From assembly GCA_963205115.1 (NCBI GenBank), contig CAUJHV010000045.1, positions 72,259 through 136,258 on the forward strand: a stretch of DNA of 64,000 nucleotides. The letters run 5' to 3'. The translations under genes were made by a program, and so were the position numbers. The stretch's first letter is position 1. The number at the start of each line of letters is the position of its first letter. Positions 1 to 64,000 of this stretch are shown here, in pieces. The notes under the pieces are model-generated. The model saw nothing but the letters and a program-made list of their open reading frames with translations, made no database searches and had not been told where the DNA came from. The stretch comes from Pseudomonadota bacterium (GTDB taxonomy: Bacteria > Pseudomonadota > Gammaproteobacteria > Burkholderiales > Burkholderiaceae_C).

Positions 1-350
1 AGCGCATGCGCTTCTACGGTGAACTGTTGGACCCCGAACTCTCGAACCTGCGCATCGCCAGTGCGGGCCTGGGCCTGCGCCTGCTGGACAACAGCTCCAT
101 CGAGCTGCTGTGGCACCACTACCGCCAGCTGCACGCCAGCCCGCAGCTGGCGGGTTCGCGGCTGAGCGTGGCCCCGACGGGCCTGTCGCGCGAGATCGGC
201 CAGGCGGTCGACCTGTTCATCGCTCTGCGCGAATGGGAGCGGGTCGAGTGGACCCTGACGCTCTCGCGCTTCATGCCGGGTGCGGCCTTTGCACCGGCCA
301 CACGCGACCCGGCCACGGCCGTGGAGCTGGGGCTGAACCTGCAGTTCTGA
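1..350 (+). CDS. Alginate-export (AlgE-like) outer-membrane beta-barrel, C-terminal part (5' truncated by window)
   Basis: Alternating beta-strand pattern, C-terminal Phe (ELGLNLQF) and '[12 protein letters not shown]' segment typical of AlgE-family porins; lies upstream of ugd and an epimerase. Confidence 0.65.
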
Positions 351-447
351 CCGTTGCCGCAGCGCGCACAAAAAGCGGCGCGAGCGACGTATCAAGAAGG
401 CCCGTAGGCCCTCTGTCCCTCGACGCAGCAGCACAGAGGGGCAAGCG

Positions 448-1833
448 ATGAAACTGACCGTGGTGGGCGCCGGCTATGTCGGCCTGGTGACGGGGGCCTG
501 TTTTGCCGAGATGGGCAACGACGTGCTCTGCGTCGATCTGGACGAGACCAAGATCGCACGCCTGAAACGCGGCGAGCTGCCCATCCACGAGCCGGGGCTG
601 CAGGACATCGTGCAGCGCAACGTGGCCGCGGAGCGGCTGCACTTCACCAGCGACCTGAAGGAAGGTGTGCGCTTTGGCACCATCCAGTTCATCGCCGTGG
701 GCACGCCGCCCGACGAAGACGGCGCGGCCGACATGCAGCACGTGCTCGAAGCCGCGCGCAGCATCGGCCGGCACATGACCGACTACAAGCTGGTGGTCGA
801 CAAGAGCACCGTGCCGGTGGGCACGGCCAGTGCGGTCCACGAGACGCTGGCGCGCGAGCTGGCCGCGCGCGGGGTGCAGATTCCGTTCAGCGTGGTGTCG
901 AACCCGGAGTTCCTGAAGGAGGGCGCCGCGGTCGAGGATTTCATGCGGCCCGACCGCATCGTCGTGGGCGCCGACGACGAACGCGCCGTGCACCTGATGC
1001 AGGCGCTCTACGGACCCTTCCAGCGGTCGCGCGACAAGCTGGTGATCATGGACATCCGCTCGGCCGAGCTGACGAAATACGCGGCCAACGCGATGCTGGC
1101 CACGCGCATCAGCTTCATGAACGAGATGGCCCTGCTGGCCGAGAAGCTGGGCGCGGACATCGAACAGGTGCGCCGCGGCATCGGCACCGACCCGCGTATC
1201 GGCCACCACTTCCTGTATGCCGGTTGCGGCTATGGCGGCTCGTGTTTTCCCAAGGATGTGAAGGCGCTGCTGCACAGCGCGCGCGGTGCCGGGCAGCCCA
1301 TGCTGCTGCTGGACGCCGTGGAGCGTGCCAACGAGCGCCAGAAGCACGTGATCGTCGAACGCGTGGTGCAGCGTTTCGGCGAGGACCTGACGGGCCGACG
1401 CTTCGCGCTGTGGGGCCTGGCCTTCAAGCCCGACACCGACGACATGCGCGAGGCACCCAGCCGCGTGATCATCGAGGCTTTGCTGGCGCGTGGTGCGACG
1501 GTCAGCGCCTTCGACCCGGCGGCCATGACCGAGGCGCGGCGGCTCTTCGCCCGCCACGACGGTGTCCACTTCGCCGCCGCGCCGATGGACGCCTGCGAGG
1601 GCGCCGACGCGCTGATCGTGGTCACCGAGTGGAAGGCCTTCCGCGCGCCGGATTTCGATCGTTTGAGGCAGGTGATGCGCCAGCCGCTGGTCTTCGACGG
1701 CCGCAACCTCTTCGAGCCGGCGCTGATGCGTGCGCTGGGCTTCGAGCACGTGTCCATCGGCCGCCGTGACGCGGCGCAGCCCGGCATCGGCTGGCAGGAC
1801 GCCCCGCAGGTCGCGACAAGGTTGGCCGCATGA
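448..1833 (+). CDS. ugd: UDP-glucose 6-dehydrogenase
   Basis: GAGYVGL Rossmann motif, SNPEFLKEG, catalytic [20 protein letters not shown]. Confidence 0.95.
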
Positions 1834-2882
1834 GACGGGTGCTCGTCACCGGCGCGGCCGGCTTCATCGGCATGCACGTGGCCGCCGCGCTTCTGGCGCG
1901 CGGTGACCGCGTGACGGGCATCGACAACCTCAATGCCTACTACGACCCGGCGCTCAAGCGGGCACGCCTGGCGCAGTTGCTCGGCCGGCCGGGGTTCCGC
2001 TTCGAACACATCGATGTGGCCAGCGACGACGGCCTGGCCGAGATCGTGGCGGGCGAGCGCTTCGACGCCGTGGTGCATCTGGCGGCGCAGGCCGGCGTGC
2101 GGCATTCGGTCACCCATCCGCACAGCTATGCGCAGTCCAACCTGGTGGGCTTCCTGCAGGTGCTCGAGGCCTGCCGCCACGCCGGCACCGGCCACCTGGT
2201 CTATGCCAGCAGCTCCAGCGTCTACGGCGGCAACCGCCAGATGCCGTTTGCCGAAGGCGACCGCGTGGACCATCCCGTCAGCCTGTACGCCGCCACGAAG
2301 AAGGCCAACGAGTTGATGGCGCACAGCTACAGCCACCTCTACGGCCTGCCCACCAGCGGGCTGCGCTTCTTCACCGTCTACGGGCCCTGGGGCCGGCCGG
2401 ACATGGCCTGCTACGGCTTCACCCGCAGCATCCTGGCCGGCGAGCCCATCCGCGTGTTCAACCACGGGCGCATGAGCCGCGACTTCACCTACATCGACGA
2501 CATTGTCGCCGGTGTGCTGGCCGTGCTGGACGCGCCACCCGCACCGGGTGACGGGCCCACGGCGGCCCCGTACCGCGTGCTCAACATCGGCAGCCACGCG
2601 CCCGTGCCGCTGCTGGACTTCATCGGCTGCCTCGAACAGGCCCTGGGCCGCCGCGCGACGCTGGACCTGCAGCCCATGCAGCCCGGCGACGTGGAAGCCA
2701 CCTTTGCCGACGTGCACGCGCTCGAGGCGCTGACCGGCGGCCCGCGCACGCCGATGCCGCTGGCCGAAGGTGTGCGGCGCTTCGTCGACTGGTACCGGGA
2801 CTACCACGCCCCGGCGGGAACTCAGCCGCCCAGGATCAGCGCCGCCACCACCTGGCGGCCCTCGGAGGCCAGCACGTTGTAG
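1830..2882 (+). CDS. NAD-dependent epimerase, UDP-glucuronate 4-epimerase-like
   Basis: [22 protein letters not shown] (YxxxK), [14 protein letters not shown]; ATGA overlap with ugd. Confidence 0.9.
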
Positions 2883-3196
2883 GTGCGGCAGGCCGCGCCG
2901 GTGTCCATGGTCTCCATGCCGATGCCGTTGTCGATGAGCGAGCGGTAGAGCGCCGGTTTGACGAACTGCAGCCGCGTGCCGCTGCCGAAGATCACCAGTG
3001 CCGGTTTCAGCGCGAGGATGCGCTCGAAATGGGCGGGCGTGAGCGCGGCGGGATCGCTCACGTCCCAGGGCAGGACCTCGCCGTTCCAGGGCACCAGCAC
3101 GCTGTGGTCGTGCGGCGAGCCGCTGACCCACAGGCGCTGCCCTTCGGTGCGGGAGATGGTGTTGACGCCGGTTGCGTCATCGGGCTGGAACTTCAT
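2822..3196 (-). CDS. Mth938-like domain protein
   Basis: FGSGTRL and [27 protein letters not shown] signature; ATG 3196 preceded by TAGAAT. Confidence 0.88.
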   Translation of the reverse strand: MKFQPDDATGVNTISRTEGQRLWVSGSPHDHSVLVPWNGEVLPWDVSDPAALTPAHFERILALKPALVIFGSGTRLQFVKPALYRSLIDNGIGMETMDTGAACRTYNVLASEGRQVVAALILGG

Positions 3197-3282
3197 GTGG
3201 TCAAATTCTAGTTTTGTGCGTCGCAACAGCGGCGCCGTGCGCGGCAATGGCCCCGCGCACAGCCCAGTCGGAGCCCCTCGTC

Positions 3283-4518
3283 TTGAAACCCATCGCCAAA
3301 TCTTCCAAGCTCGCCAACGTCGGCTACGACATCCGTGGACCGGTGCTGGACAAGGCCCGGCAGATGGAAGAAGAGGGCCATCGCATCATCAAGCTGAATA
3401 TCGGCAATGTCGCCGCGTTCGGCCTGATGCCGCCCGACGAGATCGTGCAGGACATGATCCACAACCTGCCCTCGCAGGTGGCCGCGGGCTACACCGACAG
3501 CAAGGGCCTGTTCGCGCCGCGCAAGGCCGTCATGCACTACGCGCAGGAAAAGCACGTGGCCGGCGTGACGGTGGACGACGTCTACCTGGGCAACGGCGCC
3601 TCCGAGCTCATCGCGATGTCGATGAACGCGCTGCTGGATTCGGGCGACGAGGTGCTGATTCCCTCGCCCGACTACCCGCTGCACACGGCCGTGGTCTCGC
3701 TGTCCGGCGGCACGCCGGTGCACTACCGCTGCGACGAAGAGTCTGGCTGGATGCCCGACCTGGATGACATCCGCGCCAAGGTCACGTCGCGCACCAAGGC
3801 CATCGTCGTCATCAACCCCAACAACCCCACCGGCGCGCTGTACCCGGTGCCGGTGCTGGAAGCCATCGTCGAGATCGCGCGGCAGCATCAGCTGATCGTC
3901 TTTGCCGACGAGATCTACGACAAGACGCTGTTTGACGGCCACACCCACACCAGCATCGCCTCCCTGGCCGACGACGTGCTCTTCGTCACCTTCAACGGCC
4001 TGAGCAAGAACTACCGCGCCTGCGGCTACCGCGCCGGCTGGATGGTGGTGTCCGGCGACAAGCGGCACGCCAAGGACTACATCGAGGGCCTGAACATGCT
4101 GGCCTCGATGCGCCTGTGCGCCAACACGCCGGGGCAGTTGGCCATCCAGACCGCGCTGGGCGGCTACCAGAGCATCAAGGACCTGGTCGCGCCAGGCGGG
4201 CGCCTGTGCAAGCAGCGCGACAAGGCCTATGAACTGCTGACACAGATCCCGGGCGTCAGCGTGGTCAAGCCCAAGGCCGCGCTGTACATGTTCCCGCGGC
4301 TGGACCCCAAGATGTACCCGATCGAGGACGACCAGCAGTTCGCCTACGAGTTGCTGGCCGATGAAAAGGTGCTGATCGTGCAGGGCACGGGCTTCAACTG
4401 GCCCACACCGGACCACTTCCGCCTGGTCTTCCTGCCCAACGTCGACGACCTGACCGAGGCCATCGGCCGCATCGACCGCTTCCTCGCCCATTACCGCAAG
4501 CGCCACCACACGGCTTGA
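3283..4518 (+). CDS. alaA: Alanine transaminase AlaA (class I/II PLP aminotransferase)
   Basis: KSSKLANVGYDIRGPV N-terminus, INPNNPTG, DEIYD, GLSKNYR; TTG start at 3283 chosen by homology (ATG 3247 possible). Confidence 0.9.
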   Translation: MKPIAKSSKLANVGYDIRGPVLDKARQMEEEGHRIIKLNIGNVAAFGLMPPDEIVQDMIHNLPSQVAAGYTDSKGLFAPRKAVMHYAQEKHVAGVTVDDVYLGNGASELIAMSMNALLDSGDEVLIPSPDYPLHTAVVSLSGGTPVHYRCDEESGWMPDLDDIRAKVTSRTKAIVVINPNNPTGALYPVPVLEAIVEIARQHQLIVFADEIYDKTLFDGHTHTSIASLADDVLFVTFNGLSKNYRACGYRAGWMVVSGDKRHAKDYIEGLNMLASMRLCANTPGQLAIQTALGGYQSIKDLVAPGGRLCKQRDKAYELLTQIPGVSVVKPKAALYMFPRLDPKMYPIEDDQQFAYELLADEKVLIVQGTGFNWPTPDHFRLVFLPNVDDLTEAIGRIDRFLAHYRKRHHTA

Positions 4519-4531
4519 AGGCACGTTCACC

Positions 4532-5851
4532 ATGAAAACCATGAAACCCATCCAGGTCGGCTTGCTGGGCATCGGCACGGTCGGCAGCGGCACCTTTCAG
4601 GTCCTGCGCCGCAACCAGGAAGAGATCCGCCGGCGCGCCGGCCGCGGCATCGAGATCACGATGGTGGCCGACCTCGACGTCGAGCGCGCCAAGGGCATCG
4701 TCGGCGACCACGCCACGGTGGTGAACGACGCGCGTGCGGTCATTGCCAACCCGGCCATCGACATCGTCATCGAGCTGATCGGCGGCTACGGCATCGCCAA
4801 GACACTGGTGCTGGAAGCCATCGCCGCCGGCAAGCACGTGGTCACCGCCAACAAGGCGCTGCTGGCCGTGCACGGCACGGAAATCTTCGCCGCCGCCGCG
4901 GAAAAGGGCGTGGTCGTCGCCTTCGAGGCGGCCGTGGCCGGTGGCATCCCCATCATCAAGGCGCTGCGCGAAGGCCTGACGGCCAACCGCATCGAATGGA
5001 TCGCCGGCATCATCAACGGCACGACCAATTTCATCCTCAGCGAGATGCGCAGCAAGGGGCTGGATTTCGCCGATGTGCTGAAGGAAGCGCAACGCCTGGG
5101 TTATGCCGAAGCCGACCCCACCTTCGACATCGAAGGCGTGGACGCCGGCCACAAGGCGACCATCATGAGTGCCATCGCCTTCGGCGTGCCGGTGCAGTTC
5201 GACAAGGCGCATGTCGAGGGCATCACCAAGCTCAGCGCGGTCGACATCAAGTACGCCGAGCAGCTGGGCTACCGCATCAAGCTGCTGGGCATCACCAAGC
5301 GGCGCGAGGCCGGCATCGAGCTGCGCGTGCACCCGACGCTGATTCCGACGAAGCGGCTGATCGCCAACGTCGAAGGCGCGATGAACGCCGTGGTGGTGCA
5401 GGGCGATGCCGTGGGCACGACGCTGTACTACGGCAAGGGCGCGGGCAGCGAGCCCACGGCCAGCGCCGTGGTGGCCGACCTGGTCGACATCACGCGGCTG
5501 CACACGGCCGATCCGCACCACCGCGTGCCGTATCTCGCTTTCCAGCCCGGCGAGATGAAGGACACGCCGATCCTGCCCATCGAGCAGGTCGTCACCGCCT
5601 TCTACCTGCGCCTGCGCGTGGCCGACGAGCCGGGCGTGCTGTCCAAGATCACCACCATCCTGGCCGACCAGGGCATCTCCATCGACGCGCTGCTGCAGCG
5701 CGAAAGCGCCGAAGGCGAACGCCAGACCGACGTCATCATCCTGACCCACGACACCGTGGAAGGGAAGATGCGTGAAGCGGTGGCGATGATGCAGTCGCTG
5801 AACACGGTGCTGGCGCCCATCGTGAGCATCCGCAAGGAAGAGCTGGCCTGA
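4532..5851 (+). CDS. hom: Homoserine dehydrogenase
   Basis: GIGTVGSG, VTANKALLA, FEAAVAGGIP, GYAEADPTFD, C-terminal ACT domain. Confidence 0.97.
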   Translation: MKTMKPIQVGLLGIGTVGSGTFQVLRRNQEEIRRRAGRGIEITMVADLDVERAKGIVGDHATVVNDARAVIANPAIDIVIELIGGYGIAKTLVLEAIAAGKHVVTANKALLAVHGTEIFAAAAEKGVVVAFEAAVAGGIPIIKALREGLTANRIEWIAGIINGTTNFILSEMRSKGLDFADVLKEAQRLGYAEADPTFDIEGVDAGHKATIMSAIAFGVPVQFDKAHVEGITKLSAVDIKYAEQLGYRIKLLGITKRREAGIELRVHPTLIPTKRLIANVEGAMNAVVVQGDAVGTTLYYGKGAGSEPTASAVVADLVDITRLHTADPHHRVPYLAFQPGEMKDTPILPIEQVVTAFYLRLRVADEPGVLSKITTILADQGISIDALLQRESAEGERQTDVIILTHDTVEGKMREAVAMMQSLNTVLAPIVSIRKEELA

Positions 5852-6029
5852 GGCGTGCGCGGTGCGCCCGGGCGGCTGGTAGGCCGCCGGGCGCCCGCCG
5901 TTCATGCGCCCGTGATGCGCCGGCTTTGCGCGGTCGTGCGCCGCATGTGCGTTGCCGACGTGGCTTCTTGCCCGCGCGCGGGCGGGCCGTGATGGCTCGG
6001 CCACAATAGCGGGCTCTGGAATTCTCGAG

Positions 6030-7442
6030 ATGTCCGTGAAGTACCTCAGCACCCGTGGCGACCCCACCGAGCGCAGCTTCAGCGAGATCCTGCTCGAAGG
6101 CCTTGCGCCTGACGGCGGCCTGTATCTGCCCGCTCGCTACCCCTATATCGACGACGCCACGCTCACGCGCTGGCGCGGCCTGTCCTATGCGGACCTGGCC
6201 TTCGAGATCCTGTCGCTCTACATCGACGACATCCCGAAATCCGACCTCGTGCGCCTGGTGCGCAGCACCTACACCGAAGCCGTCTTCGGCAGCCCGCAGA
6301 TCGTGCCGCTGCGCCCGCTGGAGGACGGCATCTTCATCCAGGCCCTGTCCAACGGCCCCACGCTGGCCTTCAAGGACATGGCGATGCAGCTGCTGGGCGC
6401 GCTGTTCGAATACGAACTCGGCCGGCGCGGGCAGAAGCTGAACATCCTGGGCGCGACCTCGGGTGACACCGGCAGCGCGGCCGAATACGCGATGCGCGGC
6501 AAGCGCGGGGTCAAGGTCTTCATGCTCTCGCCCTACGGCCGCATGAGCCCCTTCCAGCAGGCGCAGATGTTCAGCCTGCAGGACCCGAACATCCACAACA
6601 TCAGCGTCGAAGGTGTCTTCGACGACTGCCAGGACATCGTCAAGGCGGTGTCCAACGACCTGGCCTTCAAACGCAAGTGGGCCATCGGTACCGTCAATTC
6701 GATCAACTGGGCGCGGCTGCTGGCGCAGGTCGTCTACTACTTCGCCGGCTACTTCCAGGCGACGAAGGCCAATTTCGAAACCGTGAGCTTCGCCGTGCCT
6801 TCGGGCAACTTTGGCAATGTCTGCGCCGGCCACGTCGCGCGCATGATGGGCCTGCGCATCGAGCAGCTGGTCGTGGCGACCAACGAAAACGACGTGCTCG
6901 ACGAGTTCTTCCGCACCGGCACCTACCGCGTGCGCGGCAGCGCCGAGACCTTCGAGACCTCCAGCCCTTCGATGGACATCAGCAAGGCGAGCAACTTCGA
7001 GCGCTTTGTCTTCGATCTGGTGGGGCGCGATGGCGCACGCACCGCGGCGCTGTTTGGCGGCGGCATCGACCGCGACGGCGGTTTTACCGTCACGGCCGAA
7101 GAATCCGCACGCATCGCCGGCTTCGGTTTTGTCTCCGGCAAGAGCACGCACGCCGACCGCATCGACACGATCCGCGACGTCTGGGAGCGCCACCGCACGA
7201 TGGTCGACACCCACACCGCCGATGGCGTCAAGGTGGCGCGGCAGTACGCCAAGCCCGGTACGCCGATGATCGTGCTGGAAACCGCCTTGCCGGCCAAGTT
7301 TGCCGAGACCATCCACGAAGCGCTGGGACGCGACCCCGTGCGTCCGGCCGGCCTGGAAGGCATCGAGGAGCTGCCCAAGCGTTTCACCGTGATGCCGGTG
7401 GACGTGGAGGGGGTCAAGCGCTACATCGAGACCCACGCCTGA
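6030..7442 (+). CDS. thrC: Threonine synthase
   Basis: YLSTRG, GLAPDGGL, GPTLAFKD (PLP Lys), GATSGDTG, VPSGNFGN. Confidence 0.97.
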   Translation: MSVKYLSTRGDPTERSFSEILLEGLAPDGGLYLPARYPYIDDATLTRWRGLSYADLAFEILSLYIDDIPKSDLVRLVRSTYTEAVFGSPQIVPLRPLEDGIFIQALSNGPTLAFKDMAMQLLGALFEYELGRRGQKLNILGATSGDTGSAAEYAMRGKRGVKVFMLSPYGRMSPFQQAQMFSLQDPNIHNISVEGVFDDCQDIVKAVSNDLAFKRKWAIGTVNSINWARLLAQVVYYFAGYFQATKANFETVSFAVPSGNFGNVCAGHVARMMGLRIEQLVVATNENDVLDEFFRTGTYRVRGSAETFETSSPSMDISKASNFERFVFDLVGRDGARTAALFGGGIDRDGGFTVTAEESARIAGFGFVSGKSTHADRIDTIRDVWERHRTMVDTHTADGVKVARQYAKPGTPMIVLETALPAKFAETIHEALGRDPVRPAGLEGIEELPKRFTVMPVDVEGVKRYIETHA

Positions 7443-7449
7443 ACTTCCG

Positions 7450-8724
7450 ATGAATGCACCACGCCCCTTGATGAGCCTGGACGAGGCGCTGGAGCGCCTG
7501 CTGTCGACCGCCACCGGGCAGCGCATCACCGACACCGAAACGGTGTCCACCTTCGAGGCCCTGGGCCGTGTGCTGGCCGAGGACGTGGCTTCCACGCTGG
7601 ATGTGCCGCCGGCGGACAACACCTCGATGGACGGCTACGCGCTGCGTGCCGCCGATGTGCCCGCGGCCGGCACCGTGTTGCCGGTCTCCCAGCGCATCCC
7701 GGCGGGTGTGGTCGGCCAGCCGCTGCAAGCCGGCACCGCTGCGCGCATCTTCACCGGCGCGCAGGTGCCGCCGGGTGCGGACGCGGTCGTCATGCAGGAG
7801 CAGACCGCCGCGGCCGGTGAAGGCCAGGTGCGCATCGACACGGTTCCCACCAGCGGCCAGTGGATCCGCCGCCGCGGCGAGGACATCGCCACCGGCGCCA
7901 CCGTGCTGCGCCACGGCGACCGCCTGACGGCGCAGGCCATGGGCCTGGCGGCGTCGGTCGGGCGTGCCACGCTGCGTGTGTGCCGCCGCCCGCGTGTGGC
8001 CGTGTTTTCCACCGGCGACGAATTGCTGATGCCCGGCCAGCCGCTGCGGCCCGGGGCGATCTACAACTCCAACCGCTACACGCTGCGCGGCCTGCTGGAA
8101 GGCGCCGGCGCCGCGGTCACCGACCTGGGCATCGTGCCCGACCGGCTCGACGCCACGCGCGCCGCACTGCGCGAGGCCGCTGCCGACAACGACCTGATCG
8201 TCACCAGCGGTGGTGTCTCGGTCGGCGAAGAAGACCACCTGCGCCCGGCGATGCTCGCCGAAGGGCGGCTGGACCTGTGGCAGATCGCGATGAAGCCCGG
8301 CAAGCCGCTGGCCTTCGGCGCCGTGCGCCGCGGGCCATCGGCGTCAGGGCAGGGCGCGGCAGCCGCCGAGGGCCGCGCAGAGGCGCTGTTCATCGGGCTG
8401 CCGGGCAACCCGGTGTCGAGCTGGGTGACCTGCCTGCTGGCCGTGATGCCCGTGCTGCGCGCGCTGCAGGGCATGCCGGCCGCCGCGCCGCGCGCGATTG
8501 CCGTGCGGGCCGATTTCGATTGGCCGCGGCCCGACCGCCGGCGGGAATTCCTGCGCGTGCGGTTCAACGAGCAGGGCGGCCTGGACCTGTTTGCCAACCA
8601 AAGTTCCGGCGTGCTGACGTCCGCCGCGTGGGCCGACGGGCTGGTCGACAACCCCAGCGGCCAGGTCATCGCGCGCGGCGACACCGTGCGCTTCCTGCCG
8701 CTGTCGGCGCTGCTGCATGCCTGA
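7450..8724 (+). CDS. moeA: Molybdopterin molybdotransferase MoeA
   Basis: SMDGYA, RIFTGA, STGDEL, TSGGVSVG, KPGKP, GLPGNPVS. Confidence 0.95.
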   Translation: MNAPRPLMSLDEALERLLSTATGQRITDTETVSTFEALGRVLAEDVASTLDVPPADNTSMDGYALRAADVPAAGTVLPVSQRIPAGVVGQPLQAGTAARIFTGAQVPPGADAVVMQEQTAAAGEGQVRIDTVPTSGQWIRRRGEDIATGATVLRHGDRLTAQAMGLAASVGRATLRVCRRPRVAVFSTGDELLMPGQPLRPGAIYNSNRYTLRGLLEGAGAAVTDLGIVPDRLDATRAALREAAADNDLIVTSGGVSVGEEDHLRPAMLAEGRLDLWQIAMKPGKPLAFGAVRRGPSASGQGAAAAEGRAEALFIGLPGNPVSSWVTCLLAVMPVLRALQGMPAAAPRAIAVRADFDWPRPDRRREFLRVRFNEQGGLDLFANQSSGVLTSAAWADGLVDNPSGQVIARGDTVRFLPLSALLHA

Positions 8725-8831
8725 GGCACCGTGAGCCATCGCCGCACCCCCACTTGTTCCCGGCCTGTCCGTGCGGCGGGGCCGATGCGCGCCGTGGCTG
8801 AGCGCGCCCGCCGTTCCCCGAGGATCCCGTC

Positions 8832-9092
8832 GTGAGTTCTGTGTCCATCCAGGTGCGCTATTTCGCTTCGCTGCGCGAGGCCCTGGGCCCGGTCGAAGCC
8901 GTCGAGGTTTCGCCCGGCGCCACCGTCGGTGCGCTGCGCGATGCGCTGATCGCCCGCGGCGGGCGCCACGCCGAGGTGCTGGCCCGCGGGCGCGCCGTGC
9001 GCTGCTCGCTGAACCAGACCATGTGCCAGGACGACGCGACCTTGCCGCCCGGCGCCGAGGTCGCCTTCTTTCCGCCGGTGACGGGAGGCTGA
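8832..9092 (+). CDS. moaD: Molybdopterin synthase sulfur carrier MoaD
   Basis: YFASLRE and C-terminal FFPPVTGG. Confidence 0.95.
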   Translation: MSSVSIQVRYFASLREALGPVEAVEVSPGATVGALRDALIARGGRHAEVLARGRAVRCSLNQTMCQDDATLPPGAEVAFFPPVTGG

Positions 9093-9094
9093 AC

Positions 9095-9604
9095 GTGAAC
9101 GTCAGCCCGCAAGCGGACGCCGGGAAGCAGCCGCGCGTCTCCATCCAGACGGCCGATTTCGACCTGGCCGCCGAAGTCGACGCGCTGCACGCGGCTGACG
9201 GCGGCGTGGGCGCCATCGTCACCTTCACCGGCACCGTGCGCGACCGAAACGGCGCGCAGGGCGGCATCCGCGAACTCGAGCTCGAACACTACCCGGGCAT
9301 GACCGAGCGTGCCATCGAGCACATGATCGACGAGGCGCTGACACGCTTCGACATCCGCGGTGCGCGCGTGGTGCACCGCGTGGGCCCGCTGCAGCCGCTG
9401 GACCGCGTCGTGATGGTCGCCGTCACCTCGGCGCACCGCGGCCAGGCCTTCCAGGCCTGCGAATTCCTGATGGACTACCTCAAGACGCAGGCGCCATTCT
9501 GGAAGAAGGAAACCACGCCCGAAGGTGCGCACTGGGTCGATGCCCGCGTGGCCGACGACCAGGCGCTGGCGCGCTGGGGCATCCAGGCCTCGAACGCCGG
9601 CTGA
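9095..9604 (+). CDS. moaE: Molybdopterin synthase catalytic subunit MoaE
   Basis: GAIVTFTGTVR, LEHYPGMTE, HRVG, MDYLKTQAPFWKKE; GTG start inferred. Confidence 0.95.
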   Translation: MNVSPQADAGKQPRVSIQTADFDLAAEVDALHAADGGVGAIVTFTGTVRDRNGAQGGIRELELEHYPGMTERAIEHMIDEALTRFDIRGARVVHRVGPLQPLDRVVMVAVTSAHRGQAFQACEFLMDYLKTQAPFWKKETTPEGAHWVDARVADDQALARWGIQASNAG

Positions 9605-9725
9605 GCGCTTGTGGCGCACAGCGCCACGCCCCCGCGTGCGGCGGCATCGATCGGCCCATGGTGGCTACCCGCACGGACACGCCGCAGCACGCCACCGGCG
9701 CTGAGCGCCGCCGGTGCCTTGGCGC

Positions 9726-11741
9726 TCAAACCGCCAGCGTGCGCGTATCGATGTGGAAGACGCGGCCCGTGAGCCGTTCGACCTCGGCCTTCATGTGCGC
9801 GGTGCCGCCCGGGCCGTCGGAGCCGCCGCCGTCCCACAGCAGCACGCAGCGCACCTTGTCGATGCCCAGCGCCAGCGCGCTCTTCTGCAGCCACAGGTTG
9901 CAGCGCTCGTAGGGGCTGACGTCCTTGGGCGCCGGGCCCAGCGCCTCGGGCATCTCGCGCATCGGCTCGCTCAGTTTGGCCTGCACGGCGAAGAAGCGGT
10001 CGCGCCAGGCATGGCCGTTGGCCGATCGCACGACGGATTGGCGCAGGAAATCCGGCTCTTCGAACGGCAGCAGCACCTGGCAGCGCACGCCGCGGCGCTG
10101 GCAGGCTTCCAGGAACAGCAGGTCGCCGCCGGCCGCGGCCTGGCACAGCGCGACATCGGCCGGCCCCGCGTCCAGCTGCGCCAGCACGGCTTCGATGGCC
10201 GCCGCCGCTGCCGGCTCCATGGCCGGCGGAAAGCGCGGCGTCGGGCGGTCCGGCGCGTCCATCATGTGGCCGCTGAACAGCAGCACCTGCCGCGGCGGCG
10301 TGCGCTGGTCGGGGCGTTCGCGGTGATCGAGTTCGCTGCCGACCACATCCAGGGCTGCGCGCACCGCGTCCGGTCGGAAGTTCAGGTCGGCCAGCAGCTG
10401 GAGCTGGCTGCGCGTGGAGTCCAGCGAGAACCAGTCGAGGTCCTGCACGGCGCAGGCCCGCTTGTAGGCGCGCCGCACGAGCTCGGGCTCGCTGTCCAGC
10501 ACCGCCAGGTCGGCCAGCGTGACCTTGGCCCAGTACATCGCGCTGCTCTTCTTTTCACTGTCGGCCGCAAAGCGCACGGCGCCGGCCATCAGCTGCGTAT
10601 CGCGCTCGCGGGCCTCGGGCGTGCTGCGTTCGTCCTCCACCGCCAGGTGGCGCGCCAGCTGCATCAAGGTGACGGCGTTGATGCCGGAAAAATAGTGGCC
10701 CGGCGACTGCCGGAAGGCGGCACGGTAACTGTCGGCGGCGGCCAGCAGCAGCTCGCTGCCGTCCAGCGCGTCGCTGCGCATCTGGTCCACCGTGCGGCCG
10801 GCCTTGCGCCAGCGGTCCGTCCAGTCGCGCTTGCACACACGGCCCAGCAGGCTGCGGGTTTCGGTGTCTTCCGGGTGGCGCTCGAGGATCTGCTCGTAGT
10901 GCGCCCGGGCACGCGCCAGGCTCATGCCGCTGCCGGGCTTCAGCGACAGGCGCTCGATGCAGATGCCCTTTTCGCGCAGCGTATCGAGGCGGCCGGGCTC
11001 CACGTCCAGCGCGCGGTCCAGGTAGTCCAGGGCCAGCGTGTACTGGTCGGCCTTGCGCAGCGCCGCGCCCGCGGTGTGCCAGGCGTCGGCCCGCAGCGCG
11101 GTCACCGGCGCTTCTTCGGCCAGGACCAGCAGGTCGCCGATGCGGCCTTCCGACAGCGCCAGTTTCAGGCTGCGTTCCCAAGCGTCGTGCGTGGCCCAGA
11201 ACGGCGCCGGCGGGTCGGCGCGGAAGCTGCGCCAGTCGGGCTCGCTCAGGCCGGGCATCAGGCTGTAGACCGGGCTGACCTTGCGCTCGGGCGCGGCATC
11301 CATGGTGGCGCGAATCGCCTCGGCCAGCGCGTGGCGGTCGGCCTCCAGCGTGGCCGGGTCGGGCAGGCCCCCGGCCAGGCCGTAGCGCAGCTTGCGGTCG
11401 GTGTAGATGTCGAAGGCCTTGGGCGACGCGCCGCCCGAAATCAGCACCACGCCACGCGCGCGCAGCGCGTGCCGCACGCCCAGCTCGTACCAGACGTTGG
11501 GGTTGTCGATGGTGAGGTCGGCCACGACCAGGTCCGCCATCAGCAGTTCTTCGAACATGTCGGTGCGGATGTCGCCGGCACGCTGCTCCTGGTCGGCCCG
11601 CCAGGCGCTCAGGCCCGCCTCTTCGATGGCCGGCGCGATCAATACCTTGTAGATGGTGTTGAAGTCGATCGGCGTGCCATCGGGTCCTTTTTTGTCGGAC
11701 CCGAAAGGCATGGCCACGAAGGCGTGCGGGCGGATGCTCAT
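9726..11741 (-). CDS. Multidomain protein: N-terminal nucleoside-deoxyribosyltransferase/deoxyribohydrolase-like domain, TPR region (DUF4071/ASK TRAF-binding-like), C-terminal SLOG-like domain
   Basis: N-term AFVAMPF...ADLVVADLTIDNPNVWYELGVRHA; TPR helices with LLGRVCK, YFSGINAVTL, YWAKVTLAD; C-term LFSGHMMD, AAGGDLLFLEA, VLLPF, LLWDG..GPGGTAHM. Confidence 0.75.
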   Translation of the reverse strand: MSIRPHAFVAMPFGSDKKGPDGTPIDFNTIYKVLIAPAIEEAGLSAWRADQEQRAGDIRTDMFEELLMADLVVADLTIDNPNVWYELGVRHALRARGVVLISGGASPKAFDIYTDRKLRYGLAGGLPDPATLEADRHALAEAIRATMDAAPERKVSPVYSLMPGLSEPDWRSFRADPPAPFWATHDAWERSLKLALSEGRIGDLLVLAEEAPVTALRADAWHTAGAALRKADQYTLALDYLDRALDVEPGRLDTLREKGICIERLSLKPGSGMSLARARAHYEQILERHPEDTETRSLLGRVCKRDWTDRWRKAGRTVDQMRSDALDGSELLLAAADSYRAAFRQSPGHYFSGINAVTLMQLARHLAVEDERSTPEARERDTQLMAGAVRFAADSEKKSSAMYWAKVTLADLAVLDSEPELVRRAYKRACAVQDLDWFSLDSTRSQLQLLADLNFRPDAVRAALDVVGSELDHRERPDQRTPPRQVLLFSGHMMDAPDRPTPRFPPAMEPAAAAAIEAVLAQLDAGPADVALCQAAAGGDLLFLEACQRRGVRCQVLLPFEEPDFLRQSVVRSANGHAWRDRFFAVQAKLSEPMREMPEALGPAPKDVSPYERCNLWLQKSALALGIDKVRCVLLWDGGGSDGPGGTAHMKAEVERLTGRVFHIDTRTLAV

Positions 11742-11760
11742 GGCGCAAGCTCGTTGGGCA

Positions 11761-12648
11761 TCACGTGCTGCGTTTCTTGGCCGCAGCATGCTGCGGCGTG
11801 GAGGGCTGGGCGGCAGACTTGCGCGGCGCGGCTTTCTTCGCCGCTGCGCTCTTGGGTGCGGCGGCGGCCTTCTTCGTCGCGGCCTTCTTCGGTGCGGCGG
11901 CGGCTTTCTTCGCAGGTGCCTTGGCCGTTGCCGCCGATTTCTTGGCGGCCGCCTTTTTCACCGGCGCTGCGGCTGGGGCGGTCTTTCTCGCAGGCGCATT
12001 TGGTGCGGCTGCCTTTGTCGCGGCGGCCTTGCCAGCCGCCGCCTTGCGCGCCGCGGGCTTGCGCGTCGCGGGCGTTGCCGGCGGCGTGTCGGCCGGTGCA
12101 GTCGTCTGCGGCTCGTCGCCCGACTCGACATACGCCTCGCGCAGCACGGCCGAGCGGGTCACCACGTCACGCATCGCCAGCGCTTCTTCAGCCGTGACAC
12201 GGGGGTAGTCCGTCGGCTTGCCGCGGGCATCGAATCGCGCCACGCGGATCTCGCCGCGGTTCTTGCCCGCGGCGTGCGACACATGCACCCACTTGACCGT
12301 GGCGTTCTGCGCTTCGTAGATCAGCTGGTCGAAGGGCAGGCCGGCGCGGATGGCGGTCTGGAAGAGCTGCAGCGCCGACATCTTCGTGGCCTGCAGATCA
12401 GCGGCCTGGCCCAGGCTGTGCTGGCTGGTGGCCGAGCCGCCCACGCGTGCGTTCAGGGCCGGTCCGCGGTAGCCGGAGGTCACACGCAGCGCGCACTGCG
12501 CGGCTTCGCGCAGGGGGTCGAGAACATTCTTGGCCAGCGTGCGCAACTGTTCGATCTGGTCGGGCGACGGCTGGTTCGCAATGCCCTCGCGCTTGGCGGT
12601 ATCGGAGTGCGTGAGCTCTTCGAGGCTGAAGAAGGCGGACAGATTCAT
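11761..12648 (-). CDS. Peptidase M15A (D-Ala-D-Ala carboxypeptidase-family metallohydrolase) with Ala/Lys/Pro-rich C-terminal tail
   Basis: FSLEELTHS, TSGYR, SQHSLGQAAD (HxxxxxxD), WVHVS; tail of KKAAA/PAKK-type repeats. Confidence 0.85.
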   Translation of the reverse strand: MNLSAFFSLEELTHSDTAKREGIANQPSPDQIEQLRTLAKNVLDPLREAAQCALRVTSGYRGPALNARVGGSATSQHSLGQAADLQATKMSALQLFQTAIRAGLPFDQLIYEAQNATVKWVHVSHAAGKNRGEIRVARFDARGKPTDYPRVTAEEALAMRDVVTRSAVLREAYVESGDEPQTTAPADTPPATPATRKPAARKAAAGKAAATKAAAPNAPARKTAPAAAPVKKAAAKKSAATAKAPAKKAAAAPKKAATKKAAAAPKSAAAKKAAPRKSAAQPSTPQHAAAKKRST

Positions 12649-12824
12649 GGGTTCTCCTGGGCTGTCGTGGCTTGTTGCAGCGTGTGGTGCGCTCGACCGC
12701 GTGGCGGCCATGGTGATGTAGCACAGAGGCCTGCGGCGAACAAGCAAATGCGGGCCGGTTCGTCGTGCAGGCGAGGGAGGCCGCTCGCGTGCGGCGTTGC
12801 TCGGACGCTCAGGCGCTCAGACGC

Positions 12825-13265
12825 TCAATCGGTATGGGGCTCGAAGGCCCGCAGCAGCGCACGCAAGGGCTCCTGCAGCGCGTTCGCGGAGCGCACGCCG
12901 AGCTCCCGCAGGCGATCGCGCTGGTAGGCATCGGCGGCCTCGAGCAGCGGCTCCACCTTGCGGCGGCCGGCGTCGGTGAGCACGACGGGTGCGCGGCGCG
13001 CGTCGGCGTTGTCGACGTCGCGTGTGACCCAGCCCTGGGCCTCCAGGCGTGCGAGGGCCTTGGTCAGCGTGGGTTGCTTGGCCAGCACCTCCAGCGCGAG
13101 CTGACCCACGGGCAGCGGCGGGCTGTCGGCCAACGTGGCCAGCACCCGCCACTCGAGCGAATTGAGCCCCGCTGCACGCACGACGGGCTCGAAGCCGCGC
13201 CACAGCGCGTGGCTGGCGCGGGCCAGCAGGTAAGGCAGGTGGCGGTGGACAAAACGTTCGTTCAC
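12825..13265 (-). CDS. MarR family transcriptional regulator
   Basis: LPYLLARAS, EWRVLATL, QPTLTKALARLEAQGWVTR, DARR..VVLTDAGR. Confidence 0.9.
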   Translation of the reverse strand: MNERFVHRHLPYLLARASHALWRGFEPVVRAAGLNSLEWRVLATLADSPPLPVGQLALEVLAKQPTLTKALARLEAQGWVTRDVDNADARRAPVVLTDAGRRKVEPLLEAADAYQRDRLRELGVRSANALQEPLRALLRAFEPHTD

Positions 13266-13389
13266 TTCAAGGTCCCTGCAACGTCACCCGCACACAATCG
13301 GTCGCCAGGCCGAATGGCCGGACGACGCCGCCACCGTGGGTCCTGCGCGACTGTGCGCATCTTCGGGTCGCCCCGGCTGGTCGAATCGA

Positions 13390-13401
13390 ATGAATTTTCA
13401 T
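13390..13401. promoter_or_regulatory. Candidate MarR operator next to a TACATT -10-like box
   Basis: Imperfect AT-rich palindrome ATGAATTTTCAT in the divergent marR/flavin-reductase intergenic region. Confidence 0.4.
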
Positions 13402-13415
13402 ACATTGCAACTGCC

Positions 13416-13904
13416 ATGGACATCCCGATCGACCCCAAAACCCTGCGACACACGCTGGGACGCTACGCGACCGGGGTGACCATCGTCACCTGCCGCGATG
13501 CCCACGGCGAGCCGGTCGGCCTGACCTGCAATTCCTTCGGCTCGCTGTCGCTGGACCCGCCGCTGGTGCTGTGGTCGCTGCGTTCGGCCAGCCCCAGCAT
13601 GCCGGCCTTCCTGGCGGCCGGGCACTTTGCGGTGAACGTGCTGGCCGATGCGCAGGTGGAGTTGTCGCGCCGCTTCGCCTCGCCCGTGGCCGACAAGTTT
13701 GCCGAAGGCCAGTGGGCCGACGGCGCAGGCGGCGCACCGGTGCTGGCCGGTTGCGCGGCCGTCATCGAGTGCGCGCGTTTCGACGCACGCCCTGTCGGCG
13801 ACCACTGGCTGTTCGTCGGGCGTGTGCTGTCGCTGCAGGAAGCGCCGCTGGCGCCGCTGGTCTTCCAGGCCGGCCACTACCACCTGCTGGGAGAAATCAT
13901 TTGA
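13416..13904 (+). CDS. Flavin reductase family protein (HpaC/RutF-like)
   Basis: LGRYATGVTIVT, NSFGSLSLDPPLVLWS, GDHWLFVGRV. Confidence 0.92.
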   Translation: MDIPIDPKTLRHTLGRYATGVTIVTCRDAHGEPVGLTCNSFGSLSLDPPLVLWSLRSASPSMPAFLAAGHFAVNVLADAQVELSRRFASPVADKFAEGQWADGAGGAPVLAGCAAVIECARFDARPVGDHWLFVGRVLSLQEAPLAPLVFQAGHYHLLGEII

Positions 13905-13926
13905 ACGCCTTGACGGGAGCCCGGCC

Positions 13927-14961
13927 ATGACGCCCGTGCGCATCGAAGCCAAGTGGATCGACCTGTTCGCGCGGGTCTTCAAGCTCAACGGCGTGCAGCC
14001 CGGCGAGGTCTGCGCCGTGCTGTCCGAGACCCAGACGCGTCCCGATCTGCCGCAACTGGCCGAACTGGGCCTGCTGCAGCTGGGCGCGCGGCCCTTCCAC
14101 CTGGTGCTGCCCGCTCGGCCGCTGAGCGCGCCAGTGCCCGTGCGCTCCACCGGCGCCAGCGACGCCATCGGCGGCCTGCAGCCCGTGGTGGCGGCACTGG
14201 CCGGCTGTGGCTTCATCGCCGATTGCACGGTCGAAGGCCTGCAGCACGCGGCGGAGCTGCCGGCCATCCTGAAGGGCGGCGCGCGGGTGCTGGCCGTGAG
14301 CCACGAACACCCGGAGACCCTGGAACGCACGGCCCCTCGCGCCGAGGATGAAGCGCCCGTGCGCGAGGCCATGCGCCGCCTGAAGGCCACCAAGGCCATG
14401 CGCGTGCACTCGGCCGCGGGCACGGACCTGCAGGTCTCGCTCGAAGGCGCGCGCGTGGGCGGCGTCTGGGGCTTCACGACGCGGCCCGGCTCGTTGTCGC
14501 ACTGGCCGGCGGGCCTGGTGCTGGCCTTCCCGGCGGCCGGCGCGGTGCGCGGCCGTCTGGTGCTGGACCGCGGCGACGTGAACCTCACCTTCAAGCGCTA
14601 CCTGCAGGACCGCGTGACATTGACCATAGAAGACGACCACGTCGTGTCGATCGATGGCGACAGCGTCGACGCCGACCTGATGCGTGGCTATTTCGAGGCC
14701 TGGGGCGACCGCTCGGCCTATGCCGTCTCGCACGTCGGCTGGGGCATGAACCGCGGCGCACGCTGGGACGCGATGACCTTTCACGACAAGGGCGATTTCA
14801 ACGGCACGGAGCTGCGCGCCTTCGCGGGCAACTTCCTGTATTCCACCGGCGCCAACGAAGTGGCCGGACGGCACACGCTGGGCCACTTCGATCTGCCGAT
14901 GCGCGGCTGCACGGTCACGCTGGACGGCACGCCCGTGGTCGACAACGGCCGGCTGCTTTGA
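13927..14961 (+). CDS. NicX-like (2,5-dihydroxypyridine 5,6-dioxygenase / M29-fold) protein
   Basis: YAVSHVGWG, ELRAFAGNFLYSTG, GHFDLPMR match the NicX Fe-ligand segments (His, His-x-Asp). Confidence 0.75.
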   Translation: MTPVRIEAKWIDLFARVFKLNGVQPGEVCAVLSETQTRPDLPQLAELGLLQLGARPFHLVLPARPLSAPVPVRSTGASDAIGGLQPVVAALAGCGFIADCTVEGLQHAAELPAILKGGARVLAVSHEHPETLERTAPRAEDEAPVREAMRRLKATKAMRVHSAAGTDLQVSLEGARVGGVWGFTTRPGSLSHWPAGLVLAFPAAGAVRGRLVLDRGDVNLTFKRYLQDRVTLTIEDDHVVSIDGDSVDADLMRGYFEAWGDRSAYAVSHVGWGMNRGARWDAMTFHDKGDFNGTELRAFAGNFLYSTGANEVAGRHTLGHFDLPMRGCTVTLDGTPVVDNGRLL

Positions 14962-15794
14962 CGCACACGCAGGACACCCTGGACATGCTGGCACACGACA
15001 TCTACGGCAGCGGGCCGCGCACGGTGGCGCTGCTGCACGGCGTGGGCGGCGGACGCCGCATCTGGAACGCCGATTGCGGCGGCACGGCGCAGACGCTGGC
15101 CGATGCCGGCTGGCGCGTGGTGGCCTTCGATCTGCCCGGCTACGGCGATTCGCCGCTGCCCGCCACGATGAGCACGGCCGTCATGGCCGCCGCGGTGGCC
15201 GATAGCCTGCGCGCGCTGGACGCCCGGCCCGCGGTCCTGCTGGGGCACAGCATGGGCGGCATGGTGGCGCAGGAACTGGCAGCCACCGACCCGGAAGCCG
15301 TGCAGGCGCTGATCCTGGCCTGCACGTCCCCGGCCTTCGGCAAGCCCGGCGGCGATTGGCAGCAGGGCTTCCTGCGCGACCGCCTGGCGCCGCTGGACGC
15401 GGGGCAGGGCATGGCCGCACTGGCGCAGCAGCTGGTGGCCGGCATGGTCTCGCCCCAGGCCACGCCGCAGGCCATCGCCCAGGGCGCTGGCGTGATGGCC
15501 CGCGTGCCCGAAGCCACCTACCGCGCGGCGCTGCAGGCCATCGTGAGCTTCGACCGCCGCGCCGCGCTGCCCGGCATCCGCGTGCCCACGCTGTGTCTGG
15601 CGGCCGAACACGACCGCACGGCGCCGCTGGCGGTGATGCAGCGCATGGCCGAGCACATTCCCGGCGCGCGAACGGCGCTGGTGCGCGGCGCGGGGCACCT
15701 GGCCAACATCGAACAGCCGGCGGCCTTCGCGTCGGCGGTCATCGCATTCCTGGACACGCTGGCGGCGCCCGACACGCCCGCGGCGCCCCGCTGA
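14958..15794 (+). CDS. Alpha/beta fold hydrolase
   Basis: LLHGVGG, DLPGYG, GHSMGG nucleophile elbow, GHLANIE. Confidence 0.9.
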   Translation: MTHTQDTLDMLAHDIYGSGPRTVALLHGVGGGRRIWNADCGGTAQTLADAGWRVVAFDLPGYGDSPLPATMSTAVMAAAVADSLRALDARPAVLLGHSMGGMVAQELAATDPEAVQALILACTSPAFGKPGGDWQQGFLRDRLAPLDAGQGMAALAQQLVAGMVSPQATPQAIAQGAGVMARVPEATYRAALQAIVSFDRRAALPGIRVPTLCLAAEHDRTAPLAVMQRMAEHIPGARTALVRGAGHLANIEQPAAFASAVIAFLDTLAAPDTPAAPR

Positions 15795-15823
15795 ACACAC
15801 CCTAGACGAGCACGAGGACACCC

Positions 15824-17074
15824 ATGGCTTATGTGCCTTCCCACATCGCCGGCAATGCACGCTGGCTGACCGACAAGCAGCGTGAGCTGATCGAACGTGC
15901 CAGTGTGCTGGGCCGCGAAAAGTTCGCGCCTCGCGCCGCCAAATTCGACCGCGAGGCCGTCTTCCCCTTCGAGAACTACGCCGATCTGCGCGAGGCCGGG
16001 CTGCTCGGCGTGTGCGTGCCCGAGGCCTACGGTGGCCTGGGCTGCGACTTCGCCACCTACGTGATGATCGCCGCCGAGATCGGCCGGCACTGCGGCACGA
16101 CAGCGCTGACCTGGAACATGCACGTCAGCTCGTCGATGTGGTCCGGCTTCATCGCCGATTCGCTGGAGATGACGCCCCAGCAGCGTGCCGACCACGAACG
16201 CTGCCGCGCCGTGCACTACGAGCGCATCGTGCAGCAGGGCAAGGTCTACGCGCAGTCCTTCTCCGAAGGCGGCAGCGCCGCGGCCGGCAAGGCGCCCTGG
16301 GGCACGGTGGCGCGCAAGGTCGACGGCGGCTACGTCGTCAACGGCAAGAAGATCTTCGCCTCGCTGGCGGGTGCCGCCGATGTCTACGGCGTGCTGTGCA
16401 CGCTGGACGTGCCGGGCGCCACGCAGCGCGATTCGATGTACCTGTCGATCCCGGCCGATTCGCCCGGCATCCGCGTCTACGGCGACTGGGACCCGCTGGG
16501 CATGCGCGGCACGGTCTCGCGCAACCTGGAGTTCAAGGAGGTCTTCGTCGGCGACGAGGCGCGCATGATGCCCGAGGGCCTGTATTTCCAGGCCGCCGTG
16601 CGCTACCCGCACATGTTTGCCACGCTGTCGCCCACCTACATGGGCCTGGCGCAGGCGGCCTACGATTTCACCGTGCAGTACCTGCGCGGCGAGGTACCGG
16701 GCATGCCGCCGGTGATGCGCCGCATGTACCCGACCAAGCAGGTCGCCGTGGCCGAGATGCGCGTGAAGCTCGAGCAGACGCGCGCGCTGTTCCTGCAGAA
16801 CGCGCGCGATGCGCAGGTCGACCCCGACCGCGACACGCGCATGCGCCTCTATGCCGCGCACTACACGATCATGGAGAACGCCAACGACCTGGCGCGTCTG
16901 GCCATCCGCACCTGCGGCGGGCAATCGATGCTGAAGTCGCTGCCGTTGGAACGCATCTACCGCGACTCGCGCTGCGGCGCGCTGATGCTGCCCTGGACGG
17001 CCGAGCTGTGCATCGACCGCCTGGGCCGCGAATGCCTGTACGAGCCGGGCGAGAAGGACGAGGTCATCGAATGA
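15824..17074 (+). CDS. Acyl-CoA dehydrogenase-family flavoprotein (possibly a monooxygenase component)
   Basis: VPEAYGGLG, WNMH, NGKKIFASLAG, WDPLGMRGTVS, LERIYRDSR. Confidence 0.88.
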   Translation: MAYVPSHIAGNARWLTDKQRELIERASVLGREKFAPRAAKFDREAVFPFENYADLREAGLLGVCVPEAYGGLGCDFATYVMIAAEIGRHCGTTALTWNMHVSSSMWSGFIADSLEMTPQQRADHERCRAVHYERIVQQGKVYAQSFSEGGSAAAGKAPWGTVARKVDGGYVVNGKKIFASLAGAADVYGVLCTLDVPGATQRDSMYLSIPADSPGIRVYGDWDPLGMRGTVSRNLEFKEVFVGDEARMMPEGLYFQAAVRYPHMFATLSPTYMGLAQAAYDFTVQYLRGEVPGMPPVMRRMYPTKQVAVAEMRVKLEQTRALFLQNARDAQVDPDRDTRMRLYAAHYTIMENANDLARLAIRTCGGQSMLKSLPLERIYRDSRCGALMLPWTAELCIDRLGRECLYEPGEKDEVIE

Positions 17075-18537
17075 CGCAGGCGCCCGCCGGCGGTCTGGAT
17101 GCCGCCTGGCGCCGCCTGCGGGATACGGATCCCCAAGCGCTGGCCATCGACGGCGCCGAGCAGCGCCTGACACGCGCCGCGCTCGATGCACTCGTGGACG
17201 AGGAGGTGCACGCGCTGCGCGAGGCGGGCCTGGGCGCCACCGACATCGTCGCCTGGCTGGGCCTGAATACGCCACGCATGCTGGCCGCGCTGCTGGCCTG
17301 CGAGCGCGTCGGCGCGGTTTTCATGCCGCTGAACTGGCGGCTCGCCACCGACGAACTGCTGGCCTGCCTGCGCCACGCGGGTGCGGCTGCGCTGCGCGGC
17401 ACGCCGGAAATGGCGCCGGCGCGCGCCGCACTCCAATCCGCCTGGCACGCGGCCGGCGGCCCGCAGCGCGGTACGGCGATGCCCGGCGACTTGATGCTGG
17501 TTTACACCTCGGGCACGACAGGCGAGCCCAAGGGCGCCATGCACACGCCGGCCGGCATGGCGGCGAATGCCCGTGCGGCCATCGCCGTCCAGCAGTTCGA
17601 CGCCACGACCCGCACCTTGTGCGCGCTGCCGATGTTCCATGTCGGCGGCCTGTGCATCCAGCTGCTGCCCACCTTGCTGGCCGGCGGCGTGATTCGGATG
17701 CATGCCCGCTTCGAGCCCGGCGCCTGGCTCGCCGATGTCGCGGCCTGGTGTCCGACCACCAGCCTGCTGGTGCCGGCGACGATGCGCGCCATCATCGACC
17801 ACCCGGCCTGGGCCCCGACCGATCTGTCCAGCCTGCGCTTCGTCAACAGCGGCTCGTCCATCGTCCCGGTCGCGCTGATCGAGGCCTTCCACGCGCACGG
17901 CGTGCCCATCGCGCAGGTCTACGGATCGACCGAGACCGGCCCGTTCTCGATCGCGCAGGCGCTGGATGAGACGCTGGACCACGTGGGCAGCACGGGCGTG
18001 CCCGCGCCCGGCGTGCAGGTGCGGCTGGTGGACGAGCAGGGCGCGGACGTCGCGCCCGGCGAAGTCGGCGAACTCTGGATCCGCGGCGACAACCTGATGC
18101 GCGGCTACCACCGCGCGCCGATGCACCCGTCCTTCGTCGATGGCTGGTTCCATTCCGGTGATCTCGGCCGTCAGACAGCCGATGGCCGCTACGAGGTGGT
18201 CGGCCGCAGCAAGGACATGATCATCTCGGGCGGCGAGAACATCTACCCGGCCGAGATCGAAAACCTCGTCATCGGCGTGCCGGGCATCGCCGAGTGCGCC
18301 GTGGTCGGTGTGCCGGATGCGCGCTGGGGCGAGACGCCGGTGCTGGTGCTGGTGACGCGGCCGGACCAGCCGGTGACCGAGGCGGACGTGCGCGCGGCCT
18401 ACGAGCAACGCCTGGCGCGCTTCAAGCACCCGCGGCGGCTGGTGTTCATGGACACGCTGCCGAAGACGGCGCTGGGCAAGGTGCAGAAGCCTGCGCTGGT
18501 GCGCGTGCTGGTGGGGTCGCCGCAGGCGATGGACTGA
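17071..18537 (+). CDS. AMP-binding acyl-CoA synthetase
   Basis: YTSGTTGEPKG, YGSTE, FHSGDLG, GRSKDMIISGGENIYP, PKTALGK; ATGA overlap. Confidence 0.92.
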   Translation: MTQAPAGGLDAAWRRLRDTDPQALAIDGAEQRLTRAALDALVDEEVHALREAGLGATDIVAWLGLNTPRMLAALLACERVGAVFMPLNWRLATDELLACLRHAGAAALRGTPEMAPARAALQSAWHAAGGPQRGTAMPGDLMLVYTSGTTGEPKGAMHTPAGMAANARAAIAVQQFDATTRTLCALPMFHVGGLCIQLLPTLLAGGVIRMHARFEPGAWLADVAAWCPTTSLLVPATMRAIIDHPAWAPTDLSSLRFVNSGSSIVPVALIEAFHAHGVPIAQVYGSTETGPFSIAQALDETLDHVGSTGVPAPGVQVRLVDEQGADVAPGEVGELWIRGDNLMRGYHRAPMHPSFVDGWFHSGDLGRQTADGRYEVVGRSKDMIISGGENIYPAEIENLVIGVPGIAECAVVGVPDARWGETPVLVLVTRPDQPVTEADVRAAYEQRLARFKHPRRLVFMDTLPKTALGKVQKPALVRVLVGSPQAMD

Positions 18538-18585
18538 TCGCGCGTCGCGGCCCGCTCGCGGCAGCCGGGTCGTCGCGGCGCGATC
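18536..18585. terminator. Hairpin between convergent genes
   Basis: GATCGCGC...GCGCGATC arms enclosing a GC-rich imperfect stem. Confidence 0.4.
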
Positions 18586-18593
18586 ACCGCTTC

Positions 18594-19136
18594 TCAGTTC
18601 AGCGTCGTGGGCGGCGTGCCGGTGGCGGTGGAGCCGGGCACGGGTGTCGGCGCCGCCGGCACCGACAGCCACTCCGAGGCACCCAGCGCCTGTTCCACCA
18701 GCCGCAGCAGCGCCGTGGCCAGATCGGCCGTCAGGTGCATTTCCAACCCGCGGCCGCCGGTCTCGCGGATCTTGATGTGGATGCCCTTGGGCTGCGCCAC
18801 GGGCACGAGGTCGATGAGGTCCGGCAGCAGCGGCTCCGGCCCCAGCGGCTGGCTCACGGGCTGTGGATCGAAGGGCGACTTGAAATCGGCAGATGGCAGC
18901 GGACGCTGGCGGGCCGCGTCGACCAGCATCTCGCGCGCCGCGGGTGTCAAGGTGGGCTGCGCGGCCACGGTCTGCACGCTGGCCTGGCCGACCAGGTTCT
19001 GGTACGGCGTCCACAGCCGCAGCGTCAGGCGCCGGGTGAGCCACACCGCATAGATGTCGCCGGCGCGCGTGCGCAGCTTCCACAACAGGCGGTCGGCCCG
19101 CGCGTCGTAGCTCAGCTGCATCTGGTGGATGTCCAT
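18594..19136 (-). CDS. Conserved hypothetical protein
   Basis: Host-like codon usage; IHQMQLSYDARADRLL N-terminus; TAGAAT 7 nt upstream of ATG. Confidence 0.7.
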   Translation of the reverse strand: MDIHQMQLSYDARADRLLWKLRTRAGDIYAVWLTRRLTLRLWTPYQNLVGQASVQTVAAQPTLTPAAREMLVDAARQRPLPSADFKSPFDPQPVSQPLGPEPLLPDLIDLVPVAQPKGIHIKIRETGGRGLEMHLTADLATALLRLVEQALGASEWLSVPAAPTPVPGSTATGTPPTTLN

Positions 19137-19215
19137 GCGGGCGATTCTAGGAAGCGCTGGGAATCGGGCGGGCAGCTGCTGAACAGGAAACGGCGGGCGA
19201 GGCTGGGATCAAGCC

Positions 19216-20826
19216 TCAGACCGGTTCGAGTTCGGCCACGCGCACGTTGTTCCGCCCCACGCGCTTGGCGCTGCGCATCGCGCGCTCGGCCGCGACGAGC
19301 AACGGCTCGCGCTCGGCGGCGTGCAGCGGGTAGCTCGCCAGTCCCACGGCGGCGCCGACTTCGCCCATGCGGCCGTCGCGCAGCAGGATGGGTTCGGACA
19401 GCCGCGCGACGATGTCGGCCGCCATGCGCTGCGCGCGGGTGGCGGTGGCCGACAGGCCGTCCAGCACCAGCAGCAGCTCGGCGTTGCCCAGGCGCGCGAC
19501 GATGTCGGAGCTGCGCGTCATGGCACGGATGCGGTCGGCGCATTCCTTGAGCACGTGGTCGCCGGCGGCGAAGCCGAAGCGTTCGTTGACGGCCTTGAAG
19601 CCGTCGAGGTCGATGTGCACGACGCAGACTTCCTTGCTGCCGCTCGCGGCGCGCGCCAGGCACTGGTCGAGCGCCGTGTGTGCGGCCTCGCGGTTCTTCA
19701 GGCCGGTCAGCACGTCCTGGCCGGCGCGCTGCGCGGCCATGTCGAGGTCCTTCTTCATCGCCGTGATGTCGACGATCACGCATTCGACCAGCCCGCGGTC
19801 CGGCGCGGCGGCGTCCTGCACGCTGGGCGACACGACGCAGTGCACCCAGCGCGTGGTGCTGACGCGGGCATCGAGCTCGAGATCGGCCAGCGTGGTGCGC
19901 TGGTGCTCCAGCGCCTCCTGCACCAGCGAGCGGATGCGTGACGGGTCCAGGAAGGCGTGCTCGATGAAGCCGCCCTCGCGCCAGCGGCGTGTGTCGGCAT
20001 CGGTGGCGCCCAGCAGGCGCAGCGTGGTGGCATTGCAGTTCAGCAGCCGCCCGCCGCCGTCGATCACGAAGGACCCGGCCTTGGCGAAGCCGAAGACACG
20101 GCGGTATTGCAGCTCGGTGGCTTCGAGATCCTGGCGCAGCTTGCGTTCGCGCTGCGCGCGCTCCTCGAAGCCGTCCAGCAGACCGTTGGCCGCCCGCGCG
20201 ACGATGCCAAATTCGTCGCGGGCGTGCAGGCGGCTGATGGACACCCGTTGGTCCTGGCCCGGTGCGACGCGGCTCATCTGACGGGCCAGGCGGCGCAAGG
20301 GCTTGGCGACGAGCTGGAGGGCCAGGAAGGCCAGCAGCGCCCCGATGGCCAGTGCCGCACCGGCAATCCAGACGGCCGCGGTGTCCGCCTGCCTGCGGGC
20401 CTGGTTCACCAGCACTTGCTGGCGCGCGTGCACGACCAGGCGCCCCAGCGGTTCGGCCGCGGCGGTGGCGGCTTGCAACGGGCGTTCGGTGGTCGGCGGT
20501 ACGCCGGCCGCGGGTGCTGCCACGCCGGCCGCGCGGGCCTCGGCGACGGCCTGCCCTTGGACGTCGACCACGAGCGCGCGTGCCAGGCTGGGATGCGAGG
20601 CGAGGTTCTGCAGCATCGCTTGCAGCTGCGCGGGATCCTTGGCTTGCAGGGCCGCGGCGATCGGCCGCTCCATCGCCGAGACCAGGTGCAAGGTGTCCTG
20701 GCGCCCGCGCTCCAGCGCCTGGCGATAGGCCGCGTCATGGCCGAACCAGACGGCGGGAATCGCCACCACCGCGGTGCTCAGCCACATCGCGCTCAGCAGC
20801 CTCGCCCGTGTGCTCGAGGGTTTCAT
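19216..20826 (-). CDS. Membrane sensor with HAMP, PAS and degenerate GGDEF domain
   Basis: Two TM segments, DEFG (HAMP), PAS, DVLTGLKNR, IDLDGFKAVNERFG; A-site reads GNAEL. Confidence 0.85.
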   Translation of the reverse strand: MKPSSTRARLLSAMWLSTAVVAIPAVWFGHDAAYRQALERGRQDTLHLVSAMERPIAAALQAKDPAQLQAMLQNLASHPSLARALVVDVQGQAVAEARAAGVAAPAAGVPPTTERPLQAATAAAEPLGRLVVHARQQVLVNQARRQADTAAVWIAGAALAIGALLAFLALQLVAKPLRRLARQMSRVAPGQDQRVSISRLHARDEFGIVARAANGLLDGFEERAQRERKLRQDLEATELQYRRVFGFAKAGSFVIDGGGRLLNCNATTLRLLGATDADTRRWREGGFIEHAFLDPSRIRSLVQEALEHQRTTLADLELDARVSTTRWVHCVVSPSVQDAAAPDRGLVECVIVDITAMKKDLDMAAQRAGQDVLTGLKNREAAHTALDQCLARAASGSKEVCVVHIDLDGFKAVNERFGFAAGDHVLKECADRIRAMTRSSDIVARLGNAELLLVLDGLSATATRAQRMAADIVARLSEPILLRDGRMGEVGAAVGLASYPLHAAEREPLLVAAERAMRSAKRVGRNNVRVAELEPV

Positions 20827-21125
20827 GTGACGGTCTCCTGGTCGAGCCGCGGGCGTCCGCGTGAAGAATCGGGAAGGGCGGACCCACGCCTGGCGCCGGG
20901 CTGCGGGGTCGCGCAGGAATTGTCGGAACCGCCTGTGCCCGCTGATTCGCCGAACAAGTCGGCAATCCGCCCCCATGTAGGTCTGGCGCCCGGCGTGGGC
21001 GCGCGTAAGGTGGCGATGCAGGGGTGCGCGTACCCTGTGTCGCACGCACGTGGCCGGCGGCAGCCCGGCAGGCTGCGGGAACACCGACGCGATTGGAGTG
21101 CTCACACCAGCCGCGGCCGGCCCGC

Positions 21126-21151
21126 CTTGAATTGCGCCGCAATCACCCTAC
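21126..21151 (+). promoter_or_regulatory. Sigma32 (RpoH)-type promoter of clpB
   Basis: CTTGAA-N14-CCCTAC versus consensus CTTGAA-N13-17-CCCCAT, upstream of a heat-shock gene. Confidence 0.65.
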
Positions 21152-21196
21152 GTACGTTGGCAGATACGACCCTGCTGTCGAAAGAGGAAACCCATC

Positions 21197-23800
<2,604 letters not shown>

Positions 23801-23876
23801 AGCCGCCCGCGAGGGGCCGGCCGGCGCGGGGCACCAGGGCAGTGCCCCGATCCGGCCGGGTCCCTAGAATCGGCCC

Positions 23877-25523
23877 ATGACATCCAAGAAAGCGACCGCC
23901 GCGCCGGTGGTCATCGTGGGAGCCGGGCTTGCGGGCCTGGCCGTGGCGCTGAACCTGGCCGATCGCATGCCCGTGATCGTGCTGGCCAAACGCCGGCTCG
24001 ACGAAGCGGCCACGGCCTGGGCGCAGGGCGGCATCGTCGGCGTGCTGGGCTCGGACGACAGTGTCGAGTCCCATGTGCGCGACACGCAGGACGCCGGTGC
24101 CGGCATCGTGGACGAGCACACGGCACGCTTCATCGCCGAACGCAGCGCCGCTGCCATCGAGTGGCTGGTGTCGCGCGGCGTGCCGTTTTCCGCCGATCCC
24201 ACGGGCCCGCTGGGCCTGCACCTCACGCGCGAAGGCGGCCACGCGGTGCGGCGCATCGCGCATGCGGCCGACGCCACTGGAAAGGCGATCCACGACGTGC
24301 TGCTGGATCTGGCGCGCCAGCACCCGAACATCTCGTTGCGCCAGCACTGGATGGCGGTCGATCTGATCACCGACCGGCACCTGAAGACCGAAGGCCCGGG
24401 GCGTTGCCACGGTGTCTATGCGCTGGACATGCAGTCGCGCCGCGTCGAAACCCTGCCGGCTTCCGCGGTCGTCCTGGCCACGGGCGGCGTGGGCAAGGTC
24501 TACCGCTACACCAGCAACCCCGACACGGCCACCGGCGACGGCATTGCGATGGCCTGGCGCGCGGGTTGCCGCGCGGCCAACATGGAATTCATCCAGTTCC
24601 ATCCGACCTGCCTTTACCACCCGCAGGAGCGCAGTTTCCTCATCACCGAGGCACTGCGGGGCGAAGGCGCGCTGCTGAAGCTGCCGAACCTCGAAGGCGA
24701 GGCCGCGCGCTTCATGCCCGCGCACGACCCGCGCGCGGAACTGGCGCCGCGCGACATCGTCGCCCGCGCCATCGACTTCGAGATGAAAAAACACGGCGTC
24801 GACCACGTGTGGCTGGACGCCACGCACCTGGGCGAAGCCTTCCTGAAGGAACACTTCCCGACGATCCACGCACGCTGCATGCAGCTGGGCATCGACATCG
24901 CGCGCCAGCCGATCCCGGTGGTGCCGGCCGCGCACTACACCTGCGGCGGCGTGGTCACCGACCTGGACGGCCGCACCGATCTGCCGGGGCTGTTCGCGGT
25001 AGGCGAGACCACGTACACCGGCCTGCACGGCGCGAACCGGCTGGCGAGCAATTCGCTGCTGGAATGTGTGGTGCTGGGCAAGACCTGCGCAGACCGCATC
25101 ATCGACCAGGCCCCTTCCGTCCTGCCGCGGCTGCCGGACTGGGACGAAAGCAAGGTCGAGGATGCCGACGAGCAGGTCGTCATCTCGCACAACTGGGACG
25201 AGCTGCGGCTGCTGATGTGGAACTACGTCGGCATCGTGCGCACGACGCGGCGGCTGGAGCGCGCGCTGCACCGCATCAAGCTGCTGCGCGCGGAGATCGA
25301 AGACTACTACGCCAACTTCCGCGTCACGCGCGACCTGCTGGAGCTGCGCAATCTGGTCGAGTGCGCCGAACTGATCGTGCGCTCGGCCCTGATGCGGCAC
25401 GAGAGTCGCGGCCTGCATTTCAGCCGCGATTTCCCGCACACCCTCCCGGTGAGTTTCCCCACCGTGCTGACACGGCCGGCCCGCAGCGCGGCGCACCGCG
25501 CCGACGGGCATCTGGTTCGATAG
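23877..25523 (+). CDS. nadB: L-aspartate oxidase
   Basis: GAGLAG, WAQGGI, LTREGGH, QFHPT, HYTCGG, GLHGANRLASNSLLE, ESRGLH. Confidence 0.96.
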   Translation: MTSKKATAAPVVIVGAGLAGLAVALNLADRMPVIVLAKRRLDEAATAWAQGGIVGVLGSDDSVESHVRDTQDAGAGIVDEHTARFIAERSAAAIEWLVSRGVPFSADPTGPLGLHLTREGGHAVRRIAHAADATGKAIHDVLLDLARQHPNISLRQHWMAVDLITDRHLKTEGPGRCHGVYALDMQSRRVETLPASAVVLATGGVGKVYRYTSNPDTATGDGIAMAWRAGCRAANMEFIQFHPTCLYHPQERSFLITEALRGEGALLKLPNLEGEAARFMPAHDPRAELAPRDIVARAIDFEMKKHGVDHVWLDATHLGEAFLKEHFPTIHARCMQLGIDIARQPIPVVPAAHYTCGGVVTDLDGRTDLPGLFAVGETTYTGLHGANRLASNSLLECVVLGKTCADRIIDQAPSVLPRLPDWDESKVEDADEQVVISHNWDELRLLMWNYVGIVRTTRRLERALHRIKLLRAEIEDYYANFRVTRDLLELRNLVECAELIVRSALMRHESRGLHFSRDFPHTLPVSFPTVLTRPARSAAHRADGHLVR

Positions 25524-25549
25524 AAGGTGAGGGGAGCGGCGCGGGCCGC

Positions 25550-27328
25550 TCAGGTCAGGGTCGCGAAGCCGGTGTGCTCGGCGACCTCGATGCGGCTGCG
25601 GCCGCGTTCCTTGGCGCGGTACAGCGCCTTGTCGGCGCGTCCGAGCAGGTGTTCGAGCCGGTCGCCGTGCAGCGGGTAGCTGGCCACGCCGGCTGAGAAG
25701 GTCACCGCGGGCAGCCGCTTGCGGCGGAATTCCACGCGCTCCTGGCCGAAGCTCTGCAGCATCCTTTCGATGGCGTCCAGCGCGTGCTCGCCGTCGAGAT
25801 CGGGCATCACGACCACGAATTCTTCGCCGCCGTAGCGGCAGACGATGTCTTGCCGCCGCGCCGTCGCGCCCAGCACCTGTGCCAGCCGCTGCAGCATCAC
25901 GTCGCCCGCGGCGTGTCCCTGGGTGTCGTTGAGCGCCTTGAAGTGGTCCAGGTCGATCAGCACCACGCTCAGCGGCTGGCGTTGCTGGCGCGCCAGCTCG
26001 AGCAGGCCCGGCGCCATCTCGAAGAGGTAGCGCCGGTTGTGCAGGCCGGTCAGCGGGTCGCGCAGCACCTGTTCGCGCAGCTTGGCCTGCAGCAGTTCGT
26101 TTTCCGCCACCTTGGCTTCCAGCGCGCGGTTCAGGTCGGCCAGGCGGCGGCGGTCGCTTTCGGCTTCCATCCGGCTGCGCTGCGCGTGCGCCAGCTCGCG
26201 CTCGACGCGGGCGTAGTCGTGTGCGGCCTGCAAGGCGCGGTTGCGCGCGCGCAGGCCGTGGTCGACGAGTTCTTCGTACAGCGCCTGCGCTTGGCGGTGC
26301 AGGGCCAGCGCGGCGGGGTAGTCGGCCAGCGCCTCGCTGGCGTCGGCCGCCGCGTGCATCAGCTTCATGCGGTGGTAGGGCAGTTCGCTGTCCTGGCGCG
26401 CGGTCAGCGTGCGGCGTGCCAGGTCGCGGGCCAGTGCAAATTCACCGCGGTGCATCAGGCAGCGGGCGCTCAGCCAGGCCCAGAAGGCCGTGCCGTCGAC
26501 ATGCGTGGCGTTGGCGTGCGAACCGCCTTCCAGCCAGGCCTCCGCGCGGTCGATGTCGCCGGCGGCATAGTGCGCCAGGGCCAGCGGAACCGCCACGGCG
26601 GCCAGCGCGCCGGGCAGCTGCAGTTCCGGGTGCTCCATCAGGAACCGCGCCATCTCGGTGGCCTCGGTCAGGCGACCGGCCGCGTGGTGGATGACGATCA
26701 ACAAGGCCGCTGCCGTGGTGACCAGGCGCTTGGCGCCGCTCTGCCGCGCTGCGGTCAATGCTTTTTCGCTGTAGACGCGGGCGTCTTCCAGGTCGAACAG
26801 CTCCTGGTGCATGCCGCCCAGGTTGCACAGCGCCGTGGCGTGGGCCACGGCATTGCCGCTGTCTTCGGAGGCTTCCAGCGCCTCGTAGAAGTGGGTCAAG
26901 GCCCATTCGTGTTCGCCCAGCTGGCGGGCGGTGAGGGCGCGCGTGTGGTGCGCCACGAAGCGGTCCAGGGGTCTGTAGCCGGGATCCTCTTCGGCATCGA
27001 TCGCCTCGTGGATCTCGCGCGCGCGTGCCGGATTGCCGGCTTCCAGCGCCAGCAGCGCCTCGAGCTCGTCGCACATCGCCTGCCCGCGCGTGGACGCGTG
27101 CTGCACGAACAGCAGCCGTGCCGGCTGCAAGGTGCCCTTGGCGGCCTGCAGCGCGCCCATGCGGCCGTCAGCCAGCGCCAGCAGCCAGAAGCCCCAGGCG
27201 GCATCTGCCGAGCCGGCGGCCACGTGGTCCAGGGCCTTGAGCGCCTCGTCGCGCGCATGTCCGGGGTCGAGAAAGCTCGACGCCCAGGCGCGCGTGAGCG
27301 GCCCGTTCGCTTCTTGGGCTTCCGTCAT
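25550..27328 (-). CDS. TPR-containing diguanylate cyclase
   Basis: TPR-like helices; RDPLTGLHNRR, DLDHFK, RQD I-site, intact GGEEF. Confidence 0.9.
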   Translation of the reverse strand: MTEAQEANGPLTRAWASSFLDPGHARDEALKALDHVAAGSADAAWGFWLLALADGRMGALQAAKGTLQPARLLFVQHASTRGQAMCDELEALLALEAGNPARAREIHEAIDAEEDPGYRPLDRFVAHHTRALTARQLGEHEWALTHFYEALEASEDSGNAVAHATALCNLGGMHQELFDLEDARVYSEKALTAARQSGAKRLVTTAAALLIVIHHAAGRLTEATEMARFLMEHPELQLPGALAAVAVPLALAHYAAGDIDRAEAWLEGGSHANATHVDGTAFWAWLSARCLMHRGEFALARDLARRTLTARQDSELPYHRMKLMHAAADASEALADYPAALALHRQAQALYEELVDHGLRARNRALQAAHDYARVERELAHAQRSRMEAESDRRRLADLNRALEAKVAENELLQAKLREQVLRDPLTGLHNRRYLFEMAPGLLELARQQRQPLSVVLIDLDHFKALNDTQGHAAGDVMLQRLAQVLGATARRQDIVCRYGGEEFVVVMPDLDGEHALDAIERMLQSFGQERVEFRRKRLPAVTFSAGVASYPLHGDRLEHLLGRADKALYRAKERGRSRIEVAEHTGFATLT

Positions 27329-27338
27329 GCCGCGGGCC

Positions 27339-27656
27339 TCAGCGGCGCGCCCGCATGGCGGTGCGTGCCTGGATGAAGCCGAAGGCATATTCGACCGATT
27401 CGGAGACGGCCAGCTCGGAGTCGGCACGTTCGCGGTCGCTGAGGAAAAACGCAAAGTCCGCTTCGTGGCGGATGTAGCGCGGCGGCAGACGGTTCAGCGC
27501 CACGCAGGCGACGTCGATCAGCAGCTCCGGGCGATGGCTGACGCCCGGAAACTGCGGCGCCGTCTCGATGACGGCTCGAAAGACGGCCTGCTCATGGTGG
27601 TTCCGGATGGAGCTGAAGTCCAGAGGCATGGCGACGGGCTTGGCTTGGAGGGTCAT
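27339..27656 (-). CDS. ComFB family protein
   Basis: IRNHHEQAV, DVACVALNRLPPRYIRH signature; start 27656 or 27629. Confidence 0.85.
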   Translation of the reverse strand: MTLQAKPVAMPLDFSSIRNHHEQAVFRAVIETAPQFPGVSHRPELLIDVACVALNRLPPRYIRHEADFAFFLSDRERADSELAVSESVEYAFGFIQARTAMRARR

Positions 27657-27840
27657 GCCGCCATATCGGCCAGCCCCGCAAACCGCTTGAGTTGGCGCCA
27701 AAGCCCAATCTGCACGGGAGCCGACGCTCAATCTGGGTTATCGGCGCGCAGGCCCGCCGGCGCCTGCCCGGGTGCACCGGACGGGTGCAGCGCGCGTGCG
27801 ATCCGTACCGCCGCGCGGGCGCCGCCGCCTGCGCGGACCC

Positions 27841-28248
27841 TCAGGGCCAGAAGACCAGCACCCAAGCGGCCACGCAGCCGATCAGGCTGAGCATCACGGC
27901 CGCGCTGCCCAGGTCCTTGGCGCGGCCGAGCAAGGCACGCTGCTCCAGCGACACCGCGTCGGCCAGCGCCTCCACGGCTGAGTTGAGCAATTCGACGATC
28001 AACACCAGCAGGATCGATCCCACCAGCACCACGCGCTGCCACGCGCCCGGCGCCAGCCACAGCGCCAGCACCAGCGCCGGCACGGCCAGGGCCAGCTCCT
28101 GGCGGAATGCCGCTTCGTGGCGATACGCCGCGCGAAAGCCGGCGACCGAATAGCCCGTGGCGCGCCAGATGCGCTGCAGGCCGGAGCGGCTCTTCATCGG
28201 ATGGATGTCGTCGTCTGCCGATTCGGTGGGGTCGGTGGGGCGGCTCAC
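27841..28248 (-). CDS. dgkA: Diacylglycerol kinase
   Basis: EAAFRQEL, VELLNSAVEA..D, AKDLGSAAV; start GTG 28248 or ATG 28197. Confidence 0.93.
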   Translation of the reverse strand: MSRPTDPTESADDDIHPMKSRSGLQRIWRATGYSVAGFRAAYRHEAAFRQELALAVPALVLALWLAPGAWQRVVLVGSILLVLIVELLNSAVEALADAVSLEQRALLGRAKDLGSAAVMLSLIGCVAAWVLVFWP

Positions 28249-28306
28249 GGGTGGGCTTTCGGTCTGCGCCTTCCGGTATTCGCCCTTGGGGCGGCCCGGC
28301 GGGCTC
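28243..28306 (-). repeat. Putative dispersed Burkholderiales intergenic element ('PPGRPKGEYR' type) ending at the dgkA GTG
   Basis: Reads GAGCCCGCCGGGCCGCCCCAAGGGCGAATACCGGAAGGCGCAGACCGAAAGCCCACCCGTGAGC; recognised from memory of similar N-terminal extensions, not searched. Confidence 0.5.
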
Positions 28307-28437
28307 CTGGGATCTGCGGCGTGCGGCAGGAAAAGCCGGCATTGTCCGTCCACCGCGCGGTGCACCATCAGGCCCTGCCGGGCGGCCTTCAGGATGGCGT
28401 CGGCGGGCGGGGTCCGTGGCCATGGTCCAATTCGCGG

Positions 28438-30135
28438 ATGCGTATGGCGCCTTCTTCTTCCGCGACCCGTTCCGATCTGTCCGAAGCCCGCGGACTGCGC
28501 CGCTGGCTGGCCTGGCGCCCGACGCTCAGCGTCGAGGCCGTCGCGCTGCTGGCCGCCCTGTACTGGGCCTTCACGGCCAATGTCGGCTTCGTGCGTGCGG
28601 CGCTGCGCGGGCGTGAGACGGGCGAGACCGGCACGTGGGTTTTTGCGGTCGTGCTGGTGCTGATGGTCGTGGCACTGCACACCTTCCTGCTGCTGCTGGT
28701 GGCGCAGCGCCGCACCGTCAAACCGCTGGTGGCGCTGCTGGCGGTGATCGCCGCGCTGGCAACCTATTACATGGGCGCCTTTGGCGTCTACATGGACCCC
28801 TCGATGCTGCGCAACGTCTTCCGCACCAACCCGGCGGAAGCGGGCGAACTGATCGGGCCGCCGATGCTGCTGCACCTGGCGCTGTTTGCGGGTCTGCCGA
28901 TGCTCGTGTTGTGGCGCATCCACGTGAGCGACCGCCCGTGGCGCCGTGCGTGGTGGGTGCGGGCACTGTGGCTGGTCGGCAGCGTGCTGGCCCTGGTCGG
29001 GCTGCTGCTGAGCATCTTCCAGCCCTTTTCTTCGCTGATGCGCAACCACAAGGAGATGCGCTACCTGATCACGCCAGCCAATCTGCTGTGGTCCAGCAGC
29101 GTGGTGGCGGCCGACGAGTGGCGCGGCGCGGCCAAGCCCAAGGCCGCCATCGGGCTGGACGCCAAGCCCGGGCCTTCGTGGGCGCAGCGCCGCAAGCCGC
29201 TGGTGGTGGTGCTGGTGGTCGGCGAGACCGCACGTGCGGCGAACTGGGGCCTGTCGGGCTACGCGCGCCAGACCACGCCCGAACTGGCCAAGCTGCCGGT
29301 GGTGAATTTTCCGGATGTGTCGGCCTGCGGGACGAATACCGAAACCTCGCTGCCCTGCCTGTTCGCGCCGATCGGGCGGCGCGATTACAACGAGTCGCGC
29401 ATCCGCGGCCAGGAAGGCCTGCTGCAGGTCGTGGCGCGTGCGGGCGTCGGCGTGAACTGGCGCGACAACCAGAGCGGCTGCAAGGGCGTCTGCGACGGCC
29501 TGCCCAGCGTGACCGTGACGCCGGCCATGGCCCCGGCCCTGTGCCCCGACGGCCGCTGCCTGGACGAAGCCCTGGTGCAGGACATGACCCAACGGCTGCA
29601 ACAGGCCTCGGGGACGCAGCTGTGGGTGCTGCACATGATCGGCAGCCACGGGCCCTCGTACTACCGCCGGTATCCGCCGGCCTTTGCGCGATTCCAGCCC
29701 GCGTGCCGTTTCGACGACCTGCAGCGCTGCGGCGTGCCGGAGATCGTCAACGCCTACGACAACACCATCCTCTACACCGATCACGTGGTCGCCACGGCCG
29801 TGCGGGACCTGCTGGCGCAGCAGGACCGCGTGGATTCGGCGCTGCTGTACGTGTCCGACCACGGCGAGTCGCTGGGCGAACACGGTCTGTTCCTGCACGG
29901 CATGCCGATGGCCATCGCGCCGGCGGTCCAGACGAAGGTGCCGATGGTGATGTGGGGCAGCGCCGGACTGGAACAGGCCGTCGGCCTGCGCAGCGGCTGC
30001 CTGGCTGGCGAGTGGGCGCGCCGCGCCAAGGGCCCGGTCACGCACGACAACGTCTTCCACACGGTACTCGGCCTGCTCGACGTGCGCACGTCACTGTTCG
30101 AACCCGCGCTGGACCTCAGCGGCGCCTGCCGCTGA
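28438..30135 (+). CDS. eptA: Lipid A phosphoethanolamine transferase (EptA/PmrC family)
   Basis: Five-TM N-terminus, VVGETARA, CGTNTETSLPC (catalytic Thr), HMIGSHGP, YDNTILYTD, SDHGESLGE, HDN. Confidence 0.9.
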   Translation: MRMAPSSSATRSDLSEARGLRRWLAWRPTLSVEAVALLAALYWAFTANVGFVRAALRGRETGETGTWVFAVVLVLMVVALHTFLLLLVAQRRTVKPLVALLAVIAALATYYMGAFGVYMDPSMLRNVFRTNPAEAGELIGPPMLLHLALFAGLPMLVLWRIHVSDRPWRRAWWVRALWLVGSVLALVGLLLSIFQPFSSLMRNHKEMRYLITPANLLWSSSVVAADEWRGAAKPKAAIGLDAKPGPSWAQRRKPLVVVLVVGETARAANWGLSGYARQTTPELAKLPVVNFPDVSACGTNTETSLPCLFAPIGRRDYNESRIRGQEGLLQVVARAGVGVNWRDNQSGCKGVCDGLPSVTVTPAMAPALCPDGRCLDEALVQDMTQRLQQASGTQLWVLHMIGSHGPSYYRRYPPAFARFQPACRFDDLQRCGVPEIVNAYDNTILYTDHVVATAVRDLLAQQDRVDSALLYVSDHGESLGEHGLFLHGMPMAIAPAVQTKVPMVMWGSAGLEQAVGLRSGCLAGEWARRAKGPVTHDNVFHTVLGLLDVRTSLFEPALDLSGACR

Positions 30136-30159
30136 TCTGCTGCCGAGAAAAACGACCCG

Positions 30160-30852
30160 ATGAACCGAGACCGTTTGCCGTCGCGCGGATGGCTGCTGGC
30201 CCTGGTGGCCAGTCTGCTGTTGATCCTCGCCTGGGACTTGTCAGGCCTGGACTTGTGGCTGACGCGCTTCTTCGCCGATGCGCAGGGCTTCCGCTGGCGC
30301 GAATCCTGGGTGCCGCGGGTCCTGCTGCACGACTGGGCCCGCACGGCCGCGGTGCTGCTGCTGCCCGTGCTGCTGTGGGACGCTGTGCGCCCGCTGTGGC
30401 CCGGGCCTTCGCGGGCCGCGCGCGGCTACTGGCTGGCGGTGATCATCGGCAGCGCGCTGGCGATCTCGGCGCTCAAGCGCATGGCGCTCACCAGTTGTCC
30501 CTGGGACCTGGCGGAATTCGGCGGTGCCGCCCAATATGTGTCGCACTGGGCCTTCGGCGTGCGCGACGGTGGCGCGGGCCACTGCTTTCCGTCAGGACAC
30601 GCGAGCACCGCGTTTGCGTTTCTCGGGCTGGTCATGCTGTGGGAACCCTATGCGCCGCGCGCCGCGCGCCGCATCCTGTGGGTGATCCTGGCTGTGGGGC
30701 TGGTCTTCGCCGGGTCGCAGCTGGTGCGCGGTGCGCACTACCTCAGCCACAGCCTGTGGACAGGCTGGATCTGCCTGGCGCTGGCCCTGCTGGCGCGCAT
30801 CTGGGCGCCGCGGCCGGCCGGCTCGCCGGCGTCCGGCGTGACCCGCGGCTGA
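30160..30852 (+). CDS. PAP2 family membrane phosphatase
   Basis: K...CPW, CFPSGHAS, RGAHYLSH motifs. Confidence 0.88.
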   Translation: MNRDRLPSRGWLLALVASLLLILAWDLSGLDLWLTRFFADAQGFRWRESWVPRVLLHDWARTAAVLLLPVLLWDAVRPLWPGPSRAARGYWLAVIIGSALAISALKRMALTSCPWDLAEFGGAAQYVSHWAFGVRDGGAGHCFPSGHASTAFAFLGLVMLWEPYAPRAARRILWVILAVGLVFAGSQLVRGAHYLSHSLWTGWICLALALLARIWAPRPAGSPASGVTRG

Positions 30853-30871
30853 GGGCTGCGGGTCGCCCGCT

Positions 30872-30918
30872 GTTGCCTCTGTCGCCTCAGTCGCCTCAGT
30901 CGCGTGCGGTCGCGTGCG
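30872..30918. repeat. Short tandem repeats in convergent intergenic region
   Basis: GTTGCCTCT GTCGCCTCA GTCGCCTCA then GTCGCGTGCG x2. Confidence 0.7.
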
Positions 30919-30937
30919 GCCGCGATGGGGCCTGCGT

Positions 30938-31801
30938 TCAGCCCAGCACGCGCATCGAGTAGTCGACCGCCCGCACATCCTTGGTGAGCTTGCCGATGGA
31001 GATGCGGTCGACGCCGGTCTCCGCGATGCTGCGCAGTTGTTCGAGGCTGACGCCACCTGAGGCTTCGAGCAGCGCACGCCCGGCGGTCAAGCCCACCGCG
31101 TCGCGCATCTGCGCGGTGTCGAAGTTGTCCAGCAGCACGCTGGCAGCGCCGGCATCCAGCGCCTCTTGCAGCTGCGCGAGCGATTCGACCTCGATCTGGA
31201 TCTCCACGCCGGCATTCAGCGCCCGCGCCTGGTCGAGCACGGCGCGGATGCCGCCGGCTGCCGCGATGTGGTTTTCCTTGATCAGGATGCCGTGCCACAG
31301 CGCCAGGCGCTGGTTCTTGCCGCCGCCCACGCGCACGGCATATTTCTGCGCCTGGCGCAGGCCGGGCAAGGTCTTGCGGGTGTCCAGGATGGCGCAGCCG
31401 CGCGGGTTGGGTGACGCACCTTCGATGGCCTGCACGTGGCGCCGCGTGATGGTAGCCGTGCCGCTGAGCAGCTGCAGGAAATTCAGTGCCGGGCGTTCGG
31501 CAGACAGCAGCGAGCGGGCGTCGGACTGGATCTCGCAGACCGTGGAGCCGGCCGTCATGTCCGCGCCTTCGGTGTAGCGCCATTGCACCTGCGCGGCCGA
31601 ATCGATGGCCTTGACGCAGCCGTCGAACCAGTCACGCCCGCACAGCACGGCGGCCTCGCGCACGATCACGCGGGCCTGCACACGCCGGCCCTTCTGCACC
31701 AGCTGGGCCGTCCAGTCGCCGCGGCCGATGTCCTCGTACAGCGCGTCGCGGATATTGCGGTCGCGGGCCTGCTCGAGGGTTTCGTTGTACGCAAAATTCA
31801 T
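30938..31801 (-). CDS. nadC: Quinolinate phosphoribosyltransferase
   Basis: ALYEDIG.GD, ERPALNFLQ, DTRKTLPGLR, LIKENHI, LLDNF, EASGG. Confidence 0.96.
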   Translation of the reverse strand: MNFAYNETLEQARDRNIRDALYEDIGRGDWTAQLVQKGRRVQARVIVREAAVLCGRDWFDGCVKAIDSAAQVQWRYTEGADMTAGSTVCEIQSDARSLLSAERPALNFLQLLSGTATITRRHVQAIEGASPNPRGCAILDTRKTLPGLRQAQKYAVRVGGGKNQRLALWHGILIKENHIAAAGGIRAVLDQARALNAGVEIQIEVESLAQLQEALDAGAASVLLDNFDTAQMRDAVGLTAGRALLEASGGVSLEQLRSIAETGVDRISIGKLTKDVRAVDYSMRVLG

Positions 31802-31812
31802 GTGGGCCAGGC

Positions 31813-32925
31813 TCACGCGGTTCCTATGTTCGGCACGAAGCCGCTGCGCGGCTGCGCGATGCTGCCGGGGTTGTTCTTGACAAAGTCGAGCATGCGTTCG
31901 ATGCAGCCCAAGGCCTGGCTGCGCACGGGCTCGGCCACCTGGATCTCGCCGCTGCCGGTTTCCAGGCAGTCCACGACACCTTGCAGCGCATTCATCGCCA
32001 TCCAGGGGCAGTGCGCGCAGCTCTTGCACGTGGCGCTGTTGCCCGCGGTGGGCGCTTCCAGCAAGGTCTTGCCGGGTGCCAGCTGGCGCATGCGGTGCAG
32101 GATGCCGTTGTCGGTGGCGACGATGTATTCCTTCGCCGTGCCGTCGACCACCGCCTTGAGCAGCTGCGAGGTCGAGCCCACGACGTGCGCCTGGCGCACG
32201 ACACTCTCGGGCGATTCGGGGTGCACCAGTACCAGCGCGTCGGGGTGTTCCTTGCGCAGCAGGTCGAGTTCGATGCCCTTGAATTCGTCGTGCACGATGC
32301 ACTCGCCCTGCCACATCAGCATGTCGGCGTGCGTCTGCTCCTGGATGTAGCGGCCCAGGTGGCGGTCGGGCGCCCAGAGGATCTTCTGCCCCTGGGCCTT
32401 GAGGTGTTCGACGATGGCCAGCGCGCAGGAGCTGGTGACCATCCAGTCGGCGCGCGCCTTCACCGCGGCGCTGGTGTTGGCGTAGACCACCACTTGGCGG
32501 TCGGGGTGCGCGTCGCAGAAGGCCGCAAACTGGTCGGGCGGGCAGCCCAGGTCCAGCGAGCAGGTGGCGTCCAGGTCCGGCATCAGCACGCGCTTTTCCG
32601 GGCTGAGGATCTTGGCGCTTTCGCCCATGAAACGCACGCCGGCCACGACCAGTGTCTGGGCCGCGTGCTCACGACCGAAGCGCGCCATCTCCAGCGAATC
32701 GGCCACGCAGCCGCCGGTGGCCAGCGCGAGGTCCTGCAGGTCGCCGTCGACGTAGTAGTGCGCCACCAGCACGGCATTGCGCGCCTGCAGCAGGTTCTTG
32801 GCGCGGGCGATGGCGGCTTCGCGCTCGTGGGGTTTCAGGCGTGGCGGGACCTTGGCCCAGGCGCGGGTGGTGCAGGTGGCGCCCGTGGCGTCCTGGCGCG
32901 TGTAGTCGTAGAGCTCGACGGTCAT
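31813..32925 (-). CDS. nadA: Quinolinate synthase
   Basis: VAHYY, ATCSLD, VYANTSA, CIVH, HPES, CPWMAMN. Confidence 0.96.
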
Positions 32926-32993
32926 GCTCGTGCGCGGTTTCCTGAATGACCCGAGCATGGTAGCCGCTCGCCGGCTGCCCTACAGTCGGGCCC

Positions 32994-34223
32994 ATGAATG
33001 CCATTGCGCCCACCGCGCCGCTGCGCGCCGACGCGTCCACCATCGGGGTGATCAGCCTCGCACACGGGGTGTCGCACTTCGGGCAGTTGATCGTGCCGCC
33101 GCTGTTCCCCTGGATCGGCGAGGCCTTTGGCCTGAGCTACACCGAGCTGGGCTTGCTGCTGACGGTGTTTTTTGTCGTCTCCTTCGCGGGGCAGGCCATC
33201 GCCGGTTTTGTCGTCGATCACCTGGGCGCCGAGAAGGTGCTGTACGGCGGGCTGGGCCTGATGACGCTGGCGCCGCTGGGCCTGGCGCTGAGCCCCAGCT
33301 ACGGGCTGATGTTTGTCTTTATGGCGCTGGCGGGCCTGGGGAACTGCGTCTTCCACCCGGTGGACTTCTCCATCCTCAACGCGCGGGTCAGCCCGCCCCG
33401 CCTGGGCCATGCCTATGCGGCGCATGGCATCTCGGGCAATCTGGGCTGGGCATTGGCCCCGCTGTTCGTCGTGGGTATCACCACGGCCACGGGCTCCTGG
33501 CGCACGGCGCTGCTCGGCGTATCGGCCCTGTTTGCGCTGGTGCTGCTGCTGGTCTGGCTGCAACGCGCCCACTTGCACATCGAAAGGCCCGCGCGCAGCG
33601 GCGCCGCGTCGCAGACGGGCAGCGCGGGATTCGACTTCCTCAAGCTGCCGGCGGTCTGGGCCTGTTTTGGCTTCTTTGCGGTCTACGCGCTCGCCCTGGG
33701 CGGCGTGCAGGCCTTCGCGCCGCAGGCGGCCGGCAAGCTGCACGACCTGCCGGCTGCGCAGGTGGCGCTGTGCCTGTCGATCTACATGGTCGCCGCCGGT
33801 GCCGGCATGGTGCTGGGCGGCCACCTGGTACGCGACCCGCGGCGTTCGGTGCAGATCGCCGCCACCGGCTTTGGCGTCTCCGCCGTGCTGGCCTTGTTCA
33901 TCGGCCTGGGCCACTGGGCGCCGCTGATGGTGCTGGTGCTTTTCGGGCTGATGGGCTTCGGCTCGGGCATCGCCGGTCCCTCGCGCGACCTGCTGGTCAA
34001 GCAGGCGACGCCGCCCGGCGCCACGGGCCGCGTCTACGGCGTGGTCTATTCCGGGCTGGACGTGGGCATGATGCTGGCGCCGCTGGGCTACGGCCTGCTG
34101 ATGGACGCCGGGCGCTACCGCGAGGTCTGGCTGGGCGTGGCGACGCTGCTGGGCCTGCTGATCCTCACGGCGTTGAATGTGCGGCGCAGCGCGCGACCGC
34201 AAGCCATGGCGGCCGCCGGCTGA
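32994..34223 (+). CDS. MFS transporter (Fsr-like)
   Basis: About 12 TM segments, AHGVSHF, GLGNCVFHP. Confidence 0.88.
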   Translation: MNAIAPTAPLRADASTIGVISLAHGVSHFGQLIVPPLFPWIGEAFGLSYTELGLLLTVFFVVSFAGQAIAGFVVDHLGAEKVLYGGLGLMTLAPLGLALSPSYGLMFVFMALAGLGNCVFHPVDFSILNARVSPPRLGHAYAAHGISGNLGWALAPLFVVGITTATGSWRTALLGVSALFALVLLLVWLQRAHLHIERPARSGAASQTGSAGFDFLKLPAVWACFGFFAVYALALGGVQAFAPQAAGKLHDLPAAQVALCLSIYMVAAGAGMVLGGHLVRDPRRSVQIAATGFGVSAVLALFIGLGHWAPLMVLVLFGLMGFGSGIAGPSRDLLVKQATPPGATGRVYGVVYSGLDVGMMLAPLGYGLLMDAGRYREVWLGVATLLGLLILTALNVRRSARPQAMAAAG

Positions 34224-34239
34224 TCAAAGAAGGGCCCGG

Positions 34240-35130
34240 TCAGACGCAGGCCCGGTAGCGCGCGCTGCAGGTGTCCAGCACCTCGCCGCCGTCGCGCTGC
34301 CACCAGTTTTCGCGCGAGAAGATCTCGACCTCGGCATAACCCTCGAAACCCGCGGCTTCGACCCAGCCGCGCATCTGGCGCAGGTCGATGACGCCGTCGC
34401 CCATCATGCCGCGGTCTTCCAGCAGGTCGCGGGTGGGCACGAGCCAGTCGCAGACGTGGAAGGCCAGCAGCCGGTCGCGCCCGGCGCGCGCGATCTGCGA
34501 CTTCAGCTGCGGGTCCCACCACACGTGGTAGGCGTCCACCGCCACGCCCAGCGCGCCGCTGCGCGCGGGGTCCAGCTGGTCACACAGGTCCAGGGCCTGC
34601 GACAGCGTATTGACGCAGGCGCGGTCGGCTGCGTACATGGGGTGCAGCGGTTCGATGGCCAGTGGCATGCGCCGCTCGCGGGCGTCTTCCAGCAGCGCGG
34701 CAATGCCTTCGGCCACCTGTGCGCGCGCCGACGCGATGTCGCGGTGCGCCGGCTTGCCGGCCAGGGCCCCGGGCAGGCCGCCGACCACCAGCACCAGGCA
34801 GGGCGCGCCCAGCGTGCAGGCTTCGTCCAGCGCGCGGCGGTTGTCGTCGCGCACGGCCTGGCGCGAAGCGTCGTCCGTGTAGCTGAACATGCCCCCGCGG
34901 CAGTAGCCCGAGAGTTCCAGGCCGTGCTGGCGGATGCGCTGCGCCACGGCTTCCAGCCCCGCGGCCGCGACCTGGTCGCGCCAGGGCGCCACCGCGCGGA
35001 TGCCGCGCGCGGCGCAGGCATCCAGGATGTCCAGCAGGCCCCAGTCCTGTCCGCGCTGGCGGCGGACGGTGGCCGTGTTGATCGACATCCAGCGGTGGTC
35101 GGTGGTGAAGTCGCGCAGGGTGGCAGGCAT
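34240..35130 (-). CDS. Sugar phosphate isomerase/epimerase (xylose-isomerase-like TIM barrel)
   Basis: IEPLHPMY, DAYHVWWDP, FHVCDW, GDGVID, EVEIFS. Confidence 0.88.
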   Translation of the reverse strand: MPATLRDFTTDHRWMSINTATVRRQRGQDWGLLDILDACAARGIRAVAPWRDQVAAAGLEAVAQRIRQHGLELSGYCRGGMFSYTDDASRQAVRDDNRRALDEACTLGAPCLVLVVGGLPGALAGKPAHRDIASARAQVAEGIAALLEDARERRMPLAIEPLHPMYAADRACVNTLSQALDLCDQLDPARSGALGVAVDAYHVWWDPQLKSQIARAGRDRLLAFHVCDWLVPTRDLLEDRGMMGDGVIDLRQMRGWVEAAGFEGYAEVEIFSRENWWQRDGGEVLDTCSARYRACV

Positions 35131-35160
35131 GGGCGTGGGCTCGCGTATCGAGGGTCAGGG

Positions 35161-35210
35161 CTGTGAGGCCCGCCGGCGCCCACAGGCGGCTGTCGCGGCG
35201 GGCTTCACAG
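35161..35210. repeat. Strong intergenic inverted repeat (REP-like or terminator)
   Basis: CTGTGAGGCCCGCCG...CGGCGGGCTTCACAG. Confidence 0.6.
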
Positions 35211-35214
35211 GCTT

Positions 35215-36120
35215 TCAGTCGGGTGGCCGATCGGCTTCGCGTCGCATCTGGCGCACGATGGCCGCGTTGTCGAGATCGCCGTCACCGGCTTCGACGGCCG
35301 CGCGCAGCAGCGCCGCATGCGTCTGCGTCAGCGGCAGGCGGTGGATGCCGGCGCGTTCGGCGGCGGCCTGCATCAGGTCGAGATCCTTCAGGTGCTGGCG
35401 GATGCGCGACTGCGGCGAAAAATCGCCCGAGACCATGCGCGCGCCCTTGGCCAGCGCGGCGTCCGATCGCGCCGGCGTGGCCAGCACCAGATCCAGAAAG
35501 ACCTGCGGCGGCAGGCCCAGGTGTTCGGCGAAGACCAGGCCTTCGGCCAGCACGGCGCGGTTCAGGCCCAGCACCAGGTTCGTCGCGAGCTTGGCGCGCG
35601 CGCCCATGCCCGGGCCGCCGACGTGCATGCGCCGCGTGGCCAGCGCGGCCAGCACGGGTGCCTGGCGGGCGAGGGCTTCGACGCCGCCGCCCACCAGCAT
35701 CGTGGCCTGGCCGTCGGCGATCTGCTGGCTGGAGCCCGACAGCGGCGCCTCGATGAAGTCGATGCCGCGCGCGGCGAGACGCCCGGCCAGGGCCTGCAAG
35801 GCATCGGGTTCGCCGGTGGAGCAGTCGACGATGCCCGAGGGCCGTCCGCCGGCCAGCAGGCCTTCTGCGTCTTCTGTGCCTTCGACCACCGCCAGCACGC
35901 CCGCGGTGTCGTAGACGGCCAGCACGACGCAGCGGCTTTGGGCGCCCATGGCCGCCAGCGACGCCGCCAATTCCCCGCCGGCGGCGGCCCAATCGGCCAT
36001 CGCCTGTGCGTCGCGATCGAAGCCGCACACCCGAAAACCCGCCTGCTGCAGCCGCGCGCCCAGCGCTCGGCCCACCAGCCCCAGGCCGACCAGCCCGACC
36101 GTATCGGTGACGGCGGTCAT
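35215..36120 (-). CDS. NAD(P)-dependent oxidoreductase, beta-hydroxyacid dehydrogenase family
   Basis: GLGLVG, DCSTG, EAPLSGS, AKLATN, HLKDL. Confidence 0.87.
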   Translation of the reverse strand: MTAVTDTVGLVGLGLVGRALGARLQQAGFRVCGFDRDAQAMADWAAAGGELAASLAAMGAQSRCVVLAVYDTAGVLAVVEGTEDAEGLLAGGRPSGIVDCSTGEPDALQALAGRLAARGIDFIEAPLSGSSQQIADGQATMLVGGGVEALARQAPVLAALATRRMHVGGPGMGARAKLATNLVLGLNRAVLAEGLVFAEHLGLPPQVFLDLVLATPARSDAALAKGARMVSGDFSPQSRIRQHLKDLDLMQAAAERAGIHRLPLTQTHAALLRAAVEAGDGDLDNAAIVRQMRREADRPPD

Positions 36121-36839
36121 CGCGGCAGCGAGGCACCGCCGCAGATGGCGATGTCCTGTCCGGTGATGGCGGCGGCCGCGTCGGACAGCAAGAAGGCCAC
36201 CAGCGATGCGACCTCGTCCGGGCGGATCAGGCGGCCGATGGGGGGAAGTCTTGGCGCGCTGTCGGCGCGAGCGGGGTCGATCAGCATGGGCGTGTCCGTG
36301 GCGGCCGGCGAGACCACGTTGACCGTGAGCCCCGCGCCCACCACTTCCGCCGCCCAGCTGCGCGCCAGCGAGACCAGCGCGGCCTTGCTGGCTGCATATT
36401 GGCTGCGACCGGCCAGCCCGCGCCAGATGCGGCTGGCCACAAAAACCGCGCGGCCGCGGCCGGCCTGCGCCATGGCCGGCAGCAGCGCATTGCCCAGGCG
36501 CGTGGTGGCGTCGACATGCAGGCGCCACATGGCCTCGCCGTCGTCGGGCGAGAGGCCGCCCAGCGGCGCGCTGCGCAGCACGCCGGCGGCCTGCACCCAG
36601 GCGTGCGGCGGTCCGCCGTCCAGCGCAGCGACCAGGGCCTGCGCCAAGTCCGGCGGTTGCATCAGGTCGACCGTCAGACCGGTGAAGCGTGCGTGCCTGA
36701 TGGCCGCCGGCGCGCGGTCCAGGCCCAGCACCTGCCAGCCATCGGCCAACAGGCGCTCGGCCACGGCCCGGCCGATGCCGGAGCTGCTGCCGGTCACCAG
36801 CGCACGCGGCGCCTCGGGCGGGATCGCGTCAGCTGCCAT
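36117..36839 (-). CDS. SDR family oxidoreductase
   Basis: TGSSSGIG, YAASK, NVVSP, ITGQDIAICGG. Confidence 0.9.
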   Translation of the reverse strand: MAADAIPPEAPRALVTGSSSGIGRAVAERLLADGWQVLGLDRAPAAIRHARFTGLTVDLMQPPDLAQALVAALDGGPPHAWVQAAGVLRSAPLGGLSPDDGEAMWRLHVDATTRLGNALLPAMAQAGRGRAVFVASRIWRGLAGRSQYAASKAALVSLARSWAAEVVGAGLTVNVVSPAATDTPMLIDPARADSAPRLPPIGRLIRPDEVASLVAFLLSDAAAAITGQDIAICGGASLPR

Positions 36840-36938
36840 GCCCGGCAGGTGTTGGTCGGCTGCAGACGGCGAATGGGCGCATCGGCCGCGGCGGGCGATG
36901 CGCTGACCGCTGTTCGCGCCAGAGGCGGCTCGTCGGGT

Positions 36939-37904
36939 TCATTCGACGCTGATCTTCTTGTCGGTGATGACCTTCTGCGACGCGGCCATGTCGTCGGCCT
37001 GGAACTTGGCAAATTCCGCCGGGCTGCCACCACCGGCCACCAGGCCGTCAGACTGCAGCTTCTCGGCCATGTCGGCGGCCAGGGCCTTGTTGACCGCGGC
37101 ATTCAGGCGGTTGACGATCTCCGTCGAGGTCTTCGCCGGCGCCCACAGGCCATACCAGCTGGCGCAGGAGAAGCCGGGCACGGTTTCCGCCGCGGTGGGC
37201 ACGTCCGCCAGGTTGGGCAGCCGCTTGGCGGAGGTGACGGCCACGACCTTCAGCTGGCCGGTCTTGTGGAACTGCACCGAGCCCAGCACGGGGTCGATGA
37301 AGCCGTCGATCTGCCCGCCCACCAGGTCCTGGAAGGCCGGCGCCGTGCCCTTGTACGGCACGATGCCCACGGAGATGCCGGTGGCCTGCTCCAGGCGCAC
37401 GGTGCACAGGTGGCCGGCGGAGCCGATCGAGCCCACGGCGAAGTTCATCTGCCCCGGCTTGGCCTTGGCCGCGGCCACCAGCGCCGGCAGGTCGCTCACG
37501 CCGACCTCGTTGCCGATGGCGATGGACAGCGGCGCCTGCGCCACCAGGCTGATGGGCACGAAGTCCGTCTGCACCTTGTAGGGCACGGATTTCATGGTCA
37601 TCGGTGCAGTGGTGAAGGTGCTGGCGTTGAACAGCAGCGTGTAGCCATCGGGGTTGGCCTTGGCCACGGCGTCGCCGCCGATCACGCCATTGCCGCCCGG
37701 CTTGTTTTCCACCACGAAGGTCTGGCCGAACTGCTCGCCCAGGCGCTGGGCCAGCATGCGGCCCACCTTGTCCAGCGTGCCGCCGGGCGGGAAGGGAATG
37801 ACCACGCGCACGGTGCGCTCGGGCCAGCTCTGTGCGTGTGACAAAGCCGGCATCAGCAGCGCCGCCACGCTGGCGGCGAGGGTCAGGGTCTTGAGGTGTG
37901 TCAT
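36939..37904 (-). CDS. Bug/TctC family tripartite tricarboxylate transporter substrate-binding protein
   Basis: Signal peptide, PFPPGG, VENKPGG, PDGYTLL, VPYKG. Confidence 0.93.
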   Translation of the reverse strand: MTHLKTLTLAASVAALLMPALSHAQSWPERTVRVVIPFPPGGTLDKVGRMLAQRLGEQFGQTFVVENKPGGNGVIGGDAVAKANPDGYTLLFNASTFTTAPMTMKSVPYKVQTDFVPISLVAQAPLSIAIGNEVGVSDLPALVAAAKAKPGQMNFAVGSIGSAGHLCTVRLEQATGISVGIVPYKGTAPAFQDLVGGQIDGFIDPVLGSVQFHKTGQLKVVAVTSAKRLPNLADVPTAAETVPGFSCASWYGLWAPAKTSTEIVNRLNAAVNKALAADMAEKLQSDGLVAGGGSPAEFAKFQADDMAASQKVITDKKISVE

Positions 37905-37966
37905 CGGGTCTCCTCTGTTGCGGTTCGGTTGCAGTGCGGTGGCGGGCGTCGGGCCCGCGCCTGGGT

Positions 37967-39151
37967 TCAGTCGATGCCGTGGACTGCCAGCAGCGCGCGC
38001 ATGCGGTGCACCGCCAGGTCCGGTTGTTCGATCAGCCCGGCGGCATCGGCCAGGCGAAAGAGCTCAGCCAGGTGTGGCAGCGAGCGGGTGCTCTGCTGAC
38101 CGCCGACCATCGCGAAATGGCTCTGGTGGCCGTTGATCCAGGCCATGAAGACCACGCCGGTCTTGTAGAAGCGCGTGGGCGCCTGGAAGATGTGGCGCGA
38201 CAGCGGCACGGTGGGCGCCAGGATGCGGTGGAAGCCGTCGGTATCGCCGCGCCCCAGGGCCGACAGCGCGGCGCTGGCCGCTGGCGCGATGGCGTCGAAG
38301 ATGCCCAGCAGCGCGTCGCTCTGGCGCTGGTTGCCGTGCGCGCCGACCCCGTCGCCGGCGATCAGCTCGGCGTAGTTGAAGTCGTCGCCGGTATACATGC
38401 GCACGCCCGGCGGCAGGCGGCGGCGCATCTGGATCTCGCGGTCCTTGTCCAGCAGCGAGATCTTGATGCCGTCGACCTTGCCGGCATGCGCCTGGATCAC
38501 GCCCAGCGCGGTGTCCATGGCCGCGTCCACGTCGGCGCTGCCCCAGTAGCCGGCCAGCGCCGGGTCGAACATGTCGCCCAGCCAGTGCAGGATGACCGGC
38601 TCACGCGCCTGGCGCAGCACGTGGTCGTAAACCCGTTCGTAGTCGGCTGGGCTGCGCGCCACGCGGGCCAGGGCGCGGCTGGCCATGATGATCAGCCGGC
38701 CGCCCAGGGCTTCGATGGCGGCCATCTGCTCGTCGTAGGCGCGGATCACGTCGTCCACGCCGCGGGCCGCATCGGGTGCCAGCTGGTCCGTGCCGCAGCC
38801 GCTGGCCACGCGTGCGCCGGGCACGTCGCGCGCCGCGTCCAGCGAGCGGCGGATCAGGTCCAGCGAGGTCGTCCAGTCCAGGCCCATGCCACGCTGCGCG
38901 GTGTCCATGGCCTCGGCCACGCCCAGGCCCAGGCGCCACAGCCGCTGGCGGTAGGCGATGGTGCTGTCCCAGTCGATGGCGCACTGCAGCCAGGGGTCGA
39001 TGGCGGCGCGTGCATCGGCCACCACGTGGGCGGCGGAATAGGCGATGCGCGGCAGCGTCTCGCCGGGTGCGGCGGGCGTGAAGCTGCCGGGCCCGCGCAG
39101 GGTGTAGGGCTCGAGTCGGCCGTCGTCGGTGGGCAGGGTGATCGTGGTCAT
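37967..39151 (-). CDS. DUF993 / DHDPS-like TIM-barrel protein
   Basis: AEAMDTAQRGMG, ILHWLG.MFDP, GIKISLLD, YTGDDFNY. Confidence 0.85.
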   Translation of the reverse strand: MTTITLPTDDGRLEPYTLRGPGSFTPAAPGETLPRIAYSAAHVVADARAAIDPWLQCAIDWDSTIAYRQRLWRLGLGVAEAMDTAQRGMGLDWTTSLDLIRRSLDAARDVPGARVASGCGTDQLAPDAARGVDDVIRAYDEQMAAIEALGGRLIIMASRALARVARSPADYERVYDHVLRQAREPVILHWLGDMFDPALAGYWGSADVDAAMDTALGVIQAHAGKVDGIKISLLDKDREIQMRRRLPPGVRMYTGDDFNYAELIAGDGVGAHGNQRQSDALLGIFDAIAPAASAALSALGRGDTDGFHRILAPTVPLSRHIFQAPTRFYKTGVVFMAWINGHQSHFAMVGGQQSTRSLPHLAELFRLADAAGLIEQPDLAVHRMRALLAVHGID

Positions 39152-39166
39152 CGCGGCCTCAGCTCG

Positions 39167-40330
39167 TCAAAGATGCAGCGCCGGCACGTCGATCCATCGG
39201 CGTTCCTTCCAGCTCTGCAACGCGGCCTCCACGAGCTGCACACCCTTGGCGCCTTCGGGCAGCGTCCAGCGGTAGGGCGCGTCTTCCACCACGTGGCGGA
39301 TGAACGCCTCCCACTGGATCTTGAAGCCGTTGTCGTAGGCCATCGCGTCGGGCACGAGCTGCCACTGGTCGTGGAAGTCCATGCTCTGCTTGACGTCGGG
39401 GTTCCACACCGGGCGCGGCGTGTTGACGCGGCTTTGCGTGCGGCAGTCGGTCAGGCCGGCGACGGCCGATCCGTGCGTGCCGTCGACGTGGAAGGTCACC
39501 AGGTCGTCGCGGCGCACGCGGGTTGTCCAGCTGCTGTTGACCTGCGCGATGACCGGCTGGCCGTCCTTGCCCTTCAGCTGGAAGGTCGCGTAGCAGGCGT
39601 CGTCGGCCGTGGCCGTGTAGGGCTTGCCGGCTTCGTCCCAGCGCTGCGGGATGTGCGTGGCGCCCAGGCACGAGACCGATTGCACCTCGCCGAACAGGTT
39701 GTCCATGACATAGCGCCAGTGGCAAACCATGTCCAGGATGATGCCGCCGCCGTCTTCGCTGCGGTAGTTCCAGCTCGGGCGCTGGATGGGCTGCAGGTCG
39801 CCTTCGAAGACCCAGTAGCCGAACTCGATGCGCACGCTCAGGATGCGGCCGAAGAAGCCGGCGCGGTTGAGCATGTCCAGCTTGCGCAGGCCGGGCAGGA
39901 AGAGCTTGTCCTGCACGGCGCCGTGTTTCAGGCCCGAGGCCTGCGCCTGGCGGGAGATGTCCATGGCCTCGGCCAGCGTCGTGGCGATGGGCTTTTCGCA
40001 GTAGACGTGCTTGCCCGCGCGCAGCGCCTGGGCCAGCAGCGCGGGGCGCATCTGCGTGGTGCCGGCGTCGAAGAAGACGCTGTCGTCCTTGTTGGCCAGC
40101 GCGGCGTCGAGGTTGGTGCCCCAACGCGCGATGCCATGTGCACGGGCCAGCGCTTCGATCTTCTCGGCATTGCGGCCGATGAGGATGGGGTCGGGCATCA
40201 CGCGGTCGCCGTTGGACAGCGTCACGCCGCCCTGGTTGCGGATGGCGACGATGGAGCGCACGAGGTGCTGGTTCAGGCCCATGCGGCCGGTCACGCCGTG
40301 CATGATGAGGCCGAGGCTGCGGGTGGCCAT
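39167..40330 (-). CDS. Gfo/Idh/MocA oxidoreductase
   Basis: HGVTGRMG, HVYCEKP, GGIILDM..HW. Confidence 0.9.
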   Translation of the reverse strand: MATRSLGLIMHGVTGRMGLNQHLVRSIVAIRNQGGVTLSNGDRVMPDPILIGRNAEKIEALARAHGIARWGTNLDAALANKDDSVFFDAGTTQMRPALLAQALRAGKHVYCEKPIATTLAEAMDISRQAQASGLKHGAVQDKLFLPGLRKLDMLNRAGFFGRILSVRIEFGYWVFEGDLQPIQRPSWNYRSEDGGGIILDMVCHWRYVMDNLFGEVQSVSCLGATHIPQRWDEAGKPYTATADDACYATFQLKGKDGQPVIAQVNSSWTTRVRRDDLVTFHVDGTHGSAVAGLTDCRTQSRVNTPRPVWNPDVKQSMDFHDQWQLVPDAMAYDNGFKIQWEAFIRHVVEDAPYRWTLPEGAKGVQLVEAALQSWKERRWIDVPALHL

Positions 40331-40344
40331 GAGCGGGTTCTCCT

Positions 40345-41751
40345 TCAGATGATGGGGGTCAGCGTGTCCCACGCCGGGTGGGCGGTGCTGGCGAAGCCGG
40401 GTGCATGCAGGCTGCGCAGGTCCAGCCGGCCCTCGCGCACGTCCAGGCAGGGGCCTTGCGGCGTGGCGCGGTACAGGCCCGGGTGTGCCTGCAGGAATGC
40501 TGAGGATTCAGCGTCGTTTGCCGTGCCGAAGCCGCGCACGTAGTGGTGGCCGTTGCGTTCGATGTGCGTGACGCCCAGGCTGGCGGCCAGCAGGCTGTCC
40601 TGCTGCACGGCCAGGCCCGCCTGGCAGGTGAGGTCCTCGCCAGAGAGCAGCAGCGCCGCGCCCGGCCGCGCCGCGATCAGCGCGGCATTGCGCAGCGAAC
40701 GGTAGATGCCCTTGCAGGCCTTGCTCGAGACACCGCGGTAGCCCAGCGCCAGGGCCTCGTCGAAGGCCGTGTCGTGGTCGTCGGACTCGTCGATGATGAC
40801 CGGCACGTCGATGCCGGCGGCGTGGATGGGCTGCGACAGCGTCAGGCTGCGCGGCAGCGGCTGTTCCAGTAGCAGCGTGCGGGCCAGCAGGCCCTGCAGC
40901 GACGGCTCGGCGCGCAGCGCGCGCCAGGTATCGGCCAGCGTTGCGATGTCCGGGAAGCTTTCGTTGCCGTCCAGCGTGACGCGGTAGTCGCCGGCATGGG
41001 CATCCAGCACGGCCGCGATGGCGCGCAGGCGGGGCAGGTCGCGCACCGCGCCGCCCGACAGCTTGAGCTTGAAATGGGTGAGCCCGCCGGCCGCGATGGC
41101 GTCCTGCAGCGTCGCGGGCAGGCCATCGGCCGGGTCCGTGCCAGCGTCGGCGGCCGTCAGCCGGTCGGCCAGGCCGACGGTGTGGCGCAGGATCACCGCA
41201 TCCGGCGTGTGCCGCGGCAGTGCGCGGCTCCACGGGTCGCCCAGCACGCCGGCGCGCAGGCCTTCGCACCAGCCCAGGCCCATGGCGCGCAGCACGGCGT
41301 CGGCCACGGCCTTGTCGACCTGCGCCGGGCCGAATTGCGCGGCCAGGCGCGGCAGGCCGGCGGCCATCGCGATGCGCAAGGATTCTTCAGACGCCTGCAG
41401 CGACAGCGCGTGGGCGCTGGCCTGCGGTCCGGCATCCAGCGCCCGGTCGCGCGCCACGCGCAAGGCCAGGCGCAGCTGCTCGGCATTCTGTTCGTGCGTC
41501 AGTGCGGGCGATTTGTCGAACCACTTCGGCACCATCAGCTCGGCCGTGGCGCCGACCGCTCGCCGGCCGTCCACATCGACCTCGACACGCACAAAAGCCT
41601 GCGAGGCCTGCGTGACCGTGGCTGCGCCGAAGCGGAAGGGTAGCCGCAGCGTCACCGCGCGCTCGAAGAGCTGCACCTCGCGCACATGCACACGCGGCGC
41701 TGCGGACACCGAAGCCGCTGGCATCCCTGGTTGATGGCTCGAAGGGCTCAT
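40345..41751 (-). CDS. Enolase superfamily (mandelate racemase/muconate lactonizing-like) protein
   Basis: FKLK, LDGNE, EQP, IDES metal-ligand spacing; LPFRFG N-domain. Confidence 0.75.
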   Translation of the reverse strand: MSPSSHQPGMPAASVSAAPRVHVREVQLFERAVTLRLPFRFGAATVTQASQAFVRVEVDVDGRRAVGATAELMVPKWFDKSPALTHEQNAEQLRLALRVARDRALDAGPQASAHALSLQASEESLRIAMAAGLPRLAAQFGPAQVDKAVADAVLRAMGLGWCEGLRAGVLGDPWSRALPRHTPDAVILRHTVGLADRLTAADAGTDPADGLPATLQDAIAAGGLTHFKLKLSGGAVRDLPRLRAIAAVLDAHAGDYRVTLDGNESFPDIATLADTWRALRAEPSLQGLLARTLLLEQPLPRSLTLSQPIHAAGIDVPVIIDESDDHDTAFDEALALGYRGVSSKACKGIYRSLRNAALIAARPGAALLLSGEDLTCQAGLAVQQDSLLAASLGVTHIERNGHHYVRGFGTANDAESSAFLQAHPGLYRATPQGPCLDVREGRLDLRSLHAPGFASTAHPAWDTLTPII

Positions 41752-42578
41752 TCCAGCGCCTCCCAGGCGCCGCGTACATAGGCCGCGCTGGCGGCCGCGC
41801 AGGCCAGCGGTTCGGGGTGGTAATCGAAGGGCTCCAGCGCGATCCACCCGGCGTAATCGGTGTCGTGCAGCGCATGCAGCACAGGCACCACAGGCGTGTC
41901 GCCTTGGCCGGGGCCGCGGCGGTTGCGGTCGTTGAGCTGCACGTGCGCGATGTGGCCTTGCGCGAGGTGGCGCGCCAGCACGACGGCCGGCGGCTCGGCT
42001 TCGGTCTGCGCGGCTGAGCTGAGGTCGAACATCGTGCGCAGCGCCGGCGAGGCGATCGCATCGACGATGGCGCCGGCCTCGGCCAGCGTGTTGACCACCG
42101 GCGTCTCGGCGCGCGACAGTGGCTCGATGCAATACACCACGCCCGCCGCCGCAGCCGCGTGGGCCAGCGTGGACCATGCGTCGATGCTGCGCGCGCGGGC
42201 ATCTTCCAGGCTCTGGCCGGGCTGCGGCGAGCGCTGCGCGGGCGAGCCGTGCACCAGCACGGGCGCGCCGCAGGCGGCGGCAAGGCCGATCAGCCGTTGC
42301 AGCAAGTCGAGTGTTCGAGCCCGGATGCCTGCGTCGGGTGTAGCGATCGACAGGCCTGCCGGCGCCACCAGCAGCCAGTGCAGGCTGCTGATCGACAGGC
42401 CCTCGCGCGCGGCGACCTCGCGCAGTTCGGTCGCACGCTGTTCGTCCAGATCGAAGGGATCGGCAGCCAGCGTGAACGGCGCCAGCTCCAGCCCATGGCA
42501 GCCGATGGCTGCGGCGGCTGCGCATTGCGCCTCGAAGGACAGGTGCCGCAGCACCTCGTTGCACAGCGACAGCTTCAT
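41748..42578 (-). CDS. Sugar phosphate isomerase/epimerase (ketose 3-epimerase-like)
   Basis: LSLCNE, IEPL, MFD, HVQLND, GPGQG, LEPF. Confidence 0.85.
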   Translation of the reverse strand: MKLSLCNEVLRHLSFEAQCAAAAAIGCHGLELAPFTLAADPFDLDEQRATELREVAAREGLSISSLHWLLVAPAGLSIATPDAGIRARTLDLLQRLIGLAAACGAPVLVHGSPAQRSPQPGQSLEDARARSIDAWSTLAHAAAAAGVVYCIEPLSRAETPVVNTLAEAGAIVDAIASPALRTMFDLSSAAQTEAEPPAVVLARHLAQGHIAHVQLNDRNRRGPGQGDTPVVPVLHALHDTDYAGWIALEPFDYHPEPLACAAASAAYVRGAWEALE

Positions 42579-44074
42579 GCCGGTGCAGCGCCGGCGCGCT
42601 TCTCGCGGTGCAGGCTCCACAGCTTCCAGCCCACCGAGGCGACGATCAGCGCCGCGAGTGCGCCGGAGATCGGGCGGGTGAAAAACGGCACCAGGCTGCC
42701 GTCCGACAGCACCAGCGCGCGCCGCAGGTTTTTCTCCAGCAGGTCACCCAGCACGATGCCCAGCACCAGCGGGGCCATCGGGTAGCCCCAGTGGCGCAAA
42801 ACGAAGCCGCCGAAGCCGAAAGCCAGCATCACCCACACGTCGAACAGCCGGCCGCTGATGGCAAAGCTGCCCACCGCGCACAGCACGAAGATGACCGGCA
42901 CGATCAGGTGCTGCGGCACACGCAGCACCTGCACCAGCAGCCGCGTGAGCGTCAGGCCGTAGATCAGGATGCCGATGGTCGCGAAGAGCATCATCGCCAC
43001 GACCTCGTAGACGAACATCGGGTTCTCCACCATGATCAGCGGACCGGGCTTGACGCCGTGGATGATCATCGCGGCCATCAGCACCGCGGCGGGCGCCGAG
43101 CCCGGAATGGCCAGTGTCAGCACCGGAATGACGGCGCCCGGCACGCAGGCGTTGTCGCCGGTTTCTGCCGCCATCAGGCCCTCGATCGAGCCCTTGCCGA
43201 ATTCTTCCGGCGTCTTGCTGGCGCGCTTGGCCGCGGCATAGGACGACCAGGCCGCTACGTCCTCGCCCACGCCAGGCACGATGCCCACGCCGGTGCCGAT
43301 CAGGCCCGAGCGCAGGATGGTGCGCCAGTGCTGCGTGACATCGCGCAGCCGCGGAATGACGGTGTCGAAGGGGTTGATCTTCACGGGGTCCTGGCGCGTG
43401 CGCATGGCCGTGAGCAACTCGGCAAAACCGAAGGCGCCCACCAGCGCCGGCACCAGCTGGATGCCGCCGGCCAGGTCACGCACGCCGAAGGCAAAGCGCT
43501 CGTAGGCGTACTGCGGCTCCTGGCCGATGGTGGCCACCATCAGGCCGACCACACCCGCGATCCAACCCTTGAGCGGGTCGTCGCCGGTCAGCGTGCCGGC
43601 GATCAGCACGCCGAAGAGCGCGAGCCAGAAAAATTCGTAGGCGCCGAATTTCAACGCCAGGTTGCCCAGCACCGGTGTGAAGCCGGCCAGGAAGACCATG
43701 CCGATCAAGGTGCCCAGCACCGAGCCCGAGGTGGCGATGCCCATCGCACGCCCGGCCAGACCCTGGCGCGCCAGGGCATAACCGTCCAGACAACTGGCGG
43801 CCGAGGCCGGCGTGCCCGGGATGTTGAGCAGGATGGCCGAACGTGAGCCGCCGTAGATGGCGCCGACGTAGGTGCAGATCAGGATCAGCAGCGCCTGGTC
43901 CGGCGGCAGCTTGATGGTCAGCGTGGTCATCAAGGCCAGGCCCATGGTGGCCGTCAGGCCGGGCAGGGCACCGATGATCACGCCCACCAGCGAGGCCAGC
44001 AGGGCCAGGCTGATGACCATCGGCGACGAGAAGTGCGCGATGGCCTGGCCGAACAGGATGAGGCCTTCAAACAT
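42575..44074 (-). CDS. tctA: TTT transporter large permease TctA
   Basis: GALPGLTATM, YGGSRSAILLNIPGTPAS, ETGDNA, LAIPGS. Confidence 0.93.
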   Translation of the reverse strand: MFEGLILFGQAIAHFSSPMVISLALLASLVGVIIGALPGLTATMGLALMTTLTIKLPPDQALLILICTYVGAIYGGSRSAILLNIPGTPASAASCLDGYALARQGLAGRAMGIATSGSVLGTLIGMVFLAGFTPVLGNLALKFGAYEFFWLALFGVLIAGTLTGDDPLKGWIAGVVGLMVATIGQEPQYAYERFAFGVRDLAGGIQLVPALVGAFGFAELLTAMRTRQDPVKINPFDTVIPRLRDVTQHWRTILRSGLIGTGVGIVPGVGEDVAAWSSYAAAKRASKTPEEFGKGSIEGLMAAETGDNACVPGAVIPVLTLAIPGSAPAAVLMAAMIIHGVKPGPLIMVENPMFVYEVVAMMLFATIGILIYGLTLTRLLVQVLRVPQHLIVPVIFVLCAVGSFAISGRLFDVWVMLAFGFGGFVLRHWGYPMAPLVLGIVLGDLLEKNLRRALVLSDGSLVPFFTRPISGALAALIVASVGWKLWSLHREKRAGAAPA

Positions 44075-44101
44075 CGACGGGGGCTCGGGCTTGACGGCGG
44101 C

Positions 44102-44572
44102 TCAGGGCAACCGCACGAGGAAGATGCGCTCGAACACGAGCACCACGACGATGGCGCATCCCACGCCCAGCAGCAGCGCGGTGCGCGCCCGCGGCCAGCC
44201 GGGCGGCCGTTCGTCGAAAAGCCAGCAGAAGGCCGCCACGAAGACCGCCGTCAACGGCCCGAAGGGCAGCCGCCCCAGGGCCAGCGCGGCGTAGGCCAGG
44301 CTGAGCACCAGCATGCGCAGGATGCGCTGGTTCAGCAGCGGCTCGCGGCCAGCCTCGGCGGGTGCCTGGCGGCCGCGCCAGGCCAGCGCAGCGCCCAGCA
44401 GCAACAGCAACAGGCCGTAGATGCCCGGCACGAGGCCCGGCGCGGTGTAGAGCGACGCGCCCATGGACTCGAACCGGTCCATGCGCCACGCGCCGACCAG
44501 CATCGCCAGGCCCAGCGCCATCCAGGTGGTGCCGCCGGCCAGGTCGGTGCGGCTTGCGGGAGAAGTGGCCAC
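44102..44572 (-). CDS. tctB: TTT transporter small permease TctB
   Basis: Four TM segments, C-terminal VFERIFLVRLP, located between tctC and tctA. Confidence 0.85.
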   Translation of the reverse strand: MATSPASRTDLAGGTTWMALGLAMLVGAWRMDRFESMGASLYTAPGLVPGIYGLLLLLLGAALAWRGRQAPAEAGREPLLNQRILRMLVLSLAYAALALGRLPFGPLTAVFVAAFCWLFDERPPGWPRARTALLLGVGCAIVVVLVFERIFLVRLP

Positions 44573-44605
44573 CGCAGCGGACTTCCTGGCGCGTGCGCGG
44601 CGGGT

Positions 44606-45592
44606 TCAGGGCTTGGGAATGCCGACGGTATCCGGCGAGACCTTGGCCTTGCCGGCGGCTTGCTGGGTCCACGCGTAGGTCTGGATCGCCGGGAAGACGG
44701 CCGCCTGGGCGGCATCACCGGCCATCGGCGCAAACAGCGCGCCGCGGCCCTGGGCGTACTTGCGCAGCGCCTCGTTGCTGGCCATCTGCGCGCCCCACAC
44801 GCGGTCCAGCGTGGCGGTCACTTCGGCGGGCACGCCGCGCGGCACGAACAGGCCGAAATAGTTGATCGGGTCCTTGAAGCCGCTGATGAACTGCGACAGC
44901 GGCGGCACGGTGCCGAAGCCTTCGATCTCCAGCGGCTTGTCGCCCACCACCGCCAGCGGGCGGATCTTCTTGGCGCGGATCATGTCGGTCTGCTCGGCCG
45001 CCAGCTGCGTGGTGACCTGCGTTTCGCCCGAAACGGTGGCCACCACGGCCGGGTTGCCGCCGTCGTAGGTGACGTGCTTGTAGCTGACGCCCGCCGCACG
45101 CGCGATGGCCTCGATGGCCGCATGGCCGCTGCTGTTGACGCCGGCCGTGGCCACGGGGATGGCGCCGGGTTTGGCCTTCATCGCGGCGAGCAGCTCCGCC
45201 ATGGTCTTGTACGGCGTATCCGCATTCACGCCGACCACGGCGATGTGCGCGACGTTGAGGTACAGGTGCCAGTCCTTGACGCCCGTGTCCACCATGCCCA
45301 GCACGCGGTAGGTGCCCAGGTCCTTGGCGGCACCGGCCGTCCAGGTGTAGCCGTCCTTGGGCGCTTCCATCGCATTCTTGGTGCCCACCGAGCCTGATGC
45401 GCCGGGCTGGTTCAGGATGACGATCTTCTGGTTGAGTGCCTTTTCCAGCTCGGCCGCGGTGACGCGGGTGACCTGGTCGGTGCTGCCGCCGGCAGCCCAG
45501 GGCACGATGATGGTGATCGGCTTGCTGGGTTGCCATTGGGCATGGGCCGAGGCCGTGACGAGCAGGGCCAGCGCGGGCAGGGCGTGTCGCAT
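44606..45592 (-). CDS. tctC: TTT substrate-binding protein TctC
   Basis: Signal peptide, VPWAAGGSTD, NQPGASG, YDGG. Confidence 0.9.
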   Translation of the reverse strand: MRHALPALALLVTASAHAQWQPSKPITIIVPWAAGGSTDQVTRVTAAELEKALNQKIVILNQPGASGSVGTKNAMEAPKDGYTWTAGAAKDLGTYRVLGMVDTGVKDWHLYLNVAHIAVVGVNADTPYKTMAELLAAMKAKPGAIPVATAGVNSSGHAAIEAIARAAGVSYKHVTYDGGNPAVVATVSGETQVTTQLAAEQTDMIRAKKIRPLAVVGDKPLEIEGFGTVPPLSQFISGFKDPINYFGLFVPRGVPAEVTATLDRVWGAQMASNEALRKYAQGRGALFAPMAGDAAQAAVFPAIQTYAWTQQAAGKAKVSPDTVGIPKP

Positions 45593-45651
45593 GGGAAGTC
45601 TCCGTCGTTTATTCACCGTAACGGGAATTGTTTGACCCGAAACCAGCGATG

Positions 45652-46338
45652 TCAATCGTGGGCGCTCGGCGCATCCCTCAGGACATACCCGAGGATCACC
45701 TCGCAGATGTGCGACAGGCGCTCGGCGCGCGCGCGGGTGGACAGCAGGTTGCGCCCGAAGATCGCCGACAGCGTGTGGCTGTTGCCCAGGTAGAAATAGG
45801 CCAGGCTGGCGATCGAGATGTACAGCTGCATCGGGTCGACACCGCCGCGGAAGCTGCCGTCGCGGCGCCCGCGCTCGAGCACCTCGCCCAGCGCCGCGAT
45901 TAGCGGGCTGTTGAGCACCCGCGCACGCTCGCTGCCTTCAAGGTGGCGGCCGCGGTGCAGGTTGGCGGTATTGAGCAGCGTCAGGAATTCCGGGTGCGCG
46001 AGGAAGTAGTCCCAGGTGAAGGTGGTCAGCACGCGCAGCGCCTCGGCCGGCGGCAGATCGCCCAGGCGGAGCTGGCGCTCGGCTTCGCGGATGCCGCGGT
46101 AGGCCTCCTCCAGCACGGCCTGGAAGAGCTTGTCCTTGTTTTCGAAGTAGTAGTAGATGAGCTTCTTGTCGACGGCTGCGCGCTCGGCGATGCGGTCCAT
46201 GCGCGCGCCGCCCAGCCCGTGTTCGTGGAACTCGTCGCGCGCGGCCGTGAGGATGGCCTGCTGCGAGCGGTCGGCGTCGCGGCCGCGGGGTTCGGCGGGG
46301 GCCGTGGCTGTGGTGGCGGTGGCGGCTGGGCGTGGCAT
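45652..46338 (-). CDS. TetR family regulator (NicS/RutR-like)
   Basis: GARMDRIAERAAVDKKLIYYYFENK HTH; LYISIASLAYFYLGNSHTLS C-domain. Confidence 0.9.
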   Translation of the reverse strand: MPRPAATATTATAPAEPRGRDADRSQQAILTAARDEFHEHGLGGARMDRIAERAAVDKKLIYYYFENKDKLFQAVLEEAYRGIREAERQLRLGDLPPAEALRVLTTFTWDYFLAHPEFLTLLNTANLHRGRHLEGSERARVLNSPLIAALGEVLERGRRDGSFRGGVDPMQLYISIASLAYFYLGNSHTLSAIFGRNLLSTRARAERLSHICEVILGYVLRDAPSAHD

Positions 46339-46478
46339 CGGCGAATGATTCACGGTTTGGTGAATTGATGCAAGTGGACCGTCCCCGGGGCGCCCCCGCG
46401 TCGCAGTCTCCCGGCTGCAACGGTGGGCGTCATGCGGCATGCCGGCCATGGCCCCGCAAGCCCGCTACAGTGAAGCCC

Positions 46479-48197
46479 ATGCACACGACACCGACGGCCC
46501 CGCGACTGGCCGGCCACGCCCTCGTCGAGGCCCTGATCGCCCAGGGTGTCGACACCTGCTTCGGCGTGCCGGGCGAGAGCTTTCTGGCCGTGCTGGATGG
46601 CTTCCACGAATACCGCGAGCAGATCCGCTTCATCGCGGCCCGCCAGGATGGCGGCGCGGCTTTCATGGCCGAGGCGCAAGGCAAGCTCGATGGCCGTCCG
46701 GGCATCTGCTTCGTCACACGCGGGCCGGGCGCGGCGAATGCCAGCATCGGCATCCACAACGCCTTCCAGGACTCCACGCCGATGATCGTCTTCATCGGCC
46801 AGGTGGCCAGCGACCAGCGCGACCGCGAGGCCTTCCAGGAGGTCGACTACCGCCAGATGCTGGGCCCGGGCACGCTGGGGATGGCCAAGTGGGTGGCCGA
46901 GGTCGAGCGCGCCGACCGCCTGCCGGAATATGTGGCCCGCGCCTTCCACACGGCCATGCAGGGCCGCCCGGGGCCCGTTGTGCTGGTGCTGCCCGAGGAC
47001 ATGCTGACCACGCCGATCACCACGCCGGTGCTGCCGCGCGTGAAGCCCGCGCAGGCCTGGCCCGCGCCCGGCGCCCTGCGCGATCTGCGTGCGCTGCTGA
47101 TGCAGGCGAAGCAGCCCTTCGTGATCGCCGGCGGCAGCGGCTGGACGGGCGAATCGGTCGCCGCGCTGCAGCGTTTCGCCGAGAACTGGCACCTGCCGGT
47201 GGGCTGCGGTTTCCGCTTCCAGGACACCTTCGACAACCGCCACCCGCTGTATGCGGGCGACGTGGGCATCGGCATCAATCCCAAGCTGGCGCAGCGCATC
47301 CGCGACGCCGACCTGGTGCTGGCCATCGGCGTGCGCCTGGGCGAGATGACGACCTCGGGCTACACGCTGCTGGAGCCGCCGCGCCCGCGCCAGACGCTGG
47401 TGCACCTGCACGCCGGCGCCGAGGAACTGGGCCGCGTCTATGCGGCCGACCTGCTGCTGCAATGTTCGCTGGCCGGCGCCGGCAAGGCCCTGGAGACCCT
47501 GGCCGCACCGCCGCAAGTGCCCTGGGGCGAATGGGCCGATGCCGCGAATGCGGATTACCGCGCCAACCAGGTGGCCCCGGTGGTGGAACCGCTGGACATG
47601 GCCGAGGTCATGAAGACCGTGCAGCGCCTGTCTCCCGACGACACGATCTACGCCAACGGCGCCGGCAATTTCAGCGGCTGGCTGCACCGCTACGTGGCCT
47701 ATCCCGGTCTGCAGCACCACGGCCGCACGCAACTGGCCTGCACCTCGGGTGCGATGGGCTACGGCGTGCCGGCAGCCGTGGCCGCGGCGCTGCTGCAACC
47801 CACGCGCACGGTGATCAACGTGGCCGGTGACGGCGACTTCCTGATGACGGGCCAGGAGCTCGCCACGGCCAAGGCCTATGGCGCGCAGCGGCTGATCGTC
47901 ATCGTCGTCGACAACGGCACCTACGGCACCATCCGCATGCACCAGGAGCGCGAGTTTCCCGGGCGTGTCAGCGGCAGTGACCTGGCCAACCCGGACTTCG
48001 CCGCGCTGGCGCGTGCCTACGGCTGGGGCGCGTCACACGTGGCGCGCACGGCCGATTTCGAACCCGCCTTCCGTGCCGCGCTCGACAGCGGCCAGCCGCA
48101 CCTCATCCACCTGACGCTGGACACCGACGTCATCACGTCCCGCACGACGCTGGGCGCGATCCGCGCGGCGGCGCTGCAGCGCCAGGCACGAACCTGA
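46479..48197 (+). CDS. Thiamine-diphosphate-dependent enzyme (acetolactate synthase-like)
   Basis: FGVPGES, TRGPG, GAMGYG, GDGDFLM...NG.YGTIR ThDP motif. Confidence 0.9.
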   Translation: MHTTPTAPRLAGHALVEALIAQGVDTCFGVPGESFLAVLDGFHEYREQIRFIAARQDGGAAFMAEAQGKLDGRPGICFVTRGPGAANASIGIHNAFQDSTPMIVFIGQVASDQRDREAFQEVDYRQMLGPGTLGMAKWVAEVERADRLPEYVARAFHTAMQGRPGPVVLVLPEDMLTTPITTPVLPRVKPAQAWPAPGALRDLRALLMQAKQPFVIAGGSGWTGESVAALQRFAENWHLPVGCGFRFQDTFDNRHPLYAGDVGIGINPKLAQRIRDADLVLAIGVRLGEMTTSGYTLLEPPRPRQTLVHLHAGAEELGRVYAADLLLQCSLAGAGKALETLAAPPQVPWGEWADAANADYRANQVAPVVEPLDMAEVMKTVQRLSPDDTIYANGAGNFSGWLHRYVAYPGLQHHGRTQLACTSGAMGYGVPAAVAAALLQPTRTVINVAGDGDFLMTGQELATAKAYGAQRLIVIVVDNGTYGTIRMHQEREFPGRVSGSDLANPDFAALARAYGWGASHVARTADFEPAFRAALDSGQPHLIHLTLDTDVITSRTTLGAIRAAALQRQART

Positions 48198-48222
48198 ATC
48201 CTCCATCGACACCCGACACATC

Positions 48223-48723
48223 ATGTCCGACAAACTTCCCGCCACCTGTGACCTCTGCGACCAGCACAAAGCCGACCGCAGCGGCCGATTCCGCGTGTTG
48301 CCGCCCGCCTTCAAGGCCTACGGCGGCCGCGGGCACTTCGGCGGCCCGGTGGTCACCGTCAAGTGCTTCGAGGACAACACCGTCGTGAAGGCGGCGCTGG
48401 AGTCCGCCGGCGAAGGCCGCGTGCTCGTGGTCGACGGTGGCGGCTCGCTGCGCCGGGCGCTGGTGGGCGGCAATATCGCGGCCGCGGCGGCGCGCAACGG
48501 CTGGGCCGGCGTGGTCATCGACGGCTGCGTCCGCGACCTGGCGGAGCTGAATGCCTGCGACGTGGGCATCCGCGCGCTGGGCCTGATGCCGCTGCCCACC
48601 GAACGCCGCGGCGAAGGCCAGCGCGACCTGCCGGTGCAGATCCAGGGCGTCACCGTGTCGCCCGGTGACTGGCTCTATGCCGACGACGACGGCATCGTCG
48701 TGATGCCCGAACGCGCGAGCTGA
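48223..48723 (+). CDS. rraA: RraA family protein (RNase E regulator / HMG-aldolase-like)
   Basis: TCDLCD, VKCFEDN, VDGGGS, GCVRD, ADDDG. Confidence 0.88.
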   Translation: MSDKLPATCDLCDQHKADRSGRFRVLPPAFKAYGGRGHFGGPVVTVKCFEDNTVVKAALESAGEGRVLVVDGGGSLRRALVGGNIAAAAARNGWAGVVIDGCVRDLAELNACDVGIRALGLMPLPTERRGEGQRDLPVQIQGVTVSPGDWLYADDDGIVVMPERAS

Positions 48724-48778
48724 GCGGCGGCACGCGACGCATCGCACCTGGCCCGCGCCCACGCACCCTTCATCCGAC

Positions 48779-49312
48779 ATGCCTTCGAGTCGCCAACCTG
48801 CCCGCGAACTGTCCACCTGGACGGTGGTGCCCACCGGTGCGCAGGCCCAGGGCGTCGCGCGGCAGTGCCGGCGGCTGGTCACCAAGCGTGCGCTGCTGGC
48901 CGCGGGGGTGGCGATGGTGCCGATCCCGGGGCTGGACTGGCTCACCGACGTGGGCGTGCTGCTGAAGGTGCTGCCGGAGATCAACCAGGCTTTCGGGCTG
49001 ACACCCGAGCAGGTGGAGCGGCTGGCGCCCGAACGCCGCATCGTCGTCTACAAGGCGCTGAGCGCCGCCGGCGGCATGCTGGTGGGCCGCGTCATCACGC
49101 AGCAGCTGGTGCTGTCGGTGCTCAAGACAGTCGGCATCCGGCTGACGACGCAACAGGCGGCCAAGTTTGTGCCCGTGGCCGGGCAGGCGGTATCTGCCGC
49201 GCTGACCTTCAGTGCGCTGAAGTACGTCTGCGACCTGCACATCCGGCAGTGCGTGGCCATCTGCGAGCAGCTGGATCTGCCGCCCTCGCGGCCGGCCGAC
49301 GTGGTGGGCTGA
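48779..49312 (+). CDS. Conserved hypothetical protein (DUF697/EcsC-like helical)
   Basis: VPIPGLD..D motif, KFVPVAGQAVSA; host-like codon usage. Confidence 0.65.
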   Translation: MPSSRQPARELSTWTVVPTGAQAQGVARQCRRLVTKRALLAAGVAMVPIPGLDWLTDVGVLLKVLPEINQAFGLTPEQVERLAPERRIVVYKALSAAGGMLVGRVITQQLVLSVLKTVGIRLTTQQAAKFVPVAGQAVSAALTFSALKYVCDLHIRQCVAICEQLDLPPSRPADVVG

Positions 49313-49595
49313 CGCCCGGCCTATTGGGCTGGCAGGGCGCGTTCCGGGTTTGACGCCGGCCGCCCGCCGCGCTCAGCCGCGCGCGGCGACCACGCCGGCG
49401 GCGTCGCATCTGCGCGCCGGGGGTGCCAGGCCCACGCTGGCCAGCAGGTCCCAGACGGCCGCTTGCAGTTGCGCTGCCCGCAACAGCTCGCCGAGTACCG
49501 CGCGCATCTCGTCCTGTCCGGGGTCAGAAATCCTCCATCCGCCAGGACGCAGCCTCACTAAAATATCTCAAACTACCCATTCCGGATTCACGACG

Positions 49596-50249
49596 ATGTC
49601 TCGCTCCATTAGACCGGCGACGCCGGAAGATGCCCCGTTTCTGGCTGAAATGATTCAGGAATCAACGATGCCGATCGTGGGCCGCGGCTTGTTCGACGAA
49701 ATCCTGGAGGATCTCGAAGTCGAACCGCTCACGTTCATTCAGGCCATGCTGTTGACTGGCGCGAGTAATTGGGGCCAGATCGAAAGCTTCCTGATGGTGG
49801 AGGAGGACGGCGAGCCGGCTGGTGCTTGCGCTGCCTTCTTGTCGTCCAACCCGGACTGCCGACCGATCACGCCGCAAGGGCTGGGTTTGGTGACATCACG
49901 CTTGGCGTGGTCCCAAGACCGAAGTCGAAACTTCTGGAAAAAATACGTGTCCCGGTACGGGATGTTTGGCGATCTGCCGCACTTGCGCCACCCTGCACCG
50001 TATGTTCTCGAATATACAGGCGTCAAATCCGAAAAGCGAGGGCAAGGCCTGCTCCATCTGCTGCTCGACGCTCATGCCCGTCGAGCGCGCGAAGCCGGCC
50101 ACCGAGCCATGGCAGTATCTGCGGTCATCGGGAATGAGAGCGCCTTGCGGGGCTATACCAAATTTGGCTTCAGATTTGTTTCCCAATTGGGCCCCGAAAA
50201 GTTCGGGAACAAGCATCCGGGAATGAACCGGTTGATCATGGACTTGTGA
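49596..50249 (+). CDS. GNAT family N-acetyltransferase
   Basis: IRPATPEDA, V.SEKRGQGL motif A, NESALRGYTKFGF. Confidence 0.85.
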   Translation: MSRSIRPATPEDAPFLAEMIQESTMPIVGRGLFDEILEDLEVEPLTFIQAMLLTGASNWGQIESFLMVEEDGEPAGACAAFLSSNPDCRPITPQGLGLVTSRLAWSQDRSRNFWKKYVSRYGMFGDLPHLRHPAPYVLEYTGVKSEKRGQGLLHLLLDAHARRAREAGHRAMAVSAVIGNESALRGYTKFGFRFVSQLGPEKFGNKHPGMNRLIMDL

Positions 50250-50255
50250 ATCGGG

Positions 50256-51419
50256 TCACAGCACCTCGTCCACATAGCGCTCGATCTTGGAGTTCCGCAG
50301 TGTCAGACGCAGGTTCGATACCATCAACGGTGCGCTGAGCGCGTCCCTTACCAATTCGGACAGACTATAAGAACCGTCGAGGGCGTAGCCGCGCATCCCG
50401 ATCAAATCCAGCGCGCCGCGCACAATATCGTTGAGCAGGTCGGCACCAACCACCTTCAGTCGGGCACTGCGCGCCGAAAAGCTCATTCCCTTGACGATAT
50501 CCTGCGAGCGACCCAACTTCTGATACTCGTTGATCGAATCCCGGATGATCGCATTCATCACGTAGTGCTTGTCGATCAACGCACTCATCCTGAATGCGAC
50601 TATGGACGTGGCATCTGATTTTCCTTCTTTGGCCACAGCTCGTTTCAGTCTATCGATAGCCTGCCACGCGATGCCACTCCAAACCGTGGCCCAAAGAATA
50701 TTTACCACGGGAGTCATCGTATCGCGCTGTATCTTGACAAATCCTTCCGAAAAGATTGCCTCAGGATCACAGCGTACGTTCAATTCATAGGCTCTGTTGA
50801 CAATGCCGCGCAAGCCGGTGAGCTGCATCTCAGGGCCCTGCGTAAACTCGATATCCTTGGATTCCGCGGCGATCAGCACCTGCTTCGGCTTGCCTCCCGA
50901 TCGCTTGTCCATCGCGGTAATCAGCACGGCACCGCACAGTTCAAAATAGGAAATTATTGGACAGTCTTTTTTCAGGAGTATCCTTCCGTCTGCGCTCGGA
51001 GCGATTTCGCAAACTGATCCAAATATGTCGCCACCCACACCCTTTTCAGACGTCGCGCTACCGATGAGCAGCTGATCGCGCACCATGCGCTTTTGCAAAT
51101 CATCGAAGAAGGCGGATTGATTGTCATGCTGGACGATGCAATACGCCTGCGACATGTGCATGGCGTAGATGAGTGCGGCTGAAGCGGACACCCTGGCGAT
51201 ATTGAAGTTGATCTTGGCAATCGAATGAAGATCCAAACCGGGACCACCCATCGACGGCGGAACCACGACTGACATCAATCCTTCATTGCGAATGGCATCG
51301 AGAACAGCGTTCGTATAGGGTTTCTCGTTCCCCGAAACGTTCTCCACACTGATAAGTTTGCCCAGATTTCTGGAGGCCTCAATAAACTTTTCGAAAGATG
51401 GGTTCGCGTCAGGTTTCAT
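50256..51419 (-). CDS. Acyl-CoA dehydrogenase-like flavoprotein (likely acting on acyl-ACP)
   Basis: VPPSMGGPG, ASAALIYAMH, SATSE, GLRG, IGMRGY, VRDALSAPLMVSN. Confidence 0.82.
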   Translation of the reverse strand: MKPDANPSFEKFIEASRNLGKLISVENVSGNEKPYTNAVLDAIRNEGLMSVVVPPSMGGPGLDLHSIAKINFNIARVSASAALIYAMHMSQAYCIVQHDNQSAFFDDLQKRMVRDQLLIGSATSEKGVGGDIFGSVCEIAPSADGRILLKKDCPIISYFELCGAVLITAMDKRSGGKPKQVLIAAESKDIEFTQGPEMQLTGLRGIVNRAYELNVRCDPEAIFSEGFVKIQRDTMTPVVNILWATVWSGIAWQAIDRLKRAVAKEGKSDATSIVAFRMSALIDKHYVMNAIIRDSINEYQKLGRSQDIVKGMSFSARSARLKVVGADLLNDIVRGALDLIGMRGYALDGSYSLSELVRDALSAPLMVSNLRLTLRNSKIERYVDEVL

Positions 51420-51433
51420 TTCCAACTCCCTTA

Positions 51434-52660
51434 TCAGATGCCAAAGGCGAGCGCCATCAAGCGGAATGAGTCGCCGAGACCTGAAACGCCACTGAAGGCA
51501 ACCAGGCTGCCGCCCAGGAACACATAGCCCATGGTGAGGGCCCAACCGACAACTCGACCGGCAGCGGTGCGGAAGAATCGAATCTTGGCCTTCTGTGCGA
51601 ACCGCCCCCAGAGGACGCACCCGGCTTGGCCGAGGCCATGCCAGAGTCCCCACGCCAGCCAATGCAGATTCGCGGCGTGCCACAACCCAACCAAGACGAA
51701 TGTGAGCACCACTGACATATACGGATTGCGCGTGATGCCGATCAGTGGCATGTAAACATAAGCCCGGCACCAATTGGTCAATGACATATGCCAGCGACGC
51801 CAAAAGTCCAGGATGTTCGTGGCCAACAGCGGGTAATCGAAGTTCTCTCCGATTCTGATCCCGAACAGCAGCATCGCCCCGATAGCCATATCAGAATAGG
51901 CAGAGAACTCCAAGTAGGTGCTCAGAGTTGTCAGCGCCAGATAGCTCCATACCGCCAACGCACTGGCAGGTTCTGCCGAACCGTTGACGTAGGCAACCAA
52001 ATCCGGTCCTGTGAAGCCCAATGCGGCCGCGTTGAGCTTTTCAACCAGAACCAGTTTCTTGATCAAGCCTTGTACGATGCGCGTCAAACCTTCCACGACG
52101 TCGCTGATCGCGAACGTTTGTGAACGCTTGGCCAAATAGTGGTCAAGACGCTCGATAGGTCCCGCTGTAAAGGTCGGGAACAAGAACAGCCACGACATGA
52201 AATCCAGGAAACTGTGCTCAGGCAGCGCCGCACGACCGCGTTCGAGTGCGTAGTGCATCAGCTTGAAACTGTAGTAGCTGATGCCGAGTGGGACGACGTA
52301 CGCGCGGGGATCCCCCGCCCCATAACGACTCGTAAAGATGGCGGGAGCGTACTTGAACCATATCAAGTAGCACAGGACCATAAGAAAAAACCAGGTGTAC
52401 CTGCGCGCGCGGGCCACCGGCTTTGGCAACCATGCAACGACGCCGCCTAGCCAACGCATCCGCCCTTCCGTCAGGGGTGAACAGCCAATATATACGGCAA
52501 CCGCCAAAGCGATCATCATGCCCAGGGCCTGAGCAGCTTCAACCAGCAGAATCGCAATGCTGACCAGGGCGAGAATATTCGGTCGCCATTTCGGGCGAGA
52601 TGCCCAGTAGATAGGTGGAAGCGCCAGAACGAAAATCCACCAGTTGACTGAATCTATTAT
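51434..52660 (-). CDS. MBOAT family O-acyltransferase (DltB/AlgI-like)
   Basis: PLGISYYSF, FPTFTAGPIER, FSAYSDMAIG, ENFDYP, FWRRWHMSL, GLWH (catalytic His); frame open to ATA at 52660, first ATG at 52519. Confidence 0.92.
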   Translation of the reverse strand: MIDSVNWWIFVLALPPIYWASRPKWRPNILALVSIAILLVEAAQALGMMIALAVAVYIGCSPLTEGRMRWLGGVVAWLPKPVARARRYTWFFLMVLCYLIWFKYAPAIFTSRYGAGDPRAYVVPLGISYYSFKLMHYALERGRAALPEHSFLDFMSWLFLFPTFTAGPIERLDHYLAKRSQTFAISDVVEGLTRIVQGLIKKLVLVEKLNAAALGFTGPDLVAYVNGSAEPASALAVWSYLALTTLSTYLEFSAYSDMAIGAMLLFGIRIGENFDYPLLATNILDFWRRWHMSLTNWCRAYVYMPLIGITRNPYMSVVLTFVLVGLWHAANLHWLAWGLWHGLGQAGCVLWGRFAQKAKIRFFRTAAGRVVGWALTMGYVFLGGSLVAFSGVSGLGDSFRLMALAFGI

Positions 52661-52835
52661 GATTACACCATCAAGTCAGAATAGGCGATGCGTGCGCCGA
52701 GCGACCCCATTAGTCGGTTCCGCTGCAAAGAAGCAGTCGCTTTTAATATGAAATGGACGCACCCGCCGAATAATCATCGTCAACTGAGTCGCACCCTTTC
52801 TTTTGGTGCCATTCGATGTATTCCTGTAGATCGAA

Positions 52836-52997
52836 TCAGAAGCCTTGGTAGATGAATGTCACGGGGCCACTTTCGAGCGTATTGAATCTGAGGCCTGCCA
52901 TAGCCAGCAGAACGCCAAGGACGACGCCTTGAGCGACCTGTCCAAGGCGCCATAGCCAACCTCTTGCAGGTTTCGCAGTTTTATGAGACCGAGTCAC
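52836..52997 (-). CDS. DltX-like small membrane protein (53 aa) ending FIYQGF
   Basis: GTG start with GGAAAGG upstream, overlaps the SGNH gene end; one hydrophobic helix; aromatic C-terminal hexapeptide with Tyr. Confidence 0.75.
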   Translation of the reverse strand: MTRSHKTAKPARGWLWRLGQVAQGVVLGVLLAMAGLRFNTLESGPVTFIYQGF

Positions 52998-54111
52998 GAA
53001 CGACCTTTCCAACTTCCAATTGCCTGACACACTCCGCCAGCTTCCTTCGGGCCAGGCCTTGCGCTCCAGCGTCATTCAAATGAGCATGATCTGGATAAAA
53101 GCCTTCATCAGATGTGCCCGGAATATCAAGCTCACAGTAGGGACTGCCGAACGCTTTCGCGAGGCTGGCGACCCTCTTCTTATAGTTTACATATGATTCT
53201 CGATCTGATCGGCTCTCGAGTAAACTATCGCTGATCGGTGTTTCCACGAACATGACCACATTCCCGCGCGCCTTCAAGTTGCGCACGGTGTGTTCGAGTA
53301 ATGCTTCAGCAAACCGATCCTCCGCCGTGCCTTCGCGCAGAATCTTCAACCATACGTCTCGCTTCACTTTGCGCCTCGCGGGAGTAGCGGTAAAGTCCGA
53401 TAGATAGATGTCGTACTTTTGGTCGGTCTGATGACCTAGAAGTAGTCGTTGAAATATACCCGACCATGGTCGATTGGAGAGGAATAATCGGTTGTCCCAG
53501 GCAAAAATGCCTGTCAGTGAATCCGGCTCTCCACATATAGGAGCCTTCAAGCTGGCGGACCACTCGGAATGAATTCCCAGGCGGCGCAAATTGCACCATC
53601 TCACATACTCGCTACGGGGATGCCCGAACCGCGCAAACCCTACGGAAAGAACGACGATGCCGGGGTCTCGTGCCGTTGCGTGTTCCGCCAGCGCAGCCTC
53701 ATCGTAGGGACCCTGCGCCGGCGTGGTGAAGAGATCCACACGCCAGTCGAGTTGAGTGACTTCTCTCAATGACTGCGCAAGCGCGCTTTCACTCACGAAC
53801 GTGTGCGCCATGATGGAATTTCCAATGGCGTACATTTTCGGCGATTCGCTCGGCGTTCTGGTTCCCGTTGAAATCTGCAAGGCCTTGCGCGTAGCGAACA
53901 TCTCTTGATCCCAGAGGGGACCTGGCAAATAAGCGCCGAGTGGGCCCGCAATGAACGACGGGGTCAAGACGACCAGTATCAATCCGACACTGAAGCCAGA
54001 AACGAGAAATGCCAGCGACAGTGAGAATATGGAAGGTGAAGTAAAACCACTCCAAAATGTCCGCCACGCTGCGAGACCAGTGTCGAGAAGACCTGCCAAT
54101 TTGAGTCGCAT
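52981..54111 (-). CDS. SGNH/DltD-like membrane-anchored acyltransferase
   Basis: N-terminal TM anchor, block I AIGNS, C-terminal DHAHLN (DxxH). Confidence 0.72.
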   Translation of the reverse strand: MRLKLAGLLDTGLAAWRTFWSGFTSPSIFSLSLAFLVSGFSVGLILVVLTPSFIAGPLGAYLPGPLWDQEMFATRKALQISTGTRTPSESPKMYAIGNSIMAHTFVSESALAQSLREVTQLDWRVDLFTTPAQGPYDEAALAEHATARDPGIVVLSVGFARFGHPRSEYVRWCNLRRLGIHSEWSASLKAPICGEPDSLTGIFAWDNRLFLSNRPWSGIFQRLLLGHQTDQKYDIYLSDFTATPARRKVKRDVWLKILREGTAEDRFAEALLEHTVRNLKARGNVVMFVETPISDSLLESRSDRESYVNYKKRVASLAKAFGSPYCELDIPGTSDEGFYPDHAHLNDAGAQGLARRKLAECVRQLEVGKVVRDSVS

Positions 54112-54130
54112 CTAACCAGATATATTCAGA

Positions 54131-55660
54131 TTACTTGAACAGGGTCTTGACGGCACGGTAGTCAGGCTTTCCATTCGGCGTCAAGGGAATCGCATCGATA
54201 ACGATATAAAGACGCGGTTGCATGAAGTTCGACATGCAATCACGCGCATATGCTTTGAGCGTGCCCACCGCAGACTTGCTGTCGGATCCCTCCTTCAGGA
54301 CTACCGCTGCAGCCACCATTTCGCCGATGATTTCATGATCCACCCCTACGATGGCGACGTCCTGGACAATCTTGTTGCCTCGGATCACGGCCTCAATTTC
54401 ATCGGGACTCACTCGAACACCCATCGACTTGATCAGCCGATCACGGCGCCCCTTGATATAGAGCAATCCTTGTTCGTCCTTCCATCCCATGTCACCAGAG
54501 AATACAACCAGCGGCGCACTGACGCCCTCGTGGCGCCACAACGGATCGGGGCGCAGAACCGCGGCCGTCGATACGGGGTCTGCCCAATAGCCTAGAAAAA
54601 CTCCCGTGCCGCGATGAACGATCTCTCCCAATTGCCCCGGCGGAGCCTCTTCGCCGTCGGGCCCCAGCACACTGATACTGACGCCCGGATACGCGAAACC
54701 TACAGATTCGGGGAATTTGCTCGCCAGGTGGGTTGGCAATCCAGCCCCACGGTACGTCTCCGTCATGCCGTAATTCAGCGATATTTCACAGTGTCCGAAG
54801 AGCTGGAGCAATTCCTGAAAAATCGCGGGTGATATTTTTCCCCCTGTATTCGTGACCAAGCGCAGCGAGCTGAGATCCGTGGTTCTGATGGGCGACAGCC
54901 CACGAATCAGCAATGCAAATATGGACGGCAGTCCCGCAAACACAGTCGGTCGGTGACGATCGATGGCTTCGCAAAGTGAAAACGGATTGCGGGCAACCGG
55001 AAGCACCTGGGTCAAACCCAGGAGGATGGTCGAAAGAAACTGGCCATAGCCATAGTCGAAGGACCACGGGATGGGGCACAGGATCCGATCGGTCTTCCGC
55101 AATTCCAGGGCCTCGGCAACCATCCGGCACCCGCGGACCAGATTGGAATGCGATTGAACGACTCCCTTGGGCATCCCGGTCGAACCGGAGGTAAAGAAAA
55201 TGGAGGCCGGCTCATTGTCATGGATGACATTTCGCGGGGCGTCCGTATCGATCGGGAGCGCTTTCCAGTCTGGCAGTTCGATGACCGGCGGCCCTTCGCA
55301 CTGACAGGCCCGCTGGAAGTTCTGCGACTCGACAATGGCCAGTGACGGCTTGATCAATCGGATCGCATGCTCGAAGTGTGTGGCCGGGGCTTCGTCATTG
55401 ACCAGGGCAACGATGGCGCCGATTTGCCAGCAAGCCAGCATGGCAGCGGCCGCTTCCGCCGAATTGCCGACCCAGAGCAAGCAGCGATCGCCTGGGCCCA
55501 ATCCCGACGTCGCCAATTGCCCGGCGGCGCGCAGCGCCAAGGTGTGCAGCTGACGAAAGGTGATGGCGCGCTCGCCGCAGACGATCGCGTCGCGTTCTGG
55601 CGCCTCGCGCACGACCGCCGCAAAACCGCGCCATAGCGCGCCACCGAGTTCGCGCGTCAC
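54131..55660 (-). CDS. Adenylate-forming ligase (DltA-like / exosortase-associated acyl-ligase type)
   Basis: FTSGSTGMPKG, SFDYG, NYGMTE, SGD, GRRD..IKSMG.RVSP, PNGK; GTGA overlap with upstream gene. Confidence 0.9.
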   Translation of the reverse strand: MTRELGGALWRGFAAVVREAPERDAIVCGERAITFRQLHTLALRAAGQLATSGLGPGDRCLLWVGNSAEAAAAMLACWQIGAIVALVNDEAPATHFEHAIRLIKPSLAIVESQNFQRACQCEGPPVIELPDWKALPIDTDAPRNVIHDNEPASIFFTSGSTGMPKGVVQSHSNLVRGCRMVAEALELRKTDRILCPIPWSFDYGYGQFLSTILLGLTQVLPVARNPFSLCEAIDRHRPTVFAGLPSIFALLIRGLSPIRTTDLSSLRLVTNTGGKISPAIFQELLQLFGHCEISLNYGMTETYRGAGLPTHLASKFPESVGFAYPGVSISVLGPDGEEAPPGQLGEIVHRGTGVFLGYWADPVSTAAVLRPDPLWRHEGVSAPLVVFSGDMGWKDEQGLLYIKGRRDRLIKSMGVRVSPDEIEAVIRGNKIVQDVAIVGVDHEIIGEMVAAAVVLKEGSDSKSAVGTLKAYARDCMSNFMQPRLYIVIDAIPLTPNGKPDYRAVKTLFK

Positions 55661-56961
55661 GTTTGCGACCCATTTTCGGCTGCGGCACGATGCCGCCCCA
55701 AGGTCTCCCAATGGTTCAGCCTGCTTTCGGTTGCATCGACTTGGCTGTCCCCATCCAAGAGTACCTCGGCCGGCTCCGGATGACTGATGAACCGCGTCGG
55801 ACTTGCCGTAATTCCGTATGCACCGGAACCTCCGACCGCCAGCAGGTTGCCGACGTGGACTTCCGGTAGTTCGATGTTGGTTGCCAAAATGTCTATCGTC
55901 GTGCAAAGCGGGCCGACCAGCAGGTATTTCTGCTTGGCACCCAGAGGATTCGAGAGGTTTTGTATGTGCCAGTTTCGACGGATCACAGTGCCCATCATGC
56001 CGCAGGCAGCCAGGTGATTGTTGAAGCCGGCATCGCACGCGCGTATCTGAACGCCGCGACTCTCCTTTGCGGCGACCACGCTGGTCACCAGCCACCCGGC
56101 GGGGCCGACAATCCAGCGCCCCATCTCGAGTATGCAGTTGGCATCGGCAAACCGTGGTTCGGACCTGAGCGAATCGACTGCCGGCATGATCCGTTCCGCC
56201 AGAGCATTCATATCTAACGGTGACTCACCATCCATGTATGGAATACCGAAACCAGAACCAAATATGAGTTTCTTGGGGTGAATATCGGCTCGATCGGAAG
56301 CCCTTTTGAACAGATCGATGAATATATTGAAGTTTTCAGCGATCGCATCGACATTCAAACTGTTTGTGCCGGAATAGATGTGGAACCCGATCAATTCGAG
56401 TCCCGGCAAGGCCCGGATGATGTCGATGGCTTCGCCGCACACCTCTTCGTCGATGCCAAATTGGCTTGGCTTTCCCGCCATATTCACGCCAAAGTGCCGC
56501 GGCACTCTGACCGGATTGAGCCGGATCAGAACGTTCTGCGTGACCCCCAACTCTTGCGCGACCGCACTCGCCAACCTCGCTTCTGGAACTGATTCGAGCA
56601 CCAGTTCTCCGAGGCCGCAGGCAATGGCGCCGCGAATCTCTGAAACTCTCTTGGCAGGACCAGAAAATGTTAAGTTTCGAGGATCGAAGCCGGCCTTCAG
56701 GCCTCTTTCGACCTCGCCGAACGACGAGACATCGAGGGTTGTGACCAGTGGATTCAACGCTCTCAGGAGCTCGATATTCGGATTCGACTTGGCCGCGAAG
56801 CTGACGCCGAAGTTTCTGCCGAACAGACGGGTCAGTGTCCCGAATCTCTCGCGAATGATGTCCAGATCATAGACATAGGCGGGCGTGCCTACGGATTCCG
56901 CAGCCCTTCTGATGCGATTCATGCCGATTTGTGGATGATCGCCTTTCGTATCCGAATCCAT
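55657..56961 (-). CDS. Fold-type III PLP-dependent decarboxylase (LysA/BtrK-like)
   Basis: TPAYVYD, FAAKSNP (PLP Lys), SQFG, HIYSG, GSGFG, EMGRW, GPLCTTID, GAYG. Confidence 0.9.
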   Translation of the reverse strand: MDSDTKGDHPQIGMNRIRRAAESVGTPAYVYDLDIIRERFGTLTRLFGRNFGVSFAAKSNPNIELLRALNPLVTTLDVSSFGEVERGLKAGFDPRNLTFSGPAKRVSEIRGAIACGLGELVLESVPEARLASAVAQELGVTQNVLIRLNPVRVPRHFGVNMAGKPSQFGIDEEVCGEAIDIIRALPGLELIGFHIYSGTNSLNVDAIAENFNIFIDLFKRASDRADIHPKKLIFGSGFGIPYMDGESPLDMNALAERIMPAVDSLRSEPRFADANCILEMGRWIVGPAGWLVTSVVAAKESRGVQIRACDAGFNNHLAACGMMGTVIRRNWHIQNLSNPLGAKQKYLLVGPLCTTIDILATNIELPEVHVGNLLAVGGSGAYGITASPTRFISHPEPAEVLLDGDSQVDATESRLNHWETLGRHRAAAENGSQT

Positions 56962-56967
56962 AGAGGG

Positions 56968-57210
56968 TCAAACAGGGACCATTGCCACATATCGAAGAAT
57001 TCTCGACATGCTGTCAAAGTTGTCCAGATTGACATCGGACGGCGAGATGGTGATGTCGGCCTCTGATTCGATGAAAGTCATCAGAGAAACCAGCGCAAAG
57101 CTGTCCACAATACCGCCGCTGAAAAGTGGCGTATCCTCGGTTATGTCGACAACGTCGACACCCAGTTCGTCTTCGAGAAACTGTTTCAATTGATCAAGCG
57201 AAAGCGGCAT
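56968..57210 (-). CDS. Acyl/aminoacyl carrier protein (DltC-like)
   Basis: 80 aa acidic protein with GIVDSF phosphopantetheine Ser and NFDS end. Confidence 0.9.
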   Translation of the reverse strand: MPLSLDQLKQFLEDELGVDVVDITEDTPLFSGGIVDSFALVSLMTFIESEADITISPSDVNLDNFDSMSRILRYVAMVPV

Positions 57211-57266
57211 AACACATCCAATACGAATAAATTGATTAAAGTCGGCAAAGATCAGTGATTCATTTG

Positions 57267-57291
57267 GAAACAATCAGAAAGATCTTGTTTC
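57267..57291. promoter_or_regulatory. Inverted repeat upstream of the ACP operon (candidate operator)
   Basis: GAAACAA-N11-TTGTTTC in the AT-rich region upstream of the ACP gene. Confidence 0.35.
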
Positions 57292-57948
57292 AAAGTCGGG
57301 GCCTGGTTGCCCGCTGAGCAGCTATGGCAACAGCGCTCAAGCCACGCCCCCCCAGCGCGAGAGAACCCCCGAAAAGATGGTGAATCTCGAGCATTTGTTC
57401 ACGCCGGGGCGAGCATAAACAGCCTGGGGGGCTACCCCTGCCCTTGAACATGGGATTTGTACCCCCGAGCTTCGGGGTAGCTTTGGGGCCCGGACATATC
57501 CGAACCCGAAGGCAATGACCCGCTTGTTTCACCGCGGTTGAGTTTTGCGGTTTCGGTGAGTTCTTTGCGGTGTTCCGGCGGTTTGCGAAGTCAGGTTCAT
57601 CACCCCGAGGCGCGGGATGTGGCCCTGGCTGTCCGACTCCAGCCGCGCGTTCACGGGCCGCTCGTGCGGCCAACGCTGCGCGGCGTAGCTGAACACGACT
57701 ACCAGCCGCTGCGGTGTGCCCCTGCGCTTACACTGCGCGTGAAATGTCCATGGTGATGCGCTGCCAGCCACCGGTGACGCGCCCAGCCGCGACACCAGGT
57801 TCCAAACATGGTGTCCAGGCACGGATGGCTGTCAACCGGCCCTGGGGCGCAGCCCCTGTCGGGCACCCGACGCAGCCTCTGGGCGCCGCTACGAGGTCAC
57901 GCCTGGCCGCTGGGCTCGGTCGTTTCGGGGCCTCACAGGCCCGGCGGC

Positions 57949-57954
57949 TACAAT
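57949..57954 (+). promoter_or_regulatory. -10 box of tRNA operon
   Basis: TACAAT followed by GC-rich discriminator CCGCCGC. Confidence 0.6.
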
Positions 57955-57967
57955 CCGCCGCTTCAGT

Positions 57968-58044
57968 CGGGGTGTAGCGCAGCCTGGTAGCGCAACTGCT
58001 TTGGGAGCAGTGGGTCGGATGTTCGAATCATCTCACCCCGACCA
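57968..58044 (+). tRNA. tRNA-Pro (TGG)
   Basis: CGGGGTG...CACCCCG acceptor stem, CTGCT-TTTGGGA-AGCAG-type anticodon arm with TGG, GTTCGAATC T-loop, CCA end. Confidence 0.96.
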
Positions 58045-58128
58045 CCTCACACGATCGATCGGCCGTCCATCGCCGCGCGATCACGGCCCGCGACGCGCGG
58101 CCGGCACCGAACGGGCGCCGCGCCCGAT

Positions 58129-58205
58129 CTGCCCGTAGCTCAACTGGATAGAGCAGCTGCCTTCTAAGCAGCAGGTCGGGGGTTCGAGTCCCTCCGGGCA
58201 GGCCA
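58129..58205 (+). tRNA. tRNA-Arg (TCT)
   Basis: CTGCCCG...CGGGCAG stem, anticodon loop CTTCTAA, GGTTCGAGTCC, CCA end. Confidence 0.96.
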
Positions 58206-58275
58206 ACCCGGCATCCACGTGCCCGCCGATGCTGCCCTGCGTCGCGTACGGCAATCGCCCAGGCGAATGTGTCGA

Positions 58276-59052
58276 TCAGGCCCTCGGCCAGCGGAAGGCG
58301 GGCGGCTGCTTGTCGAGGAATGCGCGCAAGGCCTGCTGCGTGTAGCCGCTGCCGAAGCACAGGGCCTGCGCATTGGCCTCGCGGTCGAGCAGGGTCGCCA
58401 GTTCGCCGGGTTCGATCATCGTGCGCTTGATGATGCTCGTCGCCAGCGGCGACGCCGAGCCGAAGCTCTCGGCCATCGCCAGCGCGCGCGCCAGCAGCTG
58501 ATCGCTTTCGTGCACTTCCATCACCATGCCCAGCTCGCGGGCCTCCTGCGCGCCGACCTCTCGCGCCGACAACATCAATTCCTTTGCGCGCTGCGCCCCC
58601 ACCGCGCGCGGCAGCGTGTAGAAGATGCCGCAGTCGGGCACCAGCCCCAGCCGCATGAAGGACAGGCAAAAGCGTGCGCGCGGCGACGCCAGCACGATGT
58701 CCGCCGCCAGCGCCAGGCCGAAGCCCGCGCCGAAGGCCGCGCCGTCCACTGCCGCGATGACCGGTTTGTCCAGCGTGATCAGCTCGGCGATCCACTGCTG
58801 GATCGCGTGCATGCGCTGGCGCCACTCCGCACCTTCGCGGGGCGACTCGGACATGCCGCGGATGTCGCCGCCGGCACAGAAGTGGCCGTTGGCGCCGGCG
58901 ATCACGAGCACGCGGATTTCCGGATCGGTGCGCACGGTGCTGATCGCTCGCGCCAGCCCTTCGCGCACCTCGGTGGTGAAGGCGTTGCGCGTCGCGGGGC
59001 TGTCGATGCTCACCAGGGCGGTGGCGCCGTGGCGTTCGAAACGGACACTCAT
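58276..59052 (-). CDS. Enoyl-CoA hydratase/isomerase family protein
   Basis: FCAGGDI, KPVIAAVDGAAFGAG, GLVPDCG. Confidence 0.92.
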   Translation of the reverse strand: MSVRFERHGATALVSIDSPATRNAFTTEVREGLARAISTVRTDPEIRVLVIAGANGHFCAGGDIRGMSESPREGAEWRQRMHAIQQWIAELITLDKPVIAAVDGAAFGAGFGLALAADIVLASPRARFCLSFMRLGLVPDCGIFYTLPRAVGAQRAKELMLSAREVGAQEARELGMVMEVHESDQLLARALAMAESFGSASPLATSIIKRTMIEPGELATLLDREANAQALCFGSGYTQQALRAFLDKQPPAFRWPRA

Positions 59053-59247
59053 GCGGTGTGCTCCTGTGGCTGTGGTTCGGGCGGCGGCGGGCGGCAGCTG
59101 TCGAAGGGACTTCCCTTGCGCAGGGCCCGCAAGCGTGCCGTGCGCCTGACGATCGGCGGATGGTCTGGCCGGTGGTCGAACCCGACGATACCCGTGTCGC
59201 GACTGGCCCCTTCAGGATCGCGCAGCCGGGTGAACGACAATGGTCAG

Positions 59248-59514
59248 ATGAATTCCCTGCTGAACGCTTCGCTGTACGAGTGCCCCGACCGGGGTGTGCA
59301 AGGTCCGCTGCTGCTGAGCGCCGACGGCCCGCAAGGCTGGTTCGTGGCCGAACGCTCGGTCGAAGGCGCCTGGACGCAGCTGGCTGCGGTGCCCGAGCAG
59401 CTGGACGCGTCCTGGAGCCGTGTCGAGGGCGATCTGGCGTCCGAGGTGCTGTACATGGGCGCCTGCGAAGCCCTGTGGCCGGGTGTCGATCCCTGGTCGC
59501 GCCTGCCGGCCTGA
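59248..59514 (+). CDS. Hypothetical protein (88 aa)
   Basis: Globular-looking sequence with host-like codon bias (MNSLLNASLYECPDRG...). Confidence 0.55.
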   Translation: MNSLLNASLYECPDRGVQGPLLLSADGPQGWFVAERSVEGAWTQLAAVPEQLDASWSRVEGDLASEVLYMGACEALWPGVDPWSRLPA

Positions 59515-59627
59515 GCATCGAAGGCAGGAGGACGGCGCGCAGGCGGGTCGGGCAAGGCGGCGGATCGCGTCGGCCGGGTGTCGGCGCGCAACGGGCCCGG
59601 CCTTGGCCGGGCCCCTTCAATTGAGGC

Positions 59628-59927
59628 TCAAGGCACCTTGGCCAGGATCTGATCCATCTCGGCAGCCGTCCATGCCCGCATGGACTTCGCGCGCACATTG
59701 CCTTGTGTCGCGATGGCCAGGCTGAAGGCAGCGAGCGATGGCTCGTCCTTGGCCTCCAGGATGCAGACCATATCGCACTCGCCCATGGTCCACAGGATCT
59801 CCCGCATGTTCACGCCGAAGCGGCTGGCGACCTCCTTGGCCGCGGCCGCACGTTGCGTGGTGGACTTGACGCCTTGCAAACCCTTGTCGGTAAAGCTCAT
59901 CAGGCCGACGTACGTGATCATCATCAC
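59628..59927 (-). CDS. GYD domain protein
   Basis: FTDKG, WTMGECD (GYD-like), GNVRAKSMRA; AGGAGG SD upstream. Confidence 0.85.
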   Translation of the reverse strand: MMMITYVGLMSFTDKGLQGVKSTTQRAAAAKEVASRFGVNMREILWTMGECDMVCILEAKDEPSLAAFSLAIATQGNVRAKSMRAWTAAEMDQILAKVP

Positions 59928-60266
59928 CCTCCTATCCGCGGAGCAGGGGCCGGACGTGGGATGGACGGCAAACCACCGGGCCCCCGAAGGGACGGCTCGC
60001 CGTCATCGCCAGGGCGAATGCGGAGCACGTGGGGTACGCGCGGGCGTTCGCGACGCGGTGAGCCGCGATGCTACGCCTGTGGATGCGGCGCGCAAGCCCT
60101 GCGCGGCCCTCGGCGGCTAAGCCTCGCCATAGGCGCTGCGCAGGGCCCGAGCTTGACGCGTGGGCGCGGCCGGCCGAGAGGGGCGGTCCGTCAATCGGGA
60201 ATCATCGCAAATATCATCGATGACTGATAATGTGGCAGTCACACCCGCGCGTCACCGAGTCATCGC

Positions 60267-60722
60267 ATGAAACCGTCCATCGCCGCTGCTTCGCCCGCTG
60301 TCCAGGACCTCTCGCTGGTGCCACGGCGCCGATGGCTACATGCCGCCGCCCTGGCGCTGCTGCTGCCGCAATGGGCCGCCTGCGGCGGACTCACCGATGC
60401 CGACAAGGTAAGCCTGGAGCAGGCACGAGCCGATCTGGAAAGCGGCCGTGCCGTGATGATCGATGTGCGCGAACCCAGCGAGCACGCCACCGGTGTGGCG
60501 CGCGGTGCACGCCTGTTGCCGATGAAGCAGCTCGCCACCCGCGTGCAGGAGATTCCCACCGATGCGGCCAAACCGGTCTACCTGATCTGCAACACCCAGA
60601 ACCGCTCGCGCGCGGTGCTGCAGTCCCTGCGCGATCGCGGCTACGCGCATGTGCGCTACGTGGAAGGTGGCATGTCCGGCTGGGCGGCCAAAGGCTGGCC
60701 GATGGTGCCCCCGCCGCGCTGA
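60267..60722 (+). CDS. Rhodanese-like domain protein with Tat/lipoprotein-like signal
   Basis: IDVREPSE, active-loop CNTQNRS, GGMSGW; RRRWL..LALLL..AAC leader. Confidence 0.85.
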   Translation: MKPSIAAASPAVQDLSLVPRRRWLHAAALALLLPQWAACGGLTDADKVSLEQARADLESGRAVMIDVREPSEHATGVARGARLLPMKQLATRVQEIPTDAAKPVYLICNTQNRSRAVLQSLRDRGYAHVRYVEGGMSGWAAKGWPMVPPPR

Positions 60723-60745
60723 ACCCGCCGGCAGGCTGGGCCCGA

Positions 60746-61357
60746 TCAGGCCGCTTCGTCCGCGTCGGGCGGCACGTCTCCCAGCATCGCGATCAATTCG
60801 TCCAGCGTCGTGTAGAAGCGGTCGATGAAATCGCTGCCGATGTGCGCTTCGATGCGCGCGTAGACGGCTTCGATCTGCGGCTGCATCGCCGTGGCCAGGG
60901 CGTGGCTGCGGGCGGTCAGGCGCACCATCACGCGCCGCTGGTCTTCGGCCATGCGTTCGCGCGTGACCAGCCCCGTTTCGTCCATGCGCGCCAGCACACC
61001 TGCCAGGCTGGGGCTGGTGATGCGGCACAGCTCGACGATCTGGCGCGGCTCCATCGGCCCAGCCTCCAGCAGCGCGCGCACGATGCGCCACTGCTGCTCG
61101 GTCACGCTGTGGGCGTTGAGGATGGGGCGGAAATGCGCGATGACACCCTCGCGCGCCTGCAGCAACAGCAAGGGCAGGTTGCGGTGCGCGAAGTGCCGGC
61201 GGTCCGTGGGCGCGGCGCCAGTGGGCGGGCGGTTGCCACGCCTCTTGCCAAGGGGCGCGTCGGCAATGCCCGGGTTGCCGACGTGGGTGCGCCTGACGTC
61301 CACGGCGCCGCTGCGCGTGCCGGTTGGCGAGGGTTGGCGCGACCTTGACCTGCTCAT
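60746..61357 (-). CDS. hpaR: Homoprotocatechuate operon repressor HpaR (MarR family)
   Basis: HRNLPLLLLQARE, TEQQWRIVRAL, SPSLAGVLARM; divergent from hpaE; start uncertain. Confidence 0.88.
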   Translation of the reverse strand: MSRSRSRQPSPTGTRSGAVDVRRTHVGNPGIADAPLGKRRGNRPPTGAAPTDRRHFAHRNLPLLLLQAREGVIAHFRPILNAHSVTEQQWRIVRALLEAGPMEPRQIVELCRITSPSLAGVLARMDETGLVTRERMAEDQRRVMVRLTARSHALATAMQPQIEAVYARIEAHIGSDFIDRFYTTLDELIAMLGDVPPDADEAA

Positions 61358-61382
61358 ATGTGAGTGAATAGACTACTCACAT
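61358..61382. promoter_or_regulatory. Candidate HpaR operator
   Basis: Perfect inverted repeat ATGTGAGT-N9-ACTCACAT between hpaR and hpaE. Confidence 0.65.
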
Positions 61383-61454
61383 CTTAGCAAGTAGACCGGT
61401 GGCGGTGGTGGATGCGGCTGCGGCCTGCCATCACAGGCGCCAGAGGACCTCCCC

Positions 61455-62912
61455 ATGCCCATTTCCCATCTCATCGACGGCAAGGCCGTGTCCAGCGGCG
61501 AACGCTTCGAGACCGTCAACCCGGCCACGCAGGACGTGCTGGCCGAGGTCGCACGCGGAGGTGCCGAAGAGGTCCACGCGGCAGTGGCCGCCGCCAAGGC
61601 CGCCTTTCCCGCCTGGGCCGGCCGGCCGGCCACCGAGCGCGCGCGCATCATGCGCAAGCTGGGCGAACTGATTGCCACCCACGTGCCCGAGATCGCGCGC
61701 ACCGAGACCATGGATACGGGCCAGGTCATCGCGCAGACCGGCAAGCAACTCGTGCCGCGCGCGGCGGACAACTTTTCCTACTTCGCCGAGATGTGCGTGC
61801 GGGTCGACGGCCACACCTACCCGACTCCCACGCACCTGAACTACACGCTGTTCCACCCGGTGGGCGTCTGCGCGTTGATCAGCCCGTGGAACGTGCCCTT
61901 CATGACGGCCACGTGGAAGGTCGCGCCCTGCCTGGCCTTCGGCAACACCGCGGTGCTGAAGATGAGCGAACTCTCGCCGCTGACCGCCGCGCGCCTGGGC
62001 GAACTGGCGCTGGAAGCGGGTGTGCCCGCCGGTGTGCTGAACATCGTGCACGGCTACGGCCAGGAAGTGGGCGAGCCGCTGGTGGCGCATCCGGATGTGC
62101 GCGCCATTTCCTTCACCGGCTCCACGGCCACCGGCAACCGCATCGTGCAGGCCGCCGGCCTGAAGAAGTTCAGCATGGAGCTCGGCGGCAAGAGCCCCTT
62201 CGTGGTCTTCGAGGACGCCGACTTGCCGCGCGCGCTGGACGCCGCGGTGTTCATGATCTTCAGCAACAACGGCGAACGCTGCACCGCGGGCAGCCGCATC
62301 CTGGTCCAACGCTCCATCTACGCCGACTTCGCCGAGAAATTTGCTGCCCGTGCCCGCCGCATCACGGTGGGCGACCCGCTGGACGAAAAGACCATCGTCG
62401 GCCCCATGATCAGCCCGCAGCACCTGGCCAAGGTGCGGCACTACATCGAACTCGGCCCGAAGGAGGGCGCCACGATGCTGTGCGGCGGCCTGGACGTGCC
62501 GGCGCTGCCCGGCGCCCTGGCCAAGGGCAATTTCGTCGTGCCGACGGTGTTTGCCGACGTGGACAACCGCATGAAGATCGCGCAGGACGAGATCTTCGGA
62601 CCCGTGGCCTGCCTGATTCCCTTCGACGACGAGGCCGACGCCATCCGCATCGCCAACGACATCGCCTACGGTTTGTCGAGTTATGTCTGGACCGAGAACA
62701 TCGGCAAGGCTCACCGCGTGGCCGCCGCCGTCGAGGCCGGCATGTGTTTCGTCAACAGCCAGAACGTGCGCGACCTGCGCCAGCCCTTCGGCGGAACCAA
62801 GGCCAGCGGCACGGGCCGAGAAGGCGGCACCTGGAGCTACGAGGTTTTCCTCGAGCCCAAGAACATCGCGGTGTCCCTGGGCGGGCACCACATTCCGCAC
62901 TGGGGCGTCTGA
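61455..62912 (+). CDS. hpaE: 5-carboxymethyl-2-hydroxymuconate semialdehyde dehydrogenase
   Basis: SPWNVPFM, FTGST, ELGGKSP, NGERCTAGSR, NSQNVRDLRQPFGG. Confidence 0.95.
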   Translation: MPISHLIDGKAVSSGERFETVNPATQDVLAEVARGGAEEVHAAVAAAKAAFPAWAGRPATERARIMRKLGELIATHVPEIARTETMDTGQVIAQTGKQLVPRAADNFSYFAEMCVRVDGHTYPTPTHLNYTLFHPVGVCALISPWNVPFMTATWKVAPCLAFGNTAVLKMSELSPLTAARLGELALEAGVPAGVLNIVHGYGQEVGEPLVAHPDVRAISFTGSTATGNRIVQAAGLKKFSMELGGKSPFVVFEDADLPRALDAAVFMIFSNNGERCTAGSRILVQRSIYADFAEKFAARARRITVGDPLDEKTIVGPMISPQHLAKVRHYIELGPKEGATMLCGGLDVPALPGALAKGNFVVPTVFADVDNRMKIAQDEIFGPVACLIPFDDEADAIRIANDIAYGLSSYVWTENIGKAHRVAAAVEAGMCFVNSQNVRDLRQPFGGTKASGTGREGGTWSYEVFLEPKNIAVSLGGHHIPHWGV

Positions 62913-62993
62913 GCATGCGCAGGCGCTGGGCCGCGCAGCGGGACTTCCGAGGCGCGCGCATGACCGACGGACACGACTTCAAGGAGACCCCCC

Positions 62994-63920
62994 ATGGGTA
63001 AGCTGGCCCTGGCCGCCAAGATCACGCACGTGCCCTCGATGTACCTCAGCGAGCTCGACGGCCCGCGCAAGGGCACGCGCCAGGATGCGATCGACGGCCA
63101 CATCGAGATCGGACGTCGCTGCCGCGAGCTGGGCGTGGACACCATCGTCGTCTTCGACACGCACTGGCTGGTCAACGCGAACTACCACGTCAACTGTGCG
63201 CCGCACTTCAAGGGGCTGTACACCAGCAACGAGCTGCCGCACTTCATCGCCAACATGCCGTTCGAGTTTCCGGGCAACCCGGTGCTGGGCCAGCTGCTGG
63301 CGAAGGAGTGCAACGCGATGGGTGTGGAGGTGCTGGCGCACGACGCCACGACGCTGAACCCGGAGTACGGCACGCTCGTTCCGATGCGCTACATGAATCA
63401 GGACCAGCACTTCAAGGTGGTCAGTGTCTCGGCCCTGTGCACCGTCCATTACCTCAACGACAGTGCGCGCCTGGGTTGGGCCATGCGCCGCGCCATCGAG
63501 CAGCACTACGACGGCACAGTCGCCATCTTCGCCAGCGGCTCGCTGAGCCACCGCTTCGCGCAGAACGGCCTGGCGCCGGAATACGGCTTCAAGATCTGGA
63601 GCCCGTTCCTCGAGCACCTGGACCGCGAAGTCATCCGCATGTGGAAGGCGGGCGAGTGGGCGGACTTCTGCGCGATGCTGCCGGAATACGCCGCCAAGGG
63701 CCATGGCGAAGGTTTCATGCACGACACGGCGATGCTGCTGGGCGCGCTGGGATGGTCGGCCTACGATGCGCCGGCCGAGATCGTCACGCCGTATTTCGGC
63801 GCCTCCGGGACCGGGCAGATCAACGTGGTCTTCCCGGTGACGCCGCAGGACGGACACGCCATTCCCCCTGCGATGGCCTCGGCAGCCGAAGGCTATACCG
63901 CCATTTCCACGCGCCTGTAA
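62994..63920 (+). CDS. hpaD: 3,4-dihydroxyphenylacetate 2,3-dioxygenase
   Basis: MGKLALAAKITHVPSM, FDTHWLVN, SNELPHFI, SGSLSH, SGTGQIN. Confidence 0.95.
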   Translation: MGKLALAAKITHVPSMYLSELDGPRKGTRQDAIDGHIEIGRRCRELGVDTIVVFDTHWLVNANYHVNCAPHFKGLYTSNELPHFIANMPFEFPGNPVLGQLLAKECNAMGVEVLAHDATTLNPEYGTLVPMRYMNQDQHFKVVSVSALCTVHYLNDSARLGWAMRRAIEQHYDGTVAIFASGSLSHRFAQNGLAPEYGFKIWSPFLEHLDREVIRMWKAGEWADFCAMLPEYAAKGHGEGFMHDTAMLLGALGWSAYDAPAEIVTPYFGASGTGQINVVFPVTPQDGHAIPPAMASAAEGYTAISTRL

Positions 63921-63932
63921 ACCGGAGCCCCC

Positions 63933-64000
63933 ATGCCGCACGTCGTTGTCCTGTACACCTCCAACCTCGAAGCCGAGGCCAACATGAGCGTCCTGTGCCG
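63933..64000 (+). CDS. hpaF: 5-carboxymethyl-2-hydroxymuconate isomerase, 5' end
   Basis: MPHVVVLYTSNL (tautomerase Pro1) directly after hpaD. Confidence 0.75.
   Translation, partial: MPHVVVLYTSNLEAEANMSVLC

What the first reader, a model, noticed from the sequence alone, without database searches (positions are those of the whole stretch)
49596..57210. Dlt-like trans-membrane acylation relay fed by a Btr-like ACP assembly line: candidate new cell-envelope aminoacylation system
Seen: one minus-strand run, ACP > fold-III PLP decarboxylase > adenylation enzyme > SGNH protein > 53-aa FIYQGF protein > MBOAT > acyl-CoA-dehydrogenase-like enzyme, mostly with overlapping or near-touching junctions, plus a convergent GNAT, all on a low-GC island. 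Known: DltA/C/B/X/D move D-Ala from a carrier protein through an MBOAT, a small Tyr-motif protein and an SGNH protein onto teichoic acid. In butirosin synthesis an ACP-bound glutamate is decarboxylated by fold-III BtrK and hydroxylated by the flavin enzyme BtrO. Ligase+decarboxylase pairs (TIGR03098/TIGR03099) also accompany exosortase-A/PEP-CTERM EPS loci. Inference: an amino acid (Glu or Asp?) is loaded on the ACP (the A4 Asp in SFDYG fits an amino-acid substrate), decarboxylated to an omega-aminoacyl group (GABA/beta-Ala-like), oxidised or desaturated, perhaps N-acetylated, then exported onto LPS/EPS/glycoprotein. That would be a non-D-Ala, tailored acyl decoration in a Gram-negative cell.
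Basis: partly seen in the sequence, partly recalled or inferred. Interest (0 to 1): 0.9.

Follow-up and report, generated by a model that had tools for sequence, protein, structure and literature searches.

The report
Dlt-like exporter of tailored beta-alanyl groups
Eight genes on a low-GC island in a Gram-negative bacterium, seven of them found together in ten other genomes, are predicted to build a small chemically capped acyl group (likely from aspartate) on a carrier protein and to pass it across the membrane onto an unidentified surface molecule, which would extend the D-alanine relay of Gram-positive cell walls to a tailored cargo.

Summary
Observation confirmed. The island (GC 0.555 vs 0.698 flanks) encodes an ACP, a BtrK-like decarboxylase, a VinN/AfcQ-type adenylation enzyme, an SGNH protein whose best fold match is DltD, a 53-aa FIYQGF membrane microprotein, a DltB-like MBOAT, an ACAD-fold flavoprotein and a GNAT. 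All seven co-oriented genes recur together in 10 of 47 genome loci fetched; every one with a class in its record title is alphaproteobacterial. The ligase subfamily was not found in 200 same-genus genomes, so the block is likely imported. Relatives fill a variable slot with one of three enzymes, never two: this GNAT, a sulfotransferase, or a second amino-acid adenylation enzyme. Best reading (0.5, inferred): Asp is loaded on the ACP, decarboxylated to beta-alanyl, N-capped (acetyl here), oxidised, then relayed MBOAT > microprotein Tyr50 > SGNH Ser99 > surface glycan. Open: Asp versus Glu, the flavoprotein reaction (no canonical catalytic Glu) and the acceptor. Some relatives keep the carrier module without the relay. 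Both halves are known (Dlt; bolagladin/AFC-BC11/vicenistatin); I found no paper on the hybrid, but could not read Schultz 2023. This scan noted a similar cassette before on other DNA (e1-7714617). New variant of a known kind; interest 0.68.

The parts
56968..57210 (-). Stand-alone acyl carrier protein, 80 aa, Ser37 in DSF
   Evidence: PF00550 E 6e-8; weak DltC hits below cut-off; 45-58% identical to ACPs of 11 related cassettes
55657..56961 (-). Fold-type III PLP decarboxylase, BtrK-like (Lys58 in AKSN, Cys353 in GPLCT)
   Evidence: Best PDB hit BtrK E 1e-63 against 1e-39 for the next groups; TIGR03099 333 bits, cut-off 478; LysA 240, cut-off 298
54131..55660 (-). Stand-alone adenylation enzyme, VinN/AfcQ type (Asp202, Thr272, Arg304, Lys498)
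   Evidence: These four residues are invariant in 16 of 16 subfamily ligases; D, T and R align with an AfcQ; best stand-alone PDB hit of the profile is 3wvn/3wv4 (identified as VinN from recall); TIGR03098 346 bits, cut-off 592
52981..54111 (-). Membrane-anchored SGNH transferase, DltD-like (hydrophobic helix 31-49; Ser99, Asp341, His344)
   Evidence: Top fold match DltD by Foldseek (E 1e-5) and VIA-align (Z 13.5, rmsd 4.8, 264 aligned); triad intact in 133 of 138 homologues covering both sites; 264 clusters at E<=1e-30
52836..52997 (-). 53-aa single-pass microprotein with C-terminal FIYQGF, DltX-like shuttle (Tyr50)
   Evidence: One hydrophobic helix 18-36; F48, Y50, Q51, G52, F53 invariant in 11 of 11; no Pfam or NCBIfam hit
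51434..52660 (-). MBOAT, DltB-like, probable ATA start (408 aa; His328 in GLWH); no fused C-terminal Tyr motif
   Evidence: PF03062; TIGR04091 DltB 149 bits, cut-off 375; His invariant in 11 of 11; start region unchanged in contigs of three other studies
50256..51419 (-). ACAD-fold flavoprotein without either canonical catalytic Glu; sister group of the ACAD in aa:carrier-protein-ligase clusters
   Evidence: position 367 is V/I and 239 is I/V/T/S in 57 of 57; sister clusters
49596..50249 (+). GNAT acetyltransferase of a subfamily tied to this carrier module
   Evidence: PF00583; 42-51% identical homologues beside the ACP in L019, L055, L056, L057, L059 and elsewhere in the genomes of L008, L013, L015
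49500..57300 (.). Low-GC island carrying the cassette; tRNA-Pro and tRNA-Arg lie 0.7-0.9 kb to its right
   Evidence: no integrase or tRNA-end repeat found

Best explanation
The island encodes a carrier-protein module joined to a Dlt-type membrane relay, which is predicted to load an acidic amino acid (likely L-aspartate) on the carrier, decarboxylate, cap and oxidise it, and pass the finished acyl group to a likely surface glycan in the periplasm. Steps, all inferred unless marked: (1) a host PPTase primes ACP Ser37 (three PPTase genes are shown in the genome). (2) The ligase adenylates the side-chain carboxyl of Asp, holding the alpha-amine with Asp202 and the alpha-carboxylate with Thr272/Arg304 (residues shown; roles by analogy with VinN and AfcQ). 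(3) The PLP enzyme removes the alpha-carboxyl, giving beta-alanyl-ACP. (4) The GNAT acetylates the freed amine; in relatives a sulfotransferase or a Gly/Ala-type adenylation enzyme takes this slot. (5) The flavoprotein oxidises the capped group; alpha,beta-desaturation to 3-acetamidoacryloyl is my first choice, but only about 0.4 for this step. (6) The MBOAT moves the acyl group from the ACP thioester to Tyr50 of the microprotein, the SGNH Ser99 takes it, and it is esterified to an envelope glycan. Odds by step: relay as in Dlt 0.85; cargo comes from this carrier module 0.8; Asp rather than Glu 0.6; GNAT acts on the carrier-bound amine 0.6.
For: Synteny: all seven genes in 10 of 47 ACAD-anchored genome loci, 8 of them in the window's order apart from one inserted gene, and in 1 of 80 ligase-anchored metagenome loci. 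Pairwise identities of ligase and MBOAT across 12 complete cassettes correlate (Spearman 0.85; ligase-SGNH 0.87). Relay parts: DltD fold and intact triad; invariant Tyr hexapeptide; DltB-like MBOAT without a fused motif. Carrier chemistry: BtrK best hit; D/T/R residues align with AfcQ; AfcQ loads L-Asp, AfcP decarboxylates it on the carrier, and BolQ deletion leaves beta-Ala in place of dehydro-beta-Ala (PMC12186527, PMC7756342, passages). Slot: sulfotransferase in 17 loci (one partial), this GNAT beside the core in 5 other loci, a second adenylation enzyme in 2, never two together. The GNAT was not found in 11 of 11 sulfotransferase-bearing genomes, and no full-length sulfotransferase match was found in 5 of 5 genomes lacking it at the locus or in the own genome. 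The sulfotransferase's best solved relatives are 4gox and CurM ST (action on ACP-bound substrates recalled). The second ligase's best stand-alone hits are 4oxi, 8k4r and 6akd (AlmE, VinM, IdnL7 from recall), and VinM aminoacylates the amine of the decarboxylated carrier species (PMC11284099).
Against: No biochemical or expression data. The ligase forms its own clade apart from AfcQ and TIGR03098 types (32% identity), and an SMb20650-like ligase with no decarboxylase beside it keeps the same D/T/R, so these residues do not fix the substrate. The decarboxylase is far closer to BtrK (Glu) than to AfcP (56 bits on my profile). The flavoprotein is not an AfcE orthologue (no hit), lacks both canonical Glu and ties structurally between dehydrogenases and monooxygenases. 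Six genome loci and four metagenome loci keep the core without the relay nearby, and the SGNH profile found nothing in the 5 such genomes searched, so the core does not need the relay. L053 has the relay and second ligase but no ACAD within the 3.7 kb seen. GNAT and sulfotransferase sort by ligase clade, so their exclusivity may be one or two events, and many genomes are incomplete. No polysaccharide gene family recurs beside complete cassettes. The MBOAT has no canonical start.
Confidence: 0.5

Rival explanations
1. Same relay, but the cargo comes from L-glutamate: gamma-glutamyl-ACP is decarboxylated to GABA-ACP, capped (which would also stop lactam formation) and hydroxylated or desaturated, giving an AHBA-like decoration.
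For: Best solved relative of the decarboxylase is BtrK, E 1e-63; AfcP scores only 56 bits on the cassette's decarboxylase profile; the ligase is a clade apart from AfcQ.
Against: BolN, also BtrK-like, is proposed to act on Asp (PMC7756342). The ligase keeps the Arg that in VinN/AfcQ selects Asp-type substrates, and VinN entries are the best stand-alone structural relatives. No BtrJ- or BtrO-type gene is present.
Confidence: 0.2
2. The flavoprotein is an N- or C-oxygenase acting on the free omega-aminoacyl-ACP, and the slot enzyme then caps the new oxygen or hydroxylamine (hydroxamate here, sulfate ester in relatives) before export by the relay.
For: No catalytic Glu in 57 of 57 homologues; Met366 aligns with the Met of the N-oxygenase KijD3; Foldseek ranks TdsC/DszC first, TM 0.80-0.81; the sulfotransferase is closest to CurM ST and 4gox, recalled as O-sulfating hydroxyacyl-ACP.
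Against: No flavin reductase is in any cassette; profile search ranks butyryl-CoA dehydrogenases first; VIA-align ties both classes; the His that DszC-type oxygenases use (recalled) is absent at position 366; a VinM-like second ligase fits N-capping better.
Confidence: 0.15
3. The carrier module makes a small molecule or lipid head group through another transferase, and the relay here modifies a lipid or protein rather than a glycan, or is decaying.
For: Ten loci keep the core without the relay nearby, five of them beside a tandem alpha/beta-hydrolase, resembling TIGR03100/03101 in the one tested; no conserved glycan genes nearby; non-canonical MBOAT start and 175-nt gap in the window.
Against: All relay catalytic residues are intact in the window. 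Strain variants are denser in the spacer (10 positions in 52672-52774) than in the MBOAT's first 47 codons (3 positions). Related ligase-decarboxylase pairs sit with MBOAT+SGNH beside glycosyltransferase or O-antigen-ligase-like genes in L106 and L116.
Confidence: 0.1
4. A chance assembly: a fatty acyl-CoA ligase, a free-amino-acid decarboxylase, a catabolic acyl-CoA dehydrogenase and an ordinary acetyl-CoA MBOAT/SGNH pair.
For: The ligase hits many acyl-CoA synthetase models below cut-off and the decarboxylase hits LysA below cut-off.
Against: Conserved co-occurrence in 11 other loci, correlated divergence, BtrK over LysA by 24 orders of E-value, and a free microprotein where acetyl-CoA systems fuse the motif to the MBOAT (PMC12148441).
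Confidence: 0.03

Closest known systems
Dlt pathway (DltA/C/B/X/D), D-alanylation of lipoteichoic acid; also present in Dickeya and Pectobacterium (PMC5541007)
   Same: Adenylation enzyme, carrier, MBOAT without fused motif, free single-pass microprotein with a C-terminal Tyr hexapeptide, DltD-fold SGNH with intact triad.
   Different: All parts score below Dlt family cut-offs; the ligase is VinN/AfcQ type, not DltA; on-carrier decarboxylase, flavoprotein and capping enzyme are added; host has LpxC; acceptor unknown.
Dehydro-beta-alanine module of bolagladin (BolO/C/N/Q) and AFC-BC11 (AfcQ/K/P/E)
   Same: Stand-alone adenylation enzyme with the VinN-type Asp/Arg, ACP, PLP decarboxylase, N-acylation step and ACAD-like enzyme.
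   Different: Their product enters a lipopeptide. Here there is no NRPS, KAS III or FAAL; the flavoprotein is not an AfcE orthologue; ligase identity to an AfcQ is 32%.
Vicenistatin starter module VinN/VinL/VinO/VinM
   Same: Side-chain loading, on-carrier decarboxylation, then amine capping; relatives L002 and L053 carry a VinM/AlmE-like second ligase.
   Different: Feeds a PKS through VinK; no membrane relay, no ACAD.
Butirosin AHBA pathway (BtrI/J/K/O)
   Same: BtrK is the best solved relative of the decarboxylase.
   Different: Loading by an ATP-grasp ligase and hydroxylation by a non-ACAD flavoprotein (both recalled); neither type is here.
Exosortase-A-associated ligase/decarboxylase pair TIGR03098/TIGR03099
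   Same: Best NCBIfam hits for ligase and decarboxylase.
   Different: Both below cut-off; a separate ligase clade; gene order decarboxylase-ligase here; no exosortase or PEP-CTERM genes seen on the island.
PatAB, AlgIJ, WssHI MBOAT-SGNH acetylation
   Same: MBOAT plus SGNH, acyl-Tyr relay, Gram-negative host.
   Different: They use acetyl-CoA, have no carrier, and fuse the Tyr motif to the MBOAT (PMC12148441).

Membership tests
Dlt system proper | DltA-family D-Ala ligase | tested here: not met
   PRK04813 149 bits, cut-off 476, ranked 23rd; TIGR03098 ranks first
Dlt system proper | DltB and DltC above family cut-offs | tested here: not met
   TIGR04091 149 of 375; DltC 38 of 68 and 27 of 52
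Dlt system proper | Teichoic acid (or LPS in Dickeya) as acceptor | not testable with these tools
   Host encodes LpxC; acceptor not identifiable from sequence
Dlt-type relay (works like) | Free single-pass microprotein with C-terminal Tyr hexapeptide | tested here: met
   FIYQGF, Tyr invariant in 11 of 11, one hydrophobic helix
Dlt-type relay (works like) | MBOAT with catalytic His and no fused motif | tested here: met
   GLWH His invariant in 11 of 11; C-terminus ends ALAFGI; equivalence to DltB His336 recalled
Dlt-type relay (works like) | Membrane-anchored DltD-fold SGNH with Ser-Asp-His | tested here: met
   DltD top in both fold searches, Z 13.5 with rmsd 4.8 over 264 residues, within 1 Z of generic SGNH enzymes that align about 180; triad in 133 of 138
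Dlt-type relay (works like) | MBOAT-microprotein-SGNH complex and covalent acyl-Tyr | not testable with these tools
VinN/FlvN/AfcQ-type ligase (Asp side-chain loading) | Asp230, Ser299, Arg331 equivalents and catalytic Lys | tested here: met
   D202, T272, R304, K498 invariant in 16 of 16; D, T, R align with AfcQ; no direct residue alignment to VinN was displayed
VinN/FlvN/AfcQ-type ligase (Asp side-chain loading) | L-Asp selectivity | not testable with these tools
   Separate clade from AfcQ; the same residues occur in an SMb20650-like ligase
TIGR03098/TIGR03099 equivalogs | Scores above curated cut-offs | tested here: not met
   346 of 592 and 333 of 478
Classical acyl-CoA/ACP dehydrogenase (MCAD, IVD types) | ACAD fold | tested here: met
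   Model pLDDT 93.7; Z 36.6-39.1, rmsd about 3, about 365 aligned
Classical acyl-CoA/ACP dehydrogenase (MCAD, IVD types) | Catalytic Glu at the MCAD E376 or IVD E254 site | tested here: not met
   V/I at 367 and I/V/T/S at 239 (H/N/Q at 240) in 57 of 57; sites mapped from the RDA and helix-G anchors, reference numbering recalled
BolQ/AfcE dehydro-beta-Ala dehydrogenase | Orthology to AfcE | tested here: not met
   ACAD profile gives no hit at E 1e-3 in the afc locus L049; BolQ sequence not available
ACAD-fold monooxygenases (DszC/TdsC, KijD3/DnmZ) | Oxygenase active site and partner reductase | tested here: inconclusive
   Met366 shared with KijD3; Foldseek ranks TdsC/DszC first but VIA-align ties classes; no reductase seen in cassettes
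Butirosin AHBA pathway | BtrJ ATP-grasp ligase and BtrO hydroxylase | tested here: not met
   Ligase is AMP-binding family and flavoprotein is ACAD fold; BtrJ/BtrO folds recalled

The most novel reading that the evidence does not exclude
A widespread, undescribed family of modular envelope-acylation cassettes in which an NRPS-style carrier line builds an oxidised, capped beta-alanine unit (3-acetamidoacryloyl here; a sulfated, anionic form in most relatives; an aminoacylated form in others) and a DltX-type tyrosine shuttle carries it across the inner membrane. Swapping one slot gene would switch the surface decoration between neutral, anionic and cationic.
Probability: 0.25. Interest if true: 0.87.

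Novelty: new variant of a known kind. Interest (0 to 1): 0.68.

Why it matters
The JBC 2025 discussion (PMC12148441) states that MBOAT/SGNH pathways other than Dlt lack both a carrier protein and a DltX-like microprotein. This cassette has both, in Gram-negative hosts, and adds on-carrier tailoring borrowed from natural-product assembly. If true, the tyrosine shuttle carries larger, pre-tailored acyl groups, and an unseen surface modification exists in wastewater, marine and soil bacteria. It also gives a testable handle on two long-unassigned groups: the TIGR03098/03099-like ligase-decarboxylase pairs and the Glu-less ACADs of aa:carrier-protein-ligase clusters. Cultured carriers exist: Octadecabacter algicola and Pseudorhodobacter aquimaris with the relay, Asticcacaulis taihuensis and Phenylobacterium deserti without.

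Tried and rejected
Integration signature: no integrase on the island and no repeat of 11 nt or more of either tRNA within 47001-57900, so the tRNA neighbourhood is not counted as evidence. Promoter/terminator scan: fewer sites than shuffles. Expression: no RNA holder listed. Word-indexed homologue search with the SGNH found only a near-identical copy; the profile search later found 827 clusters. The SGNH profile had no significant PDB sequence hit. The MBOAT had no plasmid match at 1e-40. Earlier-findings look-ups by place, by sulfotransferase sequence and by a second word set returned nothing. Complex prediction for MBOAT plus microprotein was not available, so there is no verdict. The Atlas gave only generic ACAD clusters, and the GNAT query did not complete. 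The careful ligase tree did not finish; the quick tree with SH-aLRT only was used, 40 rows chosen by me from 150 loci. The idea that the flavoprotein is an AfcE orthologue was rejected. A sequencing error at the MBOAT start is unlikely. A malonate precedent that I recalled for SMb20650 was not confirmed: the passages seen say only that it acylates its ACP (PMC7232532). Literature: nine searches listed no paper on this gene combination. Schultz et al. 2023 (Nat Microbiol) is not held, and its survey or supplements could list such clusters.

Full report
Observation. The finding is real. Seven genes run on the minus strand from 57210 to 50256 and a GNAT converges on them from 49596-50249. Pfam assigns PP-binding, both fold-III decarboxylase domains, AMP-binding, a weak GDSL/SGNH match, MBOAT, weak acyl-CoA dehydrogenase domains and GNAT; the microprotein has no family. 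Junctions are +6, -4, +19, -17, +175 and +14 nt. The MBOAT's conserved N-terminus has no ATG, GTG or TTG; homologues begin M/V-I-x-x-x-x-W-W where the window reads I-I-D-S-V-N-W-W, so an ATA start is likely. Contigs from three other studies show no other letter at those codons, while ten positions vary in the spacer just upstream. The island has GC 0.555 against 0.698 in the flanks; 3 of 735 genome windows are that low.

Host and origin. The genome encodes LpxC, and a flanking gene is 81% identical to one of Vitreoscilla filiformis, so the host is Gram-negative and probably Burkholderiales (inference). The SGNH was not found in 40 relatives, 24 of them same-genus. In 200 same-genus genomes only 6 had a ligase match at E<=1e-100, all at 340-380 bits against 801 for the window, the range of the more distant TIGR03098-type ligases. 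In a quick tree of 40 chosen ligases the window groups with a Sphingomonadaceae MAG and a near-identical metagenome copy (support 96), inside a clade whose named members are Alphaproteobacteria (support 100). Import from an alphaproteobacterium is the simplest reading; no rooted test was run. Near-identical contigs occur in wastewater and sludge studies other than the possible source.

Conservation. An ACAD-anchored scan of GTDB genomes gave 47 loci. Ten hold all seven genes (L002, 003, 005, 006, 009, 010, 011, 014, 018, 029); eight keep the window's order apart from one inserted gene, two have the relay block moved, and the ACAD of L018 is split into two ORFs. Six hold the carrier core without the relay (L007, 008, 012, 013, 015, 019). 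Several are truncated or show the ACAD alone. The more distant loci (27-33% identity) mostly belong to another cluster type: 19 carry an aa:carrier-protein ligase and 19 DUF1839. Across 12 complete cassettes, ligase identities track MBOAT and SGNH identities (Spearman 0.85 and 0.87); shared host ancestry would also give this. The SGNH family is large and unnamed: 264 clusters at E<=1e-30 and 827 at 1e-3.

The relay. The AlphaFold model of the SGNH protein (pLDDT 83) matches DltD first in Foldseek and in an independent wide search (Z 13.5, rmsd 4.8, 264 residues; generic SGNH enzymes lie within 1 Z but align about 180). Ser99, Asp341 and His344 are all present in 133 of the 138 homologues that cover both sites, out of 149 aligned. 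The microprotein has one hydrophobic helix and an invariant F-x-Y-Q-G-F end in 11 of 11. The MBOAT keeps its His and has no C-terminal Tyr motif, unlike the longer fused-motif MBOATs seen in L106, L116 and L133-135. The JBC 2025 paper (PMC12148441; abstract, part of the introduction and the whole Discussion seen) describes the Dlt order carrier > DltB > DltX Tyr > DltD Ser > polymer and says that other MBOAT/SGNH pathways lack a carrier and a microprotein. The relay therefore works like Dlt, but no part reaches a Dlt family cut-off.

The carrier module. The decarboxylase's best solved relative is BtrK (E 1e-63; next groups 1e-39). The ligase profile's best stand-alone PDB hits are 3wvn/3wv4 (VinN from recall), and Asp202, Thr272 and Arg304 align with those of an AfcQ. 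Passages seen: VinN uses Asp230 and Ser299/Arg331, BolO/BolC/BolN are proposed to make beta-alanyl-ACP from Asp, and bolQ deletion gives beta-Ala in place of dehydro-beta-Ala (PMC7756342); AfcQ activates L-Asp in vitro, AfcP decarboxylates it on AfcK, and an uncapped enamine is argued to be unstable (PMC12186527); VinM adds Ala to the freed amine (PMC11284099). Against a firm Asp call: the ligase is only 32% identical to AfcQ and in another clade, an SMb20650-like ligase keeps the same residues, and AfcP scores only 56 bits on the decarboxylase profile.

The variable slot. Seventeen related loci carry a PF13469 sulfotransferase, mostly between decarboxylase and ligase (12 genome, 5 metagenome, one of them partial and beside a CysN-like gene). 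Five carry this GNAT subfamily just upstream of the ACP. Two carry a second amino-acid adenylation enzyme after the MBOAT. No locus has two. Three cores without a slot gene have the GNAT elsewhere in the genome. The GNAT was not found in 11 of 11 sulfotransferase genomes or in the genome of L002; the sulfotransferase profile gave only partial hits of 44 bits or less in 5 genomes lacking it at the locus and none in the own genome. The sulfotransferase is closest to 4gox and CurM ST and the second ligase to 4oxi, 8k4r and 6akd (names recalled). All three chemistries can cap an amine, which is why I infer that the GNAT acts on the carrier-bound product. Limits: the split follows ligase clades, many genomes are incomplete, and ten mostly truncated loci show no slot gene.

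The flavoprotein. It has the ACAD fold but no Glu at either canonical site in 57 of 57 homologues, shares Met366 with KijD3, and is not an AfcE orthologue. Dehydrogenases and oxygenases tie in structure. I put desaturation at about 0.4, oxygenation 0.35 and other oxidations 0.25. L053 lacks it nearby, so it may be optional.

Acceptor. Unknown. No glycan gene family recurs beside complete cassettes (these scans covered ORFs chosen by length within about 3 kb, not all). More distant ligase-decarboxylase pairs lie among polysaccharide genes (L050, L052) or directly before MBOAT+SGNH (L106, L116), which favours a glycan only indirectly. Cores without the relay often sit beside a tandem hydrolase resembling TIGR03100/03101, possibly an alternative delivery route.

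Novelty and verdict. Both halves are known. Nine literature searches listed no description of the hybrid; Schultz et al. 2023 was not held and no supplements were read. Dlt genes in Dickeya and Pectobacterium are known (PMC5541007, passages), so a Gram-negative host alone is not new. An earlier scan note (e1-7714617) describes a similar five-gene cassette with FemAB-ACP in another genome; it is an unchecked note and not independent support. Verdict: new variant of a known kind, interest 0.68; the whole mechanism 0.5; the boldest reading 0.25.

Noticed in passing
G000:C45 about 138300-146000 (L142:1593-9994), about 9-16 kb beyond the island, outside the window: A host-GC cluster with a PRK07081 ACP, the sister ACAD (30% identity), a fused TIGR03101/03100-like hydrolase, a GH2-like gene and a PPTase; probably the aa:carrier-protein-ligase type. 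Its PPTase could prime the island's ACP.
   Followed up: partly
window 52655-52672: MBOAT probably starts at ATA; an out-of-frame ATG-GTG-TAA mini-ORF sits just upstream in both the window and the strain variants.
   Followed up: partly
L143:7630-11619 (G000:C78): A second MBOAT in a lower-GC stretch beside an AT3-type acyltransferase.
   Followed up: no
L106:7917-15396 and L116:157-6997: TIGR03098-type ligase and decarboxylase directly followed by a fused-motif MBOAT (ends FIYFQF) and an SGNH, beside glycosyltransferase or O-antigen-ligase-like genes.
   Followed up: partly
L064:3498-9446: Subfamily ACP, decarboxylase and ligase beside a divergent fused-motif MBOAT and fragments of a second ligase.
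   Followed up: no
L065:295-7366: Subfamily ligase flanked by three GH3-family genes and no decarboxylase.
   Followed up: no
L125:3791-13157: Methylaspartate mutase, ligase, decarboxylase, sister ACAD and a luciferase-like monooxygenase in one run, joining vicenistatin-like and butirosin-like parts.
   Followed up: no
L007:4895-5830 and L012:14808-15743: An unassigned 311-aa protein accompanies the two sulfotransferase cores that lack the relay.
   Followed up: no
L049:15968-17541: The afcQ gene of Burkholderia sp. FXe9 is interrupted near its 3' end in the public record.
   Followed up: no
window 57968-58205: tRNA-Pro(TGG) and tRNA-Arg(TCT) lie 0.7-0.9 kb from the island's edge, without an attachment repeat.
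   Followed up: yes
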